NCBI GenBank assembly: GCA_948465965.1 | Contig: CAOJYR010000004.1 | Span: 2,734 to 66,733 of the forward strand | DNA from: an uncultured Mycoplasmatota bacterium | Lineage (GTDB): Bacteria > Bacillota_I > Bacilli_A > RF39 > UBA660 | DNA length: 64,000 nucleotides | Direction: 5' to 3' | Shown here: piece by piece, positions 1 through 64,000 of the stretch | Position numbering within the stretch: position 1 is the first letter of the stretch | How the letters are laid out: the number at the start of each line of letters is the position of its first letter | Program-made: the position numbers and the translations under genes | The notes under the pieces: generated by a model | Database searches by the model: none | What the model saw: the letters and a program-made list of their open reading frames with translations, nothing else | Told to the model about the DNA's origin: nothing

Positions 1-938
1 TATTTGAGGATAGTTTTTTACCTAGTGATGATTATGGATCTGTTACTGTTATAAAATGGGGTGTTAGATTCGAGATTACTACTTTTAGAAAAGAGATTAA
101 TTATGCTGATAATAGGCATCCTATGGAGATAAAATATATAGATGATTTATATCAGGATTTATTAAGACGTGACTTTACTATTAATACTATTTGCATGGAT
201 GATGGGGGTGAAATCATTGACTTTTTGGGTGGTCAGGATGATTTAGATAAGAAGGTTATAAGAACTGTTGGGAATGCAAAGGAAAAATTTAATGAAGATT
301 GTCTTAGAATTTTAAGAGCCATTCGATTTGCGACTAGTCTTGATTTTGATTTAGATTCAGAAGTAATTGATGCTATAAGAGAAAATAAACATTTATTAAA
401 GAATTTGTCATACAACAGAAAAAGAGAAGAGCTAGATAAAATATTTGTCAGTAGTAATGCATCGAAGGGGATTGGTCTTTTACTTAATTTTAATTTAGAT
501 AAGGATTTAGAATTAGTACATCTTGATAAAGTTACTAGTACTGATAGTTTAATAGGTGTTTGGAGTATTTTAAATGTGGTGGATTTATATCCATTTAATA
601 ATAATGAAAAAGAGCTTATTGAAAATATAAATAAAGTACTTGGTTTAAACAATTATGATGCTATGACTTTATATAAATATGGACTTTATGTTAATAGTGT
701 AGCTGGGGATATAAAAAGACTTGATAAGAAGAGAATAACTGAGAATTATAATCAATTGGTTATTCACAGTAGAAGTGATTTAGATATTACTAGTGAAGAG
801 ATTATGGATATTTTAAATCGAGAACCAGGAGAGTATTTAAAAGATATTTATGATGATGTAATTCGAGAAGTTTTGTATAAAAGATTGTGTAATCAAAAAG
901 AGGATATAAAAAAATATATATTGGAGAAATATTTATAG
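1..938 (+). CDS. cca: CCA-adding enzyme / tRNA nucleotidyltransferase, C-terminal part (5' end lies upstream of the window)
   Basis: The reading frame is open from base 3. FEITTFRKE..Y.DNRHP, RDFTINTICMD and LRILRAIRFATSL are typical of the poly(A) polymerase/CCA-adding family. Confidence 0.8.
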   Translation, partial: FEDSFLPSDDYGSVTVIKWGVRFEITTFRKEINYADNRHPMEIKYIDDLYQDLLRRDFTINTICMDDGGEIIDFLGGQDDLDKKVIRTVGNAKEKFNEDCLRILRAIRFATSLDFDLDSEVIDAIRENKHLLKNLSYNRKREELDKIFVSSNASKGIGLLLNFNLDKDLELVHLDKVTSTDSLIGVWSILNVVDLYPFNNNEKELIENINKVLGLNNYDAMTLYKYGLYVNSVAGDIKRLDKKRITENYNQLVIHSRSDLDITSEEIMDILNREPGEYLKDIYDDVIREVLYKRLCNQKEDIKKYILEKYL

Positions 939-986
939 ATACATTTCTATCTTTTTTTTTTCTTTTGTGTTATTATAAAGACATTC

Positions 987-1673
987 ATGGGAGATGATTA
1001 TGTGAAAAGTTCTGAATTAGTAGAAATATTTAAAGATGGTAATATAGTTGTTCCTGTTTATTTTTTTAAGCATTATAGGGAGTTTAAACTTTCTATGGAT
1101 GAATTTATGTTTTTAATGTATTTATATAATTTAGGTAATAAGTTTGTTTTTGATCCGGGAAAGTTTTCTAATGACTTAAATATGGATTTAGCTAAAATTA
1201 TGGAATATATTAGTAATCTTACTGATAAGCATTTTATTCGGGTAGAGGTATTAAAGAATGATAAGGGTTTAATGGAAGAAGTTGTTATTCTTGATGATTT
1301 TTATAATAAACTATCTTTAAAGGTTATAGATAGTGTTAATAGTAGTAAGAAAAGTGATAATTCTAATATATTTGAGATTATAGAAAAAGAGTTTGGAAGA
1401 ACACTTAGTCCTATAGAATATGAGATTATTAAGGCTTGGCTTGATAATAATATTAGTGAGGAGTTAATAAAGGAGGCTATTAAAGAAGCTACCTTTAATG
1501 GGGTATCTAATTTACGTTATATTGATAAGATTTTATATGAATGGGGTAAGGCTGGAATAAAGACTTCTAAAGATGTATTAGAAAACAGAAAAAAAAGAAA
1601 TAAGAAAAAAGATGATGATACTGAAATTGATATGGATATGGTAGATTGGAATTGGTTTGATGAAGACGAATAA
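987..1673 (+). CDS. dnaD: DnaD-domain replication initiation / membrane attachment protein
   Basis: C-terminal DnaD-domain pattern FGRTLSPIEYEIIKAWLDN..ELIKEAIKEA...NLRYIDKILYEWGKAGIKT. It lies directly upstream of nth, as in B. subtilis. Confidence 0.75.
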   Translation: MGDDYVKSSELVEIFKDGNIVVPVYFFKHYREFKLSMDEFMFLMYLYNLGNKFVFDPGKFSNDLNMDLAKIMEYISNLTDKHFIRVEVLKNDKGLMEEVVILDDFYNKLSLKVIDSVNSSKKSDNSNIFEIIEKEFGRTLSPIEYEIIKAWLDNNISEELIKEAIKEATFNGVSNLRYIDKILYEWGKAGIKTSKDVLENRKKRNKKKDDDTEIDMDMVDWNWFDEDE

Positions 1674-2280
1674 AATTATGGATTATTTGGATGAGTTGTT
1701 TCCTGATCCAAAGTGTGAATTAATTTATTTTAATGATTATAGTTTACTTATGGCAATTGTGTTAAGTGCTCAGTGTACTGATAAGAGGGTGAATAGTGTG
1801 ACTCCTTTAATATTCGAGAGATATAAGACGCTAGAAGAGCTAAAAGAGGCTTCTTTAAAGGATTTGGAAGCTATTATTAGACCAGTTGGTTCTTTTAGAA
1901 AAAAGGCCTCTTATCTTAAGGAAATAGCTAGAATATTGGTTGATGAATATGATGGTGTTGTACCAACAGATAGAAATATATTAGAAAAGTTTCCTGGTGT
2001 TGGTAGAAAAACTGTTAATGTATTTTTAGGAGAATTTTATAATGAGCCAGCAATTGCGGTAGATACTCATGTAGAAAGGGTTTCTAAGAGATTAAAGCTT
2101 GCTTATTTAGGTGATGATGTTTATAAAGTAGAGACTAAGTTAATGAAAAAGTTTCCAAAAGAAAAATGGGCAAGACTTCATTTACAACTGGTTTTATTTG
2201 GAAGATATCATTGTAAGGCAGTAAAGCCAGAATGTGAAAATTGTAAATTGAGGGATTTATGTAGAGGGAAGAAAAGATGA
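1657..2280 (+). CDS. nth: Endonuclease III (HhH-GPD DNA glycosylase/AP lyase)
   Basis: LSAQCTDKRVN, a helix-hairpin-helix (FPGVGRKTVNV), VDTHV, and the C-terminal 4Fe-4S cluster loop CKAVKPECENCKLRDLC. Confidence 0.9.
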   Translation: MMKTNKIMDYLDELFPDPKCELIYFNDYSLLMAIVLSAQCTDKRVNSVTPLIFERYKTLEELKEASLKDLEAIIRPVGSFRKKASYLKEIARILVDEYDGVVPTDRNILEKFPGVGRKTVNVFLGEFYNEPAIAVDTHVERVSKRLKLAYLGDDVYKVETKLMKKFPKEKWARLHLQLVLFGRYHCKAVKPECENCKLRDLCRGKKR

Positions 2281-3497
2281 GGGACTATGAAGATAAGTAT
2301 ATTGAACTTTTATTAAAAAGATGTATACATTTTAAGAAGTCTAACGCTTTAATGATACATATTGATTTAAAGGAGCATATGAAATTTGCTAAAAGGGTTG
2401 AGAAAGTTGCTCGCGATATGGGAGTAGAAGATATTTGTATCCATTTAAATGATTTAGATGATATTCATGAGTATTTAAAAAAGACTAATTTAGAAGATAT
2501 TAAACTTAATTCTTTGATAGATAGGTATGATTGGGATTTTTATTCATCTAAAGGTGGAGCTTGTTTATTTTTAACGTCTACTGTTCCAGGGTTAATGGAT
2601 GATATAGATGAAGCAAAACTACAAAAGTGGCTTACTCTTAGAAATGCTTCTAGTCCTTATTATAGGAGGCATGTTAAGGAATATATTTTTCCTTGGTGTA
2701 TTGCGTCTTTACCTAATCGAAGATGGGCAAAAACTATTTTTGGGAATGATTCTGCGGCTTATGATAAATTATATTTGAATATTATAAAGATGGTTATGGC
2801 TGATAGGGATGATCCTGTTAAAGCTTGGCAGAATTGGATTGATAAAAATAATTATTATAAAGAAGAGCTTAATAAATTAGAAATCACTTCTATGCACTAT
2901 AAAAACTCTATAGGTACGGACTTAATAGTTGGTATCCCTAAGGGGAACATTTGGCTTAACTTAAATAAAACTGACGATATGGGGAATCCAATTATTGTTA
3001 ATATGCCAAGTTATGAGATTTTTAATACTCCTAATAAATATATGACTAATGGAATAGTTAAATCTAGTAAGCCACTTTATTATAATGATTGTCTTATAGA
3101 TAATTTTTATCTTGGTTTTAAAGAGGGTAAAGTTATATCATGTGGAGCAGAGGTCGGTCAGAAAGTCTTAGAAACGTTTATTAGAGGTAATCCAGGTGCT
3201 AATTATTTAGGTGAAGTGGCTTTGGTTCCAAAAGATTCACTAATTGCTAATACGGGAATTGTTTTTAATGAAACTTTGTTTGATGAGAATTCTAGTTGTC
3301 ACTTTGCGTTGGGAGCAGCTACTGCAAGGAATATTCCAAATTATTATGATATGACTGATACAGATTTGGATAAAATTGGTTTTAATTCATCTATGATTCA
3401 TGTGGATTTTATGGTTGGAACTGATGATTTATCTATTGAGGCGGATACAAATAAGGGGAAGGTATTAATTTTTAAGAATGGTAATTTTAATATTTAG
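2277..3497 (+). CDS. Aminopeptidase, M29 (AmpS/PepS-like) family
   Basis: The C-terminal block GEVALVP...FNETLFDENSSCHFALG...MIHVDFMVG resembles B. subtilis AmpS. There is a 4-nt overlap with nth. Confidence 0.8.
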   Translation: MRDYEDKYIELLLKRCIHFKKSNALMIHIDLKEHMKFAKRVEKVARDMGVEDICIHLNDLDDIHEYLKKTNLEDIKLNSLIDRYDWDFYSSKGGACLFLTSTVPGLMDDIDEAKLQKWLTLRNASSPYYRRHVKEYIFPWCIASLPNRRWAKTIFGNDSAAYDKLYLNIIKMVMADRDDPVKAWQNWIDKNNYYKEELNKLEITSMHYKNSIGTDLIVGIPKGNIWLNLNKTDDMGNPIIVNMPSYEIFNTPNKYMTNGIVKSSKPLYYNDCLIDNFYLGFKEGKVISCGAEVGQKVLETFIRGNPGANYLGEVALVPKDSLIANTGIVFNETLFDENSSCHFALGAATARNIPNYYDMTDTDLDKIGFNSSMIHVDFMVGTDDLSIEADTNKGKVLIFKNGNFNI

Positions 3498-3535
3498 ACA
3501 TTAAAAAACTCTAGTTTGAAACTAGAGCTTTTTCT

Positions 3536-6202
3536 TTATGGAGTAACTATTGGATCTTCTGGATTAGGAGTTGGTGTAGTAGTAGGTGTAGGGGAAGGTG
3601 AAGGCGAAGGGGTAGGAGTTGGTGATGGTGTTGCTGGTTCTTTTAGTGTATAAGTAGCAGCATCACTTTGTGCTTCACTATAACTCTTATATGTTGCAAT
3701 TACTTTATAAGTTCCATATGGATTCTCTCCAGATCTCAATGTATACGAATAACTGGTTTTATCTGTAAATGATATTAATGTTGATCCCAAATATACATTA
3801 TATCCGAAGGTTCCATAGTTACTATCTGCATTTTCGATAGGATTAACTGCATTCCAACTTAATGTTACTTTGTTTGTATTTTCATCATATGTTACTTTGA
3901 AGTTTTCTGGTTTTGAAAGTTTTGTATTTTCTTCTACTATTCCCTTTGGTTCGTGTCCTTTTTTGAAGTATTCATAAACGATGCTTCCACTATTTCCTCC
4001 AGCTGGAATTGCTGCTTTTACAACACTTGATGGTTGTTTGAAGGCTTCTCTATTTGATTCCATAGCTCCAGATGATACTAAGGCTTTAAATAATTTGTCT
4101 TTTTGAACTGTTGCTGGGATATTTCTTAAGCAATATTCACTATCTATAAAATCATACCCATACCACATACCAATGACTGTTTTAGTAGAATATCCTATGA
4201 CCCATGAATCTCTGATTGCATCTCCTGGTAAATGATTCTTTTTCATTGTATTTTCATCATAGTTTGTTGTACCTGTTTTACAAGCTACATTATTTGGTGT
4301 TCCACCTGTTAGGGCTACATCTTGTAGAACGCTTGATATCATAAATGCTGTTGCATCGGACATCACTTGTTTTTTATTTGATTTATGTTCTTTTGTGGTA
4401 CCATTGTCTCTAAAGACTACTTTACTAACACTATATGGTTCATTGTAATATCCACCATTTGAGAAGGCTGCATATGCAGCACTCATTTGTAATGGGCTTA
4501 CTCCAGTAAAAGCACCAATTGAATGAGCTTCATGAATTTTACCATTTTCTATTTCTGGAGTTATTCCTAAACCTGTTACAAAGTCAATTATTTTTTTATT
4601 ATCTACTTGTTGGAAAGCTTTTAAGGCTGGGATATTTCTTGATGTTGATAGGGCTCTTCTTAGTGTGATTGTTCCATAATATCCACCATCCCAGTTTTTT
4701 ATGGATCTTCCATTTGAATAACTATATGGGGAGTCATCAAACATTTTATAATTATCATCACCATTTTGGTATCCATAAGTAGACCAATTGTTATATTCTA
4801 TACCTGGTCCATAGTCAAATAATGGTTTAGCGGTTGAACCTGGTTGTCTTTTGATTTGTGTTGCATAGTTGTAACTATTAGCTCCACTTCTATTACGTCC
4901 ATTACCGATGGCTAATATTTTTCCTGTTTGCGAATCTAATACAGAAACACCAGTTTGGACTTTATCATTAATCCAGCTATATGATTCTCCATTTAATACA
5001 GAGTTTACTGCATTTTGTTTTTCTGGATCCATATTCGTATAGATTAATAATGGTGTAGTATATGCATTTACTTCATATTTATCTTTTACTTCATCAACAA
5101 CAGTATCAATATATCCTTGGTACTCATTTGTTACTGAGTTTTCAACGTCTGCTGTTATAGATTCTACAGGGATACTGTTTGCTATTTTCTCTTCTTTTTC
5201 TGTTATATACCCATGGCGTTTCATTAAATAAAGAACTGTTTTTCTTCTTTCAGTAGCATTCTTAGGATTAGCTGTTGGTCTATAATAGTTAGGTGATTTA
5301 AACATTCCTGCAAGTACTGCGGCTTCACTAAGATTTAAATCACTAACGCTTTTCCCAAAGTAAGCTTCTGCAGCTTCTTCTACACCATAGATATTTCCAC
5401 CTAAGAAGTGATTATTTACATAAAATTCAATAATTTCTTCTTTACTATATTTTTTTTCTAGTTTGAATACTGCTAAATATATATCAGTAAATTTACGAAT
5501 AATACCTTTTATTCCGCTAGCCTCAGTTGATGTGAAGCTGTTTTTTATAACTTGCATTGATAAAGTTGATGCACCACCAGCATCTGATTGTCCAATTAAT
5601 TGTTTTGCTGATGCTTTTAAAAATCTTGCGGCATCAAATCCATTATGTTGAAAGAATCTTGAATCTTCAGTAGCAATGATTGCGTCAACTAATACTTGGG
5701 GTAGTTCATCATAAGTTACTTTTTCACGCATTTCAGAACCTAATTTAGCTATTTCTTTTTCATTTTTATCATAAATAATTGTTACTTCACTAGTATTTAA
5801 TTTTGAAGTATCAAATTTTGGAGCACTTACAGTAATATATATTAGAAATGCTGATAATAATGTTAATCCAAGGATTCCAAGGGCTAATATTATAATTAAG
5901 AGTATATTAATTATTCTTTTTTTCTTTTTATCATTTTTATATTTTTTTAATAGATGAGCGACTCCAACAATGATTCCAATACCTACTGCAGTTATTATGG
6001 TGAAAATTATGCCTAATTTTAAATAGCATAAAAGTAGTAGAGCTACAAAACCTATCCAACATGCAATTTCTATATTTTCATATTTTTTATTTTTTCTTGT
6101 TGGGGGTGTTTTTCCTTTTAGATTGTATTGTTTTGTTGTTTTGTTTGTACTTTTTGTTTTTGTGTTATTAGGTTTTTTTCTTTTTATATCTTTTTTTTGC
6201 AT
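3536..6202 (-). CDS. ponA: Class A penicillin-binding protein 1A (transglycosylase + transpeptidase) with C-terminal FN3-like domain and Pro/Thr/Ser tail
   Basis: GT51 motifs (EDSRFFQHNGFD, GASTLSMQ), transpeptidase motifs (STAKP, KTGTT) and an N-terminal TM helix. I moved the start to ATG 6202, which is preceded by GGAGG (6211-6215, minus strand). The track ORF extends to 6229. Confidence 0.9.
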   Translation of the reverse strand: MQKKDIKRKKPNNTKTKSTNKTTKQYNLKGKTPPTRKNKKYENIEIACWIGFVALLLLCYLKLGIIFTIITAVGIGIIVGVAHLLKKYKNDKKKKRIINILLIIILALGILGLTLLSAFLIYITVSAPKFDTSKLNTSEVTIIYDKNEKEIAKLGSEMREKVTYDELPQVLVDAIIATEDSRFFQHNGFDAARFLKASAKQLIGQSDAGGASTLSMQVIKNSFTSTEASGIKGIIRKFTDIYLAVFKLEKKYSKEEIIEFYVNNHFLGGNIYGVEEAAEAYFGKSVSDLNLSEAAVLAGMFKSPNYYRPTANPKNATERRKTVLYLMKRHGYITEKEEKIANSIPVESITADVENSVTNEYQGYIDTVVDEVKDKYEVNAYTTPLLIYTNMDPEKQNAVNSVLNGESYSWINDKVQTGVSVLDSQTGKILAIGNGRNRSGANSYNYATQIKRQPGSTAKPLFDYGPGIEYNNWSTYGYQNGDDNYKMFDDSPYSYSNGRSIKNWDGGYYGTITLRRALSTSRNIPALKAFQQVDNKKIIDFVTGLGITPEIENGKIHEAHSIGAFTGVSPLQMSAAYAAFSNGGYYNEPYSVSKVVFRDNGTTKEHKSNKKQVMSDATAFMISSVLQDVALTGGTPNNVACKTGTTNYDENTMKKNHLPGDAIRDSWVIGYSTKTVIGMWYGYDFIDSEYCLRNIPATVQKDKLFKALVSSGAMESNREAFKQPSSVVKAAIPAGGNSGSIVYEYFKKGHEPKGIVEENTKLSKPENFKVTYDENTNKVTLSWNAVNPIENADSNYGTFGYNVYLGSTLISFTDKTSYSYTLRSGENPYGTYKVIATYKSYSEAQSDAATYTLKEPATPSPTPTPSPSPSPTPTTTPTPNPEDPIVTP

Positions 6203-6203
6203 T

Positions 6204-6773
6204 TTATATACCTCCAATAATTTTATCAATTATTTTTAAATAGTCTAGTCTTGGTCTATAATTCTCTTTTATTAAATATGCCTTTTCCCTAAAAAATGTT
6301 ATAGGTATTGATTTTCTATTGTTATTATTAATGAAATCTAGAAAGTCTTTTCCTAAAAGAAGAAAAGTTTCATTTAAATTTGTGAATCGTATTATTATAA
6401 ATACTATTCCTTGATGATTATAGATGTTTTTTATATGTTCTATTTGGTGTGAGTGAATATTAGCTAGAGGAAAAGATGTGTTATTTTTTGTTTCTTTAGC
6501 CTCAAAGTCTATATATTTTCCATTATATACTCCATTATAATCAGTAGTAGATGGTATAGTAAAAAAAGCTTCCTTGATAACAGCTTTATCACGTGATGGG
6601 TAATCTACTTTGGTTATTTTTATTGGAGTAGGTTTTTTATATATGTAAGCTTTATCTATTTCTCTATAGTATTCATTTGTTTCATTTAAATCGTTTTCTA
6701 AAGTCATACCTCTATTTTTATGACTTATATTAGAGATAATACTTTTTTTTTTGATTCCATTTGGATAGTTCAT
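6204..6773 (-). CDS. recU: Holliday junction resolvase RecU
   Basis: RecU-like sequence (GMTLENDLNETNEYY, DYNGVY.GKYIDFEAKET) directly upstream of ponA, as in the B. subtilis recU-ponA operon. Confidence 0.9.
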   Translation of the reverse strand: MNYPNGIKKKSIISNISHKNRGMTLENDLNETNEYYREIDKAYIYKKPTPIKITKVDYPSRDKAVIKEAFFTIPSTTDYNGVYNGKYIDFEAKETKNNTSFPLANIHSHQIEHIKNIYNHQGIVFIIIRFTNLNETFLLLGKDFLDFINNNNRKSIPITFFREKAYLIKENYRPRLDYLKIIDKIIGGI

Positions 6774-7080
6774 CTCATCACCTATTTTGTATTATACTAT
6801 AAGTTTTTATTTTTTTCTATATTTTGAAGTTAATTTAAAATAAAAAAATAAGAAAAATATCTATTATTGTCGAATTTGTGATTTTTATATAAAAGTAGGG
6901 TATTATTTAGATGGGTGATATGATGAATAATTTTGAAGTTATTAGATTAATTAATAGTATGGTAGATAATACAAGAGTTATTAGTATCCATACAAAAATG
7001 ACTTATATAAATAGTAGATTAGATAATTGACAAAAGAAATCTTTAATGCCATAATATTAATATAAGGGATTGGTGATAGA

Positions 7081-7416
7081 ATGTATCAAAATAAGATAGC
7101 ACTTATGCCACAAGATATTTTGGAGAAAGATTTTAAGATTGATACAAGAGGATATCGTTTGAAAGAGGTAGATCAATTTCTAGATATTATTATTGGAGAT
7201 TATGAACAATTTTTGAATATTATTAATACTCTTGAGAAAGAAAAGGCTGATCTGCTTGGGGAGATTATGAATTTAAAGCAGGAGCTTAGGAATTCTAAAG
7301 TTAGTATGGAAGTTGCTAGAAATAGTAGTGAGATTCCAGAAGTTACTAATGTTGATATTTTAAGGCGTCTTTCGCAACTTGAAAAGATGGTATATGGAGT
7401 TAATAAGGACAATTAA
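7081..7416 (+). CDS. gpsB: Cell-cycle protein GpsB (DivIVA-domain)
   Basis: N-terminal DivIVA/GpsB motif DILEKDFKIDTRGYRLKEVDQFLD followed by a coiled coil. rnpB lies downstream, as in Bacillus. Confidence 0.85.
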   Translation: MYQNKIALMPQDILEKDFKIDTRGYRLKEVDQFLDIIIGDYEQFLNIINTLEKEKADLLGEIMNLKQELRNSKVSMEVARNSSEIPEVTNVDILRRLSQLEKMVYGVNKDN

Positions 7417-7765
7417 TATATAGACAAACGCTGGTGTTTTTAAGATGCTAGAGGAAAGTCCATGCTCGCACAGTCTGAGATGATTGTAGTGTTCGTGCCT
7501 AGGGAAAAAATAACCTAGGGTAGAGTAATCTAACGGCAGATGATAATCTAAGTCCATTGGATATGATTTAGTCTTGAAAAGTGCCGCAGTGACGATTTTT
7601 TTGGAAACAAGAAAGTGAAACGTGGTAAACCCCGCGAGCGAGAAACCCAAATTTGGTAGGGGAGTTCTAACGAAGGAAATGAATGGAGTTAGGAACCGGT
7701 TTTCGGTAGATAAATGTTTGTCGCCTAGTAATAGGAACAGAACATGGCTTATTTATATTTATTGT
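7409..7765 (+). ncRNA. rnpB: RNase P RNA (bacterial type B)
   Basis: Universal core strings GAGGAAAGTCCATGCTCGCAC (7451-), AGTGCCGCAGTGACG, GGTAAACCCCGCGAGCGAGAAACCCAAATTTGGTAGGGG and ACAGAACATGGCTTA. A putative P1 helix pairs 7409-7420 (acaattaatata) with 7754-7765 (tatatttattgt) with one mismatch. The exact ends are uncertain. Confidence 0.85.
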
Positions 7766-7787
7766 TTATAAAGTAGAGGTGTTTTAT

Positions 7788-8285
7788 TTGAAAGAATTAG
7801 GGGAGTATTTAAAGAAGACTAGAATTAGTAATGGAGTTAGTCTTGAAGAAGCAGCTGAGGATCTTGAACTTTCAGCATCTCAACTTGAAAATATAGAAAG
7901 CGGCAATGTTAAGGCCTTTAAAGATGTTTATAATTTAAAACAGTATGTTAAGCAGTATGCTAAATACTTAGGTCTTGAGCCTGAAAAAGTAGTTGATGAG
8001 TTTAACAATTTTTTATTTGAACACACATCAAAAATTTCTTTAGATGATATAAGGGCAGCCCAAAAAAAATTAGAGGAGAAGGAAGAAAAAAAAGTTAAGT
8101 CACCTTACACTATTGAGTATAAGAAAAAATTCAATCCTTGGCCTGTTGTTTTTATTCTTTTAGGATTACTATTATTCTCAATATTTATTTATTTTGTGAT
8201 AAGTAGTGTTAACAGGGTTCCAGCAAGAGACTCTGAGTTAATGCCTGTGATTAGAAAGGAGTATATTTATGAATCTACCTACTAA
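7788..8285 (+). CDS. rodZ: RodZ-like membrane-anchored XRE-family HTH protein
   Basis: N-terminal HTH (LGEYLKKTRISNGVSLEEAAEDLELS), a central TM helix, and a position upstream of pgsA as for B. subtilis ymfM/rodZ. I chose the TTG start at 7788 behind GAGGTG. The track ORF starts at GTG 7779. Confidence 0.6.
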   Translation: MKELGEYLKKTRISNGVSLEEAAEDLELSASQLENIESGNVKAFKDVYNLKQYVKQYAKYLGLEPEKVVDEFNNFLFEHTSKISLDDIRAAQKKLEEKEEKKVKSPYTIEYKKKFNPWPVVFILLGLLLFSIFIYFVISSVNRVPARDSELMPVIRKEYIYESTY

Positions 8286-8874
8286 GCTTACTGTATTTAG
8301 ATTGGTTTTAAGTATTATTATTATTTTTATTTTATGTTTTCCATTTTATAGTATAGGTATTACTATTCCTACTTTTGTAGTGAATGGGGTGTTGATGGAG
8401 CTCCAATATATAATAGCAGGTGTAATTTTTATTATTGCTAGTTTGACTGATTTTTTAGATGGTTATTTGGCTAGAAAAAATAATCAGGTTACTGATACTG
8501 GTAAGATGTTAGATGCTATAGCAGATAAGGTTTTAGTTAATTCTGTTCTTATCATTTTGGCTGCACAAGGCTTTATTAATGAGATTGTTCCAGTTATTAT
8601 TGTTTTAAGGGATATTGTTGTTAATACTATTAAAATGGAAGCAGCAGCTAAAGGTCGTGTTGTTGCGGCTATTGGATCTGGAAAACTAAAAACTGCAACG
8701 TTGATGGTGGGTACTGTTCTAATATTCTTTTATAATATTCCATTTGAATTTATTGGAATTAATGTAGCGGAGATTTTATTATATGTGGCATGCATTTTAT
8801 CAATTATTTCTGCAGTTCAATATTATAATTTAAATAAAGCAATTATTTTTAATAAGGCCGAAAATTTAAATTAG
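8269..8874 (+). CDS. pgsA: CDP-diacylglycerol--glycerol-3-phosphate 3-phosphatidyltransferase
   Basis: CDP-alcohol phosphatidyltransferase motif DFLDGYLARKNNQVTDTGKMLDAIADK in a polytopic membrane protein. Confidence 0.9.
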   Translation: MNLPTKLTVFRLVLSIIIIFILCFPFYSIGITIPTFVVNGVLMELQYIIAGVIFIIASLTDFLDGYLARKNNQVTDTGKMLDAIADKVLVNSVLIILAAQGFINEIVPVIIVLRDIVVNTIKMEAAAKGRVVAAIGSGKLKTATLMVGTVLIFFYNIPFEFIGINVAEILLYVACILSIISAVQYYNLNKAIIFNKAENLN

Positions 8875-8951
8875 TTCTACTACTGGTTTTAAAATTCCTT
8901 TTTTCTTAAGGGGATTTTTCTTTTTGGTATAATTTACTAGTTCAATTTTGT

Positions 8952-8965
8952 TAAACAATTGTTCG
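8952..8965 (+). promoter_or_regulatory. Candidate LexA (Cheo/SOS) box upstream of recA
   Basis: tAAACAATTGTTCg is one mismatch from the Firmicute GAAC-N4-GTTC palindrome and lies just upstream of the putative recA -35. Confidence 0.5.
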
Positions 8966-8973
8966 AAAAAGGC

Positions 8974-9002
8974 TTGCAATTTGTTTTTTTATAGGATACA
9001 AT
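8974..9002 (+). promoter_or_regulatory. Candidate sigma-A promoter of recA
   Basis: TTGCAA, a 17-nt spacer, then TACAAT, about 30 nt upstream of the recA start. Confidence 0.5.
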
Positions 9003-9033
9003 AGTATTGTAAGTTATTTATTTAGGAGGGTAT

Positions 9034-10065
9034 ATGAAAGCAAGTAAGACTGTTTCTAAAGATAAATCTTTAGATCAAGTATTAAATGATATTGAAAAAC
9101 AATTTGGAAAAGGTTCTATTATGAAACTTGGGGATAGTAAACATATGAAGGTTGATGTTGTATCTAGTGGGTGCCTATCTTTAGATATTGCACTAGGTGT
9201 TGGTGGTTATCCACGTGGTAGAATTATTGAAATATATGGTCCAGAATCTAGTGGTAAAACAACCTTTGCTTTACAAGCAATAGCGGAGGTTCAAAAAGTG
9301 GGAGGACGAGCTGCTTTTATTGATGCAGAACATGCTCTTGATCCTGTTTATGCTGAAAGACTTGGGGTTAATATAGATGAGTTATTATTGTCACAACCAG
9401 ATACAGGGGAGCAAGCTTTAGAAATATGTGAGGCATTAGTGAGAAGTGAAGCTGTTAGTATTGTTGTAATCGACTCGGTAGCTGCTCTTGTTCCACAGGC
9501 TGAAATTGATGGAGAAATGGGAGATTCTCATGTTGGATTGCAAGCTAGATTGATGTCTCAGGCATTGAGAAAATTATCTGGTACTATTAATAAAACGAAT
9601 ACCATTGCGATATTTATTAATCAATTGCGTGAAAAAGTCGGTGTTATGTTTGGTAATCCTGAAACTACTCCTGGTGGAAGAGCTTTAAAATTCTATTCTA
9701 CAATTAGACTTGATATTCGTCGTAAAGAAAGTTTGAAGATGGGAGATGGTATTGTTGGGAATAAGACTACTGTTAAAGTAGTAAAGAACAAGGTTGCTCC
9801 ACCTTTTAAATCTGCTGAAGTTGATATTATGTATGGGGAAGGTGTTTCTCGTGAGGGGGAGATTATCGACTTGGCTGCTGATGCTGGTATTGTTGATAAA
9901 ACTGGAGCTTGGTATTCTTATCAAGGTGAAAAGTTGGGCCAAGGTAAGGAAAATGTTAAACTCTTACTTAAAGATACACCAGAATTAAGAGATGAGATTG
10001 AACAAAAGGTTAGAGAATACTATGATATATCTTTAGATAAAAAGGAAAATGGAGACAACGGTTAG
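9034..10065 (+). CDS. recA: Recombinase RecA
   Basis: Unmistakable RecA sequence ([38 protein letters not shown]). Confidence 0.97.
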
Positions 10066-10485
10066 TCTTCTTTTTTTTATTAAGATTGAGCAGTTGTAAA
10101 TCTATGTTTGTGTTTTTGCATTTTTTGTAAAGTATTGACAATTTTATAAAACGTGATTTTTCCTTTAATTTAGATAATATTATTAGAAAAATGTAATTTA
10201 AGAAAATAATAATATTGTAAAATTGTGTGTGTTGTTCTTTTTCTTACGCTGACAATGTAATGTAAATTTTGCTGTAGATTTTTGTAAAAATATAGTCAAA
10301 TTATTTATAAAATGTAAAGTGTTTAATATTAATTATAATTTAGGTAAAGCTTATAGTTTTCTTTTGCTTCAAATAATGGTGAAATTTTATATATTTATTT
10401 TACGAATATTGACGAATTGTATTGACATTATCTTTTATAATGGATTATGGATTATTTTATTGAGTTTTGGTCCTTTTTCTTTTTC

Positions 10486-10514
10486 TTGACATTGTATGAA
10501 AATAAATCTACAAT
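10486..10514 (+). promoter_or_regulatory. Candidate sigma-A promoter of rny
   Basis: TTGACA (10486-10491), a 17-nt spacer, then TACAAT (10509-10514), about 50 nt upstream of the rny ATG. Confidence 0.45.
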
Positions 10515-10564
10515 ATAATTAGATTTAGACTTATATTTAAGGCTAATCTGAATGGAGGAGTTAT

Positions 10565-12118
10565 ATGAATAGTTTAATATTCTCCATTTTACTTGTTGTT
10601 ATTGGATTACTAATAGGGCTTTTTGTAGCGTTTGTTATAAATAGTTTGAGAGCTAATCTTGCTTCTAAGAAAGCAGAAACTTTAATTAATCAGGCAAGAA
10701 AAGATATTGAAAGATTAAAAAGGGATGCTGCTATTGAACAGAAGGAAGAGGCTCATAAGTTAAAGATGGATTTAGATAAAGAAATTCGTGAAAAGAAAGA
10801 AGAAGTGAAAGAATCTGAAAGTAGGCTTTTGCAAAGAGAAGCTAGTATTGATAAAAGAGATGAGTTATTGCAAAAAAGGGAGATATCTTTAGATGAACGT
10901 GAGGAAAAACTTTCAGAAAGACAATTAGAAATTCAGAATGAAAAGAGTAAAGTGGATGATATAAAGAAAGAACAATTGGATTTGTTACAAAAAATATCTG
11001 GTTTTAGTAAGGATAAAGCACGTGACTTAGTTATGAGTCAAGTAAAAGAAAATATGAGTAAAGAGATTGCTGAATACATAAGGGAAACAGAAAATGAAGC
11101 AAAATTAACAGCAGATAAGAAGGCAAGAGAGTTTATTGTTAGTTCAATGCAAAAATATGCTGCTGATATTGCTAGTGATCAAACGATTACAGTGGTTGAT
11201 TTACCAAATGATGAAATGAAAGGTCGAATTATTGGACGAGAAGGTAGAAATATTCGTACAATAGAAGCTATTACGGGAGTTGATTTAATTATTGATGATA
11301 CTCCGGAGGCGGTTGTATTATCTAGTTTTGATCCTTTAAGAAGAGAAATTGCCAGAGTAACTCTTGAAACTTTAATTAAAGATGGAAGAATTCATCCTAC
11401 TAGGATTGAAGAGTTATATGATAAAGTTTGTAAGGATATGAAACAAAAAATTATTGATTATGGTCAAGACACTACTTTTGAGCTTGGGCTTACAAAGTTT
11501 GATCCTGGTCTAATTGAGATTATTGGTAAACTTTATTTTAGAACTAGTTATGGTCAAAATGCATTACAGCATTCAAAAGAAGTGGCACAATTATCCGGAC
11601 TTTTGGCTGGAGAGTTAGGAGAAAACATTACTTTGGCTAAACGAGCAGGACTTTTACATGATATTGGAAAAGCTATAGATCATGAAATCGAGGGAAGCCA
11701 TGTCGATATTGGTGTAGATATTGCTAAAAAGTATGGTGAAGATGAAGTCGTTATTAATGCAATTGCTTCTCACCATGGTGATACTCAAGCTACTAGTGTA
11801 ATATCTAGTATTGTAGCGATTGCTGATGCATTATCTGCATCACGCCCTGGAGCTAGAAATGATTCACTTGAAAATTATATTAAGAGACTTTCTCAACTTG
11901 AGGAGGTTGGTAATAATATTGATGGAGTGGAAAAAACCTTTGCAGTACAGGCTGGGCGTGAGCTACGTGTTATAGTTAAGCCTGATGAGGTTGATGATTT
12001 AGAGGCTCATAAAATTGCTCGTGAGGTGAAAGAAAAAATAGAATCTACTATGAAGTATCCAGGTACTATTAAAATTACAGTTGTTCGTGAAACAAGAGCA
12101 CAGGAGGAGGCAAAATAA
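10565..12118 (+). CDS. rny: Ribonuclease Y
   Basis: N-terminal TM helix, coiled coil, KH domain ([12 protein letters not shown]) and HD domain (HSKEVA...LLHDIGKA). It lies downstream of recA, as in Bacillus. Confidence 0.95.
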
Positions 12119-12121
12119 GTA

Positions 12122-12538
12122 TTGCTTCTTTTTTATTGGGAGTCTTTTTCTTTTTTGTTAATAATATTAATGAGGGGGGTGGTTTTTATAAATACTAAAA
12201 ATCGACTTTTTTTGTTTTGGCAAATTGGTAAATGTGTATTTGAAACTCATAAAGATATAGAAAATATAGCTTTTAAGATATCAAATTTTTATAGTTATAA
12301 ATACGGTCTTGATTATACTTTTTCTGTTGAGAATATAAATAGAATGAAATGTTTTTATTTATGCTTTCCTGTTTATAATTCTTATTTAGAGAAACTTTCA
12401 TGGGAACAGTATTTAGAACTCATAGAAATTGAAGACAGAGATAAAAGATTATTTTATTTTAAAACAAGTATTTTTTGTAACTTTTCTTTGGAAGAGTTAA
12501 TATTTGGTATTGATAACTTTTATTATGAAAGAATATAA
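12122..12538 (+). CDS. Stand-alone DUF1016/YhcG N-terminal-domain-like protein (no nuclease domain); start codon uncertain
   Basis: FWQIGKCVFE...FSVENINRMKCFY...LSWEQYLELIEI....FSLEELIFGI..FYYERI parallels the N-terminal half of the full-length DUF1016 protein at 33834-34748. Confidence 0.4.
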   Translation: MLLFYWESFSFLLIILMRGVVFINTKNRLFLFWQIGKCVFETHKDIENIAFKISNFYSYKYGLDYTFSVENINRMKCFYLCFPVYNSYLEKLSWEQYLELIEIEDRDKRLFYFKTSIFCNFSLEELIFGIDNFYYERI

Positions 12539-12539
12539 A

Positions 12540-12570
12540 AACCCCGTTTCTATGTCCAAGAAACGGGGTT
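12540..12570. terminator. Strong hairpin between convergent genes (probable rnj terminator, possibly bidirectional)
   Basis: aaccccgtttct / agaaacggggtt forms a 12-bp perfect stem with a 7-nt loop. The A-run on the plus side gives a U-run for the minus-strand transcript. Confidence 0.7.
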
Positions 12571-12580
12571 CATATCAAAA

Positions 12581-14260
12581 TTAATTCTCTCTTTTTATAT
12601 CTAATATTACTGGTAATATTATTGGTTTTCTACCAGTTAAATAATTTATATATGGATATAATTGTTCTGTTATATCACTTTTTAGTGTAGCAAATGTTGT
12701 TTTAGGATTGGCAAGTTCTGTTTTTATTACACTTTCGGCTTTTTCCTCTATTTTTCTAATTAGTTCTTCATTTTCATTTACAAGGATAAACCCTCTTGTT
12801 GTAATGTTTGGTTTGATTAGTAATTCACGTTTTTTCATGTCAACATTTATAATTACTACTAGTATTCCATCATTAGCCATAATTTTGCGATCTTTTAAAA
12901 CTGCACTTCCAATTTCACCAATTCTATTACCATCAACATATATATCCGCTCCTGGCATACTTTCTCCTTTAGTGATTATATGATTTCTTAAGTTTAAGCT
13001 ATCACCATTTTTTAAGATAAAAGTATTTTCTTTTGGAATTCCACAGTTTATACCAATGTCAGCTTGTTTTTTTAGCATCCTGTAATCTCCATGGAATGGC
13101 ATTAAGTATTTTGGTTTAATTAATCTAATCATTAATTTTACTTCTTCTTCATTGGCATGACCTGATGTGTGAAGATCTGCTAATGAGTTGTTTGTGTAAA
13201 CCTTTACACCTTTTAAATATAATTTATTAATTGTTTTTGAGATACTTAAAGCGTTTCCTGGTATGGCACTGGATGAGAATATTACAACATCATCTGGTCT
13301 TAGTTTGATTTGTTTATGTGTACCATTTGATATTCTTGATAGTGCCGCAAGTGGTTCACCTTGGCTTCCAGTACATAGAATTGTTACTTCATTTGGTTTT
13401 AAATTATTAGCTTCTTCAGGAGAAATTAATAATTCTTTATGGTCAATGTAACCACCATTTATAGAAATATTTATATTATTTTCCATACTTCTACCAAAAA
13501 TACAAATCTTTCGATTATGTTTGTAACATGTTTCAAATATATGTTTAACACGGTAAATATTTGATGCAAATGTTGCGATTATAATACGACTGTTTTTGCA
13601 TTTATCAAACATTTCTCCTAAGGTTTCGTCAACTACAGATTCACTAGCAGAAAATCCTTCGTTTAATACATTTGTTGAATCACCTATTAGTAGATCTACC
13701 CCTTTTTCTCCAAGGGCTGCCATTTTATATAAATTTGCCATAGGTCCAATTGGAGTTAGATCAAATTTATAGTCTCCAGTTGTAACAATTGTTCCATCTG
13801 GAGTTGTAATACTGATTCCATGAGAATCAGGTACTGAGTGAGTTATTCTAAAAAACTCAATTTCAATTTCTTTAAATTTTAGTTTAGTGTTTTCGGTATA
13901 GACAAATAAGTTATCATATCGTATGTTTCTATCTTGTAGTTTTACAGCAATTAACTCTTTGGCATGATTAGGCGCATAAATAGCTGGAATATTTATACTT
14001 TGAAGTAGAAATGGTATTCCACCAATATGATCTTCATGTCCATGCGTTATAAGTAAAGCTTTAATTTTGTCCTCGTTTTCTTTTAAAAAAGTAAAATCAG
14101 GTAAAACATAGTCAATTCCCATAAGTTCACTTTCTGGGAAACTAACACCGGCATCAATAATAACAATAGCGTCTTTATGCATTACACAATACATATTTTT
14201 TCCGACTTCTCCTAAACCACCTAAAACAACTATTTTTGTTTCGTTGGTTTTATTATTCAT
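12581..14260 (-). CDS. rnj: Ribonuclease J (metallo-beta-lactamase / beta-CASP)
   Basis: LGGLGEVGKNMY, HGHEDHIGG, beta-CASP region and C-terminal domain. The length (559 aa) is typical. Confidence 0.9.
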   Translation of the reverse strand: MNNKTNETKIVVLGGLGEVGKNMYCVMHKDAIVIIDAGVSFPESELMGIDYVLPDFTFLKENEDKIKALLITHGHEDHIGGIPFLLQSINIPAIYAPNHAKELIAVKLQDRNIRYDNLFVYTENTKLKFKEIEIEFFRITHSVPDSHGISITTPDGTIVTTGDYKFDLTPIGPMANLYKMAALGEKGVDLLIGDSTNVLNEGFSASESVVDETLGEMFDKCKNSRIIIATFASNIYRVKHIFETCYKHNRKICIFGRSMENNINISINGGYIDHKELLISPEEANNLKPNEVTILCTGSQGEPLAALSRISNGTHKQIKLRPDDVVIFSSSAIPGNALSISKTINKLYLKGVKVYTNNSLADLHTSGHANEEEVKLMIRLIKPKYLMPFHGDYRMLKKQADIGINCGIPKENTFILKNGDSLNLRNHIITKGESMPGADIYVDGNRIGEIGSAVLKDRKIMANDGILVVIINVDMKKRELLIKPNITTRGFILVNENEELIRKIEEKAESVIKTELANPKTTFATLKSDITEQLYPYINYLTGRKPIILPVILDIKREN

Positions 14261-14591
14261 ATAAACTCCTTTCTTTTTTTATTTAAAAGAACTAACGAAA
14301 AGATTATACTATATTTTTTTCGTTTTGTCTACGTATGTATGTATTTATAGATGTAAATTAACTTAATTTTATTTTCCATGTTATAACAGATCTATTTTAA
14401 GGAAGTAATTAGGGGTTTTTGGCATGGTTTCTTAAGAAGAAGTGTTGATGTGAAAAGAGGGAAAGGAGGAAGAAGATCATCTTCATAAACTTCAAATAAT
14501 ATGCAAAATTTAAATGATATCAGGAAAAGGGTGACTTTTTTTCTGATTGTAAACAAATTTTTCCTATGCTAAAATGAGGTTGGTGATATAA

Positions 14592-16133
14592 ATGAGATTG
14601 TTTTATAAAATTAAAAATATGTTTAAGGGTGTTTCTTTAGAGATTGTGAGGGATAAATGTGTTAAATATTTTTATGATGTTATGTTTTTTTTCTTTTCAT
14701 TAATCTTTGTTTTTACTATTTTTTATAATAAATCTAGTTATGCTAATTTAAAGTTTTATGAAAGTATTTTATCTTTTTTTGCTTATTGTTTCTTTATTTT
14801 TCTCATATGGAAGTTTTTTTTGAGAAAACTCAAAGATAATAGAAAGTTTTATTTCTTTTTTCTATTTCTTTTTTTCATATTACAATTGATTTTTGCATTC
14901 TTGTTCGCAGTTAGACCTTCTTGGGATTTTGGAGCTGTTAATGATTCTGTCTTTTGGGATTTAGATGGGGTTATGTCTCTTAATAAGAATGTGTATTTTT
15001 ATCGTTATTCAAATAATGTTGGTCTTTTTTTATTGTTGAAGGCAATTTATTATCCTTTTTCTTTATTGGGAGCTAGTCATTTTCTTTTATTAGGAATTGG
15101 TCTTTTATTTAATATTATTCTGATTGATATTGGTTTATTTTATTTATATCGTTTTCTTTCTTTATTTGTATCTTCTAGGCAAAGGTTGTTTTTCTTCTTT
15201 CTTTCATTATTATATTTGCCTTTTATTACGTATGTTCCTATTTTTTATACGGATACTTATTCCTTACCTTTTGCAATTATGTCCCTTTATTATTTGTTTT
15301 ATTATTCATATTGCAATGATAAAAAAATTTATTTGATTTTATGTGGATTTTCCTTAGGAATTGGTTGTTTTATTAAATTTTCTTTGTTTATTGTTTTTCT
15401 TGCTTTTTTCATTTTCTTTTTGTTTAGATCAGAGAAAATGTCTTTAAAGAAAGTATTTCATTCTTTATTTGTGATTGCATTATTTTTTTCTATTCCCTTA
15501 GTTTTTTTACAAGGATATATTCATTTTACGTTTGATGCTAAATTATTAGAGAAAGAATCGTTTCCGAAAGAACATTATTTTATGATGGGACTTACTAATT
15601 ATGGTGGTTATAATGAAGAGGATGTTCTTTTTACGAGAAATATTTTGGGAATTTCTAATAAAAAGAAGGCTGATTTAAGACAATTTTATAGTCGTTTTAA
15701 TGAATTACGTAGAACAAATAAGGTTTTAGAATTTTATACTAATAAGGCTGTTTATACCTGGGGTGATGGTACTTATTTTGCACCATGTAAATTAGATGTA
15801 GAACCATTAAATTCTTATTCTGTTAAAAAGATTGTTCTGGGAGATAGTAATTATATTTTTCGTTGTGTTTCTCAGGCACAAATGCTGTTTACTTTATTTT
15901 TTATTTTAATAGGAATTTTCTTTCGCAAATATTTAACTGATAGGCAAAAAGATATTCAGTTATTATTAAATATTATTATTTTTGGTGTTTTTCTTTTCTT
16001 CTTATTATGGGAGGCGCGTTCTAGATATATTGTTAATTTCATTCCTATTTTATTAAGTTCTAGTTATTTAGGTGTTATTGCTTTTTATAATTATATAAAG
16101 ATAAAACATACGGATGATCTTATTTGTAAATGA
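14592..16133 (+). CDS. Large polytopic membrane protein, GT-C-like (ArnT/PMT-type glycosyltransferase fold suspected)
   Basis: About 12 hydrophobic helices with a periplasm-facing C-terminal soluble stretch. No sharper motif recognised. Confidence 0.45.
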   Translation: MRLFYKIKNMFKGVSLEIVRDKCVKYFYDVMFFFFSLIFVFTIFYNKSSYANLKFYESILSFFAYCFFIFLIWKFFLRKLKDNRKFYFFFLFLFFILQLIFAFLFAVRPSWDFGAVNDSVFWDLDGVMSLNKNVYFYRYSNNVGLFLLLKAIYYPFSLLGASHFLLLGIGLLFNIILIDIGLFYLYRFLSLFVSSRQRLFFFFLSLLYLPFITYVPIFYTDTYSLPFAIMSLYYLFYYSYCNDKKIYLILCGFSLGIGCFIKFSLFIVFLAFFIFFLFRSEKMSLKKVFHSLFVIALFFSIPLVFLQGYIHFTFDAKLLEKESFPKEHYFMMGLTNYGGYNEEDVLFTRNILGISNKKKADLRQFYSRFNELRRTNKVLEFYTNKAVYTWGDGTYFAPCKLDVEPLNSYSVKKIVLGDSNYIFRCVSQAQMLFTLFFILIGIFFRKYLTDRQKDIQLLLNIIIFGVFLFFLLWEARSRYIVNFIPILLSSSYLGVIAFYNYIKIKHTDDLICK

Positions 16134-16167
16134 AATTTATCTATGATAGAATATAGGTGGTGATAAT

Positions 16168-17193
16168 ATGGGATTTTTTAATAAAATAAAAGATATGTTT
16201 AAAAATAGTACTTCTTCTAATGAGATAGTTTCAGAAGGGGAAAACCAGGAAGTTAGTAAGGTAGAGGAAGAGGTAAAGATATATGAAAAGGGTTTAACTA
16301 AATCTAGAGAAGGTTTTGTATCTAAACTTGCAAATCTTACTAATAAATATCGAACTATTAATGATGATTATTTTGATGAGTTAGAAGAAATCTTAATCAT
16401 GGCTGATATTGGTGTTAATACCGTTATGGAGTTTATCGATAGACTTAGAGATAGGGTTGTTAAAGAAAAAATTGATGATCCTAATGTGTTGAAAGAAATT
16501 ATTGTTGATGAATTATTTATTATTTATGTTAATGATGAAGTATTGGTTAATAAAATTAATTTTAGTGATGATGGTCCAACTGTAGTTTTATTTGTTGGTG
16601 TTAATGGAGTGGGAAAGACAACTACTATTGGTAAGCTTGCTAATAAGTTAAAATCCGAAGGTAAGAAGGTTTTATTGGTTGGGGCTGATACTTTTAGAGC
16701 TGGCGCTGTAGCTCAACTTGAGGAGTGGAGTCGTAGGATAGATGTCTCATTTTATGGCAAAGAAGAGGGAAGTGATCCGGCTAGTGTTGTTTTTGATGGT
16801 TGTACAAAAGCAAAAGAGGAAGACTTTGATGTTGTTTTAGTAGATACTGCGGGACGTCTTCAAAATAAGGTTAACTTAATGAAGGAGTTGGAAAAAATTA
16901 ATAAGGTTATTGGTCAGATTATAGAAGGTGGTCCACATGAGACGCTCTTAGTAATTGATGCTACTACTGGGCAGAATGGAATTAGTCAGGCCAAAGCTTT
17001 TAAAGAAATTACTAATATAACTGGAATTGTATTAACAAAATTGGATGGAACTGCAAAAGGTGGAATCGTACTTGCTATTAAAGACGATGCTGGTCTTCCT
17101 GTAAAGTATATTGGACTTGGAGAAGGAAAGGATGATTTACAAGTATTTGATATTGAAAAATATATTTATGGTTTATTTAAGGATATGATTTAG
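16168..17193 (+). CDS. ftsY: Signal recognition particle receptor FtsY
   Basis: SRP GTPase motifs GVNGVGKTTT, DTAGR, TKLDG. Confidence 0.95.
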   Translation: MGFFNKIKDMFKNSTSSNEIVSEGENQEVSKVEEEVKIYEKGLTKSREGFVSKLANLTNKYRTINDDYFDELEEILIMADIGVNTVMEFIDRLRDRVVKEKIDDPNVLKEIIVDELFIIYVNDEVLVNKINFSDDGPTVVLFVGVNGVGKTTTIGKLANKLKSEGKKVLLVGADTFRAGAVAQLEEWSRRIDVSFYGKEEGSDPASVVFDGCTKAKEEDFDVVLVDTAGRLQNKVNLMKELEKINKVIGQIIEGGPHETLLVIDATTGQNGISQAKAFKEITNITGIVLTKLDGTAKGGIVLAIKDDAGLPVKYIGLGEGKDDLQVFDIEKYIYGLFKDMI

Positions 17194-17201
17194 GAGATAG
17201 T

Positions 17202-17465
17202 ATGAAAAGTGGAGAAAAGAAGGCAAATACGATTAATTCACTTAATATTGTATTTGTTGATATTCAAATTGTATTAACTGTTCTTACAGTTATTTTAGCT
17301 ATAGTAGTTTTATTTTATCAAGATATGATGAGGGTATTTCAACTATCTTTGGGGTGTTGCTTGTTAATGATGGCCTATAATAATCAAAAAATATATAAAA
17401 GAAAAAATATTACTATTATTTATGTAGTAGTTGGAATTATTTTATTGATATGTTTGGGAGTATAA
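17202..17465 (+). CDS. Small hydrophobic protein (2-3 TM), unknown function
   Basis: An ORF tightly packed between ftsY (8-nt gap) and ylxM (1-nt gap). Hydrophobic segments only. Confidence 0.4.
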   Translation: MKSGEKKANTINSLNIVFVDIQIVLTVLTVILAIVVLFYQDMMRVFQLSLGCCLLMMAYNNQKIYKRKNITIIYVVVGIILLICLGV

Positions 17466-17466
17466 A

Positions 17467-17760
17467 ATGGAAAATGTAATTTATTTTAATGATTTATATG
17501 ATTTGTATGGTAATTTATTAACAGAAAAACAAAAAATGTATTTTGAAGATTATTATTTTAATAATCTAAGTCTTTCCGAAATGGCTGAAAATTATAATGT
17601 AAGTCGAAATGCTATTTTTAAACAAATTCATATTGTAATAGATAAGTTAGAGGAATATGAAAAAAAACTTGAATTATATAAAAAGAAGAAGAGTATAGAA
17701 AATATTATATTGGAATTAAATGATGAAGATATAAAAAAACAACTTGAGGAGTTGTTCTAA
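17467..17760 (+). CDS. ylxM: YlxM / UPF0122 putative DNA-binding protein (SRP-operon associated)
   Basis: LYDLYGNLLTEKQKMYFEDYYFNNLSLSEMAENYNVSRNAI is the classic YlxM pattern. Confidence 0.85.
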   Translation: MENVIYFNDLYDLYGNLLTEKQKMYFEDYYFNNLSLSEMAENYNVSRNAIFKQIHIVIDKLEEYEKKLELYKKKKSIENIILELNDEDIKKQLEELF

Positions 17761-17794
17761 GTGAAATAGTATTCTTATGCTATTTTTTTGTTTG

Positions 17795-18499
17795 TTATTT
17801 ACGTGATTGTGGTGTATAGATTAGTTTTTTAGCTTGGGAATAATCTTTGTTTTGTAATTTTTCTAAAGTGCTTCCAAAAGCTATGATTTCTATAAAGCAT
17901 CTTTGAGGTGGAGTAAAAATATTGTTAGTTTTCTTTGCTGCTTGGCTTAGTCCTCGGTTAAATACTGCTAATTTTGCATTTGGAATACTTTTTCTTGTGT
18001 TTAATAATTCTTTTGCTATTGTAATGAAGTCCTTTTTTACTATTTCTTGTTTTTTAGTAAAGTCTTGAAAGACTAAGATTTTATTTTCTTCATCGGACTT
18101 TTCATCTTCTATACATTCATATAAGTATTCTTTTATATAATTAAAAGTATTATATGCCCCTTCATAGTTTAAAATATTTCTTTCATCTTGAAAGAAAGTT
18201 TCTAAATAGGCGATATTACTTACTAGCTCTTCTTTTTCTCTTAAAATACTTTCCTTAGGTGTTCTAAGCACTTGGTAATGTTCAACAAAATATAGGTTTG
18301 ATATATCTGGATTTTTTTCTTGGTACTTTTTAGCAATCCATTTTACTTCTTCATCATTTAGGAGAAGTATTTCTTGTGTTAAAGGTCCTTTTTTATTATT
18401 TTCACTTTCAAAGATAAAATTATGTCTTAGAAATCTTAAATCATAAATTTTAATATTTTTCATTAGTGATAGGCATTTTTCTTTTCTATTCTTTTCCAT
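17795..18499 (-). CDS. Hypothetical cytoplasmic protein (234 aa), no recognisable motif
   Basis: Long ORF on the opposite strand, transcribed divergently from the HerA-like ATPase gene. Helix-rich, Lys/Glu-rich composition. Confidence 0.5.
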   Translation of the reverse strand: MEKNRKEKCLSLMKNIKIYDLRFLRHNFIFESENNKKGPLTQEILLLNDEEVKWIAKKYQEKNPDISNLYFVEHYQVLRTPKESILREKEELVSNIAYLETFFQDERNILNYEGAYNTFNYIKEYLYECIEDEKSDEENKILVFQDFTKKQEIVKKDFITIAKELLNTRKSIPNAKLAVFNRGLSQAAKKTNNIFTPPQRCFIEIIAFGSTLEKLQNKDYSQAKKLIYTPQSRK

Positions 18500-18630
18500 G
18501 TGACCTCCTTAAACGCGGTTTATATTATACCATTGTTTCTTGTTTGATTCAATTATTACTTGTAAAATATAAGAAAAGAAGGTATAATTTTTGTATATGA
18601 TAGGGGTATTTTAGAATAAGGGGATAGCTT

Positions 18631-20892
18631 ATGTTTGATAGAATTATATATATTAGTGATCATTCAGCTAATATTAAACTTAAGGATAGTGAAAATCTTG
18701 CGATTAATTTGATGAATCTACATCTTATTTTCGAGGATAAAGATAAGAAGGTTCTTGGAGAAGTCGATGATTTAGATGGCGATGTTGTTAAAGTGCGTTT
18801 TCTTGGTGAGATTGTTGATGGTAGATTAATTGGCGGTACTATTCGTAAACCTTCTTTAGATGCTAGTGTTAGGGTAGTGGATCAGTCTGAAATTCCTATG
18901 ATTGTAGGTGAAGATAAAGAGGGATATATGCGTTTTGGTGTTAGTCCTTTTTACAATGGTTTTCCAGTTTTTCTAGATGTTAATAGTTTTTTTAGTAATC
19001 ATTTTGCTATATTTGGTAATAGTGGATCTGGTAAATCCTGTGGTGTATCAAGACTTTTTCAGAATATGTTTCATGATAAAAGATTATTTCCTTATAAGTC
19101 TAATATTTTACTTTTTGATTCATCTGGAGAATATTATAATGCTTTTAGCAATTTAAATTCTATTGATCCAAATTATCATTATAGATTTTTTAGTACAAAT
19201 GAGGCAGAAGGACTTGGTGAAAAATTAAGATTGCCTATTTGGCTTTTAAATGCAAGTGATTTAGCATTATTATTACAGGCTACCAATCATTCTCAACTTC
19301 CAATTATTGAGAGAATGTTGAAACTTGCTTTAATATTTTCTCAGACAGATGTGGATGCTACTAATTATAAAAATCATTTGATAGCTAAGGCTATTATGAC
19401 TATTTTGTATACTAATGAGACTTCTCCTAACAAAAGGAATGAAATCTTTTCTATTTTAGCTAGTTGTTCTACTCCACAGTTTAACTTGGAGGCTCCTGTT
19501 AAAGGAATTGGTTATACGAGAAAATTTAGAGAATGTTTTTTGATTGATTCACAGGGGCAGTTTTCGGAAAGTGTGTTGCTTACTGAATATGTTTCATCTT
19601 TTATTAAGAGTGAATATGATAGCTATGAACCTAAGGGTGGTGTATTCTATACATTAGATACATTAGAAAAAGCACTTAATTTTACTTTAATTAGTGAGGG
19701 ATGGCTTAGAAATGAGAATACTTATGGAGATGCTGTTACTATTAAGGTTAGACTTCATTCTCTTATTGTAGGAGATTATGCGAAATATTTTGATGTAGCT
19801 GATTATATTTCACTTGAGGCTTATTTATCATCTTTATTAATTAATAATGGTCGTAAATATCAAATTGTTAATATTAATTTAGATGATGTAGATGATGATT
19901 TTGCAAAGGTTATTACTAAAATTTATTCACGTCTTGTATTTGAATTCGCAAAAGGATTGCAGGATAGAGCAAGTATACCTTTTCATATTGTTGTAGAGGA
20001 GGCTCATAGATATATTCAAAATGATACGGATAGATTCTTGATTGGTTATAATATATTTGAACGAATTGCTAAAGAAGGACGTAAGTATGGCGTTATATTA
20101 GGTCTTATTTCTCAAAGACCAGTTGAACTTTCGGATACTGTTATCTCTCAATGTTCTAATTTTTTGATATTTAAGATGAATCATCCTACAGATGTTGATT
20201 ATATTAGAAAGATGGTTCCTAATATTAGTGATGAGATTGTTGAGAAGCAGAAAACTTTACAATCTGGAACTTGCTTAGGTTTTGGTATGGGATTTAAAAT
20301 TCCATTGATATGTAAGTTAGAAATGCCTGATCCCGCTCCTTGGAGTGGTAACTGTGATGTTGTGAATATTTGGAAAGGGGATAATCGTTCATCTAGTTCT
20401 AATGTTAGGGTTGCAGTTAATGATGAAGTTGATAATAATATTCAACAAGACGTTGTTGTTCCTCAATTTGCTAGTGATCAAGCAAATATGTCTTTAGTTA
20501 AACCTTTGGTTGATGTAGTAGATGATCCATCTAGCTCTAATTTAGGTTTTGATAATAATGTTATTTCTAACTTAGGTGGTACTCAGAATCAACCATTGGT
20601 AGATATTACGAATCCTTTAGGAAGTGTAGATACTTTTAATAACTCAGATGCTTTTTCAAACCTATCTAATGATATAAATACTTCTAGACCATTAGTAGAT
20701 ATTATTGATGAAGGGGGACGTCAATTAGCAGATTTAGGAGATAATAATTTACCATCTTTGGGAGGTTTTTCATCTGTTGAAGATAATGCCCCTACTCTGA
20801 CTCCACTGGGTGATAATTCAATTAGTTTAAACGACTCATTTGGACCTGTTACTAATACAGGAAAGCCATTAGTATCTGTTATAGATGAATAG
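18631..20892 (+). CDS. HerA/FtsK-superfamily (DUF87-type) P-loop ATPase with ~175-aa low-complexity C-terminal tail
   Basis: N-terminal barrel-like segment (VVKVRFLGEIVDGRLIGG), Walker A (FGNSGSGKS), Walker B-like HIVVEEAHRY, and GRKYGVILGLISQRPVELSDTVISQCSNFLIFKM, which is typical of HerA/DUF87 ATPases. Confidence 0.75.
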   Translation: MFDRIIYISDHSANIKLKDSENLAINLMNLHLIFEDKDKKVLGEVDDLDGDVVKVRFLGEIVDGRLIGGTIRKPSLDASVRVVDQSEIPMIVGEDKEGYMRFGVSPFYNGFPVFLDVNSFFSNHFAIFGNSGSGKSCGVSRLFQNMFHDKRLFPYKSNILLFDSSGEYYNAFSNLNSIDPNYHYRFFSTNEAEGLGEKLRLPIWLLNASDLALLLQATNHSQLPIIERMLKLALIFSQTDVDATNYKNHLIAKAIMTILYTNETSPNKRNEIFSILASCSTPQFNLEAPVKGIGYTRKFRECFLIDSQGQFSESVLLTEYVSSFIKSEYDSYEPKGGVFYTLDTLEKALNFTLISEGWLRNENTYGDAVTIKVRLHSLIVGDYAKYFDVADYISLEAYLSSLLINNGRKYQIVNINLDDVDDDFAKVITKIYSRLVFEFAKGLQDRASIPFHIVVEEAHRYIQNDTDRFLIGYNIFERIAKEGRKYGVILGLISQRPVELSDTVISQCSNFLIFKMNHPTDVDYIRKMVPNISDEIVEKQKTLQSGTCLGFGMGFKIPLICKLEMPDPAPWSGNCDVVNIWKGDNRSSSSNVRVAVNDEVDNNIQQDVVVPQFASDQANMSLVKPLVDVVDDPSSSNLGFDNNVISNLGGTQNQPLVDITNPLGSVDTFNNSDAFSNLSNDINTSRPLVDIIDEGGRQLADLGDNNLPSLGGFSSVEDNAPTLTPLGDNSISLNDSFGPVTNTGKPLVSVIDE

Positions 20893-20966
20893 AAAGAGGC
20901 AGGTTATCCTGTTTTTTCATTTACTTAATATTTCTTTTTATGTATAATAATTAATAGGTGATAAAA

Positions 20967-22274
20967 ATGTTTGAGAGTTTAGGAGATCGTTTACAAAATG
21001 CAATTCATAAAATAAAGGGTTATGGTAAGATAACCGAAGATAATATTTCTGACATGATGCGGGAGATTCGTCTTGCATTACTTGAAGCTGATGTTAATTA
21101 TAAAGTTGTTAAAGAGTTTACAAATTCTGTTAAGGAAAAAGCTTTGGGAGAAGAAGTAGCTAGTAGCATTAATCCAGGAGATTTATTTGTAAAGATAGTT
21201 AAGGATGAACTTACTGAGTTATTGGGTGGAGAAAATGCTCCCTTAAATTTGAAGGGTGATCCAGCAATTTTAATGTTGGTTGGTTTACAAGGATCAGGAA
21301 AAACTACAACTATTGGAAAGCTCGCTAATTTTTTACGAAAAAAACATAGTAAAAAGCCTTTGCTTGTTGCTTGTGATGTTTATAGACCTGCGGCTATCGA
21401 TCAGTTAAAACAAATTGGTAAGCAGCTTAATATAGAAGTATATGAGGAAGGCAAGAAGGATCCTGTTGAAATTGTTAATCATGCTATTTGTTATGCTAAA
21501 GAAAATGGATATGATTATGTTTTAGTTGATACAGCAGGTAGACTTCATATAGATACTGAACTTATGGATGAATTAGATAATATAAGGAATAGTATTAATC
21601 CACAAGAGATTTTATTAGTAATTGATGCTATGATGGGACAAGATGCTATTAATGTTATAACTGGTTTTAATGATAAGTTACCTCTTACGGGTGTTATTCT
21701 TACCAAACTTGATGGTGATACTAGGGGTGGTGTTGCGCTTTCTGTTAGACATCTAACACAGGTTCCTATTAAGTTTATGGGCATTTCAGAAAAATTAGAT
21801 GGGCTTGATTCCTTTGATCCTGAGCGAATGGCTGGAAGAATTTTGGGAATGGGTGATATTGTTTCGCTTGTTGAAAAAGCGACTGAAGCTATTGATGAAA
21901 AGGAAGCAGAGAAAACAGCCAAAAGAATGCAACAAGGGAAATTTGATTTAGAGGACTTTTTATCTACTATGAAGCAGATGAAGAAACTTGGGCCCCTTGA
22001 GAATCTGATTAAATTGATTCCGGGTGCTAAAAAAATGGGTCTAAATAATGTTAAAATAGATCCAAAACAGATGGCTCATATTGAGGCTATTGTTTTATCT
22101 ATGACTCCTAAGGAAAGACGCAATCCTGAGATTATTAAGGCAAGTCGTAAAACTAGAATTGCCAAGGGAAGTGGTACTTCAGTACAAGAGGTTAATAGGC
22201 TTTTACAGCAATTTGATCAAATGAAAAAGATGATGAAGCAAATGGCAGGAGGAAATTTAAAATTACCTTTTTAG
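20967..22274 (+). CDS. ffh: Signal recognition particle protein Ffh
   Basis: MFESLGDRLQ start, GLQGSGKTTT, DTAGR, TKLDGD and a Met-rich M domain. I set the start at ATG 20967 behind AGGTGA. The track ORF starts at GTG 20958. Confidence 0.95.
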   Translation: MFESLGDRLQNAIHKIKGYGKITEDNISDMMREIRLALLEADVNYKVVKEFTNSVKEKALGEEVASSINPGDLFVKIVKDELTELLGGENAPLNLKGDPAILMLVGLQGSGKTTTIGKLANFLRKKHSKKPLLVACDVYRPAAIDQLKQIGKQLNIEVYEEGKKDPVEIVNHAICYAKENGYDYVLVDTAGRLHIDTELMDELDNIRNSINPQEILLVIDAMMGQDAINVITGFNDKLPLTGVILTKLDGDTRGGVALSVRHLTQVPIKFMGISEKLDGLDSFDPERMAGRILGMGDIVSLVEKATEAIDEKEAEKTAKRMQQGKFDLEDFLSTMKQMKKLGPLENLIKLIPGAKKMGLNNVKIDPKQMAHIEAIVLSMTPKERRNPEIIKASRKTRIAKGSGTSVQEVNRLLQQFDQMKKMMKQMAGGNLKLPF

Positions 22275-22303
22275 AATCTATTTATAATGGATTCTCTTTT
22301 TTT
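22273..22303 (+). terminator. Rho-independent terminator after ffh
   Basis: agaatc / gattct stem overlapping the stop codon, followed by ctttttttat. Confidence 0.5.
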
Positions 22304-22380
22304 ATTTCTATTTATAATGGGCTATAATAGTAGCTAATTTATTCGCTTTACATACTATAAATTAGAGGAGGTATTATATT

Positions 22381-22710
22381 ATGTTTGAATCAGGTATGAA
22401 TAATAACGTTGATTTCGATTCGACTGTTATTGGTAACAATAATGTTGTTGATAATGAGATGAATGTTGATATTAATATGATGAATAATAATGGGGGCCAA
22501 ATGATGCAAATGAATAGTCCAATTAGTGAAGCTGTTCAAGAAAAATGTATTCATAAAACAATCGTACATGAAGTTCCTCATGTATGTCCAATCCATACAA
22601 GAATAATTAATCATCATGTATATAAACATACTTATAGACCACGCTATACTTGTTCTGAAGAAAATACTGTTAGCAATGTTCAATGTGGTTCTTGTTGTAA
22701 TTTTCGTTAG
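22381..22710 (+). CDS. CotD-family spore coat protein-like, with Asn/Met-rich N-terminal extension
   Basis: The His/Cys-rich C-terminal half (HKTIVHEVPHVCPIHTRIINHHVYKHTYRP...CGSCC) resembles the B. subtilis CotD pattern. A strong RBS (GAGGAGG) lies upstream. Confidence 0.55.
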   Translation: MFESGMNNNVDFDSTVIGNNNVVDNEMNVDINMMNNNGGQMMQMNSPISEAVQEKCIHKTIVHEVPHVCPIHTRIINHHVYKHTYRPRYTCSEENTVSNVQCGSCCNFR

Positions 22711-22713
22711 AAG

Positions 22714-22741
22714 GAAAGTAGGAAGCTACTTTCTTTTTTTT
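22714..22741 (+). terminator. Rho-independent terminator
   Basis: gaaagtag / ctactttc forms an 8-bp stem with a 4-nt loop, followed by a T-run. Confidence 0.65.
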
Positions 22742-22837
22742 GTAAAATTTTTACTGTAAATTAAATGTCTAATTTTGTCATATCTATTGATTATTTGACA
22801 TGGCTCATTTATTCTTATAATAGGGAGTGTGATATGA

Positions 22838-23041
22838 ATGATTTATCCTTCAATAGATAAATTACTTAATATAGTTGATTCAAAATATGAACTTGTTCAT
22901 ATTGCGGCTAGAAGAAGTAAAGAAATTTCTCAGAATGGATATTTGCAGATGCCTGATACTGAATATAAGAGTAAAAAGAATATTGGAAGGGCTCTTGAAG
23001 AGATTACAGAAGGTCTAATCAAGATAAGAAGAGAAGATTAA
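22838..23041 (+). CDS. rpoZ: DNA-directed RNA polymerase subunit omega
   Basis: YPSIDKLLNIVDSKYELVHIAARRSKEI is the RpoZ signature. 67 aa. Confidence 0.85.
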   Translation: MIYPSIDKLLNIVDSKYELVHIAARRSKEISQNGYLQMPDTEYKSKKNIGRALEEITEGLIKIRRED

Positions 23042-23079
23042 CTTCTTTTTTTATGCTATAATATTTATAGGTGATATTT

Positions 23080-23829
23080 ATGAAAATACTCAAGTATAAG
23101 AAGATGACAAATGGAAGATATAAACTTTATTTAGATGATGGAGTTGAGTTGATTTTATATGAAGAAGTTATTTTAAAGTATGAATTGTTGTTAAAGAAGG
23201 ATATTGATTCTAATAAATTGAAGGAGATAGGTGAATTTAATTTAGAATGTGATGTTTATTATGTGGCTTTGAAGACTTTAAAAAGCAGGTTTAAATCAGT
23301 AAAGGAGCTTAGGGATAATTTGATTAAAAAAGAGTATCCTATTGATTTAGTTGAAAAGGCAATTTCTAAACTTTTAAAACAAGGGTATCTTGATGATCGA
23401 AGTTTTTGTAAAAGTTATATTAACAACCAAATCATTACTACTTCTAAGGGACCTTATAAGATTAGTAAGGAATTAATTAATAAGGGAATTTCTAAGGATA
23501 TTATTGATGACGAAATAGTTAATTTTACAGAAGAAGAACAACTTGTAAAAATAAAAAAAATTGCAGATCGATTAATTAAGACTAATAGAACTAGGGGTGG
23601 AGTTGTTCTGAAAAGAAAGATTATTAATGATTTGATTCATTTGGGATATAATACTACATTAATAAACAAAGTATTGGACAATTTAACTTTTGATAATGAT
23701 AAAGATTTAGCTACAAGGGAATATGAGAAGATATATAAAAGACTTAGCAGAAAGTATAGTGGTCGTGAGTTGGAGTATAAAATAAAAGAAAGACTTTATA
23801 AACTTGGACTTTATTATGAAGAGCAATAA
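23080..23829 (+). CDS. recX: Regulatory protein RecX
   Basis: Three-repeat helical RecX pattern (LKQGYLDDRSFCKSYINNQI...). I set the start at ATG 23080 behind AGGTGA. Confidence 0.7.
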   Translation: MKILKYKKMTNGRYKLYLDDGVELILYEEVILKYELLLKKDIDSNKLKEIGEFNLECDVYYVALKTLKSRFKSVKELRDNLIKKEYPIDLVEKAISKLLKQGYLDDRSFCKSYINNQIITTSKGPYKISKELINKGISKDIIDDEIVNFTEEEQLVKIKKIADRLIKTNRTRGGVVLKRKIINDLIHLGYNTTLINKVLDNLTFDNDKDLATREYEKIYKRLSRKYSGRELEYKIKERLYKLGLYYEEQ

Positions 23830-23830
23830 A

Positions 23831-23855
23831 AAAGATGGATTGTATCCATTTTTTT
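23831..23855. terminator. Bidirectional terminator between recX and prsA
   Basis: atggat-tgt-atccat hairpin flanked by an A-run and a T-run. Confidence 0.55.
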
Positions 23856-23861
23856 GTTAAA

Positions 23862-24863
23862 TTATGAATTATTTGTTGTATTTTTAATTAATTGATTCAT
23901 TAAGTCTTTATATTCTTTTTTTAATTCATCATCATTCCATTTGATGTTATTTTTTTCTCTTATTTCAATAAGTGTATTGTAATGAAGAGCAGAGTCATTT
24001 GCTAATTTTTCCTCTGTTAATTTTGTCTTTATATCAGATTTGACTGATTTTAGGGATGCTTTTTTCTTTTGGTCTATCTTTAAAATTATATGATATCCAT
24101 ACTGTGTTTTTACTGGTTCTTTTGTGTATTCATTATTTTCTAGTTTTTTTACAGCTTCCATAAAGTTTTCATCCATATCATCATTATTGAAATATCCTAA
24201 ATTTCCACCATCATTTTTATTTGCATCATCGTCAGAATATTTTTTTGCAAGTTTGGAAAAATCTTCTCCATTATTTAATTTCTTAATAATCTTTTCTGCT
24301 TCTTTTTTTGCTTTTTCTTCAGCAGCCTTTTTCTCTTCATCAGTAGAATCATCTTTTGCATCAACTTTTATTAGAATATGACTTGCCTTGATATTTCCCA
24401 TAATGTTTTCGTCATAATATTTCTTTATTTCATTATCAGTTAAAGAATCTTCTATGTAGTCTTTTACAGCTTCATTTCTTTTATACTCAAGTCTTAACAT
24501 ATCTTCTAGTTCTTTTTCAGAATTTACTCCAAAATATTGCTTTATAATATTTTTAAATGTTTCATCATCGTTTCCGTAATTTGATTTTAATTGCTCCATC
24601 TGTTTTTTTACTTCAGTATTTTCCTCTTCGTTTTGTGGATATTTTTTATCAAATAACTTATGATCAATCATATCTACTATTTTAGAAATATTTGTTTTTT
24701 TAATTTCATTATAGTAGTCTGTTGCGGTGATTTTTCCACCTTTTACTGATACTGCTGTTTTGTTAGCATCATTTAATTCTGCCTTTTTTCCACAACCTGT
24801 TAAGATTAAGGTTATAGATATTACAAAAGTTATAGTTGTTATTATTTTTTTATAATTCATCAA
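23862..24863 (-). CDS. prsA: Foldase lipoprotein PrsA (parvulin-type peptidyl-prolyl isomerase)
   Basis: Lipobox LTGCG after the signal helix, and a parvulin core (ASHILIKV...GGNLGYF...YGYHIIL). Confidence 0.85.
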   Translation of the reverse strand: MMNYKKIITTITFVISITLILTGCGKKAELNDANKTAVSVKGGKITATDYYNEIKKTNISKIVDMIDHKLFDKKYPQNEEENTEVKKQMEQLKSNYGNDDETFKNIIKQYFGVNSEKELEDMLRLEYKRNEAVKDYIEDSLTDNEIKKYYDENIMGNIKASHILIKVDAKDDSTDEEKKAAEEKAKKEAEKIIKKLNNGEDFSKLAKKYSDDDANKNDGGNLGYFNNDDMDENFMEAVKKLENNEYTKEPVKTQYGYHIILKIDQKKKASLKSVKSDIKTKLTEEKLANDSALHYNTLIEIREKNNIKWNDDELKKEYKDLMNQLIKNTTNNS

Positions 24864-24994
24864 TTTATTCCTCCTATTTCTTATTTATGATAACAAAAAA
24901 ATAAAATTCATGCAATAAATATGGTATATATAATCACACAAATTTGACTTTTACCATAGAATATCATGAAAGCATAAAAAAAGGAGGAAAAGAT

Positions 24995-25075
24995 ATGAGT
25001 AATTATGTATCATCTTCAGCTATTATTTTAGTTTTATTTATTCTTTTAGTTATAATCTTAGGTGCTTATATTTAA
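24995..25075 (+). CDS. YjcZ-family-like tiny membrane (sporulation) protein, 26 aa; not in the ORF track
   Basis: MSNYVSSSAIILVLFILLVIILGAYI. The (A)LI(V)VLFILL.I(I)(V)G core resembles Bacillus YjcZ-type micro-proteins. An AAGGAGG RBS lies 7 nt upstream. Confidence 0.5.
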   Translation: MSNYVSSSAIILVLFILLVIILGAYI

Positions 25076-25087
25076 GGAGGTGTTAAA

Positions 25088-25201
25088 ATGTCTTGTCCTG
25101 AGAGCAGTAATACCCCTAGAAGGGGAAATGGTTTCTTAGTAATTATTATTTTATATATTTTACTAGCAATTATGTTAACTGGAAATCATTGTAATTATTA
25201 A
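25088..25201 (+). CDS. Second YjcZ-like tiny membrane protein, 37 aa; not in the ORF track
   Basis: MSCPESSNTPRRGNGFLVIIILYILLAIMLTGNHCNY. An AAGGAGG RBS overlaps the stop of the previous micro-ORF. A terminator follows. Confidence 0.45.
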   Translation: MSCPESSNTPRRGNGFLVIIILYILLAIMLTGNHCNY

Positions 25202-25214
25202 TTTAGTTTAAGGG

Positions 25215-25242
25215 TAAGAATTTAGAATTCTTATCTTTTTTT
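25215..25242 (+). terminator. Rho-independent terminator after the micro-protein pair
   Basis: taagaatt-tag-aattctta forms an 8-bp stem, followed by tcttttttt. Confidence 0.55.
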
Positions 25243-25284
25243 ATGTTCTTTATTTTTTTGTACATAATAATAATGGTGATTCAT

Positions 25285-25785
25285 ATGTATTATATAAATA
25301 TATTTTTTTTATCTTCTTTTTTAGGATATTTACTGGAAACTTTTCTTAAAACATTTTTCTTTCATTCCATGAATAATGGAATATTATTTGGACCCTTTAT
25401 ACCTGTGTATGGGTTTGGTTGTGTTATTATTGTGCTAGTAGAGAAGTTTATATTTGAAAAGAGAAATATTTCTAAATTAGTTAAACTTTTATTATTATTT
25501 TTTATTGTGAGTATCCTACTTACTTTACTTGAATGGATTGGTGGTGTACTCATAGAGGTGTGTTTTGATAAGATTTATTGGGATTATAGTCATTTGAAAT
25601 TTAATTTTGGTCATTATATTGCATTAGAGATGAGTATTGTCTGGGGTCTTTTTTCTCTTTTGTTTGTTTATCTTATAAAACCTGTTGAAGATGTGATTAT
25701 AAAAAAAATACCAAAATGGTTTACTATTTTAGTATCTATCCTTTTTATCATTGATGTTATTTGTACTACTCTTCATTTAATTTAG
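25285..25785 (+). CDS. Polytopic membrane protein (resembles the 'putative ABC-transporter type IV' / PF06541-like family)
   Basis: Pattern GILFGPFIPVYGFG plus 5 TM helices. I moved the start to ATG 25285 (GGTGA RBS) because the track start at 25243 abuts the preceding terminator. Confidence 0.45.
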   Translation: MYYINIFFLSSFLGYLLETFLKTFFFHSMNNGILFGPFIPVYGFGCVIIVLVEKFIFEKRNISKLVKLLLLFFIVSILLTLLEWIGGVLIEVCFDKIYWDYSHLKFNFGHYIALEMSIVWGLFSLLFVYLIKPVEDVIIKKIPKWFTILVSILFIIDVICTTLHLI

Positions 25786-26164
25786 AATAAACTTCATCAA
25801 TATCTATTAATAAATCTTTATTATAGTCATAGTCCGCTAAGTCGTTTTGATATCTTGGTGTTAGATGAATGTGAAAATGTTTTATCTCTTGCCCAAGAAA
25901 ATTATTCTCAGCTATTGTTAGTCCTTCACAATTTAGCTTTTCCTTTAATAGAGGGTATAATTTATCTCTAATTATTTTAAAACTATGAGAGATTATTTTT
26001 TCATCAACATCTAATATATTTACATAGTGTTCTTTTGGTAGAATTAGTAGATGTCCATTTGTTGATGGATTAATATTCATAATTACTTTTATAAGTTCAT
26101 CTTCATAAATGGTCTTTGATGGGGCTTCATTATTTATTATTTTACAAAAAATACAATCTTTCAT
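25766..26164 (-). CDS. HIT-family (histidine triad) nucleotide hydrolase
   Basis: CIFCKII, NGHLLILPKEH and the triad HFHIHLTP. Confidence 0.9.
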   Translation of the reverse strand: MKDCIFCKIINNEAPSKTIYEDELIKVIMNINPSTNGHLLILPKEHYVNILDVDEKIISHSFKIIRDKLYPLLKEKLNCEGLTIAENNFLGQEIKHFHIHLTPRYQNDLADYDYNKDLLIDIDEVYSKLNEE

Positions 26165-26176
26165 TTTTTTCTCCTT

Positions 26177-26932
26177 TTAATTTAAATATTTATAAGTAAT
26201 ATTATATTTATTTAAAATATCACTTTCTTTATTATTTATTATATCATTAATTCCTGATTTAAAACTAGAACTTTTTACTAATTCCTCAGTTATATTGTTT
26301 ATTTTTACAGATTCTGTTATATCTGATTTATTTGTTATAGTAATATTATATGATTTTGGAGTTATGTTTTTTGAATTTAATTTTTCTATATTAGTTGTGA
26401 TGCAGTTTTCTATCTTTTCACTACTAAACTCTTCAACTTCTAAATCTAGATTTATATTATAAATTTTTAAAGTAGATAGGTCCTTTTCCTCTATCAGTCT
26501 TTTTCGGACTTGTGTGGAAAAATCATTTAATTTTCTTGGTATTTCTATTGTGATTTTTTCTTTAGATATTTTATTAATATTTTTCTCTAATTTTTTTGTT
26601 ATCTTTGTTAGTAGTGTATTTCCCTCTAAGTAATCTTTTTTATAAGTATCTGTAATTTTTTTGTTTTGATAATTAATAGTAAAGTAGAGATTTTTATTTT
26701 CTTTGGAAACTACCTTTAGGGTATAGACTGTATTTTTATAGATTGTATCCTTAATATTTACTTCTTCTAGTATATTGGGATAGTTTTCTTTTAAATAATT
26801 ATTTAGTTTCTTATCTATTTTTGGAATAGAGTAGGGAGCTAGTTTTTCTGTTGTGATGATTACTCCAAAAGATACAAAGATTATCAAGAAAAATATGGCC
26901 ATGTATAGGGTTAATTTTTTATCTTGTTTCAT
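26177..26932 (-). CDS. Membrane-anchored hypothetical protein (N-terminal TM, extracytoplasmic Lys/Asn-rich domain)
   Basis: ORF with a single N-terminal helix. No motif recognised. Co-directional with the HIT gene. Confidence 0.45.
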   Translation of the reverse strand: MKQDKKLTLYMAIFFLIIFVSFGVIITTEKLAPYSIPKIDKKLNNYLKENYPNILEEVNIKDTIYKNTVYTLKVVSKENKNLYFTINYQNKKITDTYKKDYLEGNTLLTKITKKLEKNINKISKEKITIEIPRKLNDFSTQVRKRLIEEKDLSTLKIYNINLDLEVEEFSSEKIENCITTNIEKLNSKNITPKSYNITITNKSDITESVKINNITEELVKSSSFKSGINDIINNKESDILNKYNITYKYLN

Positions 26933-27075
26933 GTTATCACCTAATAAGTATTTTAGCTTAATGCTATTTAAAATGCAATAAAATCACTAATACTTATTTA
27001 TTTGAAAAAATTTTAATTAAACATTTAAAAATGGTTGTTCTTCACAAAAATATATGTTATTATTAGTAATAATAG

Positions 27076-28743
27076 GTGGTGTTACTAATGATGCAAGTAC
27101 AAAAAGGACAAGTTAAATATCAAGATCGTACAGATATTATATGTGAGTATGGTATTGTTTCTGGAAAACAATATTATTTTATGACTGATGGAAAATTAAG
27201 TAATGGAAATATTATAGCTACTACTGTTTTAGTTGAAGCTATTGATTCTTCTGTTGTTCCAACTTCTGTAGGTGTTATTGATAGTGATGGAAATATAGTT
27301 ATTCCTTTTGAAAACAAAAGAGTTAAACCAATTAATGATCACTATTTGTTAGTGGAGCGAAGTGTACCTAAGTCTGCTTCGGTTCTTGCATCGCAACAGT
27401 CTAAGAATGATCCTATGACTGCGACAAAGTTAGTGACTACATCTGCAACGATTAAGGATTCTTTAACTGCTAAAATGGGTGTTAATGGAAGATTTTTATT
27501 TACCGATCCAACAAGTGAGGCTGCTATTTACGATTTAGAAGGAAAAAATGTTATTGCTGATAATTATTATAGTTTTATAGCTACTAATGACAATACTTTC
27601 TATTTTAGTAAAGATGTTGTTGGTTCTCCTATAGTTGAGTATAATTATAATGAAATGTCTGTTCCAAATACATCGGTTGCTTCTGCTATAGATAGCGTAG
27701 ATCCTGATGTAGTAAATACTCCTTTAGATGTAACTACTGTACAAGTGGATGAATCTCAATTGGAGAGTGCTATTAATGATCAAGCTAACCATGTTGATGA
27801 TTTAGAAAATAGTGAAGCTGCAGATAGCGTTTTACCTGAAGAAGTGGTAGTACAAAATGAGGATCATTCAACAGATGAAGTTGATTTGGAAAAGGAAGAA
27901 AAAGCGGTAGAAGATTTAGATGCTGGGAAAGATAGTTCTACTGATTTAGAAAATACTAAGCCTATAGATGGGGATACTGTTGCTGAAGGAAGCGAAGAGT
28001 CAACTGAGGATTGTTCAGAAGCACAAAAGGAGATTTCAGCTGATAAGAATTCTGCAGTAGAGGAAAAGATTATTATTCCTTCTGTAGAAGAGGAAGATAT
28101 TGTTACTAATAAAGTCGAAGAGAAGAAAGAGGAATCGATAGAAGAGGTTAGTAGTGATGAAGTTTTAAAACAAGTTGAACCAGCTACTGATATATTCGGT
28201 GATAAATATGATATTTTTGGAAAGAAAGATGATGATATGGGTATAGAGGATACTGATAGTAGTGATTTTAAAATAGATTTAAATGATTTTACTAGTAGAA
28301 GTCGATATGATGATTATTTAGATGATAGTTATTACAATGAAGAACACGATGCTAGTCATATAGAAGGAGATTCTATTATTCGTGATGTTGCGACTACTAT
28401 GAAAGAGTTAATAAGACAAAATAAAGAACAACGTGGAAAAATTGGTTCCTTGGAGAGTAAAAATGATAATTTAGAAAGAAAAATTGTTAGTTTTGAAAGT
28501 AGAGTTAAGACTCTTGAAGGTAAGAATCAAACTCTTGAAAATCAGACTCATCAAATGAATGAAAAAATTCATGACCAAGCTGATATTATTGATAAACAAA
28601 ATAGAGAAATTAATTTATTGAGAAATCAATTGAAGGGAAAGAAAGATTTGGCTCGTCTTTTAGAAACAGCGAAGGATGTTTTAGAACAAAGAAGTTATGA
28701 TGATTATGATGAAGATAGAGCCTATAGAAGAAGAGCGGCATAA
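27076..28743 (+). CDS. Hypothetical protein: N-terminal beta-rich domain, ~200-aa highly acidic linker, C-terminal heptad coiled coil
   Basis: The composition is visible in translation (GVIDSDGNIVIPFENK motif, long D/E/S/V tract, LESKNDNLERKIVSFESRVKTLEGKNQTLENQ). The start is uncertain (GTG 27076 or ATG 27088/27091). Confidence 0.5.
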   Translation: MVLLMMQVQKGQVKYQDRTDIICEYGIVSGKQYYFMTDGKLSNGNIIATTVLVEAIDSSVVPTSVGVIDSDGNIVIPFENKRVKPINDHYLLVERSVPKSASVLASQQSKNDPMTATKLVTTSATIKDSLTAKMGVNGRFLFTDPTSEAAIYDLEGKNVIADNYYSFIATNDNTFYFSKDVVGSPIVEYNYNEMSVPNTSVASAIDSVDPDVVNTPLDVTTVQVDESQLESAINDQANHVDDLENSEAADSVLPEEVVVQNEDHSTDEVDLEKEEKAVEDLDAGKDSSTDLENTKPIDGDTVAEGSEESTEDCSEAQKEISADKNSAVEEKIIIPSVEEEDIVTNKVEEKKEESIEEVSSDEVLKQVEPATDIFGDKYDIFGKKDDDMGIEDTDSSDFKIDLNDFTSRSRYDDYLDDSYYNEEHDASHIEGDSIIRDVATTMKELIRQNKEQRGKIGSLESKNDNLERKIVSFESRVKTLEGKNQTLENQTHQMNEKIHDQADIIDKQNREINLLRNQLKGKKDLARLLETAKDVLEQRSYDDYDEDRAYRRRAA

Positions 28744-28744
28744 G

Positions 28745-28766
28745 AAGTGGAGTAATCCACTTTTTT
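28745..28766 (+). terminator. Rho-independent terminator
   Basis: aagtgga-gtaa-tccactt hairpin followed by tttt. Confidence 0.55.
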
Positions 28767-28869
28767 AATTGTTTTAGTGTTTTATTTATGATAAAATAAA
28801 CAGTATTATTTGATGATTGATTTATTATTTGTTAAAAATTTGATATACTATATAGATGGAGATGATTAT

Positions 28870-29634
28870 ATGTTAGAGGTTAAAAATTTATCTGCGAGGG
28901 TAGTTAATTCTGATATAGAAATTTTAAATAATTTATCGTTAAAAATTAATCCAGGTGAAGTTCATGCTATAATGGGACCTAATGGAACTGGAAAAAGTAC
29001 GTTATCTAAAGTTATTATGGGTCACTATAATTATGAAGTGACAAGTGGTGATATATTCATTGATGGAGAATCCATTACAGATTTAGAAGTTAATGAAAGG
29101 GCAAAGCGTGGTTTATTTCTTTGTATGCAAGATCCTACTGTTATAGAGGGGGTTTCTAATAGTGAATTTTTAAGAACTTCTTTAAATGAGATTAGTGGCG
29201 AACATGTTAATTTATATACTTTTATAAAAGATATGGAACAAGCTATGGAAGATGTGTCACTTGATTCTAATATGCTACATAGATCACTTAATGTTGGATT
29301 TAGTGGTGGCGAAAAGAAAAAAAATGAGATTTTACAAATGAAATTTTTAAAACCTAAATATATTATTTTAGATGAGTTAGATTCGGGACTTGATGTTGAT
29401 AGTTTGAAGATTGTTTGTGAAAATATCAATAAGTATTTAAAAGAAAATAAGAATGCATCAGTTCTTATTATTACACATTATCCTCGTATTTTAGAATATA
29501 TTAAACCAGACTATGTTCATATTTTATCGAATGGAAAAATAGAGGCTACTGGTAATATGGATTTGGCCTTACAAATAGAAAAAGATGGTTATAATAGTAT
29601 TAATGTTATGAATGGAAATGATCAAGATGAGTAA
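28870..29634 (+). CDS. sufC: Fe-S cluster assembly ATPase SufC
   Basis: MLEVKNLS start behind GGAGA, Walker A (GPNGTGKST), ABC signature (FSGGEKKK) and ILDELDSGLD. Confidence 0.93.
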   Translation: MLEVKNLSARVVNSDIEILNNLSLKINPGEVHAIMGPNGTGKSTLSKVIMGHYNYEVTSGDIFIDGESITDLEVNERAKRGLFLCMQDPTVIEGVSNSEFLRTSLNEISGEHVNLYTFIKDMEQAMEDVSLDSNMLHRSLNVGFSGGEKKKNEILQMKFLKPKYIILDELDSGLDVDSLKIVCENINKYLKENKNASVLIITHYPRILEYIKPDYVHILSNGKIEATGNMDLALQIEKDGYNSINVMNGNDQDE

Positions 29635-30205
29635 AATATTATACGTAATAGATGATAACGAAAAAAGTGATTATAAATATAATATAAATGAGGATACTAT
29701 TATTTATCATTTTTCGATTAATGGAAGTAGTCATGTAGAAGTTAACTTATGTAGTGAGGGAGTTTCTTTATATTATTACTATAATACAATTAATTATACA
29801 GATAATAAATTTCATATTCTAGTGAATCATGAAAAAGGTAATACACATAGTGAGGTATTTAATCATGGTGTGAATGTTCATCATAATTATTTAACTTTTA
29901 CTGTTGATGGAGTAGTACCCAAGGAAAGTTTTAAGTGTATTTGTAATCAGGATAATCAGATTATAAATATGAAGAATGGAAAAAGTGCAATTCGACCTAA
30001 TTTATTTATAGAAAATTATGATGTTTTAAGTAATCATGCGGCATATATTGGTAAATTTAAGGATGAAGTTTTGTTTTATTTGATGAGTAGAGGGATAAGT
30101 AGAAAGACTGCTTATGAATTGTTACTTAGAAGTTTTTTAATTGATACTGATAGTATTGATTTAAGTAAGATAGATAAATTTATTTTAGAGATTAATAAGA
30201 TATAG
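29627..30205 (+). CDS. sufD: SufD-like protein, unusually short (~192 aa; C-terminal SufB/D core only)
   Basis: Position between sufC and sufS. The C-terminal block AAYIGKFKDEVLFYLMSRGISRKTAYELLLRSF parallels the SufB tail (EDNLFYLMSRGISKERAMELIVLGF). Confidence 0.6.
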   Translation: MSKILYVIDDNEKSDYKYNINEDTIIYHFSINGSSHVEVNLCSEGVSLYYYYNTINYTDNKFHILVNHEKGNTHSEVFNHGVNVHHNYLTFTVDGVVPKESFKCICNQDNQIINMKNGKSAIRPNLFIENYDVLSNHAAYIGKFKDEVLFYLMSRGISRKTAYELLLRSFLIDTDSIDLSKIDKFILEINKI

Positions 30206-30216
30206 GAGGTGATTTT

Positions 30217-31413
30217 ATGCATAGAGAGGACTTTCCAATGCTTAATAGTGATATCGTTTATTTTGACAATGGTGCGACAACTTTAAAACCTAATTGTGTT
30301 GTTCGTAGTATGGTGGATTATTATACTAAGCATACATCCAATATTCATAGGGGAGATTATGATGCAGCAATTACTACTAATAAGCTTTATGATGAGGCAA
30401 GAGAGGTTGTAAGGGATTTTATTAACTGTAATAGTTCGAAAGAAGTTGTCTTTACAAGTGGCACAACAGCATCTATTAATATGGTTGTTTTTGGTTATAT
30501 GAAAAAACATTTAAAAAGAGGTGATGAGATATTACTTACAAAGTCTGAACATGCAAGTAATGTTTTACCTTGGATAAAATTAAGTGAAGAAATTGGAATT
30601 GTTATAAAATATATACCTCTTAATGAAGAATTTGCACTTACTGTTGATAATGTTATAAAATCTATTCATTCGAATACTAAGGTTATTTCAATTGCGCATG
30701 TGACTAATGTGATTGGTGATGTTCGTAATATAGAGGCAATTGGACAAATTTGTAAGGAGAAAGGCATTTTATTTCATGTTGATGGCGCTCAAAGTGTTCC
30801 GCATATGAAAGTTGATTTTAGAAAGTGTAATATTGATTTTTTGAGTTTTTCGGGACATAAAATGTTAGGACCTACAGGAGTTGGTGTATTAGTTGGTAAA
30901 TATAATTTATTAGAAGATATGGATCCTATTTTCTTTGGTGGGGGGATGAATCAATTTTTTGAGGCGGATAATCGTTATGAATTTAAGAATAGTCCAGTAA
31001 AATTTGAAGCAGGAACTCCACCTATTGCTGAGGTGATTGGCCTTAAGCGGGCAATAGAATATTTAATGGATATAGGGATGGATAATATTCACAAGCATGA
31101 AGTTGAATTAAAAAAATATATGGTATCAGAATTAGAAAAGATTCCTAATATTGTTATGTATAATAAAAATTCTGATAGTGGAATTCTTGCCTTTAATATA
31201 ATGGATGTATTTAGTCAGGACACTTCTATTTATTTAAATCATTATAAGATTTATGTTAGGGCTGGAAATCATTGTACTAAGATGTTAAAAGATGAAATAA
31301 ATATAAAAAATACTGTAAGGGTAAGTATGTATTTGTATAATAATAAAAGTGATGTTGATAAGTTAATTCATGTATTAAAACAAAGTAAGGATATTTTTAA
31401 AATTGTAATATAG
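30217..31413 (+). CDS. sufS: Cysteine desulfurase SufS (class V aminotransferase)
   Basis: YFDNGATTLKP, HASNVLPW, the SFSGHKMLGPTG PLP-lysine motif and RAGNHC. Confidence 0.9.
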   Translation: MHREDFPMLNSDIVYFDNGATTLKPNCVVRSMVDYYTKHTSNIHRGDYDAAITTNKLYDEAREVVRDFINCNSSKEVVFTSGTTASINMVVFGYMKKHLKRGDEILLTKSEHASNVLPWIKLSEEIGIVIKYIPLNEEFALTVDNVIKSIHSNTKVISIAHVTNVIGDVRNIEAIGQICKEKGILFHVDGAQSVPHMKVDFRKCNIDFLSFSGHKMLGPTGVGVLVGKYNLLEDMDPIFFGGGMNQFFEADNRYEFKNSPVKFEAGTPPIAEVIGLKRAIEYLMDIGMDNIHKHEVELKKYMVSELEKIPNIVMYNKNSDSGILAFNIMDVFSQDTSIYLNHYKIYVRAGNHCTKMLKDEINIKNTVRVSMYLYNNKSDVDKLIHVLKQSKDIFKIVI

Positions 31414-31425
31414 GTGGTGATATTT

Positions 31426-31854
31426 ATGGATAGTAATTTAAGAAGAGAAATTATTTTAGATAATTATCAGCATCCTATGCATAGAGGATTAGTTTTGGAT
31501 GATAGTTATTTAAAGACGAATTATAACAGTGAAAGTTGTATTGATAATTTGGATCTTATGATGAAAGTAGAAGATGGAATCATTAAAGATATCGTTTTTG
31601 ATGGAGAAGCTTGTGCGATTAGTACTTCTGCTACTTCTATTTTTATTAGAAGTTTAATTGGAAAGAGTGTTAGTGAAGCTAAAAATATTATTCGCAATTA
31701 TCAAAATATGTTGGATGAGGTAGAGTATGATAAAGAGTTGTTAGGCGAATTAGTTGTTTATGATGAAATAAGTCGTCAACCGAATAGAATGAATTGTGCT
31801 TTACTTCCGAGTAGAGCGATTACTAAAATGATTGAGGAGTTAGAAGGAAAATAG
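31426..31854 (+). CDS. sufU: Fe-S scaffold / sulfur acceptor SufU (IscU-like)
   Basis: YQHPMHRG, CIDNL, GEACAIS and NCALLP cysteine motifs. Confidence 0.85.
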   Translation: MDSNLRREIILDNYQHPMHRGLVLDDSYLKTNYNSESCIDNLDLMMKVEDGIIKDIVFDGEACAISTSATSIFIRSLIGKSVSEAKNIIRNYQNMLDEVEYDKELLGELVVYDEISRQPNRMNCALLPSRAITKMIEELEGK

Positions 31855-31875
31855 AAAAGAAACCGTGGTGATTTT

Positions 31876-33189
31876 ATGGAAATAGTAGGAATTAATGAAG
31901 AGAAGGTAAAAGCAATTTCTAAACAAAAAAAAGAGGCTTCTTGGGTTAGAGATTTTCGTGTTGAAAGTTTTAAAAAGTTTTTAAAACTTGGTATGCCAAA
32001 ATTTGGACCTAAAGTTGATTTAGATTTTAATAAAATTATTTATTATAAAAATAACGAAGCTGATGCAAAAATTGAGAGTGATTGGAATAGTGTGCTAAAA
32101 CCGGTTGTTGATGAACTTGATTCTTTAGGTGTACTTGAAAGCGAAAAGCATCTTGGTGGTATGGGCGTTCAATATGAAAGTGAAGTTATTTATCATAATA
32201 TGCTTGAAGAATTAGAAAAGAAAAAAGTAATTTTTACATCTATTGAAGTTGCGATGAGGGAATATCCTGCTCTTGTTAAAAAGTATTTTGGTAAAATTGT
32301 AAGTAATGATGAGAATAAATTTGCTGCTTTAAATGGGGCTGTTTTTAGTGGGGGTAGTTTTATATATATTCCGCCTAATACTAATTTGGATAGACCGCTA
32401 CAGAGTTATTTTCGTATTAATAGCCGTAACATGGGGCAATTTGAAAGAACTTTAATTATTGTTGATGACAACAGTAGTTTGCATTATGTAGAAGGGTGTA
32501 CTGCTCCTACTTATAGTGAGTCTAGTCTACATGCTGCTGTTGTTGAAATATACGTAGGGAAAAATAGTAAATGTCGTTATTCTACTGTTCAGAATTGGGC
32601 TACTAATGTATATAATTTAGTTACAAAGAGAGCTTTAGTAGATGATAATGGTTCTATGGAATGGATCGATGGTAATATTGGTAGTCGAGTTACTATGAAA
32701 TATCCTTGTTGTGTGTTAAAGGGAGATTCTTCTAGTGGTACTTGTATTACTATATCTGTTGCTGCAGGAAGTCAGGAGCAAGATAGTGGAGCTAAGATGA
32801 TTCATCTTGGAAAAAATACTACAAGTAATATTATTTCTAAAAGTATTTCTAGGAGTGGAGGAAATGCTACTTATAGAGGAAAGGTCCATATAGATACTAA
32901 TGCAACTCATAGTACTGCTTTAGTTAAGTGTGATACTTTAATTCTTGATGAATTATCAAAAAGTGATACTATTCCAAGTAATTCTTGTTTTAATGTCAGT
33001 AGTAATATTGAGCATGAGGCGACTGTTTCTAAGATAAGTGAGGATAATTTGTTTTATTTAATGAGTAGAGGAATATCAAAAGAGAGGGCAATGGAATTAA
33101 TTGTTTTAGGATTTTTAGAGAAATTTAGAGAAGAATTACCAATGGAATATGCCGTTGAATTAAATCAATTAATAAAAAGAAATTTATAG
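31876..33189 (+). CDS. sufB: Fe-S cluster assembly protein SufB
   Basis: Typical SufB core (FERTLIIVDDNSSLHYVEGCTAP, GNIGSRVTMKYP, FYLMSRGIS). Confidence 0.93.
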   Translation: MEIVGINEEKVKAISKQKKEASWVRDFRVESFKKFLKLGMPKFGPKVDLDFNKIIYYKNNEADAKIESDWNSVLKPVVDELDSLGVLESEKHLGGMGVQYESEVIYHNMLEELEKKKVIFTSIEVAMREYPALVKKYFGKIVSNDENKFAALNGAVFSGGSFIYIPPNTNLDRPLQSYFRINSRNMGQFERTLIIVDDNSSLHYVEGCTAPTYSESSLHAAVVEIYVGKNSKCRYSTVQNWATNVYNLVTKRALVDDNGSMEWIDGNIGSRVTMKYPCCVLKGDSSSGTCITISVAAGSQEQDSGAKMIHLGKNTTSNIISKSISRSGGNATYRGKVHIDTNATHSTALVKCDTLILDELSKSDTIPSNSCFNVSSNIEHEATVSKISEDNLFYLMSRGISKERAMELIVLGFLEKFREELPMEYAVELNQLIKRNL

Positions 33190-33343
33190 TGAAGTTATTT
33201 TTTTGAGTATAGATTCTGTTTAAAATGAAATTTTCTATTAGGGAATTTCTTTTTTTGTGATTTACTTTTCTTTATTTTTTTAAATTTGATGATTTGCTTT
33301 ATAGGTTTAATTTGTTTATTATGGATGCGAAAGGAGGTGGAAT

Positions 33344-33685
33344 ATGTTAAATCAGGTGGTTCTGGTTGGAAGACTCGTGCAGGACTTACAGATCAATAAA
33401 ACAGAAAATGGTAAAAAGGTAGCTACCATGATGCTTGCTATACCTAGAAGTTTTAAGAATATGGAGGGTAATTATGATACAGATTTTATAAGGTGTATAC
33501 TTTGGGATAGTGTTGCAGAAAACACAAAAGAATACTGTAAGAAGGGAGATATTGTCGGATTAAAGGGGAGAATTCAATCACGCGTTATAGAAAGGGACGA
33601 AAAGAAGGAGACTATTATGGAAGTAATAGGAGAAAAGGTTACATTTTTAACAAATAAAAAAACAGAAAAAATAGAAGCAGAGTGA
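33344..33685 (+). CDS. ssbB: Single-stranded DNA-binding protein, short SsbB-like form lacking the acidic C-terminal tail
   Basis: OB-fold SSB N-terminus (MLNQVVLVGRLVQD...DFIRCILWDSVAEN...KGDIVGLKGRIQSR). 113 aa, ending KKTEKIEAE with no Gly-rich linker or DD(I/L)PF tip. Confidence 0.75.
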   Translation: MLNQVVLVGRLVQDLQINKTENGKKVATMMLAIPRSFKNMEGNYDTDFIRCILWDSVAENTKEYCKKGDIVGLKGRIQSRVIERDEKKETIMEVIGEKVTFLTNKKTEKIEAE

Positions 33686-33709
33686 TCTGCTTTTGTTTTA
33701 GGAGAAAAT

Positions 33710-33832
33710 ATGGATAGGAAACATAGTGAATTTTTAAAAGAATTAAATTTATTTTTATATAAAAAGAGAGTTAGTTTTATATATGTTATTCAAAATGATG
33801 AACTAAATTTAAAACTAACATTTAAGGGGTAA
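33710..33832 (+). CDS. Possible 40-aa micro-ORF coupled to the downstream DUF1016 gene
   Basis: AGGAG RBS 7 nt upstream. The stop lies 1 nt before the GTG start of the next gene. No homology recognised. Confidence 0.3.
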   Translation: MDRKHSEFLKELNLFLYKKRVSFIYVIQNDELNLKLTFKG

Positions 33833-33833
33833 T

Positions 33834-34748
33834 GTGAATTATTATAATGAAATAAAACAGGAATTAATAAATAATACAGTTTATAAAAAAGTAAAAGATT
33901 ATTCAAAGAATAGAAGCGATTTAAGTACTTATTATAATGTTGGTAAATTAATAGTTATGGCACAGGAATCAAGTGGAAGGGGTTTATATGGTAATAAACT
34001 AATCAAGGAATATTCGAAAAGATTGTCGATAGAGTTGGGAAGGGGCTATTCATGGAGAAATTTATATAATATGAAATTATATTATTTATTAATCAGTCAA
34101 AATGAGATTTTGCAGACGATGTCTGCAAAATTAACATGGAGTCATTATTGTGAGTTGTTGAGTTTTGATGATCTAAATAAGACAATCTATTATATAAATA
34201 TCTCTATTAATCAAAATTTAAGCGTTCGTGAATTGAGATGCAAGATAAAAGATAATGAATATGAACGATTAGATGATGACACTAAGATAAAGTTGATAAA
34301 TAATAGTGAAGAGAAAAAGGTGCAAGATTTTATAAAGCATCCAATACTTATAAAAAATAGTTCTAATTACAGCGAAATATCTGAAAAGATATTAAAAAAG
34401 CTTATATTGGAAGATATTGATAATTTTTTAACAGAATTAGGCAAAGGATTTTCTTATATCAAGAATGAATATAAAATAAAATTGGGAGACAGATATAATT
34501 ATATTGATTTATTACTTTATAATATTCATTATAATTGTTATGTAGTTGTAGAACTCAAAGTTGTTGAATTAAAGGCTGAACATATAGGGCAAATACAGAA
34601 ATATATGAATTATATAGATAAGAATATAAAACATTTTAATCAAGAGAAGACGATTGGAATTGTTATTTGTAAGAAGGATAATAAGTTTATTATGGAATAT
34701 TGTAGTGATGAGAGAGTTTTTAGTACAACGTATAGTCTTTATTTTTAG
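33834..34748 (+). CDS. DUF1016 / YhcG-family PDDEXK nuclease-like protein
   Basis: N-terminal YYNVGKLIV...GYSWRNLYNMKLYY...LTWSHYCELL, and a C-terminal PD-(D/E)XK-like block RYNYIDLLLYNIHYNCYVVVELKV..LKAEHIGQIQKYMNY. Confidence 0.75.
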   Translation: MNYYNEIKQELINNTVYKKVKDYSKNRSDLSTYYNVGKLIVMAQESSGRGLYGNKLIKEYSKRLSIELGRGYSWRNLYNMKLYYLLISQNEILQTMSAKLTWSHYCELLSFDDLNKTIYYINISINQNLSVRELRCKIKDNEYERLDDDTKIKLINNSEEKKVQDFIKHPILIKNSSNYSEISEKILKKLILEDIDNFLTELGKGFSYIKNEYKIKLGDRYNYIDLLLYNIHYNCYVVVELKVVELKAEHIGQIQKYMNYIDKNIKHFNQEKTIGIVICKKDNKFIMEYCSDERVFSTTYSLYF

Positions 34749-34855
34749 GTAAATGTATAATTGTTGAAGGATTTTTTCAACTTTTTTTGTGGAAAAACAT
34801 TTTGTATTAAATAGTTTTAAATTATGTTATAATTTATATAGGGTAGGGTGTTATT

Positions 34856-35263
34856 ATGGATGTTAAGATAAGAAATTATTTAGACAGTGATAAGAACTCT
34901 TTAGATGAGTTATTATTAGAGGTTTATAATTCTAAAAGAAGAGGAAATAGTAATTCGAATAATTTAGAATTGGTTGCAAGATATCATAATGAAGTGGTTG
35001 GATATTTAGTTTTTAATAAGATATATGATAGTGTAGGTGATTTTTATTATGGTTATCTTAATTATGTTTGTGTTAAAGAAAAGTACCGTAATATGGGAAT
35101 TGCTTCCTCTATGATTGAAAAGGTATTTGAATTTTGCAGAGAAGATAATATTTCTTATATTGAACTAACCTCAAATAGTAAAAGACTTGCGGCTCATTTT
35201 CTTTATAAAAAGTTGGGCTTTTCTACTCGTGATACTGTTGTTTTTAGAAAGGAGATCTTATGA
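34856..35263 (+). CDS. GNAT-family N-acetyltransferase
   Basis: Acetyl-CoA binding motif VKEKYRNMGIASSMIEKV and YKKLGF. Confidence 0.8.
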   Translation: MDVKIRNYLDSDKNSLDELLLEVYNSKRRGNSNSNNLELVARYHNEVVGYLVFNKIYDSVGDFYYGYLNYVCVKEKYRNMGIASSMIEKVFEFCREDNISYIELTSNSKRLAAHFLYKKLGFSTRDTVVFRKEIL

Positions 35264-36486
35264 TACTAGATATTATTAATAAAAAAAGACTTGGTAAGGA
35301 GTTAAGTTATAAGGAGCTTGATTATTTTTTTAATGGTTATTTGGAAGGTAGAGTAAAAGACTATCAAATGTCATCTTTACTTATGGCTATTTGTATAAAT
35401 GGAATGGAGGATGAAGAAATTTATGCTCTTACTAAAATATTTATAGATAGTGGTGATGTTTTAGATTTGAGTTTTATTCCTGGTATAAAAGTGGATAAGC
35501 ATTCAACTGGTGGAGTTGGTGATAAGACAACATTAATTATAGCTCCTATTGTTTCAAGCCTTGGCGTTCCAGTTGTTAAAATGAGTGGTAGAGGGCTTGG
35601 GTATACTGGTGGTACTATTGACAAGTTGGAAAGTATTCCTGGTTTTCGAATTAATTTAAGTGATGAGGAAGTCATGATGCAAGCACAAGATATTGGTGTT
35701 GTTGTGACAGGTCAAACTGCGAGTCTTGCGCCTATGGATAAACTTATTTATGCCTTACGTGATGTTACTGGTACTGTTTCATCTATTCCTTTAATTGCGA
35801 CGAGTATTATGAGTAAAAAAATTGCTAGTGGTGCTGATAAGATTTTAATTGATATTAAGGTTGGCAAGGGTGCTTTACTACAAACTAAAAAAGATGCTAA
35901 TAAACTTAGTAGTTTAATGAAAAAGATTGGTAGTTTTTATAATCGAGAGGTTAGAACTATTATTAGTGATATGAATGCTCCTTTGGGTAGATGTATTGGT
36001 AATAGTTTGGAGGTTTTAGAAGCTATTGATTTGTTGAAAGGTAAAATAAAAACAGGAAATCTTTACAATTTGTGTATTGATTTAGCTAGTGAAATGGTAT
36101 GTATGGCTAAAGATATTTCTAAGTGGGATGCAGCAGAACTTGTTAGAGAAACGATTGAAAATGGATCTGCTTATAATAAATTTTTAGAATTAGTTAATTC
36201 CCAGAATGGGGATATAAAAGGAATTACTGTAAGTAAGAAAACAAAGAAAATTAGAGCCAAAAAGAGTGGAATACTAGAAAAAATTGATGCACTTGAGCTT
36301 GGTAAGCTTTCAGTAGATTTAGGTGCGGGAAGAAAATCAAAAGAAGATGAAATTGATTATAGTGTTGGAATAAAACTTAACAAGACAGTTGGAGATATTA
36401 TAAATAAGGGAGATGTTTTGTGTACTTTATATTACAATGATTCATATGGCTCTATTGATCTTGATAAGATATTCTCTATCAAATAA
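35260..36486 (+). CDS. pdp: Pyrimidine-nucleoside (thymidine) phosphorylase
   Basis: KHSTGGVGDKTTL, SGRGLGYTGGTIDKLESIPG, IDIKVGKGA. Confidence 0.92.
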   Translation: MILDIINKKRLGKELSYKELDYFFNGYLEGRVKDYQMSSLLMAICINGMEDEEIYALTKIFIDSGDVLDLSFIPGIKVDKHSTGGVGDKTTLIIAPIVSSLGVPVVKMSGRGLGYTGGTIDKLESIPGFRINLSDEEVMMQAQDIGVVVTGQTASLAPMDKLIYALRDVTGTVSSIPLIATSIMSKKIASGADKILIDIKVGKGALLQTKKDANKLSSLMKKIGSFYNREVRTIISDMNAPLGRCIGNSLEVLEAIDLLKGKIKTGNLYNLCIDLASEMVCMAKDISKWDAAELVRETIENGSAYNKFLELVNSQNGDIKGITVSKKTKKIRAKKSGILEKIDALELGKLSVDLGAGRKSKEDEIDYSVGIKLNKTVGDIINKGDVLCTLYYNDSYGSIDLDKIFSIK

Positions 36487-36524
36487 ATATATGATATAAT
36501 AAGCATATAAGGGTAGGTGTTTGG

Positions 36525-37745
36525 ATGGTTTATAAAAAGAAAAAATCTAAATTTATGCAAGTTTTAAAATTTAAAATTTCAAATGCTATGTCTATGTTTT
36601 TACTTTTTATTGCTTTTATATCTTTTTTGATTATAGGTTTTAATCAAAAATCTTATGCAATACCTGATGTTCAAAGTCCTTTGGATGATTCTTTTCAGTT
36701 TGGCAGTTTAGGATATGATCTTTTTTCTAACCCAGTTAGTTATAATGGAGCAAACATTGCTGGGGTTACTGTTACAAAATACTTTACCTCTTTAGGAGAT
36801 CCTATATTTTGTTTGGAACATAATGCGAAAGTAGAAACTGGTATTACTTATAATAAGGGTGAGTTAATTAACGATTATGGATTACTATATATTATGGCAA
36901 ATAGTTATCCTAATAAGATATTAAAGGATTCTAATGGTCAACAGTTAGATAGTAATTTTCAAACATGGATTACACAAGTATCTATATGGTTATATTTGTA
37001 CTATGCTGAGGCAGCTGATAATGGTAGTGTTTCTGTTGATAGTGTAAATTATTTAACTGATGAGCAACTTTATTCTATGATGTATGGAAGAGAGGTTACC
37101 ATTAGAAGTAATGATACTAATAATGGTAAAGTCTTCACTACTTTAGGTGATGATACTATTTATGATACTTATATTAAGGATTTGGTTGATAATGCCTTAA
37201 AGGTTAGAACAAATCCTAATAAGAATTTAGAAATAAATATGGAAAACAAGAATATTTCTATTACAAATGATGAGAAGTACTATCAAACTTCACTTATTAC
37301 TGTAACAGGTAGTCCATCAGATAATTTTAATGGATATGAGATAAAACTTAAAAATGTACCAGATGGAACTATAGTTGTTGATGAGGATGGAAATGAAATA
37401 AAAGATTTTACTAATTTAAGTGTTACTAATAAGTTTTATCTTCGAGTACCTGTCGAAAGTGTTAATGAGCAGAATAAAAAAATGACAGTCACTGCTATTG
37501 GATCTTTTAAAACATATGAAGGAAATTATTATAGGGCTTCTGGTTATCAGACTGTTACGAGTGTTAAAACTGTTAATAATAATCTAGAAAAAGATTTAAA
37601 TATTGATTTGGATTATACTGTTTTGGTTTCTGATACAGATTTTAGTATTTCATGGATTGTTTATTTTGTTGGGATTCTCTTATTATTATGTGGTATAGCT
37701 ATTCTATGTATTAAGTATAAATCTAAATCTAAATCTAATAGTTAA
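36525..37745 (+). CDS. Cell-surface protein with thioester-domain (TQXA-type) motifs and a non-LPXTG C-terminal sorting signal (paralog 1)
   Basis: Signal peptide (..GFNQKSYA/IPDV), candidate thioester Cys in PIFCLEHNAK and Gln in WITQVSIW, an Ig-like C-terminal module, then VSDTD + hydrophobic helix + KYKSKSKSNS. Confidence 0.6.
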   Translation: MVYKKKKSKFMQVLKFKISNAMSMFLLFIAFISFLIIGFNQKSYAIPDVQSPLDDSFQFGSLGYDLFSNPVSYNGANIAGVTVTKYFTSLGDPIFCLEHNAKVETGITYNKGELINDYGLLYIMANSYPNKILKDSNGQQLDSNFQTWITQVSIWLYLYYAEAADNGSVSVDSVNYLTDEQLYSMMYGREVTIRSNDTNNGKVFTTLGDDTIYDTYIKDLVDNALKVRTNPNKNLEINMENKNISITNDEKYYQTSLITVTGSPSDNFNGYEIKLKNVPDGTIVVDEDGNEIKDFTNLSVTNKFYLRVPVESVNEQNKKMTVTAIGSFKTYEGNYYRASGYQTVTSVKTVNNNLEKDLNIDLDYTVLVSDTDFSISWIVYFVGILLLLCGIAILCIKYKSKSKSNS

Positions 37746-37834
37746 TGTTTACAAGTTTTTATTGAAAAACTAAAAAAACAGTTTGAAATATATGAAAATA
37801 TGGTATAATACTTTTATAAAGGTAGGGTGAGATT

Positions 37835-39082
37835 ATGGAGAAAATTTATATGGAAAATAATAATAAAAATAAGAAATCTAAATTTATGCAAGTTATGCAA
37901 TCAAAAGTTACAAATACTATGTCAGCATTAATGATTTTAGTAGCTTTTGCGTCGTTTTTGGCAATAGGATTTAATCAAGAATCTTATGCAATACCTGATG
38001 TTGATAGTACTATGGGGGATAGCTTTACATTTAAAATGGGAGATAGTTATGTTACAAATTCCACTAATGGAACTGCATTTTATATGAAATTGTTAAATGG
38101 AAATAATGGTAGTGGTGCTGTTCCAGTGTTTTGTTTAGAACATACTGCGCAAATTAATGATAATGTTACTTACACAAAGGATGGAGAAAATTTAATTTCT
38201 GATTATGGATTACTTTATATTTTGGCTAATAGTTATCCAAATAGTGATATTGTTAATGGTAATTACAAGCTTTCAGATTGCCCTGCACCTGTACAATACT
38301 GGGTTACTCAAGCTGCTACTTGGTTATACTTATATGAATCAGAATTAAAAGATAATGGTTCTGTTCCTACATCTAGTTTAAATTACTTGAGTCCAGAGCA
38401 AATAGCTGCTATAAAGGGAACTACTGAGATTAATAATCAAAGTAGTGGGACGACTTATTATATTGGTAATCAAGGAGATAAAGTTAATTTTTATAATACA
38501 TTTGTAGCAAAATTGGTAGAAAATGCAATGGAGGTTAGAACTACTCCAAATAAAAATATAGTTATAAATAGAGCAAATAATGATATTTCCGTTACTGATG
38601 ATGGTAAATATTATCAAACTTCACTAATTAGTATAGATGGCGTTGTTACAACTGGTGGAAGTTTTAATGGGTATGAACTAAAATTAAAAAATGCTCCTGA
38701 AGGAACTCAAATTATTGGTGAGGATGGTAATGAAATTAAAGGCGATGCTTTAAGCAATATGTCTTCTAATACTAAATTTTATATTAGAGTTCCTGTTAAT
38801 AAGATAAGCGAGAATAATAAAGTGCTTAATATTGCTGTTAATGCTTCTTTTAAGACATTAGATGGTTATTATTATAAGGCAACAGGTCTTCAAACTGTTA
38901 CTACTGTAAAAACTATTAATAGTACTATATCAAAACCTTTAGATATCGATTTAACATATACTCCTGATGTACCTGATACAAGTATGAGTACTACACAGTC
39001 TATTTATTTCATTGGACTTGTGATATTGTTATGTGGAATAGGTATTATTTATGCAAATGCAAAACCAAGAAAATCTGAATAA
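37835..39082 (+). CDS. Cell-surface protein with thioester-domain (TQXA-type) motifs and a non-LPXTG C-terminal sorting signal (paralog 2)
   Basis: Same architecture as 36525-37745: KKSKFMQV.., GFNQESYA/IPDV, PVFCLEHTAQ, WVTQAATW, then VPDTS + hydrophobic helix + NAKPRKSE. Confidence 0.6.
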   Translation: MEKIYMENNNKNKKSKFMQVMQSKVTNTMSALMILVAFASFLAIGFNQESYAIPDVDSTMGDSFTFKMGDSYVTNSTNGTAFYMKLLNGNNGSGAVPVFCLEHTAQINDNVTYTKDGENLISDYGLLYILANSYPNSDIVNGNYKLSDCPAPVQYWVTQAATWLYLYESELKDNGSVPTSSLNYLSPEQIAAIKGTTEINNQSSGTTYYIGNQGDKVNFYNTFVAKLVENAMEVRTTPNKNIVINRANNDISVTDDGKYYQTSLISIDGVVTTGGSFNGYELKLKNAPEGTQIIGEDGNEIKGDALSNMSSNTKFYIRVPVNKISENNKVLNIAVNASFKTLDGYYYKATGLQTVTTVKTINSTISKPLDIDLTYTPDVPDTSMSTTQSIYFIGLVILLCGIGIIYANAKPRKSE

Positions 39083-39725
39083 AAAGAAAAGAAAGGTAAA
39101 AAAGAGTCATTTATTGCTAATTGGCTCTTTACTTGTATTTGTGGGTGTACTTGTTCTTTCTTATAATCATTTATTGCTTTTAAAAAATCAGGTTTTTTCT
39201 GATATGCTTATTTCTATGTCTGATGTTGATAGTACTGATGATGGTAAGAAAACGGAGCAGTTAGAGGTTCCAACAGTTGATAATGTATCTGATGGTACTG
39301 TTTATAAAGAAGAGAGTATTGATTATAATAAATATTTAGGAGTAATTGAAATACCTAAGATAGGGTTAAAAAGGGGTTTTTATAATACTAATTCAAGATA
39401 TAATAACATTGAGTATAATGTTACTTTAGTTAAGGGGTCAACTATGCCAGATGTTGCTAATGGTAACTTAATATTAATGGCTCATTCTGGTGATGCTTAT
39501 ATTTCGTATTTTGCTTATCTTTATAGATTAAATATAGGTGATAGTGCTTATATTACTTATAGGGGTAATAAATATAAATATAACATTGTTAATATTTATA
39601 ATGTTGATAAGAATGGAAAGGTTTCTATTTATAGAAATTATGATAAGACTACTTTAACGCTTATTACTTGTACTAAGAATGATGATACGAAACAAACTGT
39701 TTATATTTTAGAATTAGTTAGTTAG
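39051..39725 (+). CDS. Sortase-family transpeptidase (small, N-terminally membrane-anchored)
   Basis: N-terminal TM, catalytic-His context LILMAHSG, catalytic-Cys motif TLTLITC. Overlaps the preceding surface-protein gene by 32 nt. Confidence 0.8.
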   Translation: MQMQNQENLNKKKRKVKKSHLLLIGSLLVFVGVLVLSYNHLLLLKNQVFSDMLISMSDVDSTDDGKKTEQLEVPTVDNVSDGTVYKEESIDYNKYLGVIEIPKIGLKRGFYNTNSRYNNIEYNVTLVKGSTMPDVANGNLILMAHSGDAYISYFAYLYRLNIGDSAYITYRGNKYKYNIVNIYNVDKNGKVSIYRNYDKTTLTLITCTKNDDTKQTVYILELVS

Positions 39726-39740
39726 TGTGGAGGTGGTAGT

Positions 39741-40313
39741 ATGAATATGTCTTTTTTAGAAAAGATTGCAACTGTATTTAAATATATTGGTTCATCTTTT
39801 TTATCTGTAGAGTTATTTGTACTATGCCTTCTTTTGTTTTTAATTTTAACTATAAATATAAAGGCTAAGAATAAGTATGTTAATATTATTGTAATCATTA
39901 TTTATTTCGTGTTTTTACTATCACTTGGTATTTCATCTATTACTTATATTTCTTATAGTTTTGATTCTTTCCTTAAAAAGGTGATTGATTATATTTACTT
40001 TCCTTCGACTGTTGTATATTTCTTTATTATGTTATTTTCTATTTTTATTGTTTTCTGTTCTATGTTTAGTAATAAGTTAGGTACCTTTAAGAAAGTATTT
40101 AATTATGCAGTTTTTAGTTTTATGTTTTTTTTCTATATGTCTTTTGTAGTTATTTCCACTTATAATGGAATTGATTTAAGCAACTTAGTTGATTTATATA
40201 AGAATGAAACGCTTTTATCGATAGTACAGGTAAGTAATTTATTGTTATTTGGTTGGTTTTTATTTACTTTGTTTTATAGATTGTTTATTTATTTTAAAAA
40301 TAAATTTGATTAA
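39741..40313 (+). CDS. Polytopic membrane protein (about 5 TM), unknown function
   Basis: A GGAGGTGG RBS lies upstream. Co-directional with the sortase, 15 nt downstream of it. Confidence 0.45.
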   Translation: MNMSFLEKIATVFKYIGSSFLSVELFVLCLLLFLILTINIKAKNKYVNIIVIIIYFVFLLSLGISSITYISYSFDSFLKKVIDYIYFPSTVVYFFIMLFSIFIVFCSMFSNKLGTFKKVFNYAVFSFMFFFYMSFVVISTYNGIDLSNLVDLYKNETLLSIVQVSNLLLFGWFLFTLFYRLFIYFKNKFD

Positions 40314-40325
40314 AAAAATTGAGAT

Positions 40326-41210
40326 TTAGTATTTCTCAATTTTTTGTATGTAGTATTCTTCAAAGCATATATTATTTTTATGGATGTATTTAGCTATATC
40401 TTTTCCTACATAGCGATAATGCCATGATTCATAATCATATCCAGTTTGTTTTATTTTATCTTTTGGAAATCTAAGAATAAAACCATATTTATAAGCGTTT
40501 TCTTGCATCCAATTAAATTCTTCTGTTTTTTCGAAATTTGTGTAATCTATTTTTCCATTATAAACATCTACCGCAAGTCCTGTTTGGTGTTCTGAATGAC
40601 CAGGGCGCCCTGAATAGGTATCTGCTATTTCAGCACCATCACTTTCTTTATAGCGATTATATAAATTTACTTGGTATGTGTAACTTCTGTAGCTTGACAT
40701 AGCGATGATTGTATATCCTTCTTTTTTTGCATCTTTTGCCATTTCTTCAAAGGCCTCTTTTGCATAATTTACAAGCTTCATACCACTTCTTGCGTAATTT
40801 AAGTCAATATCTTCTAGGTTATCTGGTATATAGTCTTCTTCTAGATAATTATATTTATTTACTAGAATTTGGGGCGTATTTAAATTTATACTTTTTTTAG
40901 TATTGGTGTAGTATTTCTGATCTATTCCAATATTTACATCAGTTATTATTTGTTTTATATCTAAATCGGGGTTTTCTTTTTTGTAATTAATATATCTATC
41001 AATATATTTATAATTAAAATATGTTATTTTTTGGTCAATATTTTCTAGTTGTTCTAACTTTATATCTTTTTTTGTTTTAGCTATTTTTTTTGTTTCTTTC
41101 TTAGGGATTATGGAGAAAGCTATGCTTCCTACTACTATTATTAATACAATTAGAAAGACAAGAAAGTTTCTTTTTTTTAATTTTAATTTCTTATTCTTTA
41201 CTTTTGACAT
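40326..41210 (-). CDS. VanY/M15B-family D-alanyl-D-alanine carboxypeptidase, membrane-anchored
   Basis: SGRPGHSEHQTGLAVD and ESWHYRYVG zinc-peptidase motifs, with an N-terminal TM. Confidence 0.85.
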   Translation of the reverse strand: MSKVKNKKLKLKKRNFLVFLIVLIIVVGSIAFSIIPKKETKKIAKTKKDIKLEQLENIDQKITYFNYKYIDRYINYKKENPDLDIKQIITDVNIGIDQKYYTNTKKSINLNTPQILVNKYNYLEEDYIPDNLEDIDLNYARSGMKLVNYAKEAFEEMAKDAKKEGYTIIAMSSYRSYTYQVNLYNRYKESDGAEIADTYSGRPGHSEHQTGLAVDVYNGKIDYTNFEKTEEFNWMQENAYKYGFILRFPKDKIKQTGYDYESWHYRYVGKDIAKYIHKNNICFEEYYIQKIEKY

Positions 41211-41296
41211 ATTATCACCTAATTCTATAATAGCATTAAATTCTTGATTTATGTATAAATTTAGTTAATTAGACATAAAAAATAGTGGAGGTAGAC

Positions 41297-42532
41297 ATGA
41301 AAAAGATATTTATATTTATTTTGCTGTTATTGACTGTTATTTTTCCATATGGAGTGTATGCAGTAGATAATACAAATAATAATGAAGGGTCTAATGTGAA
41401 TACAGAAGAGTCTAATACAAATGCTGAAGAATCTAATGAGGATGATAATACAGAACTTATTTCTAATGCTACTAGTGGGATATTGATTGAGGCTAATAGC
41501 GGAAAAATAATTTATGAAAAAGAGAAAGATAAACAAGTGCCTATTGCATCTATGACAAAAATGGTGGCACAAATTCTTATTTTGGAAAATATAGAAAAAG
41601 GAAATATAAAATGGGATGATGTAGTTACTGTTAGTAAGAATGCTGCAGAAATGGGTGGAAGTCAAATTTATATTAGTGAAGGAGAAAAAATTACAATAGA
41701 AGATTTAATGAAGGGAATCTCTATGGCAAGTGGTAATGATGCGACTGTTCAGATGGCTGAAGTTATTAGTGGAAGTGAAGCTAATTTTGTTAAATTGATG
41801 AATAAGAAAGTGAAGGAGTTAGGACTTAAAAATACTGTATTTAAAAATTGTACGGGTTTGGATGAAGATGGACATTTCTCTAGTGCATATGATATGGCAA
41901 TGATTGCTAGAGATTTGGTTGTTAATCACTCTGAAATATTGAGATTTTCATCTGTTTATGAGGATTATTTAAGAGAAGATACTGATAATAAATTTTGGCT
42001 TGTTAATACTAATAAGCTGGTTCGTTACTATGAGGGGGCAGATGGTTTAAAAACTGGTCATACTGATAATGCTAAATATTGTTTGGCCGCTACTGCAAAG
42101 AAAAATAATTTAAGACTTATTGGAATTGTTTTGGGTGAAGAAGTTAGTAAAGTTAGGAATAGTGAGACTATGGCTCTTTTGGATTATGGATTTAGTAATG
42201 TGAAGGTAAATACATTAAAGAAAAAGGGAACTGTTATTAAGCGTATACAATTAGATAAAGCTAGCGAAGATGTAGTTGATATTGTACTTGCAGATGATTT
42301 GGGAGTCGTGGAAGACAATGATACAAGTAAACATAAATACACTTATGATGTTAAAATTAAGGATATTAAACTCCCATTAAAAAATAATAGTGTAGTTGGT
42401 AAAATTATTGTAAAAGAAAATGGTAAAGAAGTGGGTAGTGGTAATTTAGTTGTTACTAAAGATATTGACAATATTGGCTATTTTGAGTTGTTGTTAAATG
42501 GATTAAAGAATATTATTAGTGGTAACTTATAA
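41297..42532 (+). CDS. Serine-type D-Ala-D-Ala carboxypeptidase (S11, DacA/DacF-like low-MW PBP)
   Basis: Signal peptide, active-site SMTK (IASMTKMV), SGN (ASGND), KTGHT and a C-terminal beta domain. Start set at ATG 41297 behind GGAGGT. Confidence 0.88.
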   Translation: MKKIFIFILLLLTVIFPYGVYAVDNTNNNEGSNVNTEESNTNAEESNEDDNTELISNATSGILIEANSGKIIYEKEKDKQVPIASMTKMVAQILILENIEKGNIKWDDVVTVSKNAAEMGGSQIYISEGEKITIEDLMKGISMASGNDATVQMAEVISGSEANFVKLMNKKVKELGLKNTVFKNCTGLDEDGHFSSAYDMAMIARDLVVNHSEILRFSSVYEDYLREDTDNKFWLVNTNKLVRYYEGADGLKTGHTDNAKYCLAATAKKNNLRLIGIVLGEEVSKVRNSETMALLDYGFSNVKVNTLKKKGTVIKRIQLDKASEDVVDIVLADDLGVVEDNDTSKHKYTYDVKIKDIKLPLKNNSVVGKIIVKENGKEVGSGNLVVTKDIDNIGYFELLLNGLKNIISGNL

Positions 42533-42632
42533 TTTATTTTCTATTTATTGAGGAAGAATTTTCTTCTTTTTTCTTTCTCTAATTATGTATTGGTGTTATA
42601 ATTTATTAGGAAAGAAATAAAGAGGTAGTTTT

Positions 42633-43559
42633 ATGTCTAAGAAAAGTAAAAAAAGAAATAATAAGAGCAATAAGAATAAGTCTAATGGTAGAATTAATTC
42701 TATTAATAAGGTATATAAAGATGAATTATCAGTAACAAAGCAACAGCAATTTGACTTTGATGATTTAGAATTAACTTCTACTTTAGATACTAGTTTTGTA
42801 GCTAAGAAAGGTACAAATAAGGTTACTGATGAAACAGTAGATAAGTTTAATTATTTAGAGGATATTATTGTAAGGCCTAGGAATAACCCTACTTTAATTT
42901 GTATACTAATTTTCATTATAATTTTGTTAGGTGGATTTTTAGGTTTTCATTTTTTAACGTTTAATCATAATAAAGTAAAGGTTGTTACTAAAGAAAAGGC
43001 TGTTAAGGTAGTTGATGATAATTACTTATTTTTAGGGGATTCTATTACTGATTATTATGATTTAGATAAATACTATAAAGATTTACCTGTTATAAATAGC
43101 GGTATTAGTGGTAATGCTACAGGTGATATATTAAATGATATGAATAATAGGGTTTATCAATATAATCCTTCTAAGGTGTTTTTATTGATTGGTACGAATG
43201 ATATACAAAGGGAAATAGATGATGAAAAAATTATTTCTAATATTGAGAAGATTATTGAAAATATAAAGGAAAATAGATCTTATGCAGAGATTTATTTAGA
43301 ATCTATTTATCCAGTAAATGAAGAAAAGTCTGGTGCTCAAATTAGGAAAAATTCTACTATAAAATCTATTAATAAAAAATTGAAGGAATATTGTAGAGAT
43401 AATGGTGTTATATATATAGATTTATTTTCAAAATTAATTGATTCTGACTCGGATGATGTAAAACTTAGTGAGATGTATTCTAAAGATGGGTTACATTTAA
43501 CTAGTGAAGGGTATAAGGTTGTTACTAAGGAAATAAAGAAGTATCTAAATGATAAATAA
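42633..43559 (+). CDS. Membrane-anchored SGNH/GDSL hydrolase
   Basis: Block I FLGDSITD, block III GTND, block V DGLHLT. Basic N-terminus plus one TM. Confidence 0.8.
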   Translation: MSKKSKKRNNKSNKNKSNGRINSINKVYKDELSVTKQQQFDFDDLELTSTLDTSFVAKKGTNKVTDETVDKFNYLEDIIVRPRNNPTLICILIFIIILLGGFLGFHFLTFNHNKVKVVTKEKAVKVVDDNYLFLGDSITDYYDLDKYYKDLPVINSGISGNATGDILNDMNNRVYQYNPSKVFLLIGTNDIQREIDDEKIISNIEKIIENIKENRSYAEIYLESIYPVNEEKSGAQIRKNSTIKSINKKLKEYCRDNGVIYIDLFSKLIDSDSDDVKLSEMYSKDGLHLTSEGYKVVTKEIKKYLNDK

Positions 43560-43620
43560 TGGTTATTTTCTAAAAGGTTCACACATATATATTTATCATA
43601 GAAAGGAATGAATAATATAT

Positions 43621-43881
43621 ATGGAAACACTTAAAGTAAGTAGTAAATCTAATCCAAATAGCGTAGCAGGAGCTTTAGCTAATGTATTCAGGGAAAAAGG
43701 AACTGTAGAAATTCAGGCTGTAGGGGCGGGTGCTTTAAATCAAGCGATTAAGGCAGTAGCAATAGCACGTGGTTTTGTTGCTCCAAGTGGTAAGAATTTA
43801 GTTTGTATTCCCGCATTTCAAGATATTGCGATAGATGGGGAAGAGCGAACTGCTATAAAATTAATTATAGAGGCTAAATAG
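43621..43881 (+). CDS. spoVS: Stage V sporulation protein S
   Basis: METLKVSSKSNPNSVAGALA...EIQAVGAGALNQAIKAVAIARGF is near-identical in pattern to SpoVS. Confidence 0.93.
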   Translation: METLKVSSKSNPNSVAGALANVFREKGTVEIQAVGAGALNQAIKAVAIARGFVAPSGKNLVCIPAFQDIAIDGEERTAIKLIIEAK

Positions 43882-43896
43882 GCCTCTTTTTCTTTT
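43869..43896 (+). terminator. Rho-independent terminator after spoVS
   Basis: agaggc-taaatag-gcctct hairpin overlapping the stop codon, followed by ttttctttt. Confidence 0.5.
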
Positions 43897-44008
43897 ATAA
43901 ATTAAAGTGGTTAAGGTCTAACATAAGGGTTTTATTATGGTATATATTGGGTGTATAAAGAACTTAGATTTTAGGTAAAAATATATTGATTTTTTTTCAT
44001 TTTTCTTA

Positions 44009-44037
44009 TTGACAGGTATTTATCAATATGCAATAAT
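44009..44037 (+). promoter_or_regulatory. Candidate sigma-A promoter of the SipW-type locus
   Basis: TTGACA (44009-44014), a 17-nt spacer ending in TGc (extended -10), then AATAAT (44032-44037). An AAAGGAGAG RBS follows. Confidence 0.45.
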
Positions 44038-44060
44038 TATACTAGAAAGGAGAGTAGTAA

Positions 44061-44555
44061 ATGAAAAATGGTAAGAATATTCTAATTGCTGGATTGTTAG
44101 TTGCAATTATGGTTATGTCAGTTGGTTATGCTGCTTTTGCAAGTCAACTAAATTTAAATGGAACAACTACAATTGATGGTGAGTGGGACGTAGAAATAAC
44201 AGCTATTAAGGCGTCTAATGTTACAGGTGATGCTGTGGCTGGTACACCTTCATATACAGCATCAACTGCTACATTTAATGCAACTTTGAAAAAACCAGGG
44301 GATGCAATTACTTATACAGTAACTGTTGAAAACAAAGGTAATATTGATGCTAAGTTAAATGACACAGTATTTACTGAGGGTGCAAATGGTTCTCCTGCTA
44401 TTGTTTATACACATACTGATCCAGCAGCAACTTTGGCAGCTGGCGATAGTACTACATTTACTGTAACTACTACTTATGATGCTAGTTATACAGAGACTCC
44501 AGCAATTACTACTAAAACAATTACTGGTTTAATCGAATACGTTCAAGCAGATTAG
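44061..44555 (+). CDS. Small secreted Thr-rich beta protein with SipW-cognate-like signal peptide; TasA/camelysin-superfamily-like
   Basis: MKNGK + hydrophobic helix ending VGYAAFASQ (compare the GT(F/Y)A(F/Y)F end of TasA-class signals). LKKPGDAITYTVTVENKGNIDAKL resembles the TasA NLKPGD....F.F.N.GS motif. Confidence 0.55.
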   Translation: MKNGKNILIAGLLVAIMVMSVGYAAFASQLNLNGTTTIDGEWDVEITAIKASNVTGDAVAGTPSYTASTATFNATLKKPGDAITYTVTVENKGNIDAKLNDTVFTEGANGSPAIVYTHTDPAATLAAGDSTTFTVTTTYDASYTETPAITTKTITGLIEYVQAD

Positions 44556-44651
44556 TAATAATCCGGTGAATTGAAATAATAGAGAAGTCTGGATGGTCTG
44601 ATGTTTTTTACTTCAGCTATGCTTCTCTTTTATTTGTGTATAGGAGAAAAC

Positions 44652-45188
44652 ATGAAAAGATTAACAAAGAGAAGAATAAGAAGAGTGATATCTAGGAATT
44701 TTATAATCATTTTTTTGTTAGTTTTGTTACCTGCTTTTCTTTTAATGGCTACAGGATATTCTCTTTTAAAATCGGAAGGAATTGTTGATGGTGAGACCAG
44801 TATAGTTGTCCCCGAACCACCAAAGGATAATATTGTTACTGATGGTGATGCTTCGATAGAACTAGGAGATTCTGAGACTGGTATAAGAGTTGTTAAGGTA
44901 TTAGAAGAAGAACATACATGGGGCGGAACTGCTAATGTATATAAATTAACACTTTATAATGATACTGATTCACCTATTACGTCCTTTAGAGGAATTATAA
45001 AGTATAAAAATGCTAATTTTTCTTATGGTTCATATATAACTAGTTTTGATGATGCGGCAGGGATTGCAAATGTTTATTGTGACTGGATGACAATTCCTGT
45101 TGGTGGATCTATAACTCTTGATTTTGTTATAATGACAACTCAGGATGGGTATTATCCGGACATAGTAATAGTAGGGGTGAATTCTTAA
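44652..45188 (+). CDS. Secreted or membrane-anchored beta-sandwich-like protein, same class of N-terminal signal
   Basis: MKRLTKRRIRR + helix ending LLMATGYSLLKSEG. The body shows a carbohydrate-binding-module-like pattern (HTWGGTANVYKLTLYNDTDSPITSFRG...DWMTIPVGGSITLDFVI). Start set at ATG 44652 behind AGGAGA. Confidence 0.5.
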   Translation: MKRLTKRRIRRVISRNFIIIFLLVLLPAFLLMATGYSLLKSEGIVDGETSIVVPEPPKDNIVTDGDASIELGDSETGIRVVKVLEEEHTWGGTANVYKLTLYNDTDSPITSFRGIIKYKNANFSYGSYITSFDDAAGIANVYCDWMTIPVGGSITLDFVIMTTQDGYYPDIVIVGVNS

Positions 45189-45196
45189 GAAGATGT

Positions 45197-46372
45197 GTGA
45201 TAAATATGAGATATGTTAAGAGAAAAGAGTTAATTTTAATTGTTACATTATTTTTATTGCTTCAGGTTATTTTGCAAATTTTTAATGTTAGGTTAGTGAC
45301 TCAGATTAATTCTGTGTTTTGGATTTTGATCATTTATTATTTATATAGAAATTCTAAAAATAATTATACAAGGTTATCTAGTAGATTTTACCTTGATAAA
45401 ATGGTTATCATTTCTATTTTATATATACTAATTTACTTTAATTTAGGATTTGTATTTGGATTTTCAAAGAGTCATTTTAGTCATACTTTTAGTGGCATTT
45501 TAAGTAACTTTTTTGAGATAATTATTCCAATAATAGGGATAGAATATTTTAGAAATATAGTTATTAATAAGAATAGGTCGAATAAGTTAATTATATGGTT
45601 AGTGACAATTATACTAATTCTTTTTGAAATTAAGTTTAATATGTTGTTATCTAATTTTGATAATAAAGAGCAATTTTTTAAATATATTTGTTCTATAATA
45701 TTTCCTTTGATAGCTAACTCAATTTTATATTCCTATTTAACTTTAAAGGGGCCTTGTATAATTGTTCTAGTATTTAGATTACTTGAGAGAGTATCTATAT
45801 TGTTATTGCCAATAGTTCCTAGTTTAGATTGGTTTATGACAGGGGCTCTGGGTATTATTACGCCAGTTTTGATATATTTATTAATTAAGTATAAATTATC
45901 GAAGCAGGAAGCATATTACAAGGGTAGAACTGGTAAAAAAGATTTTAACAAAGTAAGCTATGTGATTGCTATTACATTGAGTGTCTTTGTGGTTTCCTTT
46001 ATGTTAGGTTTGTTTAAGTATGAGCCTATTGCAATATTGTCTGATAGTATGGTTCCAACGTATAGTAGAGGTGATATTGTTGTATATGAAAAGCTTTCCA
46101 GTGAAGAGCTAAAAAATATTAGGGTGGGGGAAATAATTGTTTATAAGATAGGTAATCAAAATATTGCTCATCGCATTATAAATGTAGATAAGGGGCTAGG
46201 TTCTGTTTTTTATCAAACAATGGGCGATAACAATAATGATCCTGATTTGCGCAAAGTTACACCAGATCAGATTATGGGAGTCTATGTTTTTTCAATGCGA
46301 TATATTGGATTTCCTTCTGTTTGGTTAAATGACTATTTTAGTGAAGAAAAAGCTAAAGTTGAAACAAAATAG
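45197..46372 (+). CDS. Fusion protein: ~250-aa polytopic (about 8 TM) membrane domain + ER/archaeal-type (S26B, SipW-like) signal peptidase I domain
   Basis: C-terminal boxes ILSDSMVPTYSRGD (Ser box, 46040-46051), IAHRII (His box) and MGDNNNDPD (box E). The first ~250 aa are almost entirely hydrophobic helices. The start is GTG 45197 or ATG 45206. Confidence 0.8.
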   Translation: MINMRYVKRKELILIVTLFLLLQVILQIFNVRLVTQINSVFWILIIYYLYRNSKNNYTRLSSRFYLDKMVIISILYILIYFNLGFVFGFSKSHFSHTFSGILSNFFEIIIPIIGIEYFRNIVINKNRSNKLIIWLVTIILILFEIKFNMLLSNFDNKEQFFKYICSIIFPLIANSILYSYLTLKGPCIIVLVFRLLERVSILLLPIVPSLDWFMTGALGIITPVLIYLLIKYKLSKQEAYYKGRTGKKDFNKVSYVIAITLSVFVVSFMLGLFKYEPIAILSDSMVPTYSRGDIVVYEKLSSEELKNIRVGEIIVYKIGNQNIAHRIINVDKGLGSVFYQTMGDNNNDPDLRKVTPDQIMGVYVFSMRYIGFPSVWLNDYFSEEKAKVETK

Positions 46373-46383
46373 AGGTGTTTTTT

Positions 46384-47454
46384 ATGGATAAAAAGGGGAA
46401 TAGAAAAACAACTAAAAAATTTAGCACATTAAGATATGTATTTGTTTTTATTGCTATTATTATGATAGTTGTGGGTATAAAACTAATTTATTTAGGATTA
46501 GATACTAAGGATAGAAAAGATATTTATTATAGCTATGCCTCTAAGAGGAACACTGATTATCAAGTATATTTAAGAGATAATAGTTTTTATGATTCAACAA
46601 TAATGTCTGCTGGTAAACAGTACCCATCCATTCTTATTGATAAGTTTAATGTTAATTTTATATATAATTATAGGGGTAGTGAAAAGTCTGATATTAATTA
46701 TAGTTATAATGTTGTAGCAACATTGATTGGTGAATATAAAGATAGTAGTAACCAGGATGGTTTAGAAGTATGGAATAGAGAATTTGTACTAATAGATAAT
46801 AAATCATTTAGTAAAAAAAATTCCTCTACATTTTCTATTGTTCAGAACTTTGATTTGAATTATCAAGCTTATAATAATTTAGTTTCTTCATATAGAAAGA
46901 GTTATGATTTGAATATAGATGCCTATTTAAAAGTAGTTATGACTATAAATTATAAGATTGATTTGTATAATGGATTAAATAAGGATGTTCGTAATGTTGA
47001 ATATATAGAGATTGATATTCCCCTAAATAATACGGTATCTAAAGTTATTGATAATTATGAACCTAGTGTTTCGAAGAATTTAGCTAATGTTCAAAAAGCG
47101 GGTGTTAAGTTTAATTATTTAATTGTAGGTATAGTACTAATTTTAATATCAGTAGTTATAATAGTTAGTAATCGAAGTACTGAGAAAGAAACAAAAGAAA
47201 CGTTGTATAAGAAAAACATTAATAAGATATTAAAAGAATATGGTGATTTAATTGTTACTGTAACTAATAAACCAGACATTAATAATTTGAAAAAAATGAA
47301 TCTTGCTATTCTCGATGATTTGATAGATGTAGCAGAACAAAATAGATGTAATATTATTCATTATGTATCATCTGCTAATAAACAGAGTATATTAATGGTT
47401 ATATCAGATCGTTATGTATATATTTATAAGGTTACTTCTGATGAGGTAAAATAA
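46384..47454 (+). CDS. Two-TM membrane protein: TM, ~220-aa extracytoplasmic domain, TM, ~95-aa cytoplasmic tail (possibly DUF5305-like)
   Basis: Topology read from the translation (helices FVFIAIIMIVVGIKLIYLGL and LIVGIVLILISVVIIV). GAGGTG RBS. 11 nt downstream of the peptidase gene. Confidence 0.5.
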   Translation: MDKKGNRKTTKKFSTLRYVFVFIAIIMIVVGIKLIYLGLDTKDRKDIYYSYASKRNTDYQVYLRDNSFYDSTIMSAGKQYPSILIDKFNVNFIYNYRGSEKSDINYSYNVVATLIGEYKDSSNQDGLEVWNREFVLIDNKSFSKKNSSTFSIVQNFDLNYQAYNNLVSSYRKSYDLNIDAYLKVVMTINYKIDLYNGLNKDVRNVEYIEIDIPLNNTVSKVIDNYEPSVSKNLANVQKAGVKFNYLIVGIVLILISVVIIVSNRSTEKETKETLYKKNINKILKEYGDLIVTVTNKPDINNLKKMNLAILDDLIDVAEQNRCNIIHYVSSANKQSILMVISDRYVYIYKVTSDEVK

Positions 47455-47567
47455 TTTTAATATGGAGTAATGGTGATAGGAGCAAAATAAATATGCTTCC
47501 TTTTTGTTTTATCTTTTTCGTTTCTGTGGTAAACTATAAATAGAATAATAGTGAGAGAGTGATAATT

Positions 47568-48353
47568 ATGAATGATGAGATAATCTATTGTCCTAGGTGC
47601 GGAGCTAGTATGAAAAATAGTTCTAGATATTGTATGAAGTGTGGAGCTCTTAACTTTGATCATCCTGATAATCAATCTATGAAGCAATATATTAGTGAAA
47701 AAGAAATAAACAAAAGTAATATTGGGTATGCAGATAGTAATAATAATATAGAAAATAAAGTTTTTGTTGGTGGTAAAGAGTTAAAAGAAGTATCTATTGC
47801 CTCTTCACCACAGGTTGAGTCAAAGAATTATAAAGCAGAGATTCTATATATTTTGTTAATATCACTTCTTGCTTTTGGAGCTGTTGCGTTTTTTCTAGAT
47901 CAATCTTTTATGGTGGGAATTTATAGTTTTTTAATTGTTTTTTTCTCATTACTTTCTGTTTTAGCAACTTCTAATATTTATAGGAAGGCAGGGTATTCTG
48001 GATTTACTGTGTTTATTCCATTTTATAACATGTATATTTTATGTGAAATGTTATTTGGCAAAGGGATTTTATTTTTACTTGGATTTGTTCCTATAGTTAA
48101 TATATTTTTTTCGTTTGTACTTCTTTATAAGTTAGGAGAAAAATATGGTATTAATGGTATTTTATCGATTTTATTTGCACCTATTGTGTTACTGGTTATA
48201 GCTTTTAGTGATAGGGTTGTATTTTTAGGTGCTCCTAATCCAAATACAAAAGCTGTAATAACTATTATTGGCCTTTGTTTTATGATTATTTATATTATTT
48301 TGATAGGAATAGCAATGGATAATTTTCTTCATATGGTGAGTTTCTTGAATTAA
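47568..48353 (+). CDS. Zinc-ribbon + DUF5684-like membrane protein
   Basis: N-terminal CPRCG...CMKCG zinc ribbon. The membrane part contains YRKAGYSGFTVFIPFYNMYILCEMLFGKG, resembling the KAG.PGW..(I/L)IP.YN...L motif of DUF5684 proteins. Confidence 0.6.
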   Translation: MNDEIIYCPRCGASMKNSSRYCMKCGALNFDHPDNQSMKQYISEKEINKSNIGYADSNNNIENKVFVGGKELKEVSIASSPQVESKNYKAEILYILLISLLAFGAVAFFLDQSFMVGIYSFLIVFFSLLSVLATSNIYRKAGYSGFTVFIPFYNMYILCEMLFGKGILFLLGFVPIVNIFFSFVLLYKLGEKYGINGILSILFAPIVLLVIAFSDRVVFLGAPNPNTKAVITIIGLCFMIIYIILIGIAMDNFLHMVSFLN

Positions 48354-48424
48354 TTTACTTGATAAAATTAGAAAAAAGGCATATAATAATAACAAATCCA
48401 TAATTAGAACTAATAATAAGATTG

Positions 48425-48585
48425 TTTAATTATAGAGAATTCGTGGTTGGTGGAAACGATATTAAATACTTGTTTATCTACTCTATAGATGAAGATTTTT
48501 CTTCCGGGGAACCGTTATCAAAATAAGTTAAATAAAGGATGGTACCGTGTAGTAATTACACTCCTTGTACTATTCTTTTTTATTT
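48425..48585 (+). promoter_or_regulatory. T-box leader (tRNA-sensing transcription attenuator), probably Ser-specific
   Basis: T-box sequence AAAGGATGGTACCGTG (48535-48550; consensus ..GGGTGGTACCGCG). Stem I candidate tatagag (48431) / ctctata (48481) with an AGAGA element. Downstream hairpin (gtac.gtgta...tacac..gtac) followed by tattctttttt. serS lies in the downstream operon. Confidence 0.7.
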
Positions 48586-48601
48586 TTAAGGAGATGATTA
48601 A

Positions 48602-49537
48602 ATGGTTGATATGCATTATGATATTTTGTCTATTTTATATTATGCTTATTTAAGAGATGATTTTACATATGTAGAAGAGATTAGTAAAAATTACAATTCT
48701 TCTAATGTATCTGGAGTTATTGCGAATCTTTACTTTATGAATGAAGAAGAAATGAGGGAGGAATTGGGAAAATATTATACTGGTGATATTGATGTTTTGA
48801 AAATGTTTAAAATATCGACTGCGTTGTTTAAAAAATATTTTCCCCAGGTAAAGGCTATTTTTAGTATAGAGGGTTGCGACTATATAAAAGATACTTTTGA
48901 GTTGAAGGAATTGTATAAGTTAGGACTTCGTAATCTTTTGCTCGTTTGGAATAATCCTAATAAGTATGGTTCTGGTACTAGAAGTGATATGGGTTTAACT
49001 GATAAAGGACGAGAGTTGTTAATAAAGGCAATTGATTTAGGTATTAGTATTGATTTATCCCATATGAATAGAAAGACTTTTAGTGATGTGGTTGTTCTTT
49101 TAAGGGAACAGAAGGAATTAGGAAAGGATTTAAAAGTAATTGTTAGTCATTCTAATTGTTATGATATATATAATCATGAGCGAAATTTAGATGATGATCA
49201 AATTATGGCTATAAAGGAGTTTAATCCAGTAATGGGCCTTGTCTCCTATGGACCTTTTGTATTTAAATCAAAAGATAAGGATATATTAAAAGATAAGTAT
49301 TTGGAGCATATAGAAAGGGTGGTTTCTATCCTTGGAATTGAATCTGTTGGGATTTCTACAGATGATATGACATTTGCAAATGTGCTTTTTAAGGAAGATA
49401 ATGATGAGATGTTATTTAATTATAGAAATGTTAAAGAAGATTTGACAAAATTACTTAGTAGAAAATATAATAGAGATGAAGTAGAAAAAATATTGTATAG
49501 TAATATTTTTAATAAATTATTTTTAGAAAAGAGGTAG
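48602..49537 (+). CDS. Membrane-dipeptidase (M19, renal dipeptidase)-family protein
   Basis: VDMHYDIL, FSIEGCDYI, NLLLVWNNPNKYG, GLTDKGRELLIKAIDLGISIDLSHM, VSHSNCY..HERNLDDDQ and GISTDDM parallel the M19 motif series. Confidence 0.6.
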   Translation: MVDMHYDILSILYYAYLRDDFTYVEEISKNYNSSNVSGVIANLYFMNEEEMREELGKYYTGDIDVLKMFKISTALFKKYFPQVKAIFSIEGCDYIKDTFELKELYKLGLRNLLLVWNNPNKYGSGTRSDMGLTDKGRELLIKAIDLGISIDLSHMNRKTFSDVVVLLREQKELGKDLKVIVSHSNCYDIYNHERNLDDDQIMAIKEFNPVMGLVSYGPFVFKSKDKDILKDKYLEHIERVVSILGIESVGISTDDMTFANVLFKEDNDEMLFNYRNVKEDLTKLLSRKYNRDEVEKILYSNIFNKLFLEKR

Positions 49538-49542
49538 TATTT

Positions 49543-50832
49543 ATGATAGATATTAAGTTAATAAGAGAAAATCCAGAAATGGTAAAAGAAAACATTAAGA
49601 AGAAATTTCAGGATCAAAAGTTAGTTCTTGTAGATGAAGTAAAAGAATTAGATGAAAAAGTACGTAAGTTAAAAAATGAGGGAGATTTACTTCGTAATGA
49701 GAAAAATAAGTTAAGTAGTGAAATTGGTGTTCTTATGCGTGATAAAAGGGTGGAAGAAGCTAATTCTAATAAAGAAAAAGTAAAGGAAATTAATGAAAGG
49801 TTAGTGTCTTTAGAAAAAGAAGAAGAAGAAATAGGCCAGGCGATAAAAGAAAAAATGATGGTTATTCCTAATATCATTGATGAGACTGTTCCAATAGGAA
49901 AAGATGACAGTGAGAATGTTGAGAATGAAAAATTTGGTGAGCCTGTTGTTCCTAAGTTTGAAGTTCCATATCATGCTGATATTATTGATAAGCTTAATGG
50001 TATTGATAAGGAGGCAGCTGGTAGAACAAGTGGTAATGGTTTTTATTATTTAATGGGTGATGTTGCAAGGATCCATTCAGCTATGCTTTCATATGCAAGA
50101 GATTTTATGATCGATAAAGGTTTTACTTATTGTGTTCCACCTTTTATGATTAGAAGTGATGTTGTTACTGGTGTTATGAGCTTCGAAGAAATGGATGCAA
50201 TGATGTATAAAATTGAAGGAGAAGATTTATTCTTAATTGGAACGAGTGAACATTCTATGATTGGTAAATTTAAGGGACAACTATTAAAAAAGGAAAATCT
50301 TCCATATACGATGACAAGTTACTCTCCTTGCTTTAGAAAAGAAGTTGGTGCTCATGGTATAGAGGAACGAGGCGTGTATCGTGTTCATCAATTTGAAAAA
50401 CAGGAAATGGTAGTTATTTGTGAACCAGAGGAGAGTGTGGATTGGTATAATAAGATGTGGAAATATACAGTTGATTTCTTTAGAAGTTTAGATATTCCAG
50501 TTCGAACTCTTGAATGTTGTAGTGGTGATTTAGCTGATTTAAAAGTTAAATCGTGTGATGTTGAAGCATGGAGTCCAAGGCAAAAGAAATATTTTGAAGT
50601 TGGAAGCTGTTCTACTTTAGGTGATGCTCAAGCACGTCGTTTAGGTATTCGTGCTAAAGGAGATAAAGGCAATTATTATTTACATACTTTAAATAATACA
50701 GTTCTTGCAACTCCACGTGGATTAATTGCTTTTTTAGAAAATAATGTTAATGAGGATGGAAGTGTTAATATACCAGTAGCATTAAGACCTTATATGGGTG
50801 GAGTAGACAAGGTTTTTCCTAAAGGAAAATAG
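49543..50832 (+). CDS. serS: Seryl-tRNA synthetase
   Basis: N-terminal coiled-coil arm and class II motifs (FRKEVGAHG..RGVYRVHQFEKQEM, GSCSTLGDAQARR, HTLNNTVLATPR). Confidence 0.95.
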   Translation: MIDIKLIRENPEMVKENIKKKFQDQKLVLVDEVKELDEKVRKLKNEGDLLRNEKNKLSSEIGVLMRDKRVEEANSNKEKVKEINERLVSLEKEEEEIGQAIKEKMMVIPNIIDETVPIGKDDSENVENEKFGEPVVPKFEVPYHADIIDKLNGIDKEAAGRTSGNGFYYLMGDVARIHSAMLSYARDFMIDKGFTYCVPPFMIRSDVVTGVMSFEEMDAMMYKIEGEDLFLIGTSEHSMIGKFKGQLLKKENLPYTMTSYSPCFRKEVGAHGIEERGVYRVHQFEKQEMVVICEPEESVDWYNKMWKYTVDFFRSLDIPVRTLECCSGDLADLKVKSCDVEAWSPRQKKYFEVGSCSTLGDAQARRLGIRAKGDKGNYYLHTLNNTVLATPRGLIAFLENNVNEDGSVNIPVALRPYMGGVDKVFPKGK

Positions 50833-50851
50833 CTATTGAGGTGATGATTTA

Positions 50852-51352
50852 ATGAATATGAAACAATTGGTACCAACAGTAGTGGAAAAATCAGATTTAA
50901 TTATTGAATATATAACACAGATTTTATCTGATAGTGATAAAGTTAATGGTGATATTGTATTTAGTTATGCCAAAGATAAAGGTAAAGAAAATTGCACCTT
51001 TGACCTATTTGTTTTAAGTAAGGGGTTTGAAAGACATTTTGATAGTGGTATTTCTTTACAATTTAGTAATGTTTTATATGAACAAATATTAAATGATTTA
51101 ATCGATAATTTTATGGAATCTGATACTATGGGAGTTGGAAATTTTTATAGTATTAAAGCAAGTAACGGGCAATTTAATGGAGTTAGTGTATTTAATGAAA
51201 GTGGTAGTAAAATTAATTTAAATTTTAAGTATAGAGATAATAATTTTAGTGAAATTGTTGAAGCTTATAATAAAAAGATAAATGACTATAAAAATAGTGA
51301 GAAAGCTACAATAACACATGTTGGTGATTCTTCGTTACCTAAATTTAGGTAG
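50852..51352 (+). CDS. Hypothetical cytoplasmic protein (166 aa)
   Basis: ORF with a GAGGTGA RBS 19 nt after serS. No motif recognised. Confidence 0.45.
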   Translation: MNMKQLVPTVVEKSDLIIEYITQILSDSDKVNGDIVFSYAKDKGKENCTFDLFVLSKGFERHFDSGISLQFSNVLYEQILNDLIDNFMESDTMGVGNFYSIKASNGQFNGVSVFNESGSKINLNFKYRDNNFSEIVEAYNKKINDYKNSEKATITHVGDSSLPKFR

Positions 51353-51401
51353 ATAGGGTATAAATTTTTTGATTATTTATAATACTAATACTGGTGATCA
51401 T

Positions 51402-51545
51402 ATGAAAGAGGAAAACGAAAGAATACAAACTGTTAAGGTTAATTCTGCAATGTATAATATTAATGTTGATTGTAATTCTAAAGAGGGGAAAATGTTAGTA
51501 GAAGTTGTAGAAAAAGAATCAGGTATGGAAAAACTAGAAGACTAA
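51402..51545 (+). CDS. Possible 47-aa micro-ORF; not in the ORF track
   Basis: GGTGA RBS. The end is embedded in a ctagaaga/tcttctag hairpin. No homology recognised. Confidence 0.3.
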   Translation: MKEENERIQTVKVNSAMYNINVDCNSKEGKMLVEVVEKESGMEKLED

Positions 51546-51555
51546 TCTTCTAGTT

Positions 51556-53070
51556 TTAAAATTTTATGACAACTACATTATTAATTAATTTGATACTATT
51601 ATTATTTGGGTATTCTGCCATATTTTTATATTCATTTGTATTTAAAATGTTATTATAATTATTTATATCTATAAATTCTATGTTTACTCCTAAATATTCA
51701 TACATGTATCTAGTCCAACCATTTTTAATATTAGTATATTCATCCCAAAATAATGACTTATTTGCAACAAAACCATAATTTAATTTATATATATTATTTA
51801 ATTCTGAATTGGTATTATGATTATAATATTTATTATTATTTAGGTTACCTGTAATCATAATTTTTTTGTCATAACCTAGTTCATTTATTTTATCAATAAT
51901 ATTACTGGCTATTTTATATGTTTTATTATAGGTGATCTCTAGTGCTTGATATGTAGTGCTATCTTGTATAATATAGTTTCTAATTAATAGGATTAATAAT
52001 AGAATAGAAATATATTTAAGAATATTTTTATCTTGTAATAAAGATAGGGTAAAGGGCATTACGAACATATAACTAGATGACATTAGTAGTTGCATTTTAC
52101 AGTTTGGTATTATTAATAAGATGAAGTTTATAAATATAGGTGTAATAGCTATTAATAGTATTGTTAATAAAATGTTTTTTATTGATAATTTGTTTTTAAT
52201 AACTGTTTTAATAATGGTTATTAATAGGATTATAAAGGTAAATATATAAATTATATTATTATACACTATAGTGTTATTAACTATTTTGTTAGTAAAGAAA
52301 AATTGATAGAAAGTAATATAGGTTTTTAAGATCATATTTGGCATGTTTATAATGTTTTCTATTCCAAACTGATTTGCTCCACTATAACTACTTAAATTGA
52401 TATGAAATATAAGTAATGATAATTTCATTAATATATAGTAACTTATCATACTTATTCCTATAATCAATAATTGTTTTATAGATTGTTTTAAGTTAAAATT
52501 GTTATTTAAAAGATTATAAATGCTATATAGAATTATAATTGTTAATGATGTTGTTATAAAGGATTGATATATACTCATAGAAATTACTATAGATAATATT
52601 GGTACTATAACTTTTAAATATTTATTATTATAATTTAGAAGATAATATACTCCAAATATGCTGAAGAATAAGGCTGTTATATAAGCAAGAGAGCAATAAT
52701 TAAATAGAAAGATTGAAGATATGTTAGGACATATAGTAATTAATACACAGAGTATGATTTGCAAGGGTTTCTTTTTTATTTTAAAAATATCTATAATCAT
52801 TATATTGATTAAGGATAGAATAAAGAAACTTATAAATAGTTCAATATGTGGTATTACTAAAAATGATTTTAATATTCCAACGATAAATAGTCCAAATCTT
52901 CCCAGGGATATTTCCCAACTATAACCCGAATAATATAGGTTATTTAATAATATGTCTGCTGTTAATATATTTTTTGTATAAAGTGGTAGATGTATAATTA
53001 GGCAAGTTGTAATTGTTAATATTATTATAAGTAAATTATTCTTGTTACATAAGTTTTTTAGTTTTTTCAT
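51556..53070 (-). CDS. Large polytopic membrane protein (12+ TM), GT-C / GtrII-like glucosyltransferase suspected
   Basis: Almost entirely hydrophobic helices with a ~110-aa C-terminal soluble domain. No sharper motif recognised. Confidence 0.45.
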   Translation of the reverse strand: MKKLKNLCNKNNLLIIILTITTCLIIHLPLYTKNILTADILLNNLYYSGYSWEISLGRFGLFIVGILKSFLVIPHIELFISFFILSLINIMIIDIFKIKKKPLQIILCVLITICPNISSIFLFNYCSLAYITALFFSIFGVYYLLNYNNKYLKVIVPILSIVISMSIYQSFITTSLTIIILYSIYNLLNNNFNLKQSIKQLLIIGISMISYYILMKLSLLIFHINLSSYSGANQFGIENIINMPNMILKTYITFYQFFFTNKIVNNTIVYNNIIYIFTFIILLITIIKTVIKNKLSIKNILLTILLIAITPIFINFILLIIPNCKMQLLMSSSYMFVMPFTLSLLQDKNILKYISILLLILLIRNYIIQDSTTYQALEITYNKTYKIASNIIDKINELGYDKKIMITGNLNNNKYYNHNTNSELNNIYKLNYGFVANKSLFWDEYTNIKNGWTRYMYEYLGVNIEFIDINNYNNILNTNEYKNMAEYPNNNSIKLINNVVVIKF

Positions 53071-53114
53071 ATTATCACCAAGTATATTTTATCATATAAA
53101 TTTCAGATAAAGTC

Positions 53115-54086
53115 TTATTTTTTCTTTTTTTGTTTCGAATAGTTTTTATTTTGTATGTATTCTTCTTGGTATACTTCATTAAAAATTTCTTTTATTTTAT
53201 CTATGCTATTGGATGATATTATTTGGTATTTTTGTCCTATTACAGTATTTAGAAATTCATTATAAAGCCTTTTACTAAAGGCTTCAATACTACTAGTAGA
53301 GGCCATTTTTAGGCAGGATTTTTGTATTAATAGGTGTAGGATTTGATTGTATTTATTTTTAGTTTCTGTTAAAGAACTATTTGTAATATTAAGTAATATA
53401 TTTAAATTAGCATTTAGAGTATCAAATATAAAAGAGTCATATATTTGATTAATTAAATTAATATCTTGATGATGTTTAATTAATATTTCTTTTCCTGTTT
53501 TTTCTTTTAGATCCTTTTTATTTATTAATTTTTCTTCAATGTATTTATTTGAAAATATTATATCGTATTTTGAGTAAATAAGTTTATTATATATAGATTT
53601 ATTTTTTTCTGTTTGTATTCTTTTTTCTAACTGATTTAATAGACTTATAGTATAGTCCTTATTTGCTTGGTTTAATATTTTATTTACATTATCATCGATC
53701 TTTTCTTGTGTTACTTTCTTTTCAGATGGTGTTGGATTTATATATGTTTGGTAAATAAAATAGTTTTCAATTCTTTTTGTTAGTTTTCTTATCACATTTT
53801 CATTGTAATTTTTATGTTGTATTCTAAAATAAAATATATTTAAAAACACTTCGATTTCTTCTTCTTTTTTTAGGTTTAGTTTTTCATAAATTTTATTCTC
53901 TACTTCTACTCCTAGTTTTAGATATTCTAAATATTCAAAATATTTTTCAGAAGTGTTTTCTTTTTTTGCGTTTATCAATTCATTGTATATAATTAAGATA
54001 CTATTTGTTATATCTAAAATTCTATCAATATAATTTACCTGTTCAGTATAAAGCATAATCTTCTCCTTATTTATAAAATTTATCAT
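53115..54086 (-). CDS. Hypothetical Lys/Asn/Glu-rich helical protein (323 aa)
   Basis: Long ORF transcribed divergently from the ankyrin gene. No motif recognised. Confidence 0.45.
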   Translation of the reverse strand: MINFINKEKIMLYTEQVNYIDRILDITNSILIIYNELINAKKENTSEKYFEYLEYLKLGVEVENKIYEKLNLKKEEEIEVFLNIFYFRIQHKNYNENVIRKLTKRIENYFIYQTYINPTPSEKKVTQEKIDDNVNKILNQANKDYTISLLNQLEKRIQTEKNKSIYNKLIYSKYDIIFSNKYIEEKLINKKDLKEKTGKEILIKHHQDINLINQIYDSFIFDTLNANLNILLNITNSSLTETKNKYNQILHLLIQKSCLKMASTSSIEAFSKRLYNEFLNTVIGQKYQIISSNSIDKIKEIFNEVYQEEYIQNKNYSKQKKKK

Positions 54087-54245
54087 AACATTATTTTTGA
54101 TTTTTGTATAATTTTTTTATCTTTTTTCAATAATATAAGTAGATAGATGGAAGTGTATATTATTTTGAGAGGATTGGTTTGTTTGACAAAGAACAATGAA
54201 TTTGATAAAATATATAACTGTCATGTGAACAAAGAGGTGTTTTTA

Positions 54246-54938
54246 ATGTTTTATGATACAAAACAGGCTTTAAAAGCTTGTGAAGAAGATCCATCCCTGA
54301 TTTTTAATTTAATTAAAGATGGATATTTTGAGGTAGTAGATGAACTTATTACTAAAAACAAAATAGATATTAATACTTGTGATGTAGCAGGTAATGATGT
54401 GATGGTTAGACTTTTAAAGGCTAGGCAATATGAATTGGTAATTAAATTTATGAGAAAGAGAAGTTGGGATGTTAATCATCAAAATCTAGATGGTAATACT
54501 TTTGGACATATACTTGCTAAGGATAATTCTGTTGCAGCTTTAAAAATAGTTGAGGTTTTAACTAAGAATAAAAAATACATGTTAAATATTAAGAATAATA
54601 AAGGTGAGACAGTCTTAGATAGAGCAATTAATAGTAAATATATTTATACAGCTCTAAAGATTGTTGAAGATAAAAGATTTAATAATATTTCGGTATTATC
54701 TTTTAAAAAACTATATAATGCTTGTATTAAAAATACATATTATGGCAAGTATTCTAGACTTAATAATTTAGAGATTATTATTGATAGTTTAGAAAAAAAA
54801 GAATTAGTACCTAGTATGAAAAAGTTACTAAATGAAATTAATGAGAATATAGATGTAATTAAGAATGAAATTATGAAGAATAAATCTTTATTTTTGGATA
54901 AGGTTATTGATTCTTCTTTAATGGAAGTTGAAATTTAG
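54246..54938 (+). CDS. Ankyrin-repeat protein
   Basis: Repeats of the type D.AGNDVMVRLLKARQYELVIKFM / NLDGNTFGHILAKDNSVAALKIVEVL / NNKGETVLDRAINSKYIYTALKIVE. Start set at ATG 54246 behind AGAGGTG. The track ORF starts at 54147. Confidence 0.55.
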   Translation: MFYDTKQALKACEEDPSLIFNLIKDGYFEVVDELITKNKIDINTCDVAGNDVMVRLLKARQYELVIKFMRKRSWDVNHQNLDGNTFGHILAKDNSVAALKIVEVLTKNKKYMLNIKNNKGETVLDRAINSKYIYTALKIVEDKRFNNISVLSFKKLYNACIKNTYYGKYSRLNNLEIIIDSLEKKELVPSMKKLLNEINENIDVIKNEIMKNKSLFLDKVIDSSLMEVEI

Positions 54939-54959
54939 ATAAGAGAAGTGTTCTCTTAT
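54939..54959 (+). terminator. Rho-independent terminator after the ankyrin gene
   Basis: ataagaga-agtgt-tctcttat forms an 8-bp stem, followed by ttttatttt. Confidence 0.6.
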
Positions 54960-55003
54960 TTTTATTTTAAATATAATGGTGGAATATAAATTAAAAATAA
55001 AGA

Positions 55004-55040
55004 AAAAACTGTTAACAAATAAATTCTGTTAACAGTTTTT
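55004..55040. terminator. Strong bidirectional terminator hairpin
   Basis: aaaaactgttaaca / tgttaacagttttt forms a 14-bp perfect stem with a 9-nt loop, with A- and T-runs built in. It lies just downstream of the minus-strand GT2 gene. Confidence 0.7.
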
Positions 55041-55045
55041 TTGTT

Positions 55046-55978
55046 TTATCTTTTTGTTTTTATTAATATGAGTTCAAATAATTGGCGATGTTTTTTTACT
55101 ACTACTTCTAAAATGATTCCACAAGTAAACATTAGTGTAGAAATTATTAACATGAATCCTGAAAATATTAGTGTTGGATATCTTGGTACTAGGCCTGTTT
55201 TAAAGTATTCTACAAATACTGGAACTCCGAATATAAGTGATATAATTAGGAATAATAGGCTTATTAGGCTGAAGAATATAGTTGGTTTATATTCTTTAAA
55301 TAAGCGTGCTATTGTTTTTAATACTTTAAATCCATCACTATATGTACTTAACTTTGATACACTTCCTGCTGGGCGATCTCTATATTCTACTGGTATTTCT
55401 TTTAATAAGAAGTTTTTATCAAGTGCATGAATTGTCATCTCTGTTTCTATTTCAAATCCTTTTGATAAAACTGGGAATGTTTTTACAAATTCATAACTAA
55501 AGGCGCGATATCCAGTCATTATATCTCTAACATTGCTTTTGAATAGTGTATTGATTAGTCCTCTAACTAGTTTATTTCCAAAGTTATGAAATGGTCTTTT
55601 ATTTTCCCCAAAATAAGTAGATGATAGACGATCCCCAATTACCATATCAGCTTTTCCATTTAGTATTAAATCGCACATTTCGCGTGCGTTTTCTTTTGGA
55701 TAGGTATCATCACCATCGATCATTAAATAGCAATCTGCATCAATATCTTTAAACATGCTTCTGATAACATTACCTTTTCCTTGTTTATATTCGTAGCAAA
55801 CTATGGCACCTGCTTTTTTTGCTATTTTATCTGTATTATCTGTAGAATTATTATCATATACATAAATATCTGCTTCTGGTAATACTTTCTTGTAATCTTT
55901 TATTACTTTTTCTATTGTTTTTGATTCGTTATAGCAAGGAATTAAAACTGCTATTTTTTTCTTTCCCTCTTTTTTCAT
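55046..55978 (-). CDS. Family-2 glycosyltransferase with two C-terminal TM helices (GtrB/CsbB-like polyprenyl-phosphate sugar synthase)
   Basis: IAVLIPCYNES...YVYDNNSTDNT...MIDGDDTYP (DXD) plus two C-terminal helices. I set the start at ATG 55978 with AGGAG (55986-55990, minus strand) inside the end of the upstream gene. Confidence 0.85.
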   Translation of the reverse strand: MKKEGKKKIAVLIPCYNESKTIEKVIKDYKKVLPEADIYVYDNNSTDNTDKIAKKAGAIVCYEYKQGKGNVIRSMFKDIDADCYLMIDGDDTYPKENAREMCDLILNGKADMVIGDRLSSTYFGENKRPFHNFGNKLVRGLINTLFKSNVRDIMTGYRAFSYEFVKTFPVLSKGFEIETEMTIHALDKNFLLKEIPVEYRDRPAGSVSKLSTYSDGFKVLKTIARLFKEYKPTIFFSLISLLFLIISLIFGVPVFVEYFKTGLVPRYPTLIFSGFMLIISTLMFTCGIILEVVVKKHRQLFELILIKTKR

Positions 55979-55982
55979 ACAT

Positions 55983-57899
55983 TTACTCCTTATTTTGTTT
56001 TTCATTTTCTTTGAATGCTAGATAATTTACAATAATGCATGTTGGTATACTGAAAATAATTGGTAGGGCATATCTTATACTTCCATTTAGAGGAGAGGCT
56101 AGACATACTAATAGTACAGATAGTAATGGGGCAAGTGGTATTAGATACTTATATTTTTTTTTGATTATAATATAGCTACAAGATATTATTAAGATCCAAT
56201 TATAGCAAGCGACATGGAAAAATAATCCTATTATTGGAAGTTTTCCTAATATTTCCACTAAATAAAATATGTTTAGTCTTATCTTTTGGAATTTTTCTAT
56301 GTTACTTATAGAAAATTTAGATGCAACTCTTGTATCAATGCCTAGGTTTATATCTTTCATATCTTCATTTGGATAAAAGTATTGGTAGGTACTATGTATG
56401 AATGATTCTATATAGATATTAGGGTATTTATATAGGTATTTTACCCATACCTGAAAGAATTCTTTTAAATCTTTTGGGGTTGTATTTTTATTGTATTTAT
56501 CTTTCACATAGTCCGATATTTCTGGTATATATCTACTACCTAAATCTTTAAATACAATAACATTGTCTATTGCTTTTTTGTCATTTTCAGAAAATATTTT
56601 CTCTCCTTTATTATTCACTAATCTTGCAATCTGCATAAAGGGTATGGATAACATTTCTTTAGGGCTTCCTTTTGAAACATCAAAACATTTATATAAAATT
56701 TGATTAAAAGAAAAGTATAGGGTTATTGGTATTATTAATATTACTAATAATTTTTTCCATCTTTTTTTATATAGGAAGAATAAAAGAGGATATGAAAGTA
56801 GTATTGTAATGATTCCATTATTTCTTAACAGGAGTACTAATAGTATATTAATTATAAAATAGGTTAGTATAATTTTACTTTTAAATATACTTTCATAATT
56901 TCTTACTATTTGTATTAGAAATATTGTATATAGAAGGGTAAATAGGGCACTTGGTGTATCTTTTACTGCAAGAATTGTGTATGAAGAGAGTATGGGGGTT
57001 AGTCCAATAAATAATAGGGTACATATACGTATCCATAGGGGAATGTTTATTCTTTTCATATAGTAAATAATAAATGTATAAATTATTATTGAAAGAGTAG
57101 TTTGTAGGAGTGTATAAATAAATGCACCTACTGTAAAGCTATGAGCTATATTTCCAAGTTTAAAAAGACTTCCTATTATTAAGGTGAATAATACAGGGTG
57201 ATGTTGGTTTAAATATACATGTGGATTAATAAGATTAACCATATCTTTACTCCATGATTCATCTAGATTAAAGAATTGGCATAGAGCATCATAAGTATCA
57301 CCAGTTGCAGAAAAAGGAAAGTAAATTATAATATAGGGCAGTCTGGATAATGCTATAAATAGTATGGTAGTAATTATTGGATGTTTATCAAAAAAGGTTA
57401 GTAGATTGATACCTATTTTTTTTATTTTGTTATTTGTTTTTTTGCTTGTTTTTCTTGGTTTCTTTGTTTTTTTTTTGAATTTTGTAAAGTTTATTTGTAA
57501 TATTTTTTTTAATAAAGCGTAAAAGCAAAAATAGGATCCTAAAAATAGTATAGAGGATTTTAATAAAAGGATAGGTTCTAAAATATTAGGAAATGCGTTT
57601 CTTAATTCTAGGTTTTTTCCTATTACTATAATAGAAGATAAAACTATAGAAACGATACTGATTATAATATTTTTTTTAGTAAACTTTGCATTATCATAAT
57701 AAACTTGATAATAAAAGTAAAAAATAAATATACCTATTAAAAGATGAATGATATCAAATTTTTTTAAAAGATTATTTATTTCAATAAAGATATTGTTGGC
57801 ATTTTGTGTTATTCCTATTGTTGTATAATCAATTACTAATAACATCATTGTAAAAAATGTAAAGGCTGTTATTACTAATATTTTACTAATTTTTTCCAT
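55983..57899 (-). CDS. Large polytopic membrane protein, GT-C-like (candidate extracytoplasmic glycosyltransferase partner of the GT2)
   Basis: More than 12 TM helices plus a ~200-aa extracytoplasmic domain. Its stop lies 4 nt before the GT2 start. I set the start at ATG 57899 behind GGAGG (57911-57915, minus strand). Confidence 0.5.
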   Translation of the reverse strand: MEKISKILVITAFTFFTMMLLVIDYTTIGITQNANNIFIEINNLLKKFDIIHLLIGIFIFYFYYQVYYDNAKFTKKNIIISIVSIVLSSIIVIGKNLELRNAFPNILEPILLLKSSILFLGSYFCFYALLKKILQINFTKFKKKTKKPRKTSKKTNNKIKKIGINLLTFFDKHPIITTILFIALSRLPYIIIYFPFSATGDTYDALCQFFNLDESWSKDMVNLINPHVYLNQHHPVLFTLIIGSLFKLGNIAHSFTVGAFIYTLLQTTLSIIIYTFIIYYMKRINIPLWIRICTLLFIGLTPILSSYTILAVKDTPSALFTLLYTIFLIQIVRNYESIFKSKIILTYFIINILLVLLLRNNGIITILLSYPLLFFLYKKRWKKLLVILIIPITLYFSFNQILYKCFDVSKGSPKEMLSIPFMQIARLVNNKGEKIFSENDKKAIDNVIVFKDLGSRYIPEISDYVKDKYNKNTTPKDLKEFFQVWVKYLYKYPNIYIESFIHSTYQYFYPNEDMKDINLGIDTRVASKFSISNIEKFQKIRLNIFYLVEILGKLPIIGLFFHVACYNWILIISCSYIIIKKKYKYLIPLAPLLSVLLVCLASPLNGSIRYALPIIFSIPTCIIVNYLAFKENEKQNKE

Positions 57900-57991
57900 A
57901 GTTATATACACCTCCAACTATGAGTTATATATTTATTTTATCATTATATTGTTTTTTTTTAAATATATAAATTGGATTATTATAATAGAAA

Positions 57992-58013
57992 AGATGAATT
58001 TTTGCATTCATCT
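57992..58013 (-). terminator. Hairpin terminator downstream of the 58032-58715 gene
   Basis: agatgaat / attcatct forms an 8-bp stem with a 6-nt loop. On the minus strand it is followed by tttt. Confidence 0.5.
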
Positions 58014-58031
58014 TTCTAATATTTTTAAATT

Positions 58032-58715
58032 TTATTTTGCGTAGAAATTAATCGTTAATGCAAGTTTTGCAGCTGCCATATTTCCGCTTATACTTGACCA
58101 GGCATCAAGATCAGAATTGTTAAGTTCAGAATTTGATTTATAATGGTGTTTGCAAGTAATTGTTTTTGAACTTCCTGCAGGTATAACATCTCCTGTTTTT
58201 ATCTCTTTTCCATCACTATAGGCACAACTTATTGTTATTAATCTTTGTATTACAGATACCATGGCAGAGTCTCCACATCTTCCACCATGCGATCCACTAC
58301 TGTCTGTATATACATAGCACCCAGTAGACATTTGAGAGGTTGTTGGTAATGTTACACTGGAAATCGTTGCGTCGATTGCCCCATTGTTTACTATATCAAC
58401 ATTCATGTCATGTGTTGTAGTCGAGTATTCATCCGGATTATTAAGTGTTAAACGATAATTTACTGTAGTTGCATTTGTACTATCTATGTTGGTAATGGCT
58501 GGCCAACTACCATACATATCAGTTGGTTGATAGAAGCTAATTGCTCCGCTATCATTTGTTGAAATGTTTTCAAAGTGAATATCCCATGTTGGTTTTCTTA
58601 TTTCTGTTGTACCAGTAATGTTTAATGTTGTTGTAAGCGCTGCATATCCTATTCCTATTAATAATGCTACTGCAAGTATTGCAGTTAAATATAAACTTGT
58701 GTTTCTTTTTTTCAT
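58032..58715 (-). CDS. Secreted beta-rich protein, paralog of 44061-44555 (same SipW-cognate-like N-terminus), with four Cys
   Basis: MKKRNTS + helix ending IGIGYAALTTTLNITGTTEIRKPTWDIHF aligns with VGYAAFASQLNLNGTTTIDGEWDVEI. It also has MNVDIVNNGAIDATI (compare VENKGNIDAKL). Confidence 0.5.
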   Translation of the reverse strand: MKKRNTSLYLTAILAVALLIGIGYAALTTTLNITGTTEIRKPTWDIHFENISTNDSGAISFYQPTDMYGSWPAITNIDSTNATTVNYRLTLNNPDEYSTTTHDMNVDIVNNGAIDATISSVTLPTTSQMSTGCYVYTDSSGSHGGRCGDSAMVSVIQRLITISCAYSDGKEIKTGDVIPAGSSKTITCKHHYKSNSELNNSDLDAWSSISGNMAAAKLALTINFYAK

Positions 58716-58942
58716 TATTTTCTCTCCTTTACTATTTTATATCTTTATTATATATAATGGTAAAAAACATGTCTTTTATACAATTATGATAAAAATATTC
58801 TTGTGGTGTTTTTATTTTATACTTACCATATTTTTTTGCTTTTTTGAAAAACAGAATTTTATTTTTGAATTTATAAATTTTTTTGTTGGTTGATTTTTTT
58901 TTGTTAATCATATATTATATGTTTGGAAGTGGAAGTGATAGT

Positions 58943-60358
58943 ATGCATTTACCTGATTATAAGGAAGCAAGAACTAGAGATAGAAGAAATTATAAACGTG
59001 TTCATTTTAATTTTGATAAAAATATAAAAGATAAATATAGAGGTAAGACTTTTTATTTGAAAACTTATGGATGTCAAATGAATGAGCATGATAGTGAAAA
59101 TATAGAGGCTCTACTTATCCAACTTGGGTTTTCGAAAGTAGATGATTATAGTATTGCCGATTTAGTTCTTTTAAATACTTGTAGTATTCGTGAAAATGCG
59201 CATAATAAGGCTTTTGGTATGCTTGGACGTCTTAAGCATTTAAAGCAAGAGAAAAAAGATTTAATAGTAGGTCTTTGTGGGTGTATGGCTCAGGAGTCCA
59301 GTGTAGTAGAAGAAATTCTTAGGGATTATAAATGGGTTAATTTTGTATTTGGTACTCATAATATGTATCAATTACCTAATATAATTGATAAAGCAATTGA
59401 AGAGAATAAGCAGCAAATAGAGGTTTATTCACGTGAAGGAGATTTGGTGGAGGGACTCCCAGTAAATAGAGTAAATAGTTATAAGGCTTATGTAAATATA
59501 ATTTATGGTTGCAATAAGTTTTGTACTTATTGTGTAGTTCCTTATACTAGAGGAAGAGAAAGAAGTCGTGAAAAAGATGATATCTTGAAAGAGGTTAGAC
59601 AGTTAATTGCTGATGGTTATAAGGAGATAACTTTACTTGGACAAAATGTTAATGCTTATGGAAAAGATTTGTATGAGGATTATACGCTAGCTAATTTACT
59701 TGAAGATATTGCAAAGATGAAGATTCCACGTATTCGATTTACTACCTCTCATCCATGGGATTTTACAGACCATATGATAGAGGTTATTGGGAAATATGAT
59801 AATATTATGCCTAGTGTTCATTTGCCAGTACAAAGTGGGTCTAGCAGAATTTTAAAGCTTATGGGAAGACGTTATACGAAAGAAAGTTATTTGGAATTGT
59901 TTCACAAAATAAAAAGAGTAGTTCCGGGAGTGAGTATTTCCACTGATATCATTGTAGGTTTCCCTGGGGAAGAGGAACATGACTTTTTGGAAACACTTGA
60001 TTTAGTTCATACATGTAAGTATGATAATGCCTTTACTTTTATCTTTTCTAAAAGAGAAGGAACACCGGCTTGTAAGTTAGAAGATCATACTCCCTTAAAA
60101 GAAAAAGAGGAAAGACTACAGAGGTTAAATGAAGTAGTTAATCAGTATTTTTTGGAGAATAATAAGAAATTAGAAGGTAAGATACTTCCAGTATTAGTAG
60201 AAGGAGTCTCTGATAAGAAAAATATGTATTATGGTTATAGTGATACTAATAAATTGGTTAATTTTACTAGTAATAAAGAGATTAATACTGGTGAAATAGT
60301 TGATGTCAGTATAATTACTGCTAAAACTTGGAGTTTGGATGGTGAAGTAGTTGAATAG
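58943..60358 (+). CDS. miaB: tRNA-2-methylthio-N6-dimethylallyladenosine synthase MiaB (radical SAM methylthiotransferase)
   Basis: UPF0004 N-domain (YGCQMNEHDSE, NTCSIRENA), radical SAM CNKFCTYCVVP and a TRAM domain. The start is probably ATG 58943. The track ORF begins at 58883. Confidence 0.9.
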   Translation: MHLPDYKEARTRDRRNYKRVHFNFDKNIKDKYRGKTFYLKTYGCQMNEHDSENIEALLIQLGFSKVDDYSIADLVLLNTCSIRENAHNKAFGMLGRLKHLKQEKKDLIVGLCGCMAQESSVVEEILRDYKWVNFVFGTHNMYQLPNIIDKAIEENKQQIEVYSREGDLVEGLPVNRVNSYKAYVNIIYGCNKFCTYCVVPYTRGRERSREKDDILKEVRQLIADGYKEITLLGQNVNAYGKDLYEDYTLANLLEDIAKMKIPRIRFTTSHPWDFTDHMIEVIGKYDNIMPSVHLPVQSGSSRILKLMGRRYTKESYLELFHKIKRVVPGVSISTDIIVGFPGEEEHDFLETLDLVHTCKYDNAFTFIFSKREGTPACKLEDHTPLKEKEERLQRLNEVVNQYFLENNKKLEGKILPVLVEGVSDKKNMYYGYSDTNKLVNFTSNKEINTGEIVDVSIITAKTWSLDGEVVE

Positions 60359-60686
60359 GGAATTAGATGAAGTCATATCTTATATCAAGAATAGCTTTAG
60401 TTATAAAAAATGTATTGAAATTAAAAAAAAGATGAAATCAAATTGCGAAATTTGTAGTTTGGTGGAGGATATAAAAATGCTTCAAAAGCAATATGTGAAA
60501 GGTAATTATTCAGATGAGGCAGTAAAACTAGAACTTGATTTAAAAGAGAAGAGACTTGAGGGTATTCCTTTATATATAGAATATATGAATTATTTAGAGA
60601 GAGTTAATGAAATGATTAATTTAGTAAAAGATGAGTTGAATGCTTATTTTATTGATTTACTTTCTATAGAGATAAAAAATGATTAG
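60351..60686 (+). CDS. ricA: YlbF/YmcA-family protein (RicA-like)
   Basis: It lies immediately after miaB and before cotE, as ymcA does in B. subtilis. DIKMLQKQYV and IPLYIEYMNYLERVNEMINLV fit the family pattern. TTG start overlapping the miaB stop. Confidence 0.55.
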   Translation: MNRELDEVISYIKNSFSYKKCIEIKKKMKSNCEICSLVEDIKMLQKQYVKGNYSDEAVKLELDLKEKRLEGIPLYIEYMNYLERVNEMINLVKDELNAYFIDLLSIEIKND

Positions 60687-60697
60687 TTTTTGGCTAA

Positions 60698-61327
60698 TCA
60701 TTTTTTCTTTGTATTTAATTCTTCTAGTATTTTCTTTTTTGTATGTTCAATAAATTGTTTTATTAATTGTATATCAAAAATATATTTCTTTTCTGATTTT
60801 GAGTTTTCAATAATTATTCCCATTTGATCAATTAATATATTCAATTTATCAACTGGTAATTCTTCTATTTTTGAGTTTGGTGTGTTAAATTCTTCATAGA
60901 ATAGATTTAGGTTTAATTCATATTCGTCAATTATTTGAATATTTAAATTCGTATAGTCATTGTATATTAGTTTATGAATTTCAGTTTCATCTGCATTTAT
61001 AATTGTTCCGTCTAATAATTTTACTATATTATTTGAAACTAGGCTGCTTATAAACTCCTTAAACCATATTTTATTAGTATATAAATGAATAAAGTATCCT
61101 AAATCAAAATCATTATCTTTGTAATTTTTGTATTTGTTTGTGAACATTTCAATATTTGGGATTTCCCCTTTTGTATTATATAAAAAGTGGGTTTTATGTT
61201 TTGTTTGTCCGATTTGTTTTGCGATATCAGGAGCAATTGACCCTAGATAATAATCTTTTTCGTTTTTAATATTTAAATATGGTTTTAGAACTTTTGCTAC
61301 TGCTATATGAATTATTGCTGATGCCAT
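60698..61327 (-). CDS. Hypothetical protein, possibly a metal-dependent hydrolase (Zn-phospholipase-C-like N-terminus)
   Basis: N-terminal MASAIIHIAVAK...YYLGSIAPDI. Weak resemblance only. Confidence 0.35.
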   Translation of the reverse strand: MASAIIHIAVAKVLKPYLNIKNEKDYYLGSIAPDIAKQIGQTKHKTHFLYNTKGEIPNIEMFTNKYKNYKDNDFDLGYFIHLYTNKIWFKEFISSLVSNNIVKLLDGTIINADETEIHKLIYNDYTNLNIQIIDEYELNLNLFYEEFNTPNSKIEELPVDKLNILIDQMGIIIENSKSEKKYIFDIQLIKQFIEHTKKKILEELNTKKK

Positions 61328-61450
61328 GGTTACCTCCTATATATTAATATTATCATAAAAAATGATAAGTATTTATGAAATGTTCGATCTTATTTATTTT
61401 TTTGACAATCTTTTGGTTTCATTGCATATATTAGTTTAGGAGGGATACTT

Positions 61451-61984
61451 ATGGCGAATTATAGAGAAATCGTTACGAAAGCTGTTATTGCTAAGGGTAA
61501 AAAGTTATTTACATCAGATAATAGTGTGGTTGTTTCTAATAATCCATCAACAATACTTGGTTGTTGGGTAATTAATCATAATTTTAATGGTGTTAGAAAT
61601 GGAGATAGAATTACTATTAGTGGTAGTTATGATGTAAATATTTGGTATTCTTATGATAATGATACGAAAACAGAAGTTGTTAGGGAAACTAACTCTTATC
61701 AAGAGGTTGTTAATATGAGAAGCAGAGAAGATGAAACGGGAGATGAAGAAATTATTGTTAGAAGTTTAAAGCAACCTAATTGTGTAAAGGTTGATATTTC
61801 TGGCAATAGAATAGATTATACAATAGAAAAAGAACTTGGTATAGAACTTGTAGGTGATGTAAAGGTAAAAATAGAGGCTAATTTAGAGGAAGATCCTTGG
61901 GATGAAATAGTAGAGGATAATACTGAAGAGGTAATAGAACAAATTGATGAAGTAAAAGAAGAATTTATTGAGGAGAATTTATAA
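61451..61984 (+). CDS. cotE: Outer spore coat morphogenetic protein CotE
   Basis: MANYREIVTKAVIAKGKK...PSTILGCWVINH...DVNIWYSYDNDTKTEVV...LKQPNC and an acidic C-terminus closely parallel B. subtilis CotE. Confidence 0.9.
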   Translation: MANYREIVTKAVIAKGKKLFTSDNSVVVSNNPSTILGCWVINHNFNGVRNGDRITISGSYDVNIWYSYDNDTKTEVVRETNSYQEVVNMRSREDETGDEEIIVRSLKQPNCVKVDISGNRIDYTIEKELGIELVGDVKVKIEANLEEDPWDEIVEDNTEEVIEQIDEVKEEFIEENL

Positions 61985-61992
61985 TATTATAG

Positions 61993-62022
61993 AATAACAC
62001 TCAATTCTTGAGCGTTATTTTT
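61993..62022 (+). terminator. Rho-independent terminator after cotE
   Basis: aataacactcaa-ttc-ttgagcgttatt forms a 12-bp stem with one mismatch, followed by tttt. Confidence 0.6.
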
Positions 62023-62041
62023 GGCTGTTATCAAAAAAAGG

Positions 62042-62070
62042 TTGACATCTGTTGCTTTGTTTACTATAAT
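62042..62070 (+). promoter_or_regulatory. Consensus sigma-A promoter of rpsP
   Basis: TTGACA (62042-62047), exactly 17 nt, then TATAAT (62065-62070). Confidence 0.65.
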
Positions 62071-62104
62071 ATATGTCAGTGATCGATGAAATGGAGGGAA
62101 AAAC

Positions 62105-62380
62105 ATGGCAGTTAAAATAAGATTAACAAGAATGGGAGCCAAGAAAAGACCAACTTATAGAATAGTTGCTACTGACTCACGTCGTCCTAGAGATGGACAA
62201 TACATTGAACTTATTGGTACTTATGCACCTGTAGGAGAATGCAAAGTTAATATTAAAGAAGAAGTTGCATTAAAATGGCTTAATGAAGGAGCTATTCCTA
62301 CTGATACTGTAAGAAGTCTATTTAGCAAAGCTGGAATTATGAAAAAGTTTGCTGAGTCAAAAGAAAAGAAGGATAAGTAA
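62105..62380 (+). CDS. rpsP: 30S ribosomal protein S16
   Basis: [31 protein letters not shown]. Confidence 0.95.
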
Positions 62381-62381
62381 T

Positions 62382-62630
62382 ATGGATTTAGTTAGTTTAA
62401 CTGAAGAAATTGTAAAATCTTTAGTGGAAGATACTGATGCTGTTAGTGTTAAGGAATTTCCTACTGAAGAAGATAATGTAATGCTTATTCAAGTGATAGT
62501 AGCAGAAGCTGATATGGGACGTGTCATTGGTAAAGGTGGTCGTTGCGCTAATGCTATTAGAACTTTGGTGCAAGCAAGTAGTGCTTTGAAAGATAATAAG
62601 TATGTCAAGATTGACATTGATAAATTTTAA
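62382..62630 (+). CDS. khpA: KH-domain RNA-binding protein (YlqC/KhpA-like)
   Basis: GRVIGKGGRCANAIRTLV KH motif. ATG 62382 lies 1 nt after the rpsP stop. The track ORF start at 62349 would overlap rpsP. Confidence 0.85.
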   Translation: MDLVSLTEEIVKSLVEDTDAVSVKEFPTEEDNVMLIQVIVAEADMGRVIGKGGRCANAIRTLVQASSALKDNKYVKIDIDKF

Positions 62631-62883
62631 GGGAGTTTTAGACTTCCTTTTTCTTTTATAATGTTATATAATTATCTTGAAGTAAAGATATGAATGATAG
62701 TGATTATTGAAATTTTTGTTAATTAAATTAAGTATGATATTATGAGAAAATTTATTAACAAACATGGAAATAAACATATTTCTTTCTGTACTTTTTTCTA
62801 TAGAAAAATTTAGATTTAAGAAAGATAAATTCAATAGCTGTGATTGAATTTAATAATGGCTCAAGAAAAGTTGGAGGTAATAT

Positions 62884-63684
62884 ATGAAGAAACGTATTTT
62901 AAGTGCAATTTTAATGATTGCAATATTTATTCCATTATTATTATTAGGAGGTAAGTATTTTGCAATTTTTATGACATTGTTGGCATTGGTTGCTTTACAT
63001 GAGTTAATTAAGGTAAGAGAGACGAAGAAAGAATTTCCTTTTATAATTAAGATATTTGCTTATTTAATGGTTATTTTCTTTTCAATGACTAATTTTAAGT
63101 CAATTGAGTTTTTATATAATGTTGATTATAGAGTAATGGCTTTCATTATATTTGCCTTTTTAGCTCCAATGGTATTTATCAATGACAATAAAAAATATAA
63201 TTTAAATGATTCTTTATTTTTAATAGGATCAGTACTGTTTATAGGAATGAGTTTTAATTTGTTAATTATTACCCGTAATTATGATATATCCTATATTATA
63301 TATTTATTATTAATTACTACTATAACAGATACCTTTGCATTATTTACTGGTAGTTTAATTGGAAAACATAAACTATGTCCTAATATTTCACCTAAAAAGA
63401 CTGTAGAGGGACTAGTTGGTGGAGTCTTCATGGGGGTTTTTGTTTCAACAGCTTTTTATGTTACAGTTATTAATTCTTATGGTTCATTAGTTATTTTAAT
63501 TTTAATTACTTCTGTTTTATCATTAGTTGGACAACTTGGAGATTTGGTATTTTCCTCAATTAAAAGATATTATGGTAAGAAGGATTTTTCTGATTTGATT
63601 CCAGGACATGGAGGAATACTTGATCGTTTTGATAGTTTAATATTTGTAGCATTAGCGTTTATTTTATTTTTAGGAATTATATAG
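62884..63684 (+). CDS. cdsA: Phosphatidate cytidylyltransferase
   Basis: C-terminal signature SPKKTVEG..GG...........GDL..S..KR..G.KD.S.LIPGHGGILDRFDS. Confidence 0.9.
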   Translation: MKKRILSAILMIAIFIPLLLLGGKYFAIFMTLLALVALHELIKVRETKKEFPFIIKIFAYLMVIFFSMTNFKSIEFLYNVDYRVMAFIIFAFLAPMVFINDNKKYNLNDSLFLIGSVLFIGMSFNLLIITRNYDISYIIYLLLITTITDTFALFTGSLIGKHKLCPNISPKKTVEGLVGGVFMGVFVSTAFYVTVINSYGSLVILILITSVLSLVGQLGDLVFSSIKRYYGKKDFSDLIPGHGGILDRFDSLIFVALAFILFLGII

Positions 63685-63695
63685 GAGGTGATTTT

Positions 63696-64000
63696 TTGTC
63701 AATTATTATTAATTTGTTGATATTTATTTTGGTTTTAGGTGTTATTGTTTTTGTACATGAGTTTGGTCATTTTATATGGGCTAAGATTTGTGGGGTTTAT
63801 GTATATGAATTTGCCATTGGAATGGGTCCTAAACTTTTTAGTAAAAAGGGCAAAGAGACTGAATATACTTTGAGGGCTATTCCTATTGGTGGCTTTTGTC
63901 AGATGGCTGGTGAAGATTTAGATGATGATGATTTAAAGAAGGTACCTAAGGATAAGAGATTACAGTCTAAAAGTTGTTTTCAAAGATTTTTAATCATGTT
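63696..64000 (+). CDS. rseP: Site-2 (RIP) zinc metalloprotease RseP/RasP, N-terminal part (runs off the window)
   Basis: The TTG start behind GGAGGTG is read as (M)SIIINLL.. The HEFGHF zinc motif and RAIPIGGFCQMAGED are present. Confidence 0.85.
   Translation, partial: MSIIINLLIFILVLGVIVFVHEFGHFIWAKICGVYVYEFAIGMGPKLFSKKGKETEYTLRAIPIGGFCQMAGEDLDDDDLKKVPKDKRLQSKSCFQRFLIM

Follow-up and report, generated by a model that had tools for sequence, protein, structure and literature searches.

The gene that lies between ylxM and ffh in the window, by which we mean the whole 64,000-nucleotide stretch of DNA that was analysed, probably encodes a stand-alone core HerA ring ATPase, with no effector, whether a nuclease, Sir2 or another, linked to it. 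It is very likely that this HerA is solo and vertically inherited, and that its divergently oriented neighbour, orf234, is not its partner. To our knowledge, bacterial HerA has been studied almost only as an anti-phage motor or platform, alongside Sir2 or DUF4297, or as NurA's partner in end resection. Here, the family is seen without a partner and embedded in core operons, at the SRP cluster, yqeGH, the tail of the division cluster and oriC, in gut bacteria that form a large, abundant but uncultured group.

Two events of different age between ylxM and ffh

The cluster in the window has the order ftsY-(small transmembrane ORF)-ylxM-herA-ffh, with ftsY first, and relatives keep the same order. 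The SRP receptor gene ftsY occupies positions 16168-17193 on the plus strand (Pfam SRP54, 1.8e-77, and SRP54_N), and ylxM, encoding a UPF0122 HTH protein, follows on the same strand at 17467-17760 (PF04297, 2.4e-25). The interval between them holds an 87-aa ORF with two transmembrane segments (17202-17465, plus strand), homologues of which occur in 48 of 80 species loci. This ORF is lineage-specific; it is missing where ftsY abuts ylxM, and herA is present without it. Downstream of ylxM, ORF calls place orf234 (234 aa; 17795-18499, minus strand) and herA (753 aa; 18631-20892, plus strand), and these are followed by ffh at 20967-22274 on the plus strand (Pfam SRP54_N, SRP54 and SRP_SPB, for the N, GTPase and M domains). 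The Ffh proteins of relatives are 82-91% identical to that of the window. The ATG at 20967 was confirmed as the ffh start, and homologues begin with MFESLGDRL; a GTG at 20958, given as the start in an ORF-tool listing, falls within the Shine-Dalgarno sequence.

A first-pass annotation of this DNA had treated orf234 and herA as a single two-gene insert of 3.2 kb. The coordinates of both ORFs and all the motifs that it quoted were found where it had put them, but the single insert resolves into two independent events of very different ages. The old event is the lineage-wide herA, and the recent one is the entry of orf234, restricted to a sub-lineage, into the ylxM-herA spacer. This spacer is a recurrent insertion spot.

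The ATPase belongs to the HerA family

The assignment of the ATPase to the HerA family held against Pfam, PADLOC and solved structures alike. DUF87 (PF01935) matched at 73.6 bits, for a cut-off of 23.2, the PADLOC HerA profile PDLC04102 matched at 1.5e-106 over aa 93-588, and nine HerA-type PDB sequences matched, the best at 1.7e-45. The core (aa 1-588; 18631-20394, plus strand) comprises a predicted N-terminal beta-rich domain, a RecA-like ATPase that contains a helical insertion, and a C-terminal brace. Within it, on the plus strand, the Walker A motif GNSGSGKS (aa 129-136; 19015-19038) aligns with GSTGSGKS of 9c1m, the Walker B region HIVVEEAH (aa 452-459; 19984-20007) aligns with IVCEEAH, and the arginine-finger block running from GRKYG to SQRP (aa 483-497; 20077-20121) has EGRKYG and SQRP identical to those of 9c1m. 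Both GNSGSGKS and the elements VVEEAHRY (aa 454-461), GRKYG (aa 483-487), SQRP (aa 494-497) and QC...LIFKM (aa 507-516) are invariant across 30 relatives. As read from the sequence, the catalytic motifs (Walker A, Walker B and arginine finger) are intact.

The first-pass annotation had also described an N-terminal barrel segment. Alignments to HerA structures begin only at aa 49-55, and the first ~60 residues are conserved throughout the solo clade. An AF2 model of the ATPase, with a pLDDT of 34.6, was too low in confidence for the ring, the pore or the N-terminal barrel.

orf234 is a recent arrival unrelated to the ATPase

As first described, the 234-aa protein carries no recognisable motif: searches of Pfam, PADLOC, NCBIfam and PHROGs gave no match. 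It had been proposed to be the partner or effector of the ATPase. The AF2 model of orf234 was confident (pLDDT 90.4, pTM 0.87) and entirely alpha-helical, with 16 helices, and it had no structural neighbour in PDB or BFVD. A beta-sheet core is indispensable to the NurA/RNase H-like, PD-(D/E)XK, Sir2 and TIR folds, so the all-helical model excludes each of them for orf234.

The strongest form of the partner proposal is that orf234 and HerA make up a two-gene defence or end-processing module, inserted as a unit, in which HerA is the motor and orf234 a nuclease-like or NADase-like effector or partner. The two genes are indeed adjacent and divergent, orf234 homologues at six other loci (L008, L009, L014, L019, L020 and L094) also adjoin herA, and the ATPase finds its best profile and structure matches among defence HerAs. 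Co-occurrence nevertheless speaks against a module, since, of 76 genomes with the ATPase at this locus, 70 lack orf234, whose family is found in just six. In 5.8 billion proteins the orf234 family forms 30 clusters and the ATPase more than 8000, and the 7.8-kb contig that carries one orf234 family member (P0304) has no HerA at all. The two proteins also differ in conservation. Homologues of orf234 are 32-36% identical, with 56 invariant columns in common, whereas HerA proteins from the same genomes are 76-83% identical. Added to the absence of any nuclease, Sir2 or TIR similarity in orf234 and to the housekeeping surroundings of herA, which are not a defence island, these data make the module extremely improbable. 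The position of the ATPase, conserved lineage-wide in a housekeeping cluster where it evolves as slowly as Ffh, likewise contradicts the partner proposal.

We conclude that orf234 is a real gene for a lineage-restricted, all-helical protein, that it arrived recently and that it is unrelated to the ATPase. The two genes share a 131-bp divergent promoter region, and a second family member (P0300) sits at the same position, so that there may be a regulatory link between orf234 and herA within the sub-lineage.

herA is fixed at core loci and under strong purifying selection

Conservation was examined in 80 species-representative genomes, 76 of whose loci have flanking sequence. All loci were retrieved through herA itself, so that genomes lacking the gene are uncounted; among those retrieved, ylxM lies immediately 5' of herA in 76 of 76 loci with flank. 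The ylxM-herA gap measures 61-250 bp and contains no gene in 64 of the 76, and at most of the 76 loci herA is directly flanked by ylxM and ffh. Metagenomes add 18-19 loci with the ylxM-herA adjacency, among them tail-less forms that are 53-61% identical and have gaps of 1-25 bp, and a HerA member of 45% identity shows the same synteny as the window. The patchy distribution of an island-borne gene was not what we found: the position is fixed in the 80 species genomes, as retrieved via herA. The hosts are gut Bacilli of a broad, uncultured radiation; they are low in GC and have a cell wall, and public records label them as Bacilli or 'Tenericutes' MAGs, Ca. Faecimonas or Ca. Onthousia.

Across the 80 species the HerA core retains 65-91% identity. 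Its median identity to the window is 77.6%, compared with 88.0% for Ffh, 73.2% for FtsY, 58.8% for YlxM and 58.3% for RecX. With dS near saturation (~1.1), dN/dS came to 0.059 for the herA core, 0.070 for ffh, 0.10 for ftsY, 0.19 for ylxM and ~0.75 for the C-terminal tail. Judged by these ratios, purifying selection on the herA core equals that on Ffh.

Elsewhere, members of the clade occupy other core positions without an effector: downstream of yqeG-yqeH at 11-12 loci, upstream of sepF-divIVA at 10 loci plus L087/88, and between rpmH and dnaA. One member follows rmuC. Every context type is monophyletic in our tree, a neighbour-joining tree without support values, in which the solo clade is sister to a clade where one defence island carries a SIR2-HerA pair. 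Context types at core loci thus track phylogeny, which fits vertical inheritance. No linked effector was seen in ~180 neighbourhoods, nor any SIR2 gene within 6-8 kb; a SIR2 search of L100-L179 gave no match, and the Pfam lists of neighbours contained no effector. NurA, Mre11 and Rad50 were absent from the neighbourhoods of all loci examined.

The SIR2-HerA pair in the sister clade, together with the fact that the nearest solved structures are all anti-phage HerAs, invites a different reading, in which the solo HerA is a domesticated immune sensor: a chromosome-fixed anti-phage or anti-plasmid HerA with an unlinked effector, recruited by tail motifs in the window's lineage. Such a sensor could draw on precedent, as the HerA ring of HerA-DUF4297 is a platform that activates its effector, and one member of the clade is paired with RmuC, a predicted nuclease. 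It is, however, at odds with context types that follow phylogeny at core loci, with Ffh-like purifying selection on the core and with ~180 neighbourhoods free of effectors. Moreover, the NCBIfam anti-phage equivalogs scored far below their cut-offs (HerA_antiphage, 172.4 bits against 850; HerA_antiphage_2, 135.7 against 800). We consider a domesticated sensor unlikely.

Predicted transcription signals

Promoters and terminators were called as consensus matches, backed by conservation. Between the convergent ylxM and orf234, a hairpin followed by a T-run can be read in the sequence at 17764-17792; it was missed by the consensus terminator scan, and relatives have a hairpin and T-run directly 3' of ylxM. 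This hairpin looks terminator-like and is possibly bidirectional. A promoter-like site for orf234 (TTGAAT-17-TATAAT with TG; 18524-18552, minus strand), found by consensus scan, is a match to the consensus only, and such sites are no more frequent than chance would give in a region so rich in AT. It lies back-to-back with the predicted sigma-70-type promoter of herA (TTGTAA-17-TATAAT; 18560-18588, plus strand; scan and sequence), an arrangement that speaks for the two-gene module. About 60 related loci show CTTGTAA or CTTGTCA, N17 and TATAAT, after which come a leader that is likewise conserved and the Shine-Dalgarno sequence GAGGGG. Directly 3' of the herA stop, the scan placed an intrinsic-terminator-like hairpin with a T-run (20894-20917, plus strand), and relatives carry a conserved ACAGGGTAACCTGTTTTTTT-type hairpin at the same site. 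A separate promoter is predicted for ffh (TTTACT-17-TATAAT; 20920-20948, plus strand; scan), the region of which is conserved in relatives as GTTTACTT...TGTATAAT. In the window's lineage, herA is thus predicted to be a self-contained transcription unit, with a hairpin before it, its own promoter and a terminator after it.

This predicted insulation weighs against the idea of a role in protein targeting or secretion, shared with YlxM, FtsY and Ffh, which would account for the fixed place of the ATPase in the SRP cluster. That idea draws on the ylxM-herA adjacency, which holds down to 53-61% HerA identity, and on the tail-less forms, whose 1-25 bp gaps leave no room for a separate herA promoter. 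Members of the FtsK-HerA superfamily such as VirB4, VirD4 and EssC, moreover, power protein secretion. Sister groups of the clade, however, reside at the unrelated yqeGH, sepF, dnaA and rmuC loci, and conservation extends to no membrane or channel partner: many genomes that keep herA are without the small transmembrane ORF. An SRP-linked function is accordingly very unlikely.

A fast-evolving C-terminal tail keeps short motifs

The HerA of the window ends in a disordered tail rich in N, S, P and T (aa 589-753; 20395-20889, plus strand). The motif PLV[DS][VI]x (motif A) recurs four times in it, at aa 625, 655, 687 and 746, with the final copy at the C-terminus (GKPLVSVIDE). Tails range from 19 to 379 aa and are not conserved in sequence, and most clade members have none. 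Motif A occurred 54 times in 74 tails against 1.4 expected from shuffles (~40-fold), and 29 times against 0.15 in their last 20 residues (~190-fold). In the window's lineage the protein has gained a long, fast-evolving, disordered tail in which only short hydrophobic-acidic PLVD[IV]x motifs are kept. As a fallback, the first-pass annotation had suggested the unusual tail as the means by which the ATPase may act, and the motif statistics strengthen this suggestion. We tentatively propose that the tail is a docking device. Multivalent motifs would also suit effector recruitment by a domesticated immune sensor, against which the lack of a tail in most clade members has to be set.

The same lack counts against a further reading, in which HerA is an FtsK analogue: a motor-linker-anchor DNA pump that the tail docks at the division site, where it clears or segregates chromosomes at septation and replaces FtsK in reduced genomes. 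The layout does resemble that of FtsK in reverse, with a ring motor, a long low-complexity linker and a terminal anchoring element, and one sister group has herA directly 5' of sepF-divIVA while another has it beside dnaA. Iyer et al. 2004, moreover, reportedly proposed HerA as the archaeal counterpart of FtsK. The acidic terminal motif, however, is not a membrane-targeting helix. A complete canonical FtsK (4TM, alpha, motor and gamma) is encoded on two contigs that also carry solo herA (L154 and L166), and a partial one on a third (L146). Since canonical FtsK accompanies solo HerA in these sister lineages, HerA is not a general FtsK substitute, and the analogue reading is quite unlikely.

Proposed role and significance

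We infer the role of the solo HerA from family membership and genomic behaviour. A housekeeping role in DNA handling is, by analogy, a serious possibility to which we give slightly less than even weight. As in other members of the family, a HerA hexamer would use ATP to act on DNA, or would scaffold and activate an unlinked DNA enzyme. It would serve routine chromosome maintenance, such as repair, recombination or support of segregation, rather than mobile anti-phage defence, and the tail motifs would be multivalent docking peptides tethering the ring to a partner. The full proposal, that a gut Bacilli radiation depends on a housekeeping, partner-less HerA ring that is kin to anti-phage SIR2-HerA, and that in one large sub-lineage PLVD[IV]x tails dock it to a chromosome-maintenance or cell-cycle partner, is possible, though less likely than not.

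If the housekeeping reading is true, an uncharacterised core function has been identified in these hosts, and they offer a natural test case for the kinship between immune-type and housekeeping ATPases. The short, statistically clear tail motif would then be a direct bait for the partner. On the full proposal, there would also have been traffic of HerA between immune and core functions, in either direction, and bacteria would possess a new DNA-handling factor. An annotation risk is corrected as well, in that defence-finder tools would label this gene a defence HerA on the strength of the PADLOC match.

Comparison with known HerA and FtsK systems

FtsK and SpoIIIE are ring P-loop pumps of the same superfamily, and the solo HerA has their motor-linker-anchor arrangement in reverse order; some members of the solo clade adjoin division genes, a further likeness. 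Unlike FtsK, the ATPase scored 13.3 bits with Pfam FtsK_SpoIIIE (PF01580), against a cut-off of 24, and had no Pfam matches to the 4TM, alpha or gamma domains of FtsK.

SIR2-HerA systems (PDB 8XAU, 8J4U) belong to the same family as the solo HerA, and the SIR2_2-HerA pair of the sister clade (P0137, L093) is 31-33% identical to it. The solo HerA departs from these systems in its surroundings, which lack SIR2 and are not a defence island.

The best solved match is the HerA of HerA-DUF4297 (PDB 9C1M/9C1N/9C1O/9C5X), at 1.7e-45 with the protein alone and 3.8e-65 with the clade profile. Walker A, Walker B (EEAH), EGRKYG, SQRP and the '...LE.P.P.P.S' brace align nearly residue for residue, while aa 223-414 (~190 residues, the helical insertion) and the first ~50 residues remain unaligned. 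In contrast to that system, the HerA of the window has no DUF4297 or other effector gene nearby; it has a fixed core position, vertical inheritance, strong purifying selection and an added disordered, motif-bearing tail. In HerA-DUF4297, HerA by itself failed to bind dsDNA and acted as an activating platform for the effector (10.1101/2024.10.24.620088). Thus, a DNA-translocase role of the solo HerA cannot be assumed.

The HerA-NurA end-resection pair of the archaeal/Deinococcus type has the HerA core in common with it (PDB 4D2I, Sulfolobus HerA, 2.2e-30). The solo HerA differs from this pair in having no NurA, Mre11 or Rad50 neighbours, orf234 not being NurA-like, and NCBIfam HerA repair equivalogs scored 110 against a cut-off of 800 and 86 against 970; a linked candidate nuclease, RmuC, occurs in only one sister lineage. 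HerA-NurA is nonetheless a plausible functional analogy, as a housekeeping, chromosomally fixed DNA-repair motor.

Identity of the ATPase and its neighbour

Both genes that the first-pass annotation had placed between ylxM and ffh are present in the ORF list: a 234-aa ORF on the minus strand (orf234, 17795-18499) and a 753-aa ORF on the plus strand (herA, 18631-20892). They are flanked upstream by ylxM (17467-17760; Pfam UPF0122, 2.4e-25) and downstream by ffh, which carries the Pfam domains SRP54_N, SRP54 and SRP_SPB. The ffh start codon was kept at ATG 20967, as originally annotated, because the GTG at 20958 falls inside the Shine-Dalgarno sequence and homologues start with MFESLGDRL. Base composition across the region revealed no foreign island, and Rfam found no known RNA in it, the sole match in the window being RNase P RNA elsewhere.

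The annotation of the 753-aa product as a HerA-family ATPase was confirmed by profile and motif tests. Pfam DUF87 scored 73.6 bits against a cut-off of 23.2, the PADLOC HerA profile matched at 1.5e-106, and solved HerA structures were matched with E values as low as 1.7e-45; the Walker A, Walker B, EGRKYG and SQRP segments each line up with the corresponding block of these structures. All ATPase motifs quoted earlier were found in the translation and are invariant in 30 relatives. The gene thus encodes a P-loop ATPase with intact catalytic blocks. The Pfam FtsK/SpoIIIE profile reached 13.3 bits, below its cut-off of 24, and Pfam detected none of the alpha, gamma and 4TM domains; judged by its domains, the product is not an FtsK/SpoIIIE protein. 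An AF2 model built on a 30-sequence alignment of homologues 72-96% identical had a pLDDT of 34.6 and was set aside.

The neighbouring orf234 had been proposed as the partner or effector of the ATPase. Its lack of a recognisable motif was borne out in Pfam, PADLOC, NCBIfam and PHROGs. In a search of 5.8 billion proteins, orf234 retrieved only itself and one 89%-identical sequence, while the ATPase retrieved more than 8000 clusters, the best 120 at 72-96% identity; a profile search with orf234 homologues returned only 30 clusters from the whole database. Homologues 32-36% identical to orf234 occupy only 6 of 76 ylxM-herA spacers. One divergent relative lies at the same position with two extra genes alongside (L094), and another was found on a 7.8-kb contig without HerA (L096). 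The 56 invariant columns that orf234 shares with its homologues at about 33% identity, together with a confident AlphaFold model (23 sequences; pLDDT 90.4, pTM 0.87), indicate that orf234 is a real gene. Its model consists of 16 helices. Foldseek returned no structural neighbour for it, the best E values being 3.5 against the PDB and 2.4 against viral structures, and NurA/RNase H-like, PD-(D/E)XK, Sir2 and TIR folds are excluded by this all-helical architecture. The rare co-occurrence with the ATPase and the conserved position of the ATPase in housekeeping surroundings throughout the lineage, both named in the first-pass annotation as refuting conditions, refute the partner or effector reading, and the fold results speak against it as well; orf234 is an unrelated orphan gene beside herA. 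Phage or mobile cargo was also considered for orf234 and rejected, as it had no PHROG match, no relatives were found on viral contigs, and its composition is normal.

Transcription signals around herA

We compared the intergenic regions of about 60 related loci, calling promoters and terminators from consensus and conservation. Four signals are common to these loci, and all four are also present in the window. A hairpin with a T-run lies just past ylxM (about 17764-17792, seen by eye in the sequence). Preceding herA are a putative promoter of the form CTTGTAA/CTTGTCA-N17-TATAAT (18560-18588), a conserved leader and a GAGGGG ribosome-binding site. Directly past the herA stop stands a ACAGGGTAACCTGTTTTTTT-type hairpin with a T-run, a putative terminator (20894-20917), and ffh has a separate putative promoter, TTTACT-N17-TATAAT (20920-20948). 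Because herA has its own promoter and flanking hairpins in the window, it appears to form a monocistronic unit of its own, insulated within the cluster of signal recognition particle (SRP) genes, ftsY-(small ORF)-ylxM-herA-ffh. In the window, orf234 became inserted past the ylxM hairpin and ahead of the herA promoter. The tail-less, ylxM-linked herA genes, 53-61% identical to that of the window, begin only 1-25 bp past ylxM, and from these short gaps the older ylxM-herA arrangement may have been operonic.

SOS control through the GAAC...GTTC hairpins found upstream of herA in several loci was rejected, since their spacing is 8-9 nt and not the 4 nt of Cheo (LexA) sites; with T-runs behind them, they are read as putative ylxM terminators. 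The herA 5' leader (18596-18625, plus strand) is conserved across the lineage as TATGATAGGG...AGAATAGAGGGG with two ATAG(A)GGG-like elements. This conservation exceeds the need of a ribosome-binding site, and the leader may be a regulatory element.

A motif-bearing C-terminal tail

The earlier remark that the ATPase has an unusual tail stands. The C-terminal extension, aa 589-753 in the window protein, is confined to one subclade of the ylxM-linked group, which includes the window and a 45%-identical relative, P0274, and it is absent from most of the wider clade. Tails span 19-379 aa, with an abundance of N, S, P and T; they cannot be aligned from one species to another and evolve with a dN/dS of about 0.75. 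The motif P[LI][VIL]x[VILFM][VILTSG] nevertheless occurs 54 times in 74 tails versus 1.4 times in shuffles, and it falls within the last 20 residues of 29 tails versus 0.15 expected. A second group of tails ends in [IV]PE[IML][DNA] (35 occurrences versus 0.45 expected), other groups end in EPLITVPI...SLDINDIINAPD or ...IIIPGGQNV...GFGG, and the deep-branching P0274 ends in SPLSSFIDNM. The window protein has four motif copies, at aa 625, 655, 687 and 746; its terminal peptide reads TGKPLVSVIDE and an internal repeat KPLVDVVDD. This pattern is the signature of a disordered linker that would carry short docking peptides.

The terminal motif is not uniform across the species and metagenome loci (L007-L086 and L100-L179) but varies from one sub-lineage to another: PL[VI]x[IL]T/D..., [IV]PEIN..ETL, EPLITVPI...SLDINDIINAPD, IIIPGGQNV...GFGG or SLVSF[IL][DE]N. 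Such variation suggests that the tail co-evolves with a partner. The small transmembrane (TM) ORF of the SRP cluster was rejected as an obligate tail partner, being absent from genomes that keep a tailed herA.

Contexts and inheritance of the solo HerA clade

On three contigs with close homologues of the ATPase, ftsY, a small ORF, ylxM, herA and ffh all lie on one strand, and none of these contigs has the 234-aa gene. A scan of one genome per species gave 80 loci, all from metagenome-assembled genomes of uncultured gut Bacilli or 'Tenericutes', including Ca. Faecimonas, Ca. Onthousia and one closed 1.52-Mb chromosome. In every species locus with enough flank, ylxM is directly upstream of herA; the gap measures 61-250 bp in 64 of 76 loci and holds insertions of unrelated cargo in the remaining 12. 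All loci compared were retrieved through herA itself, so presence counts refer to herA-bearing genomes only.

The ylxM-herA spacer is a recurrent insertion spot (L025, L036, L045, L048, L049, L051, L086 and L094); among its cargo are HD-domain-like proteins and one protein with multiple TM segments, as well as a gene resembling class II tRNA synthetases and a LysR regulator together with an uncharacterised gene. The SRP cluster also holds a second insertion peculiar to the lineage, an 87-aa ORF between ftsY and ylxM (17202-17465, plus strand) with two predicted TM segments; its homologues (31-59% identity) occur at 48 of the 80 related species loci and are missing where ftsY abuts ylxM. Past ffh lies not rpsP but a gene for a 109-aa His/Cys-rich protein (22381-22710, plus strand) with a weak match to the spore coat protein CotD (E = 0.004); most relatives keep this gene past ffh, and rpoZ and recX come next. 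Elsewhere in the window, a bacterial class B RNase P RNA (7415-7756, plus strand; 281 bits) directly follows a gene for a 111-aa DivIVA-domain (GpsB-like) protein, with recU and a class A PBP gene just upstream on the minus strand. Directly past rny, a 138-aa ORF (12122-12538, plus strand) resembles DUF1016 (YhcG-like; E = 2e-16) in the N-terminal domain only and may be what is left of a truncated PD-(D/E)XK-type gene.

Among 1.84 billion representatives searched, 4324 relatives of herA came to light, only 229 of them below 1e-30. The divergent full-length members lie in the following contexts. P0274 (45% identical to the window protein) lies in ftsY-x-ylxM-herA-ffh, P0277 (43%) in PP2C-herA-sepF-divIVA...ileS, P0279 (39%) between rpmH and dnaA at the origin, and P0130 (43%) directly after rmuC on two contigs with different upstream parts; P0137 (33%) is paired with SIR2 inside a defence island. 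Scanning of metagenomes supplied another 80 loci, whose contexts were assigned by marker mapping, neighbour clustering and Pfam. Here herA follows ylxM in 18-19 loci and yqeG-yqeH in 11-12 (GTPase and HAD phosphatase confirmed), and precedes sepF(-divIVA) in 10 and dnaA in 2; several smaller contexts also recur. The same three approaches found no SIR2, NurA-like or other effector anywhere in the metagenome loci. An SRP-related role for herA has the ylxM adjacency as the sole point in its favour and is contradicted by these other contexts. The sepF-divIVA and dnaA contexts had first prompted the idea that HerA substitutes for FtsK, an idea weakened by complete FtsK genes (Pfam-verified matches only) that share contigs with solo herA in two sister lineages, neither of them the window's own.

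In neighbour-joining trees without support values, the solo members form a single clade whose sister clade contains the SIR2-linked protein, and every context type forms its own subclade. This is the pattern of a vertically inherited core gene with rare relocations, not of a mobile defence gene, and on this evidence herA belongs to a solo, vertically inherited HerA clade. Median identity to the window across species is 77.6% for the HerA core (aa 1-588), compared with 73.2% for FtsY, 88.0% for Ffh, 58.8% for YlxM and 58.3% for RecX. Relative to the closest relative compared, dN/dS is 0.059 for the herA core, 0.070 for ffh, 0.10 for ftsY and 0.19 for ylxM, at a dS of about 1.1, near saturation. 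Both sets of figures agree with vertical core-gene inheritance.

Two arrangements in the solo clade may be recorded here. In a tail-less sister lineage (43% identity), solo herA directly follows rmuC, 43 bp away, on two contigs with different upstream parts (L097, 4331-7172; L098, 1793-4634). RmuC, recognised by Pfam, is a predicted recombination nuclease, and no other candidate nuclease was seen paired with herA in the clade. On metagenome contig L154 (1261-9733) the order is ftsK, a PNP-family phosphorylase gene, two M16 peptidase genes, herA, sepF and divIVA, which places canonical FtsK and solo HerA 3.4 kb apart in the same orientation.

Discussion

The locus is an effector-less, core-genome HerA gene with its own transcription signals, next to an orphan. 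By analogy with the family, HerA subunits would assemble as a hexameric ring that might spend ATP on moving along DNA; alternatively, the ring might serve to organise, and to activate, an enzyme acting on DNA whose gene lies elsewhere. As the most likely reading we tentatively propose a housekeeping role in chromosome maintenance, because of the selection regime, the vertical inheritance, the absence of a linked effector, and neighbourhoods that include the replication origin, the tail of the division cluster and one RmuC pairing.

It is also conceivable, and in our estimate rather unlikely, that solo HerA is an immune sensor that became fixed and works with an effector encoded at another locus. 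This explanation stays live because the closest characterised relatives are immune proteins, and because the HerA ring of HerA-DUF4297 failed to bind dsDNA by itself and served as an activating platform (10.1101/2024.10.24.620088).

Full-text literature searches turned up no account of a core-genome HerA clade of this solo kind in Bacilli. Solo HerA lacks the hallmarks of the groups in which HerA proteins are now placed. Unlike defence HerA proteins, it comes without a linked effector, does not look patchy in distribution across the loci retrieved through herA, and scores far below the equivalog cut-offs. It differs from the HerA-NurA system in that no NurA, Mre11 or Rad50 accompanies it at the loci examined, and from FtsK in that it does not have the matching domain set.

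Follow-up and report, generated by a model that had tools for sequence, protein, structure and literature searches.

In an uncultured gut Bacillota bacterium, four co-directional open reading frames are packed into a compact operon, and the question that they raise is what two small proteins with related N-termini, a signal peptidase, and a two-helix membrane protein would be making together. A preliminary description of the window (the whole 64,000-nucleotide stretch of DNA analysed) had proposed a dedicated processing and assembly module for a TasA-like subunit. We favor, with a probability of roughly 0.7, the reading that the locus is a minimal bacterial module of the abpX type, which would use a TasA-superfamily subunit to build a fibre or matrix outside the cell.

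Gene order and transcription signals

The four genes lie on the forward strand (ORFs 44061-47454) behind a near-consensus promoter, both where they had originally been placed. Gene 1 occupies 44061-44555 (164 aa), gene 2 44652-45188 (178 aa), gene 3 45197-46372 (391 aa from a GTG), and gene 4 46375-47454. On sequence grounds, the most likely start of gene 3 is ATG 45206, which gives 388 aa, because its homologues begin MRY.K and because the copy in the database has this same length. The gap between genes 2 and 3 is consequently 17 nt and not the 8 nt first given, while the 96 nt between genes 1 and 2 hold. The sigma-70-type promoter (44009..44037, + strand) consists of TTGACA, a 17-nt spacer, and an extended -10 element, TGcAATAAT; defined by its consensus match only, it scores 11/12 consensus positions, with a TG preceding the -10 hexamer. 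It lies 24 nt upstream of the start of gene 1 and downstream of the terminator (43869-43887) of spoVS. Promoter-like sites across the region show no excess (33 found, 37 expected from shuffles), and the case for a promoter at 44009-44037 is the quality and position of that single site only. A strong ribosome-binding site for gene 1, GAAAGGAGAG, can be read off the sequence at 44045..44054 (+). The 96-nt spacer between genes 1 and 2 contains a hairpin with a U-rich 3' side (44574..44635, +) whose folding energy of -24.6 kcal/mol is not significant (z = -1.4) and which was not called in the terminator scan; one might speculate that it acts as a leaky terminator setting the ratio of major to minor subunit.

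Since spoVS is the gene directly upstream, the product could be a spore-associated or envelope-layer component rather than a biofilm fibre, with its expression tied to sporulation, and the PDB entry of TasA is still named "Spore coat-associated protein N". However, spoVS is followed by a terminator of its own, and the promoter of the locus resembles sigma-A sites. In addition, the flanking genes are different at every related locus, and proximity to spoVS is thus not a conserved feature. We consider this explanation, which concerns location more than mechanism, highly improbable.

Gene 1 and the archaeal matrix protein AbpX

Gene 1 (44061..44555, +) encodes a 164-aa protein that we annotate as the putative precursor of an AbpX-like (TasA-superfamily) major subunit, and 70 homologues of it were found. 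Its signal peptide (aa 1-24; 44061..44132, +) has a basic N-terminus, a hydrophobic helix, and a conserved V-G-Y-A, in which Y23 is invariant and G22 and A24 are kept in 41/43 and 39/43 homologues, respectively. An N-terminal extension (aa 25-43; 44133..44189, +) with the putative donor strand AFASQLNLNGTTTIDGEW follows, and then a beta-sandwich body (aa 44-164; 44190..44552, +) with a PGD..Y.V.V.N.G..DA motif and a C-terminal Y-x-Q. In the AF2 model of the monomer (pLDDT 92), the signal forms a helix at residues 4-24, the extension is coil, and the body is made up of six long strands with pLDDT 96-98. The residues invariant in the family are Y23, N91, G93, A97, and Q162. The motifs VGYAAFASQ and LKKPGDAITYTVTVENKGNIDAKL, to which attention had been drawn earlier, are present, and the mature protein is acidic, with a pI of 4.16.

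AbpX of Pyrodictium abyssi was described in a January 2026 preprint, with homologues in archaea, Bacillota, and Chloroflexota (bioRxiv 10.64898/2026.01.04.697558). When its precursor is aligned with the gene 1 family using hhalign, 139 columns spanning the signal, cleavage site, donor strand, and body are matched at 95.8 % and E 8e-9. Side by side, the cleavage site and strand read …GYA|AFASQLNLNGTTTI in gene 1 and …TYA|QWSETLSLSATI in AbpX. In a search of PDB sequences with the gene 1 family profile, AbpX is the top match at E 1.3e-3, so that the resemblance is at the profile level only, and TasA entries are also among the best matches, although not significantly (E 0.62-0.81). These alignments show, at the level of sequence, that gene 1 is homologous to AbpX, an archaeal matrix protein of the TasA superfamily. 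In a Foldseek comparison, the best match to gene 1 is the TasA fibre 8aur_A (E 5.7e-3, TM 0.40), as the proposal of a TasA-like subunit would lead one to expect; the others include the Sulfolobus thread, CfaB donor-strand pilins, and the CLIPPER crystal structure 9ifr, and all of these structural matches are weak, with E above 1e-3 and TM of 0.3-0.4.

Cleavage is predicted to occur at GYA|AF, in a segment that aligns with the AbpX site TYA|QW. The extension that would be freed is among the best conserved parts of gene 1, as seen for L30 (42/43), I/V/L32 (42/43), A36 (39/43), I/V38 (41/43), and W42 (42/43), and its hydrophobic residues alternate in an i, i+2 pattern like W2-I12 of AbpX. In an AF3 prediction of the AbpX monomer, the N-terminal extension is likewise unstructured. 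The similarity does not extend to every feature of AbpX, and two missing features count against the favored reading. Strand position 4, the acidic donor-strand residue, is acidic in only 1/43 gene 1 family members, and the D46/D48/E52 calcium loop, treated as a hallmark of AbpX (bioRxiv 10.64898/2026.01.04.697558), is absent from the family in the hhalign alignment. As the gene 1 clade is without the calcium ligands of AbpX, its assembly is probably not triggered by calcium in the AbpX manner.

The profile matches of gene 1 allow for a different view, in which gene 1 encodes an Ig-like protein of the CLIPPER_2/CARDB/DUF11 type that stays monomeric, whether kept at the surface by an uncleaved N-terminal anchor or secreted and released, with the peptidase serving as a specialised secretion enzyme that has no role in polymerisation. 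Indeed, Pfam DUF7507/CLIPPER_2, a domain known from non-polymerising adhesin stalks, matches gene 1 at 2.2e-7, above the Pfam threshold; there are further matches to CARDB and to TIGR01451, a model of DUF11 repeats, 9ifr is in the Foldseek list, and the polymer is something that we infer. However, the CLIPPER_2 match covers profile positions 11-78 only, essentially the PGD..Y.V.V.N.G..A motif that AbpX also has, and CLIPPER domains are arranged in tandem within long adhesins instead of standing alone as 140-aa proteins. Nor does a monomeric protein explain the obligatory link to a dedicated peptidase, or why a disordered N-terminal extension that aligns with the AbpX donor strand is so highly conserved. 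We regard a monomeric product as unlikely, and consider that the TasA-superfamily subunit encoded by gene 1 probably polymerises by donor-strand complementation.

Strand exchange could also be followed by a covalent step. In BsaA of C. perfringens, a sipW-linked member of the TasA family, E56 catalyses an isopeptide bond between N35 and K74, and an "exchange-and-lock" polymer of this type would join the strand Asn of one gene 1 subunit to an acceptor Lys of another. The strand Asn N33 is present in 35/43 family members, and an isopeptide-domain family is matched by gene 1. Against this, there is no conserved Lys column in the family, the best being K92 at 27/43, the Pfam match leaves out the Lys and Asn positions of the CLIPPER_2 triad, and the triad is present in only some of the relatives of BsaA. 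A locked polymer therefore seems very unlikely to us.

The signal peptidase and its DUF5305 neighbour

The N-terminal part of gene 3 (aa 1-247; 45197..45937, +) is a membrane domain of eight transmembrane helices, which the AF2 model (pLDDT 85) places at residues 10-29, 31-53, 63-87, 98-125, 130-152, 157-184, 188-203, and 212-242. Invariant residues in this domain are N104, P111, E116, R119, F161, R194, P205, and W212. It belongs to no Pfam family, and Foldseek gives a weak likeness to Rce1 (4cad_C, E 0.42). At E<=1e-3, the domain is found in 1288 representative proteins; among the matches listed, nearly all are ~385 aa long and have the same peptidase fusion.

A ninth transmembrane helix and an extracytoplasmic SEC11/SipW-type (S26B) signal-peptidase domain make up the remainder (45938..46372, +). 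TIGR02228 matches gene 3 with 81.7 bits (cut-off 51.85), the family profile finds SEC11C in the PDB at 5.9e-16, and the closest structure in Foldseek is 7p2q_A at 2.5e-5. The boxes SDSMVPT, IAHRI, and GDNNNDPD are all present, and S284, H325, D344, and D350 are invariant among 56 homologues. These data show gene 3 to be a SEC11/SipW-type Ser-His signal peptidase whose catalytic set is intact and which is fused to an eight-helix membrane domain on its N-terminal side, in agreement with the proposal of a dedicated S26B-type enzyme beside a small TasA-superfamily subunit. The term "SipW-centred" does not apply in the strict sense, as gene 3 reaches 58.5 bits with the SipW equivalog model, whose cut-off is 190.

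Gene 4 (46384..47454, +) starts at ATG 46384, preceded by AGGTG, and encodes a 356-aa DUF5305 protein, a putative signal-peptidase accessory subunit (Pfam DUF5305, 5e-15, 56 bits, cut-off 29). The expected two-helix topology is found, with transmembrane segments at 22-40 and 246-264, an outside domain of ~205 aa, and a 95-aa cytoplasmic tail that is conserved in an alignment of eight orthologues. Of the family assignments anticipated for the locus, DUF5305 was thus borne out, while gene 1 matched neither Pfam Peptidase_M73 nor TIGR04088.

A variable, putative second substrate, the conserved core, and related systems

Gene 2 (44652..45188, +; 178 aa) is a second putative peptidase substrate and a candidate tip or cap subunit. 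It has a very basic N-terminus, a transmembrane helix, a T-G-Y-S|L-L motif, a strand-like segment, and one CBM2-like beta-sandwich, and it contains the motif LLMATGYSLLKSEG reported earlier. With the gene 1 family it has only the signal/cleavage/strand region in common (hhalign, E 7.5e-5). A word-indexed search returned its identical copy (P0191) as the sole match. Positional counterparts of 294-311 aa are found at loci L004, L006, and L011, that of L004 being related to gene 2 by BLASTP at E 5e-6. Pfam matches no family to gene 2 itself; the counterparts match Pfam CBM_2 (4e-9 to 7e-9) and the PDB CBM2 entry 3ndy (1.3e-9), and the CBM2 label of gene 2 is transitive only, through them.

Genes 1, 3, and 4 have many homologues with 40-66 % identity and in the same order, and their hosts, uncultured Clostridia or Bacilli of the gut, are known only as MAGs. 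The peptidase gene is preceded by a gene 1 homologue at 10/10 loci and followed immediately downstream by a DUF5305 gene at 9/10. Gene 2 has a counterpart at 4/10 loci and, being absent from 6/10, cannot be essential. Over the ten loci, genes 1 and 3 are always kept and gene 4 usually is, with gene 2 variable, so the unit is one of three conserved genes and not the four initially supposed.

In the mechanism that we propose, the gene 1 product would be exported by Sec, with its signal helix retained in the membrane, and the dedicated peptidase together with the DUF5305 protein would cut it after G-Y-A. The freed amphipathic strand AFASQLNLNGTTTI could then enter the open groove of a neighbouring gene 1 subunit and complete its beta-sandwich, and repeated donor-strand complementation would give an acidic fibre (pI about 4.2), with calcium triggering of the AbpX kind probably playing no part. 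Gene 2, which shares its signal, cleavage motif, and strand with gene 1, may be the minor subunit and cap the fibre at its groove end, its CBM2-like body probably forming a carbohydrate-binding tip.

A parts list of this kind has been outlined for abpX loci of archaea and Bacillota, which comprise an AbpX-like subunit, minor or tip subunits, a multi-transmembrane SPase I, and a DUF5305 "SPase accessory" (bioRxiv 10.64898/2026.01.04.697558), and the pairing of peptidase and DUF5305 is known from Tafi loci (PMC11821415, PMC12337348). With modules of this kind already in the literature of 2025-26, the locus is not a new system. The preliminary description is therefore partly supported: its functional inference stands, and its claim of an undescribed system falls. 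With the abpX loci the present locus has in common a subunit consisting of signal, Y-A cleavage site, amphipathic strand (aromatic at mature position 2), and beta-sandwich, the low pI of the mature subunit, an adjacent TIGR02228-type multi-helix peptidase, the DUF5305 accessory, and a minor or tip protein that varies. It differs in that gene 3 has nine predicted transmembrane helices and not the ten reported, and in that the putative second substrate resembles CBM2 rather than AbpX. In addition, published bacterial abpX loci contain anchor (LPXTG or SLH) and regulator genes (bioRxiv 10.64898/2026.01.04.697558), whereas no LPXTG or SLH anchor protein, sortase, histidine kinase, or c-di-GMP gene was found within this locus, and the clade of gene 1 is likewise without those anchor and regulator genes, a difference that counts against the abpX reading.

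In the tapA-sipW-tasA operon of Bacillus subtilis, a donor-strand matrix subunit likewise has a dedicated S26B Ser-His signal peptidase as its neighbour, and the cleavage context is aromatic-Ala|Ala-Phe in both, GYA|AFAS in gene 1 and TWA|AFND in TasA. Here, however, TapA is absent, the peptidase has eight extra helices, and there is a DUF5305 gene, which to our knowledge the tapA operon does not have. Haloarchaeal Tat-fimbriae (TafA/TafE, TafD peptidase, TafG DUF5305) also have a dedicated peptidase-DUF5305 pair beside donor-strand pilins, although their subunits carry Tat signals and belong to another clade of the superfamily, and TafD spans the membrane with four helices and possesses a second outside domain. 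The TafD-dependent processing of TafA has been established experimentally by deletion and complementation (PMC11821415, PMC12337348). In Clostridium perfringens, the sipW-bsaA-bsaB-bsaC matrix operon of the TasA family also has a SipW dedicated to it, and it includes a second paralogue that does not polymerise. There, in contrast, subunits are locked by the BsaA N-E-K isopeptide triad, which is not conserved in gene 1, and BsaC is a von Willebrand A-domain protein whose secretion needs the type IV pilin PilA3; we take this operon to be without a DUF5305 gene because the term is absent from the bsa paper. Finally, the SPase I catalytic subunit and its membrane accessory proteins have been likened to the eukaryotic signal peptidase complex (bioRxiv 10.64898/2026.01.04.697558). 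SEC11C (7p2q_A) is the best match to the gene 3 catalytic domain in both structure and sequence, and compared with that complex (SEC11A/C plus accessory subunits), gene 3 has extra helices fused to the catalytic subunit and a DUF5305 protein as its partner.

The putative subunit gene and its relation to AbpX

The preliminary description had placed four co-directional ORFs behind a promoter, and all four are present there, as are all the motifs it quoted. Gene 1 (44061-44555), gene 2 (44652-45188), gene 3 (45197-46372) and gene 4 (46375-47454), all on the + strand, lie downstream of a sigma-70-type promoter with an extended -10 element (44009-37, +), which agrees with the consensus at 11 of 12 positions and is followed by a strong RBS. 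The terminator of the upstream spoVS gene is found at 43869-87. While these ORFs stand, the start codons first assigned to genes 3 and 4 do not. The homologues of gene 3 begin with MRY.K and the database copy has 388 aa, so the ATG at 45206 is most likely the start, and the gap between genes 2 and 3 is therefore 17 nt; gene 4 begins at the ATG at 46384, with AGGTG directly 5' of it. No regulatory RNA was found near the locus with Rfam. The 96-nt spacer between genes 1 and 2 contains a hairpin whose 3' side is rich in U (44574-44635); this hairpin, which might reduce read-through into the gene for the minor subunit, is not statistically supported (z = -1.4).

Sequence comparison demonstrates that gene 1 encodes a homologue of AbpX. 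When a profile of the 43-sequence gene 1 family is run against the PDB sequences with hmmsearch, AbpX is the top match (9sj2, E 1.3e-3; 9rhp, 0.025), and the TasA entries 8aur and 5of1 trail at E 0.6-0.8. Alignment of the family with the P. abyssi AbpX precursor by hhalign (95.8 %, E 8e-9, 139 columns) extends from the signal helix through to the end of the sandwich; the precursor query was taken from the preprint supplement, with two obvious OCR slips corrected by the PDB alignment. The cleavage regions are aligned as well, with …GLTYA/QWSETLSLSATISTGSLDVDIK in AbpX opposite …SVGYA/AFASQLNLNGTTTIDGEWDVEIT in gene 1. The mature gene 1 protein has a pI of 4.16 and an Asp+Glu content of 11.4 %, and the AbpX clade features a pI of about 4 and about 15 % Asp/Glu. 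In Pfam, gene 1 matches DUF7507 (= CLIPPER_2, 2.2e-7), CARDB and DUF11. The HMM check with Peptidase_M73 (the TasA family) and TIGR04088, proposed in the preliminary description, gave no match to gene 1 or gene 2 at E<=0.1. At the C-terminal end of the protein, a Y-x-Q motif (window 44538-44546) is near-invariant in the gene 1 family (Y160 in 41/43, Q162 in 43/43), and the corresponding end of AbpX differs.

The AF2 model of gene 1 (pLDDT 92) consists of a signal helix (4-24), a coil (25-43) and a six-strand sandwich (44-162). A fold comparison with TasA had also been proposed; the TasA fibre 8aur_A is indeed the first Foldseek match, but the match is weak (E 5.7e-3, TM 0.40). The 0406 thread of Sulfolobus (7pnb_A) is twelfth with a TM of 0.40, and CfaB is also among the matches. 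All of these matches are weak, with none at E<=1e-3 and TM values of 0.3-0.4, and generic Ig-like sandwiches score alike.

The coil at 25-43 is among the best-conserved parts of the gene 1 family. Tyr23 is invariant, and near-complete conservation is seen for Leu30 (42/43), Ile/Val/Leu32 (42/43), Ala36 (39/43), Ile/Val38 (41/43) and Trp42 (42/43). Assuming a cut after G-Y-A, mature position 2 is Phe in 31 of the 43 sequences and Leu in the other 12. The aromatic position 2 and the amphipathic N-terminal strand of the AbpX clade are thus present in gene 1, where L30, I32, A36 and I38 alternate. In the model, a conserved coil of this kind fits a strand that would become ordered only inside a neighboring subunit. 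For the AbpX monomer, AF3 likewise predicts an unstructured N-terminal extension, and the solved P. abyssi AbpX fibrils are held by donor-strand complementation with calcium sites (10.64898/2026.01.04.697558).

The calcium ligands of AbpX are largely missing from the gene 1 family. The position equivalent to the donor-strand ligand E4, position 28, is Gln, Thr, Ser or Ala and is acidic in only one of 43 sequences. From the acidic cluster D18, D46, D48, E52 and E142, an equivalent was found for D18 alone (D43, 23/43); in the alignment the AbpX loop TSTDSDQGNEQ lies opposite AGTPSYTAST, such that the loop carrying D46, D48 and E52 is absent. Calcium sites are predicted "frequently, although not universally" across the AbpX clade (10.64898/2026.01.04.697558).

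Two covalent locks were considered for the gene 1 family, and both are rejected. Gene 1 residues 72-141 match CLIPPER_2 (PF24346) with 31.3 bits (cut-off 27), which would suggest an intramolecular Lys-Asp-Asn isopeptide. In the published example this triad occupies about domain positions 8, 48 and 88; the match spans profile positions 11-78 of 105 and misses the Lys and Asn positions, and the family has no conserved Lys column. The intermolecular N-E-K isopeptide that locks C. perfringens BsaA requires a triad that is not conserved in the gene 1 family, as N33 is present in 35/43 and no Lys or Glu column exceeds 27/43.

The fused signal peptidase and the DUF5305 protein

The C-terminal third of gene 3 is an archaeal/ER-type signal peptidase, scoring 81.7 bits with TIGR02228 (cut-off 51.85). 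The best PDB match of the gene 3 family profile is SEC11C (5.9e-16), and Foldseek returns 7p2q_A at 2.5e-5. In all 56 gene 3 sequences S284, H325, D344 and D350 are invariant, which bears out the S26B Ser/His signal peptidase read initially from the sequence and, at that level, demonstrates the catalytic integrity of the domain. The description of the locus as SipW-centered does not hold, as the score with the SipW equivalog NF046067, 58.5 bits, stays below its cut-off of 190.

The AF2 model of gene 3 (pLDDT 85) contains eight helices within residues 10-242, a ninth anchor helix (248-269) and a catalytic domain outside the membrane, a topology that is consistent with positive-inside loops. No Pfam family matched the eight-helix domain in any of the 56 members, and the family has no PDB sequence match outside the peptidase domain. 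A profile of the eight-helix domain nonetheless finds 1288 representative proteins at E<=1e-3 and 824 at E<=1e-10. Nearly all of the 150 matches listed are about 385 aa long, with the eight-helix domain at the N-terminus, and nine of ten distant members tested have an S26 domain behind it, with a dockerin in the tenth. Proteins with this fusion therefore make up a large, stable family. In the protein with the dockerin, P0332 (474 aa), this domain is of type I and located at the end, and no S26 domain is recognizable; this dockerin, along with the CBM2-like second substrates described below, suggests a link to plant-fiber-degrading Clostridia.

The residues invariant in the eight-helix domain (N104, P111, E116, R119, F161, R194, P205 and W212) point to a conserved intramembrane function. 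CPBP/Rce1 proteases share an eight-helix fold and carry EExxxR, FxxxH and HxxxN motifs. A weak Foldseek match to Rce1 (4cad_C; E 0.42, TM 0.49 normalized to target length, 255 columns) might indicate membership in this group, an identity that we reject since none of the 56 members has a Pfam match, no His is conserved and sequence support is lacking. No CPBP-like ORF was found in the window or the related loci for comparison. The resemblance of the predicted structure to Rce1 is a weak, fold-level lead, and is not established.

Gene 4 matches Pfam DUF5305 at 5e-15 (56 bits, cut-off 29). Its predicted topology comprises two transmembrane helices around an outside domain of about 205 aa, followed by a 95-aa cytoplasmic tail. 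Across eight orthologues this tail (window 47142-47454) is the best-conserved part of the protein, above the outside domain, with the consensus …YGDLIVTVTNKPN..NLK.M…LDDLIDVAEQN..NIIHYE…YVYIY, which hints at a conserved cytoplasmic partner. In the Tafi system of haloarchaea, the dedicated peptidase TafD was demonstrated by deletion and complementation to process the subunit TafA, and is paired with a DUF5305 protein, TafG (PMC11821415, PMC12337348). Gene 4 is a putative TafG-like SPase accessory protein, and in nine of ten loci the DUF5305 gene adjoins the peptidase gene.

The conserved unit and the second candidate substrate

The comparison covered ten independent loci, namely the window, L001, L002, L004/5, L006, L007/8, L009, L010, L011 and L012, the L numbers denoting related loci from other contigs. 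In all ten, the peptidase gene is preceded by a gene 1 homologue, and in nine it is followed immediately by the DUF5305 gene; four of the loci have a gene resembling gene 2 between the gene 1 homologue and the peptidase gene. The flanking genes are different at every locus. Conservation as a unit extends to genes 1, 3 and 4, which narrows the four-gene unit initially proposed to three.

The surroundings of individual loci vary. The lineage represented by L007 and L008 is the sole one lacking DUF5305 beside the peptidase (407 aa there), with a 205-aa single-transmembrane protein encoded on the opposite strand instead; DUF5305 may be dispensable in this lineage or encoded elsewhere. In L009 (7034-9170) the neighbors of the module are resolvase, recombinase and Mob genes, an arrangement suggestive of a mobile element. 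A sortase gene is located two genes downstream of the module in L010 (7745-8653), and in L011 (6319-9164) the module is directly upstream of a protein of >2900 aa.

For gene 2, a word-indexed search returned an identical copy (P0191) alone, and no family model matched, including CBM_2, which gave no match at E<=1. Resemblance to the gene 1 family is seen within the first 50 residues, where hhalign (E 7.5e-5) aligns just the signal and cleavage region. Relatives were found by synteny: L004, L006 and L011 encode proteins of 294-311 aa at the corresponding place. These counterparts share with gene 2 a very basic N-terminus, a T(G/A)Y(S/A)L motif and a strand-like segment. The L004 protein aligns with gene 2 through its second, C-terminal domain (E 5e-6), and the L004 and L011 proteins align with each other at E 2e-18 and match Pfam CBM_2 above threshold (4e-9 to 7e-9). 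A profile of the four sequences matches the solved CBM2 domain 3ndy_E at 1.3e-9, solely through the domain that is absent from gene 2. Gene 2 is thus a shortened second candidate substrate with a probably CBM2-like body, an assignment that is transitive. A six-frame motif scan of the window, with a motif too strict to recover gene 1 itself, yielded no third substrate; it returned gene 2 and one unrelated match without an upstream hydrophobic stretch.

Comparison with abpX loci and a proposed route to assembly

The preliminary description had viewed the locus as an undescribed system. This is no longer true, as a preprint of January 2026 reports a matching part list for the abpX loci of archaea, Bacillota and Chloroflexota, which encode a structurally distinct SPase I, spanning the membrane with ten helices, and a DUF5305 "SPase accessory", as well as AbpX-like minor subunits and tip proteins of variable fold (10.64898/2026.01.04.697558). 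The window locus fits this list as a minimal example. It differs in that the AbpX calcium ligands are missing, that gene 3 has 8+1 predicted transmembrane helices rather than the ten published (compared by description), that anchor, sortase and regulator genes are absent, and that the second candidate substrate is probably CBM2-like. The functional reading proposed at the outset, a module for the processing and assembly of a fiber subunit, is largely right. Homology, catalytic integrity and linkage are demonstrated.

On this basis, a route to assembly may be outlined. The precursors of genes 1 and 2 would be exported by Sec, and the peptidase, with DUF5305, would cut after G-Y-A in gene 1 and G-Y-S in gene 2. 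The freed N-terminal strand would then enter the groove of the next subunit. Because the strand is present and the body is different, a gene 2-type subunit would be confined to the groove end, where it would serve as cap or tip.

A bolder reading, which we consider unlikely, is that the fused peptidase is itself the fiber polymerase. Cleavage and strand hand-over would be coupled on a platform formed by the eight-helix domain and DUF5305, which would hold the membrane-anchored precursor while the new strand is passed straight to the groove of the next precursor. The fiber would grow from its base, and a CBM2-like adhesin at the tip would attach these gut Clostridia to glycans of plants or of the host. 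The features cited for the polymerase are the invariant E116, R119 and R194 of the eight-helix domain, its faint Rce1-like fold and its conservation, ahead of the SEC11-like domain, across at least 824 sequence clusters.

The locus opens no new category, and is of a known, recently described kind. TasA-superfamily fibers are emerging as a matrix scaffold common to bacteria and archaea, and descriptions of abpX-type loci in bacteria have so far come from bioinformatics alone. The version seen here, common among the uncultured low-GC Bacillota of the gut, is stripped down to one major subunit, a peptidase with nine helices, DUF5305 and, optionally, a second substrate that is probably CBM2-like. 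Its compactness makes it handy for asking whether the peptidase and DUF5305 are needed, what role the eight-helix domain has, and whether assembly can do without calcium.

The host is a member of the Bacillota with a GC content of about 28 %, and the nearest relatives of the locus genes come from MAGs of uncultured Clostridia or Bacilli, partly from rabbit gut. A class B bacterial RNase P RNA in the window (7415-7756, +; 281 bits) also puts the host in the Bacillota. Upstream of the locus, 41285-43881 encodes a D-alanyl-D-alanine carboxypeptidase-like protein, a membrane-anchored SGNH/GDSL hydrolase and SpoVS; these envelope and sporulation genes are not kept beside the module in other loci. 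Finally, a zinc-ribbon membrane protein (Zn_Ribbon_1 and DUF5684; 47568-48353, +) is encoded 113 nt past gene 4, and no terminator was called in this gap. Genes for zinc-ribbon proteins border the module in two further loci, downstream in L006 (8319-9224) and upstream in L004 (4060-4443), which may reflect a loose association or coincidence.

Follow-up and report, generated by a model that had tools for sequence, protein, structure and literature searches.

The window analysed here, a 64,000-nucleotide stretch of DNA from an uncultured Mycoplasmatota bacterium, encodes a signal peptidase whose catalytic domain is preceded by a long membrane region, which raises the question of what role the additional helices play. 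SipW has about 190 aa and one or two membrane helices, and TasA-type fibres bind biofilms together in Bacteria and Archaea. To our knowledge, it is not understood how TasA-type subunits pass from the Sec pathway into polymerisation, and apart from a dedicated signal peptidase, joined in Bacillus by TapA, we know of no assembly machinery for them.

Gene Model and Catalytic Domain

The open reading frame at 45197..46372 (+) comprises 391 aa when counted from the GTG at 45197. Since all homologues in the alignment begin with M-R/K-Y and the database protein P0001, identical to the window peptidase, has 388 aa, the true start is most likely the ATG at 45206, giving 388 aa. Residue numbers below refer to the 388-aa protein, except where 391-aa ORF numbering is stated. 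The sequence-only reading had described this frame as a single gene in which a SipW/Sec11-type peptidase is fused to a membrane domain, and this fusion, to a domain of about 240 aa with eight helices, proved genuine and conserved. The full-length fusion was found in more than 120 protein clusters (90% identity clustering), with identities of 40-55%, and in 232 species-level genomes. The frame is continuous in these homologues, which rules out a frameshift, a chance ORF or a separate N-terminal gene.

Judged by its profile matches, the C-terminal domain is an archaeal/ER-type signal peptidase I (S26B; TIGR02228). The TIGR02228 model matched residues 253-378 (391-aa ORF numbering) with 81.7 bits against a cut-off of 51.85, and PF10502 scored 28.8 against a cut-off of 22.9 in the Pfam scan. 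The catalytic residues are intact in the Ser, His and Asp boxes, with a His box and not a Lys; S279/S281/M282, H322/R323, G340/D341/N343 and D347 are invariant in the alignment of 44 sequences. The Ser box, SDSM, lies exactly where it had first been placed (Table 1). The domain ends in the conserved tail Y-I-G-F-P-S-V-W-L … K-V-E-T-K. With the full-length model, Foldseek gave nothing significant; the top match was Streptococcus pyogenes SipA (E 0.068), aligned with the C-terminal domain, which the title of that PDB entry describes as homologous to signal peptidases and essential for pilus polymerisation.

The same Ser/His/Asp catalytic domain is found in SipW/S26B/Sec11 peptidases. S26B peptidases usually have about 190 aa, an N-terminal anchor and in some cases a second anchor at the C-terminus; the window protein departs from this, with 388 aa and nine helices, eight of them ahead of the anchor helix. 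The ninth helix is the counterpart of the single N-terminal anchor in ordinary SipW/Sec11 peptidases and is preceded by a Lys/Arg-rich linker, probably cytoplasmic. Against the SipW equivalog NF046067, the window peptidase scored 58.5 bits, below the cut-off of 190.

Table 1. Positions of the cassette and of the peptidase features in the window.
Feature	Position	Strand	Basis or remark
Terminator-like hairpin of preceding spoVS gene	43869-43887		
Promoter-like site before cassette	44009..44037	+	TTGACA, 17 nt, TG-AATAAT; 11/12 matches; consensus match only
Secreted subunit, TasA/AbpX-like, 164 aa	44061..44555	+	PF24346 31.3 bits, cut-off 27
Second, minor subunit, 178 aa	44652..45188	+	ORF from 44601; AGGAG ribosome-binding site favours ATG 44652
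Fused peptidase gene	45206..46372	+	388 aa (probable start); mechanical ORF from GTG 45197
N-domain, residues 1-240, eight-helix bundle	45206..45925	+	AlphaFold2; conservation
N101	45506-45508	+	Conserved N-domain residue
E113	45542-45544	+	Conserved N-domain residue
R116	45551-45553	+	Conserved N-domain residue
P202/P205	45809-45820	+	Conserved N-domain residues
W209	45830-45832	+	Conserved N-domain residue
Ninth (anchor) helix, residues 245-267	45938..46006	+	AlphaFold2 models
S26B catalytic domain, predicted extracytoplasmic	46016..46369	+	TIGR02228 81.7 bits; invariant boxes
Ser box SDSM, nucleophile S281	46040-46051	+	Coordinates checked
H322-R323	46169-46174	+	Invariant
D341	46226-46228	+	Invariant
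D347	46244-46246	+	Invariant
DUF5305 protein, 359 aa, two membrane helices	46375..47454	+	PF17231, 5e-15

Gene Cassette and Putative Substrates

The peptidase gene stands in a cassette with the order TasA/AbpX-like subunit, often a second subunit, fused peptidase and DUF5305 protein. How often the fusion occurs and what flanks it had been raised as a question, and the survey gave, besides the 232 genomes, a cassette with the subunit gene in 82 of 83 loci and the DUF5305 gene in 79, in the same order and on the same strand. A homologue of the second subunit is found between the subunit and peptidase genes in 23 of these loci. The intergenic gaps in the cassette are 2-96 nt, the DUF5305 gene beginning 2 nt past the peptidase stop codon, and a single promoter-like site is located upstream, with no terminator within. 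Neither an ATPase nor a glycosyltransferase gene belongs to the conserved cassette in the 83 loci. This operon context, fibre subunits upstream and DUF5305 downstream, was absent from the sequence-only reading.

The 164-aa subunit is a CLIPPER_2/CARDB-like beta-sandwich (PF24346) with a highly conserved signal peptide/donor-strand region, MxVGY[SA]AFATQLxINGT. The signal and donor-strand region is conserved to the same degree as the folded core. By analogy with TasA, cleavage is predicted at Y-A↓A-F, and the subunit is presumed to be a substrate of the fused peptidase. In hhalign comparisons it matched an archaeal YWTETL subunit with a probability of 91%, while the match to Pyrococcus abyssi AbpX was weak (probability 4%, E 0.011), with the PG…N-x-G-T-I-x-A motif common to both aligned; TasA 5of1 reached only E 1.3 in the PDB sequence search. 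The second subunit bears the same signal type (…MATGYSLLKSEGIVDGETSI). In addition, the same G-Y-A-x-W/F-S/D-E/D motif recurs on adjoining small proteins in archaeal and Chloroflexota loci.

Bacillus subtilis SipW is likewise encoded beside TasA-type matrix subunits, with a cognate signal carrying a Y/W-A↓A-F cleavage region, but the partner of the window peptidase is DUF5305 and not TapA. Signal peptidases with ten transmembrane helices, together with DUF5305, have been described in AbpX loci (bioRxiv, January 2026; 10.64898/2026.01.04.697558). In that preprint, which the sequence-only reading does not mention, DUF5305 was proposed as a signal-peptidase accessory subunit and likened to an accessory subunit of the eukaryotic complex, and the many-helix peptidase was given one sentence, without fold, conserved residues, family size or variants. 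The AbpX loci show the cassette found here, a TasA-superfamily subunit with a many-helix peptidase and DUF5305, in the same phyla (Bacillota, Chloroflexota and archaea). The window peptidase very probably belongs to this ten-TM group, although its 164-aa neighbour is only weakly similar to P. abyssi AbpX. The fold matches of the N-domain, the negative outcome of its profile comparison with CPBP proteins, its lack of conserved His or Cys and the 98-99% conservation of E113/R116, described below, are new beyond the preprint.

Structure and Conservation of the N-Domain

The AlphaFold2 model of the full-length protein, built from a 44-sequence alignment, reached a pLDDT of 81.5 and a pTM of 0.72, and that of the N-domain alone 88.3 and 0.83. 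The eight extra helices with short loops, first seen by eye, are present in both models, at residues 7-26, 28-50, 60-84, 95-122, 127-149, 154-181, 184-200 and 209-239, followed by the anchor helix (245-267) and the catalytic domain. Since S26 domains are known to be external, and by the positive-inside rule, we infer an N-in/C-in topology for the N-domain.

Two intramembrane residue pairs had been singled out in the N-domain. The Glu/Arg pair in IGIEYFRN corresponds to E113 and R116 within helix 4 and is real, E113 being conserved in 99% and R116 in 98% of 156 non-redundant N-domains. The Cys/Arg pair fared less well: C184 is not conserved, its column being mostly Tyr, and R191 is conserved at 90% or more in close relatives only. 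Further conserved residues are G81, G85 and Y177. In the model, G81, G85, Y91, N101, P202, P205 and W209 would lie together on the predicted outer face, next to the catalytic domain. The family alignments, including the 156 non-redundant N-domains, show neither a conserved His nor a conserved Cys, and no His, Cys, Ser or Asp motif of the intramembrane-protease type is conserved in the domain.

Distribution of the N-Domain and a Variant Architecture

With the N-domain profile, 1318 clusters (50% identity) were retrieved, and for 867 the match reached E<=1e-10. Among the top 150 matches, 111 proteins have at least 340 aa; the S-x-S-M / H-R / G-D-x-N pattern is present strictly and in order in 95, variant peptidase boxes were read by eye in 15, and only P0249 has no peptidase boxes. 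A query with the N-domain only returned proteins of about 390 aa, and where a source is given, the protein is annotated as signal peptidase I. The source-named matches come from Dehalococcoidia/Chloroflexota, Archaeoglobales and Bathyarchaeia, and the archaeal and Chloroflexota loci of the matches also carry DUF5305. The closest relatives are metagenome-assembled genomes recovered from the gut of rabbits, humans and ruminants, which bear the labels Clostridia, Bacilli or 'Tenericutes'.

In the P0249 variant, which is 469-474 aa long and whose cluster contains four full-length members of JGI and ENA origin, the same N-domain is combined with a substrate-like signal (…SLAYPYWTETLNIGGT…), a donor strand, a beta-sandwich and a dockerin, and there is no peptidase. 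From its domain order, it looks like a membrane-tethered anchor subunit. In this architecture the N-domain is therefore physically tied to the substrate class.

The same protein bears on the view that the N-domain serves the fibre as a membrane base or as a platform for assembly, where it would hold the growing filament or the next subunit and couple cleavage to donor-strand insertion. Such a role is rather unlikely. It would agree with P0249, in which the N-domain is joined to a substrate-like signal, a beta-sandwich and a dockerin, with the concentration of conserved residues on the outer face, and with SipA, whose PDB title refers to pilus polymerisation, as the top match by fold for the C-terminal domain (E 0.068). 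However, its basis is a single variant architecture, and according to the literature the filaments of TasA and AbpX form in vitro with no machinery. In addition, it overlaps with a docking function of the N-domain and does not exclude it.

Relation to Known Families and Folds

The sequence-only reading could not assign the N-domain to a known family by eye, and the searches also left it outside named families. The window protein has no Pfam or NCBIfam match in this region at E<=0.1, and when 46 diverse members were compared with Pfam at E<=10, no match recurred, the few stray membrane families being non-significant. The PDB sequence search with the N-domain profile gave zero matches at E<=10. 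An exosortase/archaeosortase was rejected: C184 is not conserved, so an exosortase-type Cys/Arg catalytic pair is out, no His is conserved, and there is no NCBIfam or Pfam match at E<=0.1. Rhomboid, O-antigen ligase/Wzy and GT-C families gave no Pfam match in the 46 members and do not appear among the Foldseek PDB matches listed.

By fold, the top PDB match in Foldseek was the CAAX protease Rce1 4cad (TM-score 0.50 over 245 columns, probability 0.91, E 0.45), and the next-highest TM-scores were those of APH-1 (0.38) and TMEM147 (0.35), none of the three being significant. In the viral fold library, a 'CAAX protease self-immunity' protein was in the top three by E-value, as a poor match (E 0.64, TM-score 0.22, probability 0.15). 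CPBP/Rce1, APH-1 and TMEM147 are, like the N-domain, eight-helix bundles of about 240 aa. APH-1 and TMEM147 are non-catalytic scaffolds in larger membrane complexes.

These matches raise the option of a two-protease machine, in which the N-domain would be an intramembrane glutamic endopeptidase of a divergent CPBP/Rce1 type, degrading the released signal peptide or cutting the substrate again. Besides Rce1 as the best structural match and the poor viral-library match, E113-x-x-R116 on helix 4 points in this direction, since it resembles CPBP motif 1 (EExxxR), which also lies on helix 4 of Rce1; the motif of the N-domain is nevertheless E-x-x-R and not EExxxR. For comparison, real PF02517 proteins were retrieved with a consensus-like bait sequence, and 42 were aligned. 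EExxxR, FxxxH and HxxxN are all invariant in that alignment, whereas the N-domain shows only E113-x-x-R116; motifs 2 (FxxxH) and 3 (HxxxN) have no counterpart, and neither the His nor the Asn motif is present. No sequence or profile similarity was detectable: hhalign against the 42 proteins gave a probability of 0.4-0.5% with both the 23-sequence and the 208-sequence N-domain alignments, and PF02517 matched none of the 46 family members, even at E<=10. The Foldseek E-values of 0.45 and 0.12 are not significant, and no CPBP gene was found by motif in the window or in the 83 related loci. A second catalytic module, as had been considered at first, is thus quite improbable because no His, Cys, Ser or Asp protease motif is conserved.

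That the N-domain is a transporter or conduit exporting the subunits or a modifying group, another early suggestion, is very hard to credit: all that speaks for it is that the domain is polytopic and has conserved charged residues within its helices, whereas the substrates have ordinary Sec-type signal peptides, no transporter fold was matched with a TM-score above 0.25, there is neither an internal repeat nor a Pfam transporter match, and the conserved cassette lacks an ATPase or glycosyltransferase gene.

Proposed Function

On balance, and with moderate confidence, we take the window protein to be the type I signal peptidase dedicated to a four-gene cassette that makes TasA/AbpX-like fibres by donor-strand complementation, with the N-domain as a built-in, non-catalytic docking scaffold. 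A substrate-docking platform was among the roles initially suggested for the N-domain, and it is the one that the evidence favours. In this mechanism, the Sec pathway would insert the precursors of the subunits encoded at 44061 and 44652, and the fused peptidase would recognise the conserved signal-anchor/cleavage region …M-x-V-G-Y-A↓A-F-A-S-Q-L…. The external Ser281/His322/Asp catalytic domain would then cut the precursor, freeing the N-terminal donor strand for polymerisation, while the N-domain, as an in-membrane scaffold, may dock the substrate signal-anchor, the DUF5305 partner or both near the active site. Such a role would be comparable to that of the separate accessory subunits of the eukaryotic signal peptidase complex, or of APH-1 in gamma-secretase.

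The absence of conserved His or Cys, the presence of APH-1 and TMEM147 among the highest TM-scores, the conservation of the outer face and P0249 argue for a scaffold. Against it, the near-invariant E113/R116 would also suit catalysis or the binding of an ion or substrate. The explanation as a whole is weakened by the non-significant Rce1-type fold (E 0.45), the hhalign probability below 1% to CPBP and the weak AbpX/TasA links. In the eukaryotic signal peptidase complex, formed by SEC11 and SPCS1/2/3, an S26B subunit is likewise combined with additional membrane helices and an accessory protein, but in the window protein the additional helices belong to the same chain as the catalytic domain instead of being separate proteins, and Foldseek against the PDB detected no homology between the N-domain and SPCS1/2.

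A more specific form of the docking scaffold is possible, though tentative: the N-domain may be a very distant relative of the Rce1/APH-1/TMEM147 fold that is catalytically inactive, acting as the in-membrane receptor for G-Y-A↓x-W/F-S-E/Q-T/Q-L signals and coupling cleavage to TasA-type donor-strand polymerisation. If so, the protein would be the prokaryotic equivalent, in a single chain and common to Bacteria and Archaea, of the multi-subunit signal peptidase complex, and signal and enzyme would form a new sorting pair, comparable to LPXTG/sortase or PEP-CTERM/exosortase.

In at least 1300 clusters (50% identity) the peptidase is welded to a conserved polytopic domain, with DUF5305 as partner in 79 of the 83 loci, and the fusion together with this pairing suggests that cleavage takes place within a defined membrane complex. 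E113, R116, N101 and W209 are direct targets for mutagenesis. Since the proteins are currently labelled just 'signal peptidase I', the N-domain merits its own Pfam/InterPro entry. In practical terms, the finding is of modest value. Gut Bacillota commonly carry the cassette.

Gene and catalytic domain

The open reading frame at 45197..46372 (+) was present as the sequence-only reading had described it. Since homologues share a uniform N-terminus (M-R/K-Y-V/I-K) and P0001, a 388-aa protein of a public collection, is identical to the window's fused peptidase, translation most likely begins at the ATG at 45206. Residues are numbered in the 388-aa protein unless otherwise given. The C-terminal part (residues 253-378 in the numbering of the 391-aa ORF) scored 81.7 bits against TIGR02228, the NCBIfam model for archaeal-type signal peptidase I (cut-off 51.85), and passed the Pfam Peptidase_S26 threshold, whereas the Bacillus SipW equivalog model gave only 58.5 bits, far under its cut-off of 190. 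The proposed Ser box was confirmed as SDSM at nt 46040-46051, and S281, H322-R323, G340-D341-x-N343 and D347 were invariant in 44/44 aligned homologues. As judged from sequence, the catalytic domain is of the SipW/Sec11 type, with its Ser/His/Asp active site intact.

The C-terminal tail (window 46340-46369) carries a conserved amphipathic Y-I/V-G-F/Y-P-S-V/I-W-L stretch beyond the catalytic domain, followed in many homologues by a conserved terminal K-V-E-T/I-K (or V-E/D-x-G). Amidase_6 gave weak Pfam matches in 6 of the 46 fused peptidases of the family alignment (best E 4.8e-4).

Architecture of the N-domain

AlphaFold2 modelling of the full-length protein with a 44-sequence alignment gave a pLDDT of 81.5 and a pTM of 0.72, and the isolated N-domain (residues 1-240) gave 88.3 and 0.83. 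Both models reproduced the eight additional helices that had been predicted ahead of the catalytic domain, joined by short loops. From the location of S26 domains, which act outside the membrane, and the charge of the Lys/Arg-rich linker before helix 9, rather than by computation, the bundle was assigned a probable N-in/C-in topology.

Conservation was scored over 156 N-domains with less than 60% identity to each other. The intramembrane Glu/Arg pair (IGIEYFRN) singled out earlier corresponds to E113 (99%) and R116 (98%), followed by G81 (98%), N101 (97%), P202 (95%), G85 and P205 (both 94%), and W209 and Y177 (both 92%). The Cys of the proposed Cys/Arg pair, C184, was not conserved in the alignments, and no conserved His was found in the N-domain in homologue alignments, including that of the 156 N-domains. 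With the topology assigned, G81, G85, Y91, N101, P202, P205 and W209 would lie on the outer face of the model, adjoining the catalytic domain, and E113, R116 and Y177 in the inner leaflet.

Distribution and gene order

The fusion is genuine and common: full-length matches, 40-55% identical, form more than 120 clusters at the 90% identity level, and close relatives are encoded in 232 species-level genomes; the best 80 of these are MAGs from the gut that bear the labels Clostridia, Bacilli, 'Tenericutes' or Erysipelotrichaceae. When the N-domain only was used as a profile against 1.84 billion cluster representatives, 1318 proteins matched at E<=0.001 (867 at E<=1e-10). Among the best 150 of the 1318, 111 were at least 340 aa long; 95 of these contain the strict S-x-S-M / H-R / G-D-x-N boxes in order, 15 contain variant boxes as judged by eye, and the sole peptidase-less protein is P0249. 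An N-domain-only sequence query returned 289 proteins, almost all of about 390 aa, and those named by their source are annotated as signal peptidase I and come from Dehalococcoidia/Chloroflexota, Archaeoglobales and Bathyarchaeia. The N-domain belongs to no database family, yet it is widespread across two domains of life.

The gene order subunit, sometimes second subunit, fused peptidase and DUF5305 is conserved in 83 related loci, with a 164-aa-type subunit gene in 82 and a DUF5305 gene in 79.

The subunit signal and the P0249 variant

The 164-aa subunit matched Pfam CLIPPER_2 (formerly DUF7507) with 31.3 bits (cut-off 27), a surface beta-sandwich often containing an isopeptide bond, predicted as intramolecular Lys-Asn (PMC12617251). 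In the family alignment, its signal peptide and next strand are conserved to the same degree as the folded core, with the motif M-x-V-G-Y-S/A-A-F-A-T/S-Q-L-x-I/L-N-G-T. Since such high conservation is unusual among Sec signals, a dedicated recognition step is suggested. The motif is similar to the TasA cleavage region, …T-W-A↓A-F-N-D. It is also similar to the AbpX donor strand Q-W-S-E-T-L-S-L (10.64898/2026.01.04.697558, supplement). Small neighbour proteins with G-F/Y-A-Y-A-x-W-S/D-E/D-x-L/V motifs are encoded in archaeal and Chloroflexota fused-peptidase loci; DUF5305 is present in both archaeal loci (L085, L086) and absent from the Chloroflexota locus L088. One archaeal neighbour protein matched the subunit family with 91% probability in hhalign, while the matches of P. 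abyssi AbpX (hhalign) and TasA were weak.

P0249 (474 aa) belongs to a cluster with four full-length members, 469-474 aa long, whose sources are JGI and ENA. It has no peptidase domain and consists of N-domain, Lys-rich linker, hydrophobic helix, …S-L-A-Y-P-Y-W-T-E-T-L-N-I-G-G-T…, beta-sandwich and dockerin. Its signal and donor strand (…SLAYPYWTETLNIGGT…) are substrate-like and its beta-sandwich is CARDB-like. Since the N-domain is joined here to a substrate-like module, it is physically tied to the AbpX-type signal class. AbpX-type W-S/T-E-T-L signals were also found on two of the three small proteins encoded at this locus, on a contig (L084) that looks archaeal because it encodes an HTH_45 regulator.

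Proposed function and fold

A bioRxiv preprint of January 2026 (10.64898/2026.01.04.697558) describes DUF5305 as a probable peptidase accessory subunit, at times fused to the peptidase, notes ten transmembrane helices in the signal peptidases associated with AbpX, and places AbpX homologues in Thermoproteota, Bacillota and Chloroflexota. Very probably, the window's cassette represents the AbpX-type cassette of that preprint in Bacillota, so the unusual many-helix peptidase has already been noticed there, in one sentence. We are confident that the fused peptidase is the dedicated signal peptidase of the fibre subunits encoded upstream. We are less sure of the eight extra helices, which would act as a non-catalytic scaffold positioning the substrate signal-anchor, DUF5305 or both. 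The sequence-only observation stood, and its functional interpretation (second catalytic module, substrate-docking platform or export conduit) only in part. As a rival to the scaffold, the N-domain might be a fibre base or assembly platform.

Foldseek with the confident N-domain model gave no significant match in the PDB. The best was the CAAX protease Rce1 (4cad_L; TM-score 0.50/0.48, 245 columns, probability 0.91, E 0.45), and among the matches listed only this one, APH-1 of gamma-secretase (0.38) and, from the multipass translocon structure 7tm3, chain 6 (0.35), presumably TMEM147, exceeded 0.3, the remainder being below 0.25. Rce1, APH-1 and TMEM147 have one common fold. A viral fold library gave nothing significant; its matches included a 'CAAX protease self-immunity' protein and two unnamed phage proteins, the latter with TM-scores of 0.42-0.47. 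Against the rival view of the N-domain as a second, degenerate CPBP-type protease, PF02517 matched 0/46 fused-peptidase members in a Pfam scan, hhalign with 42 genuine CPBP proteins gave a probability below 1%, and the His and Asn motifs invariant across the CPBP alignment are absent. CPBP membership was therefore not adopted and, the fold scores being non-significant, a 'Rce1/APH-1-like fold' of the model is a lead, not a finding. A transporter role has essentially no support.

Neighbouring features

The cassette genes of the window are separated by 2-96 nt.

Positions of predicted helices (fused-peptidase residues) and of features in the window or in locus L084 (nt)
Feature	Position	Strand	Remarks
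N-domain helices 1-8	7-26, 28-50, 60-84, 95-122, 127-149, 154-181, 184-200, 209-239		Both AlphaFold2 models
Helix 9	245-267		Runs into catalytic domain; AlphaFold2 models
spoVS	43621-43881		PF04232, 7e-39; directly upstream of cassette, own terminator-like hairpin
Terminator-like hairpin	43869-43887		Only one found; 3' of spoVS
Best promoter-like site	44009-44037		Consensus match, 11/12; extended -10 TG
264-aa protein	47559-48353		N-terminal zinc ribbon, C-terminal DUF5684 membrane domain; immediately 3' of DUF5305 gene
504-aa polytopic membrane protein	51556-53070	-	Highly hydrophobic; overlaps lowest-G+C region
Three small-protein ORFs	L084:2147-2716, 2737-3432, 3450-4064		Upstream of P0249 gene
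P0249 gene	L084:4115-5539

The lowest G+C in the window is 0.204, at 52001-54000. The presence of spoVS beside the cassette, which is also seen in L038, suggests a host that forms spores or descends from a spore-former. In L001-L003, a zinc-ribbon protein is instead encoded immediately upstream of the cassette. The 264-aa protein might be a component or regulator with loose ties to the cassette.

Two tandem 164-aa-type subunit genes precede the peptidase gene in L006, L038, L042, L057, L061, L062 and L067, and an additional subunit copy lies on the opposite strand in L045 and L055. The product of the second cassette gene differs in length between loci, with about 150 aa at the lower end and about 720 aa at the upper, reminiscent of a variable tip or minor subunit.
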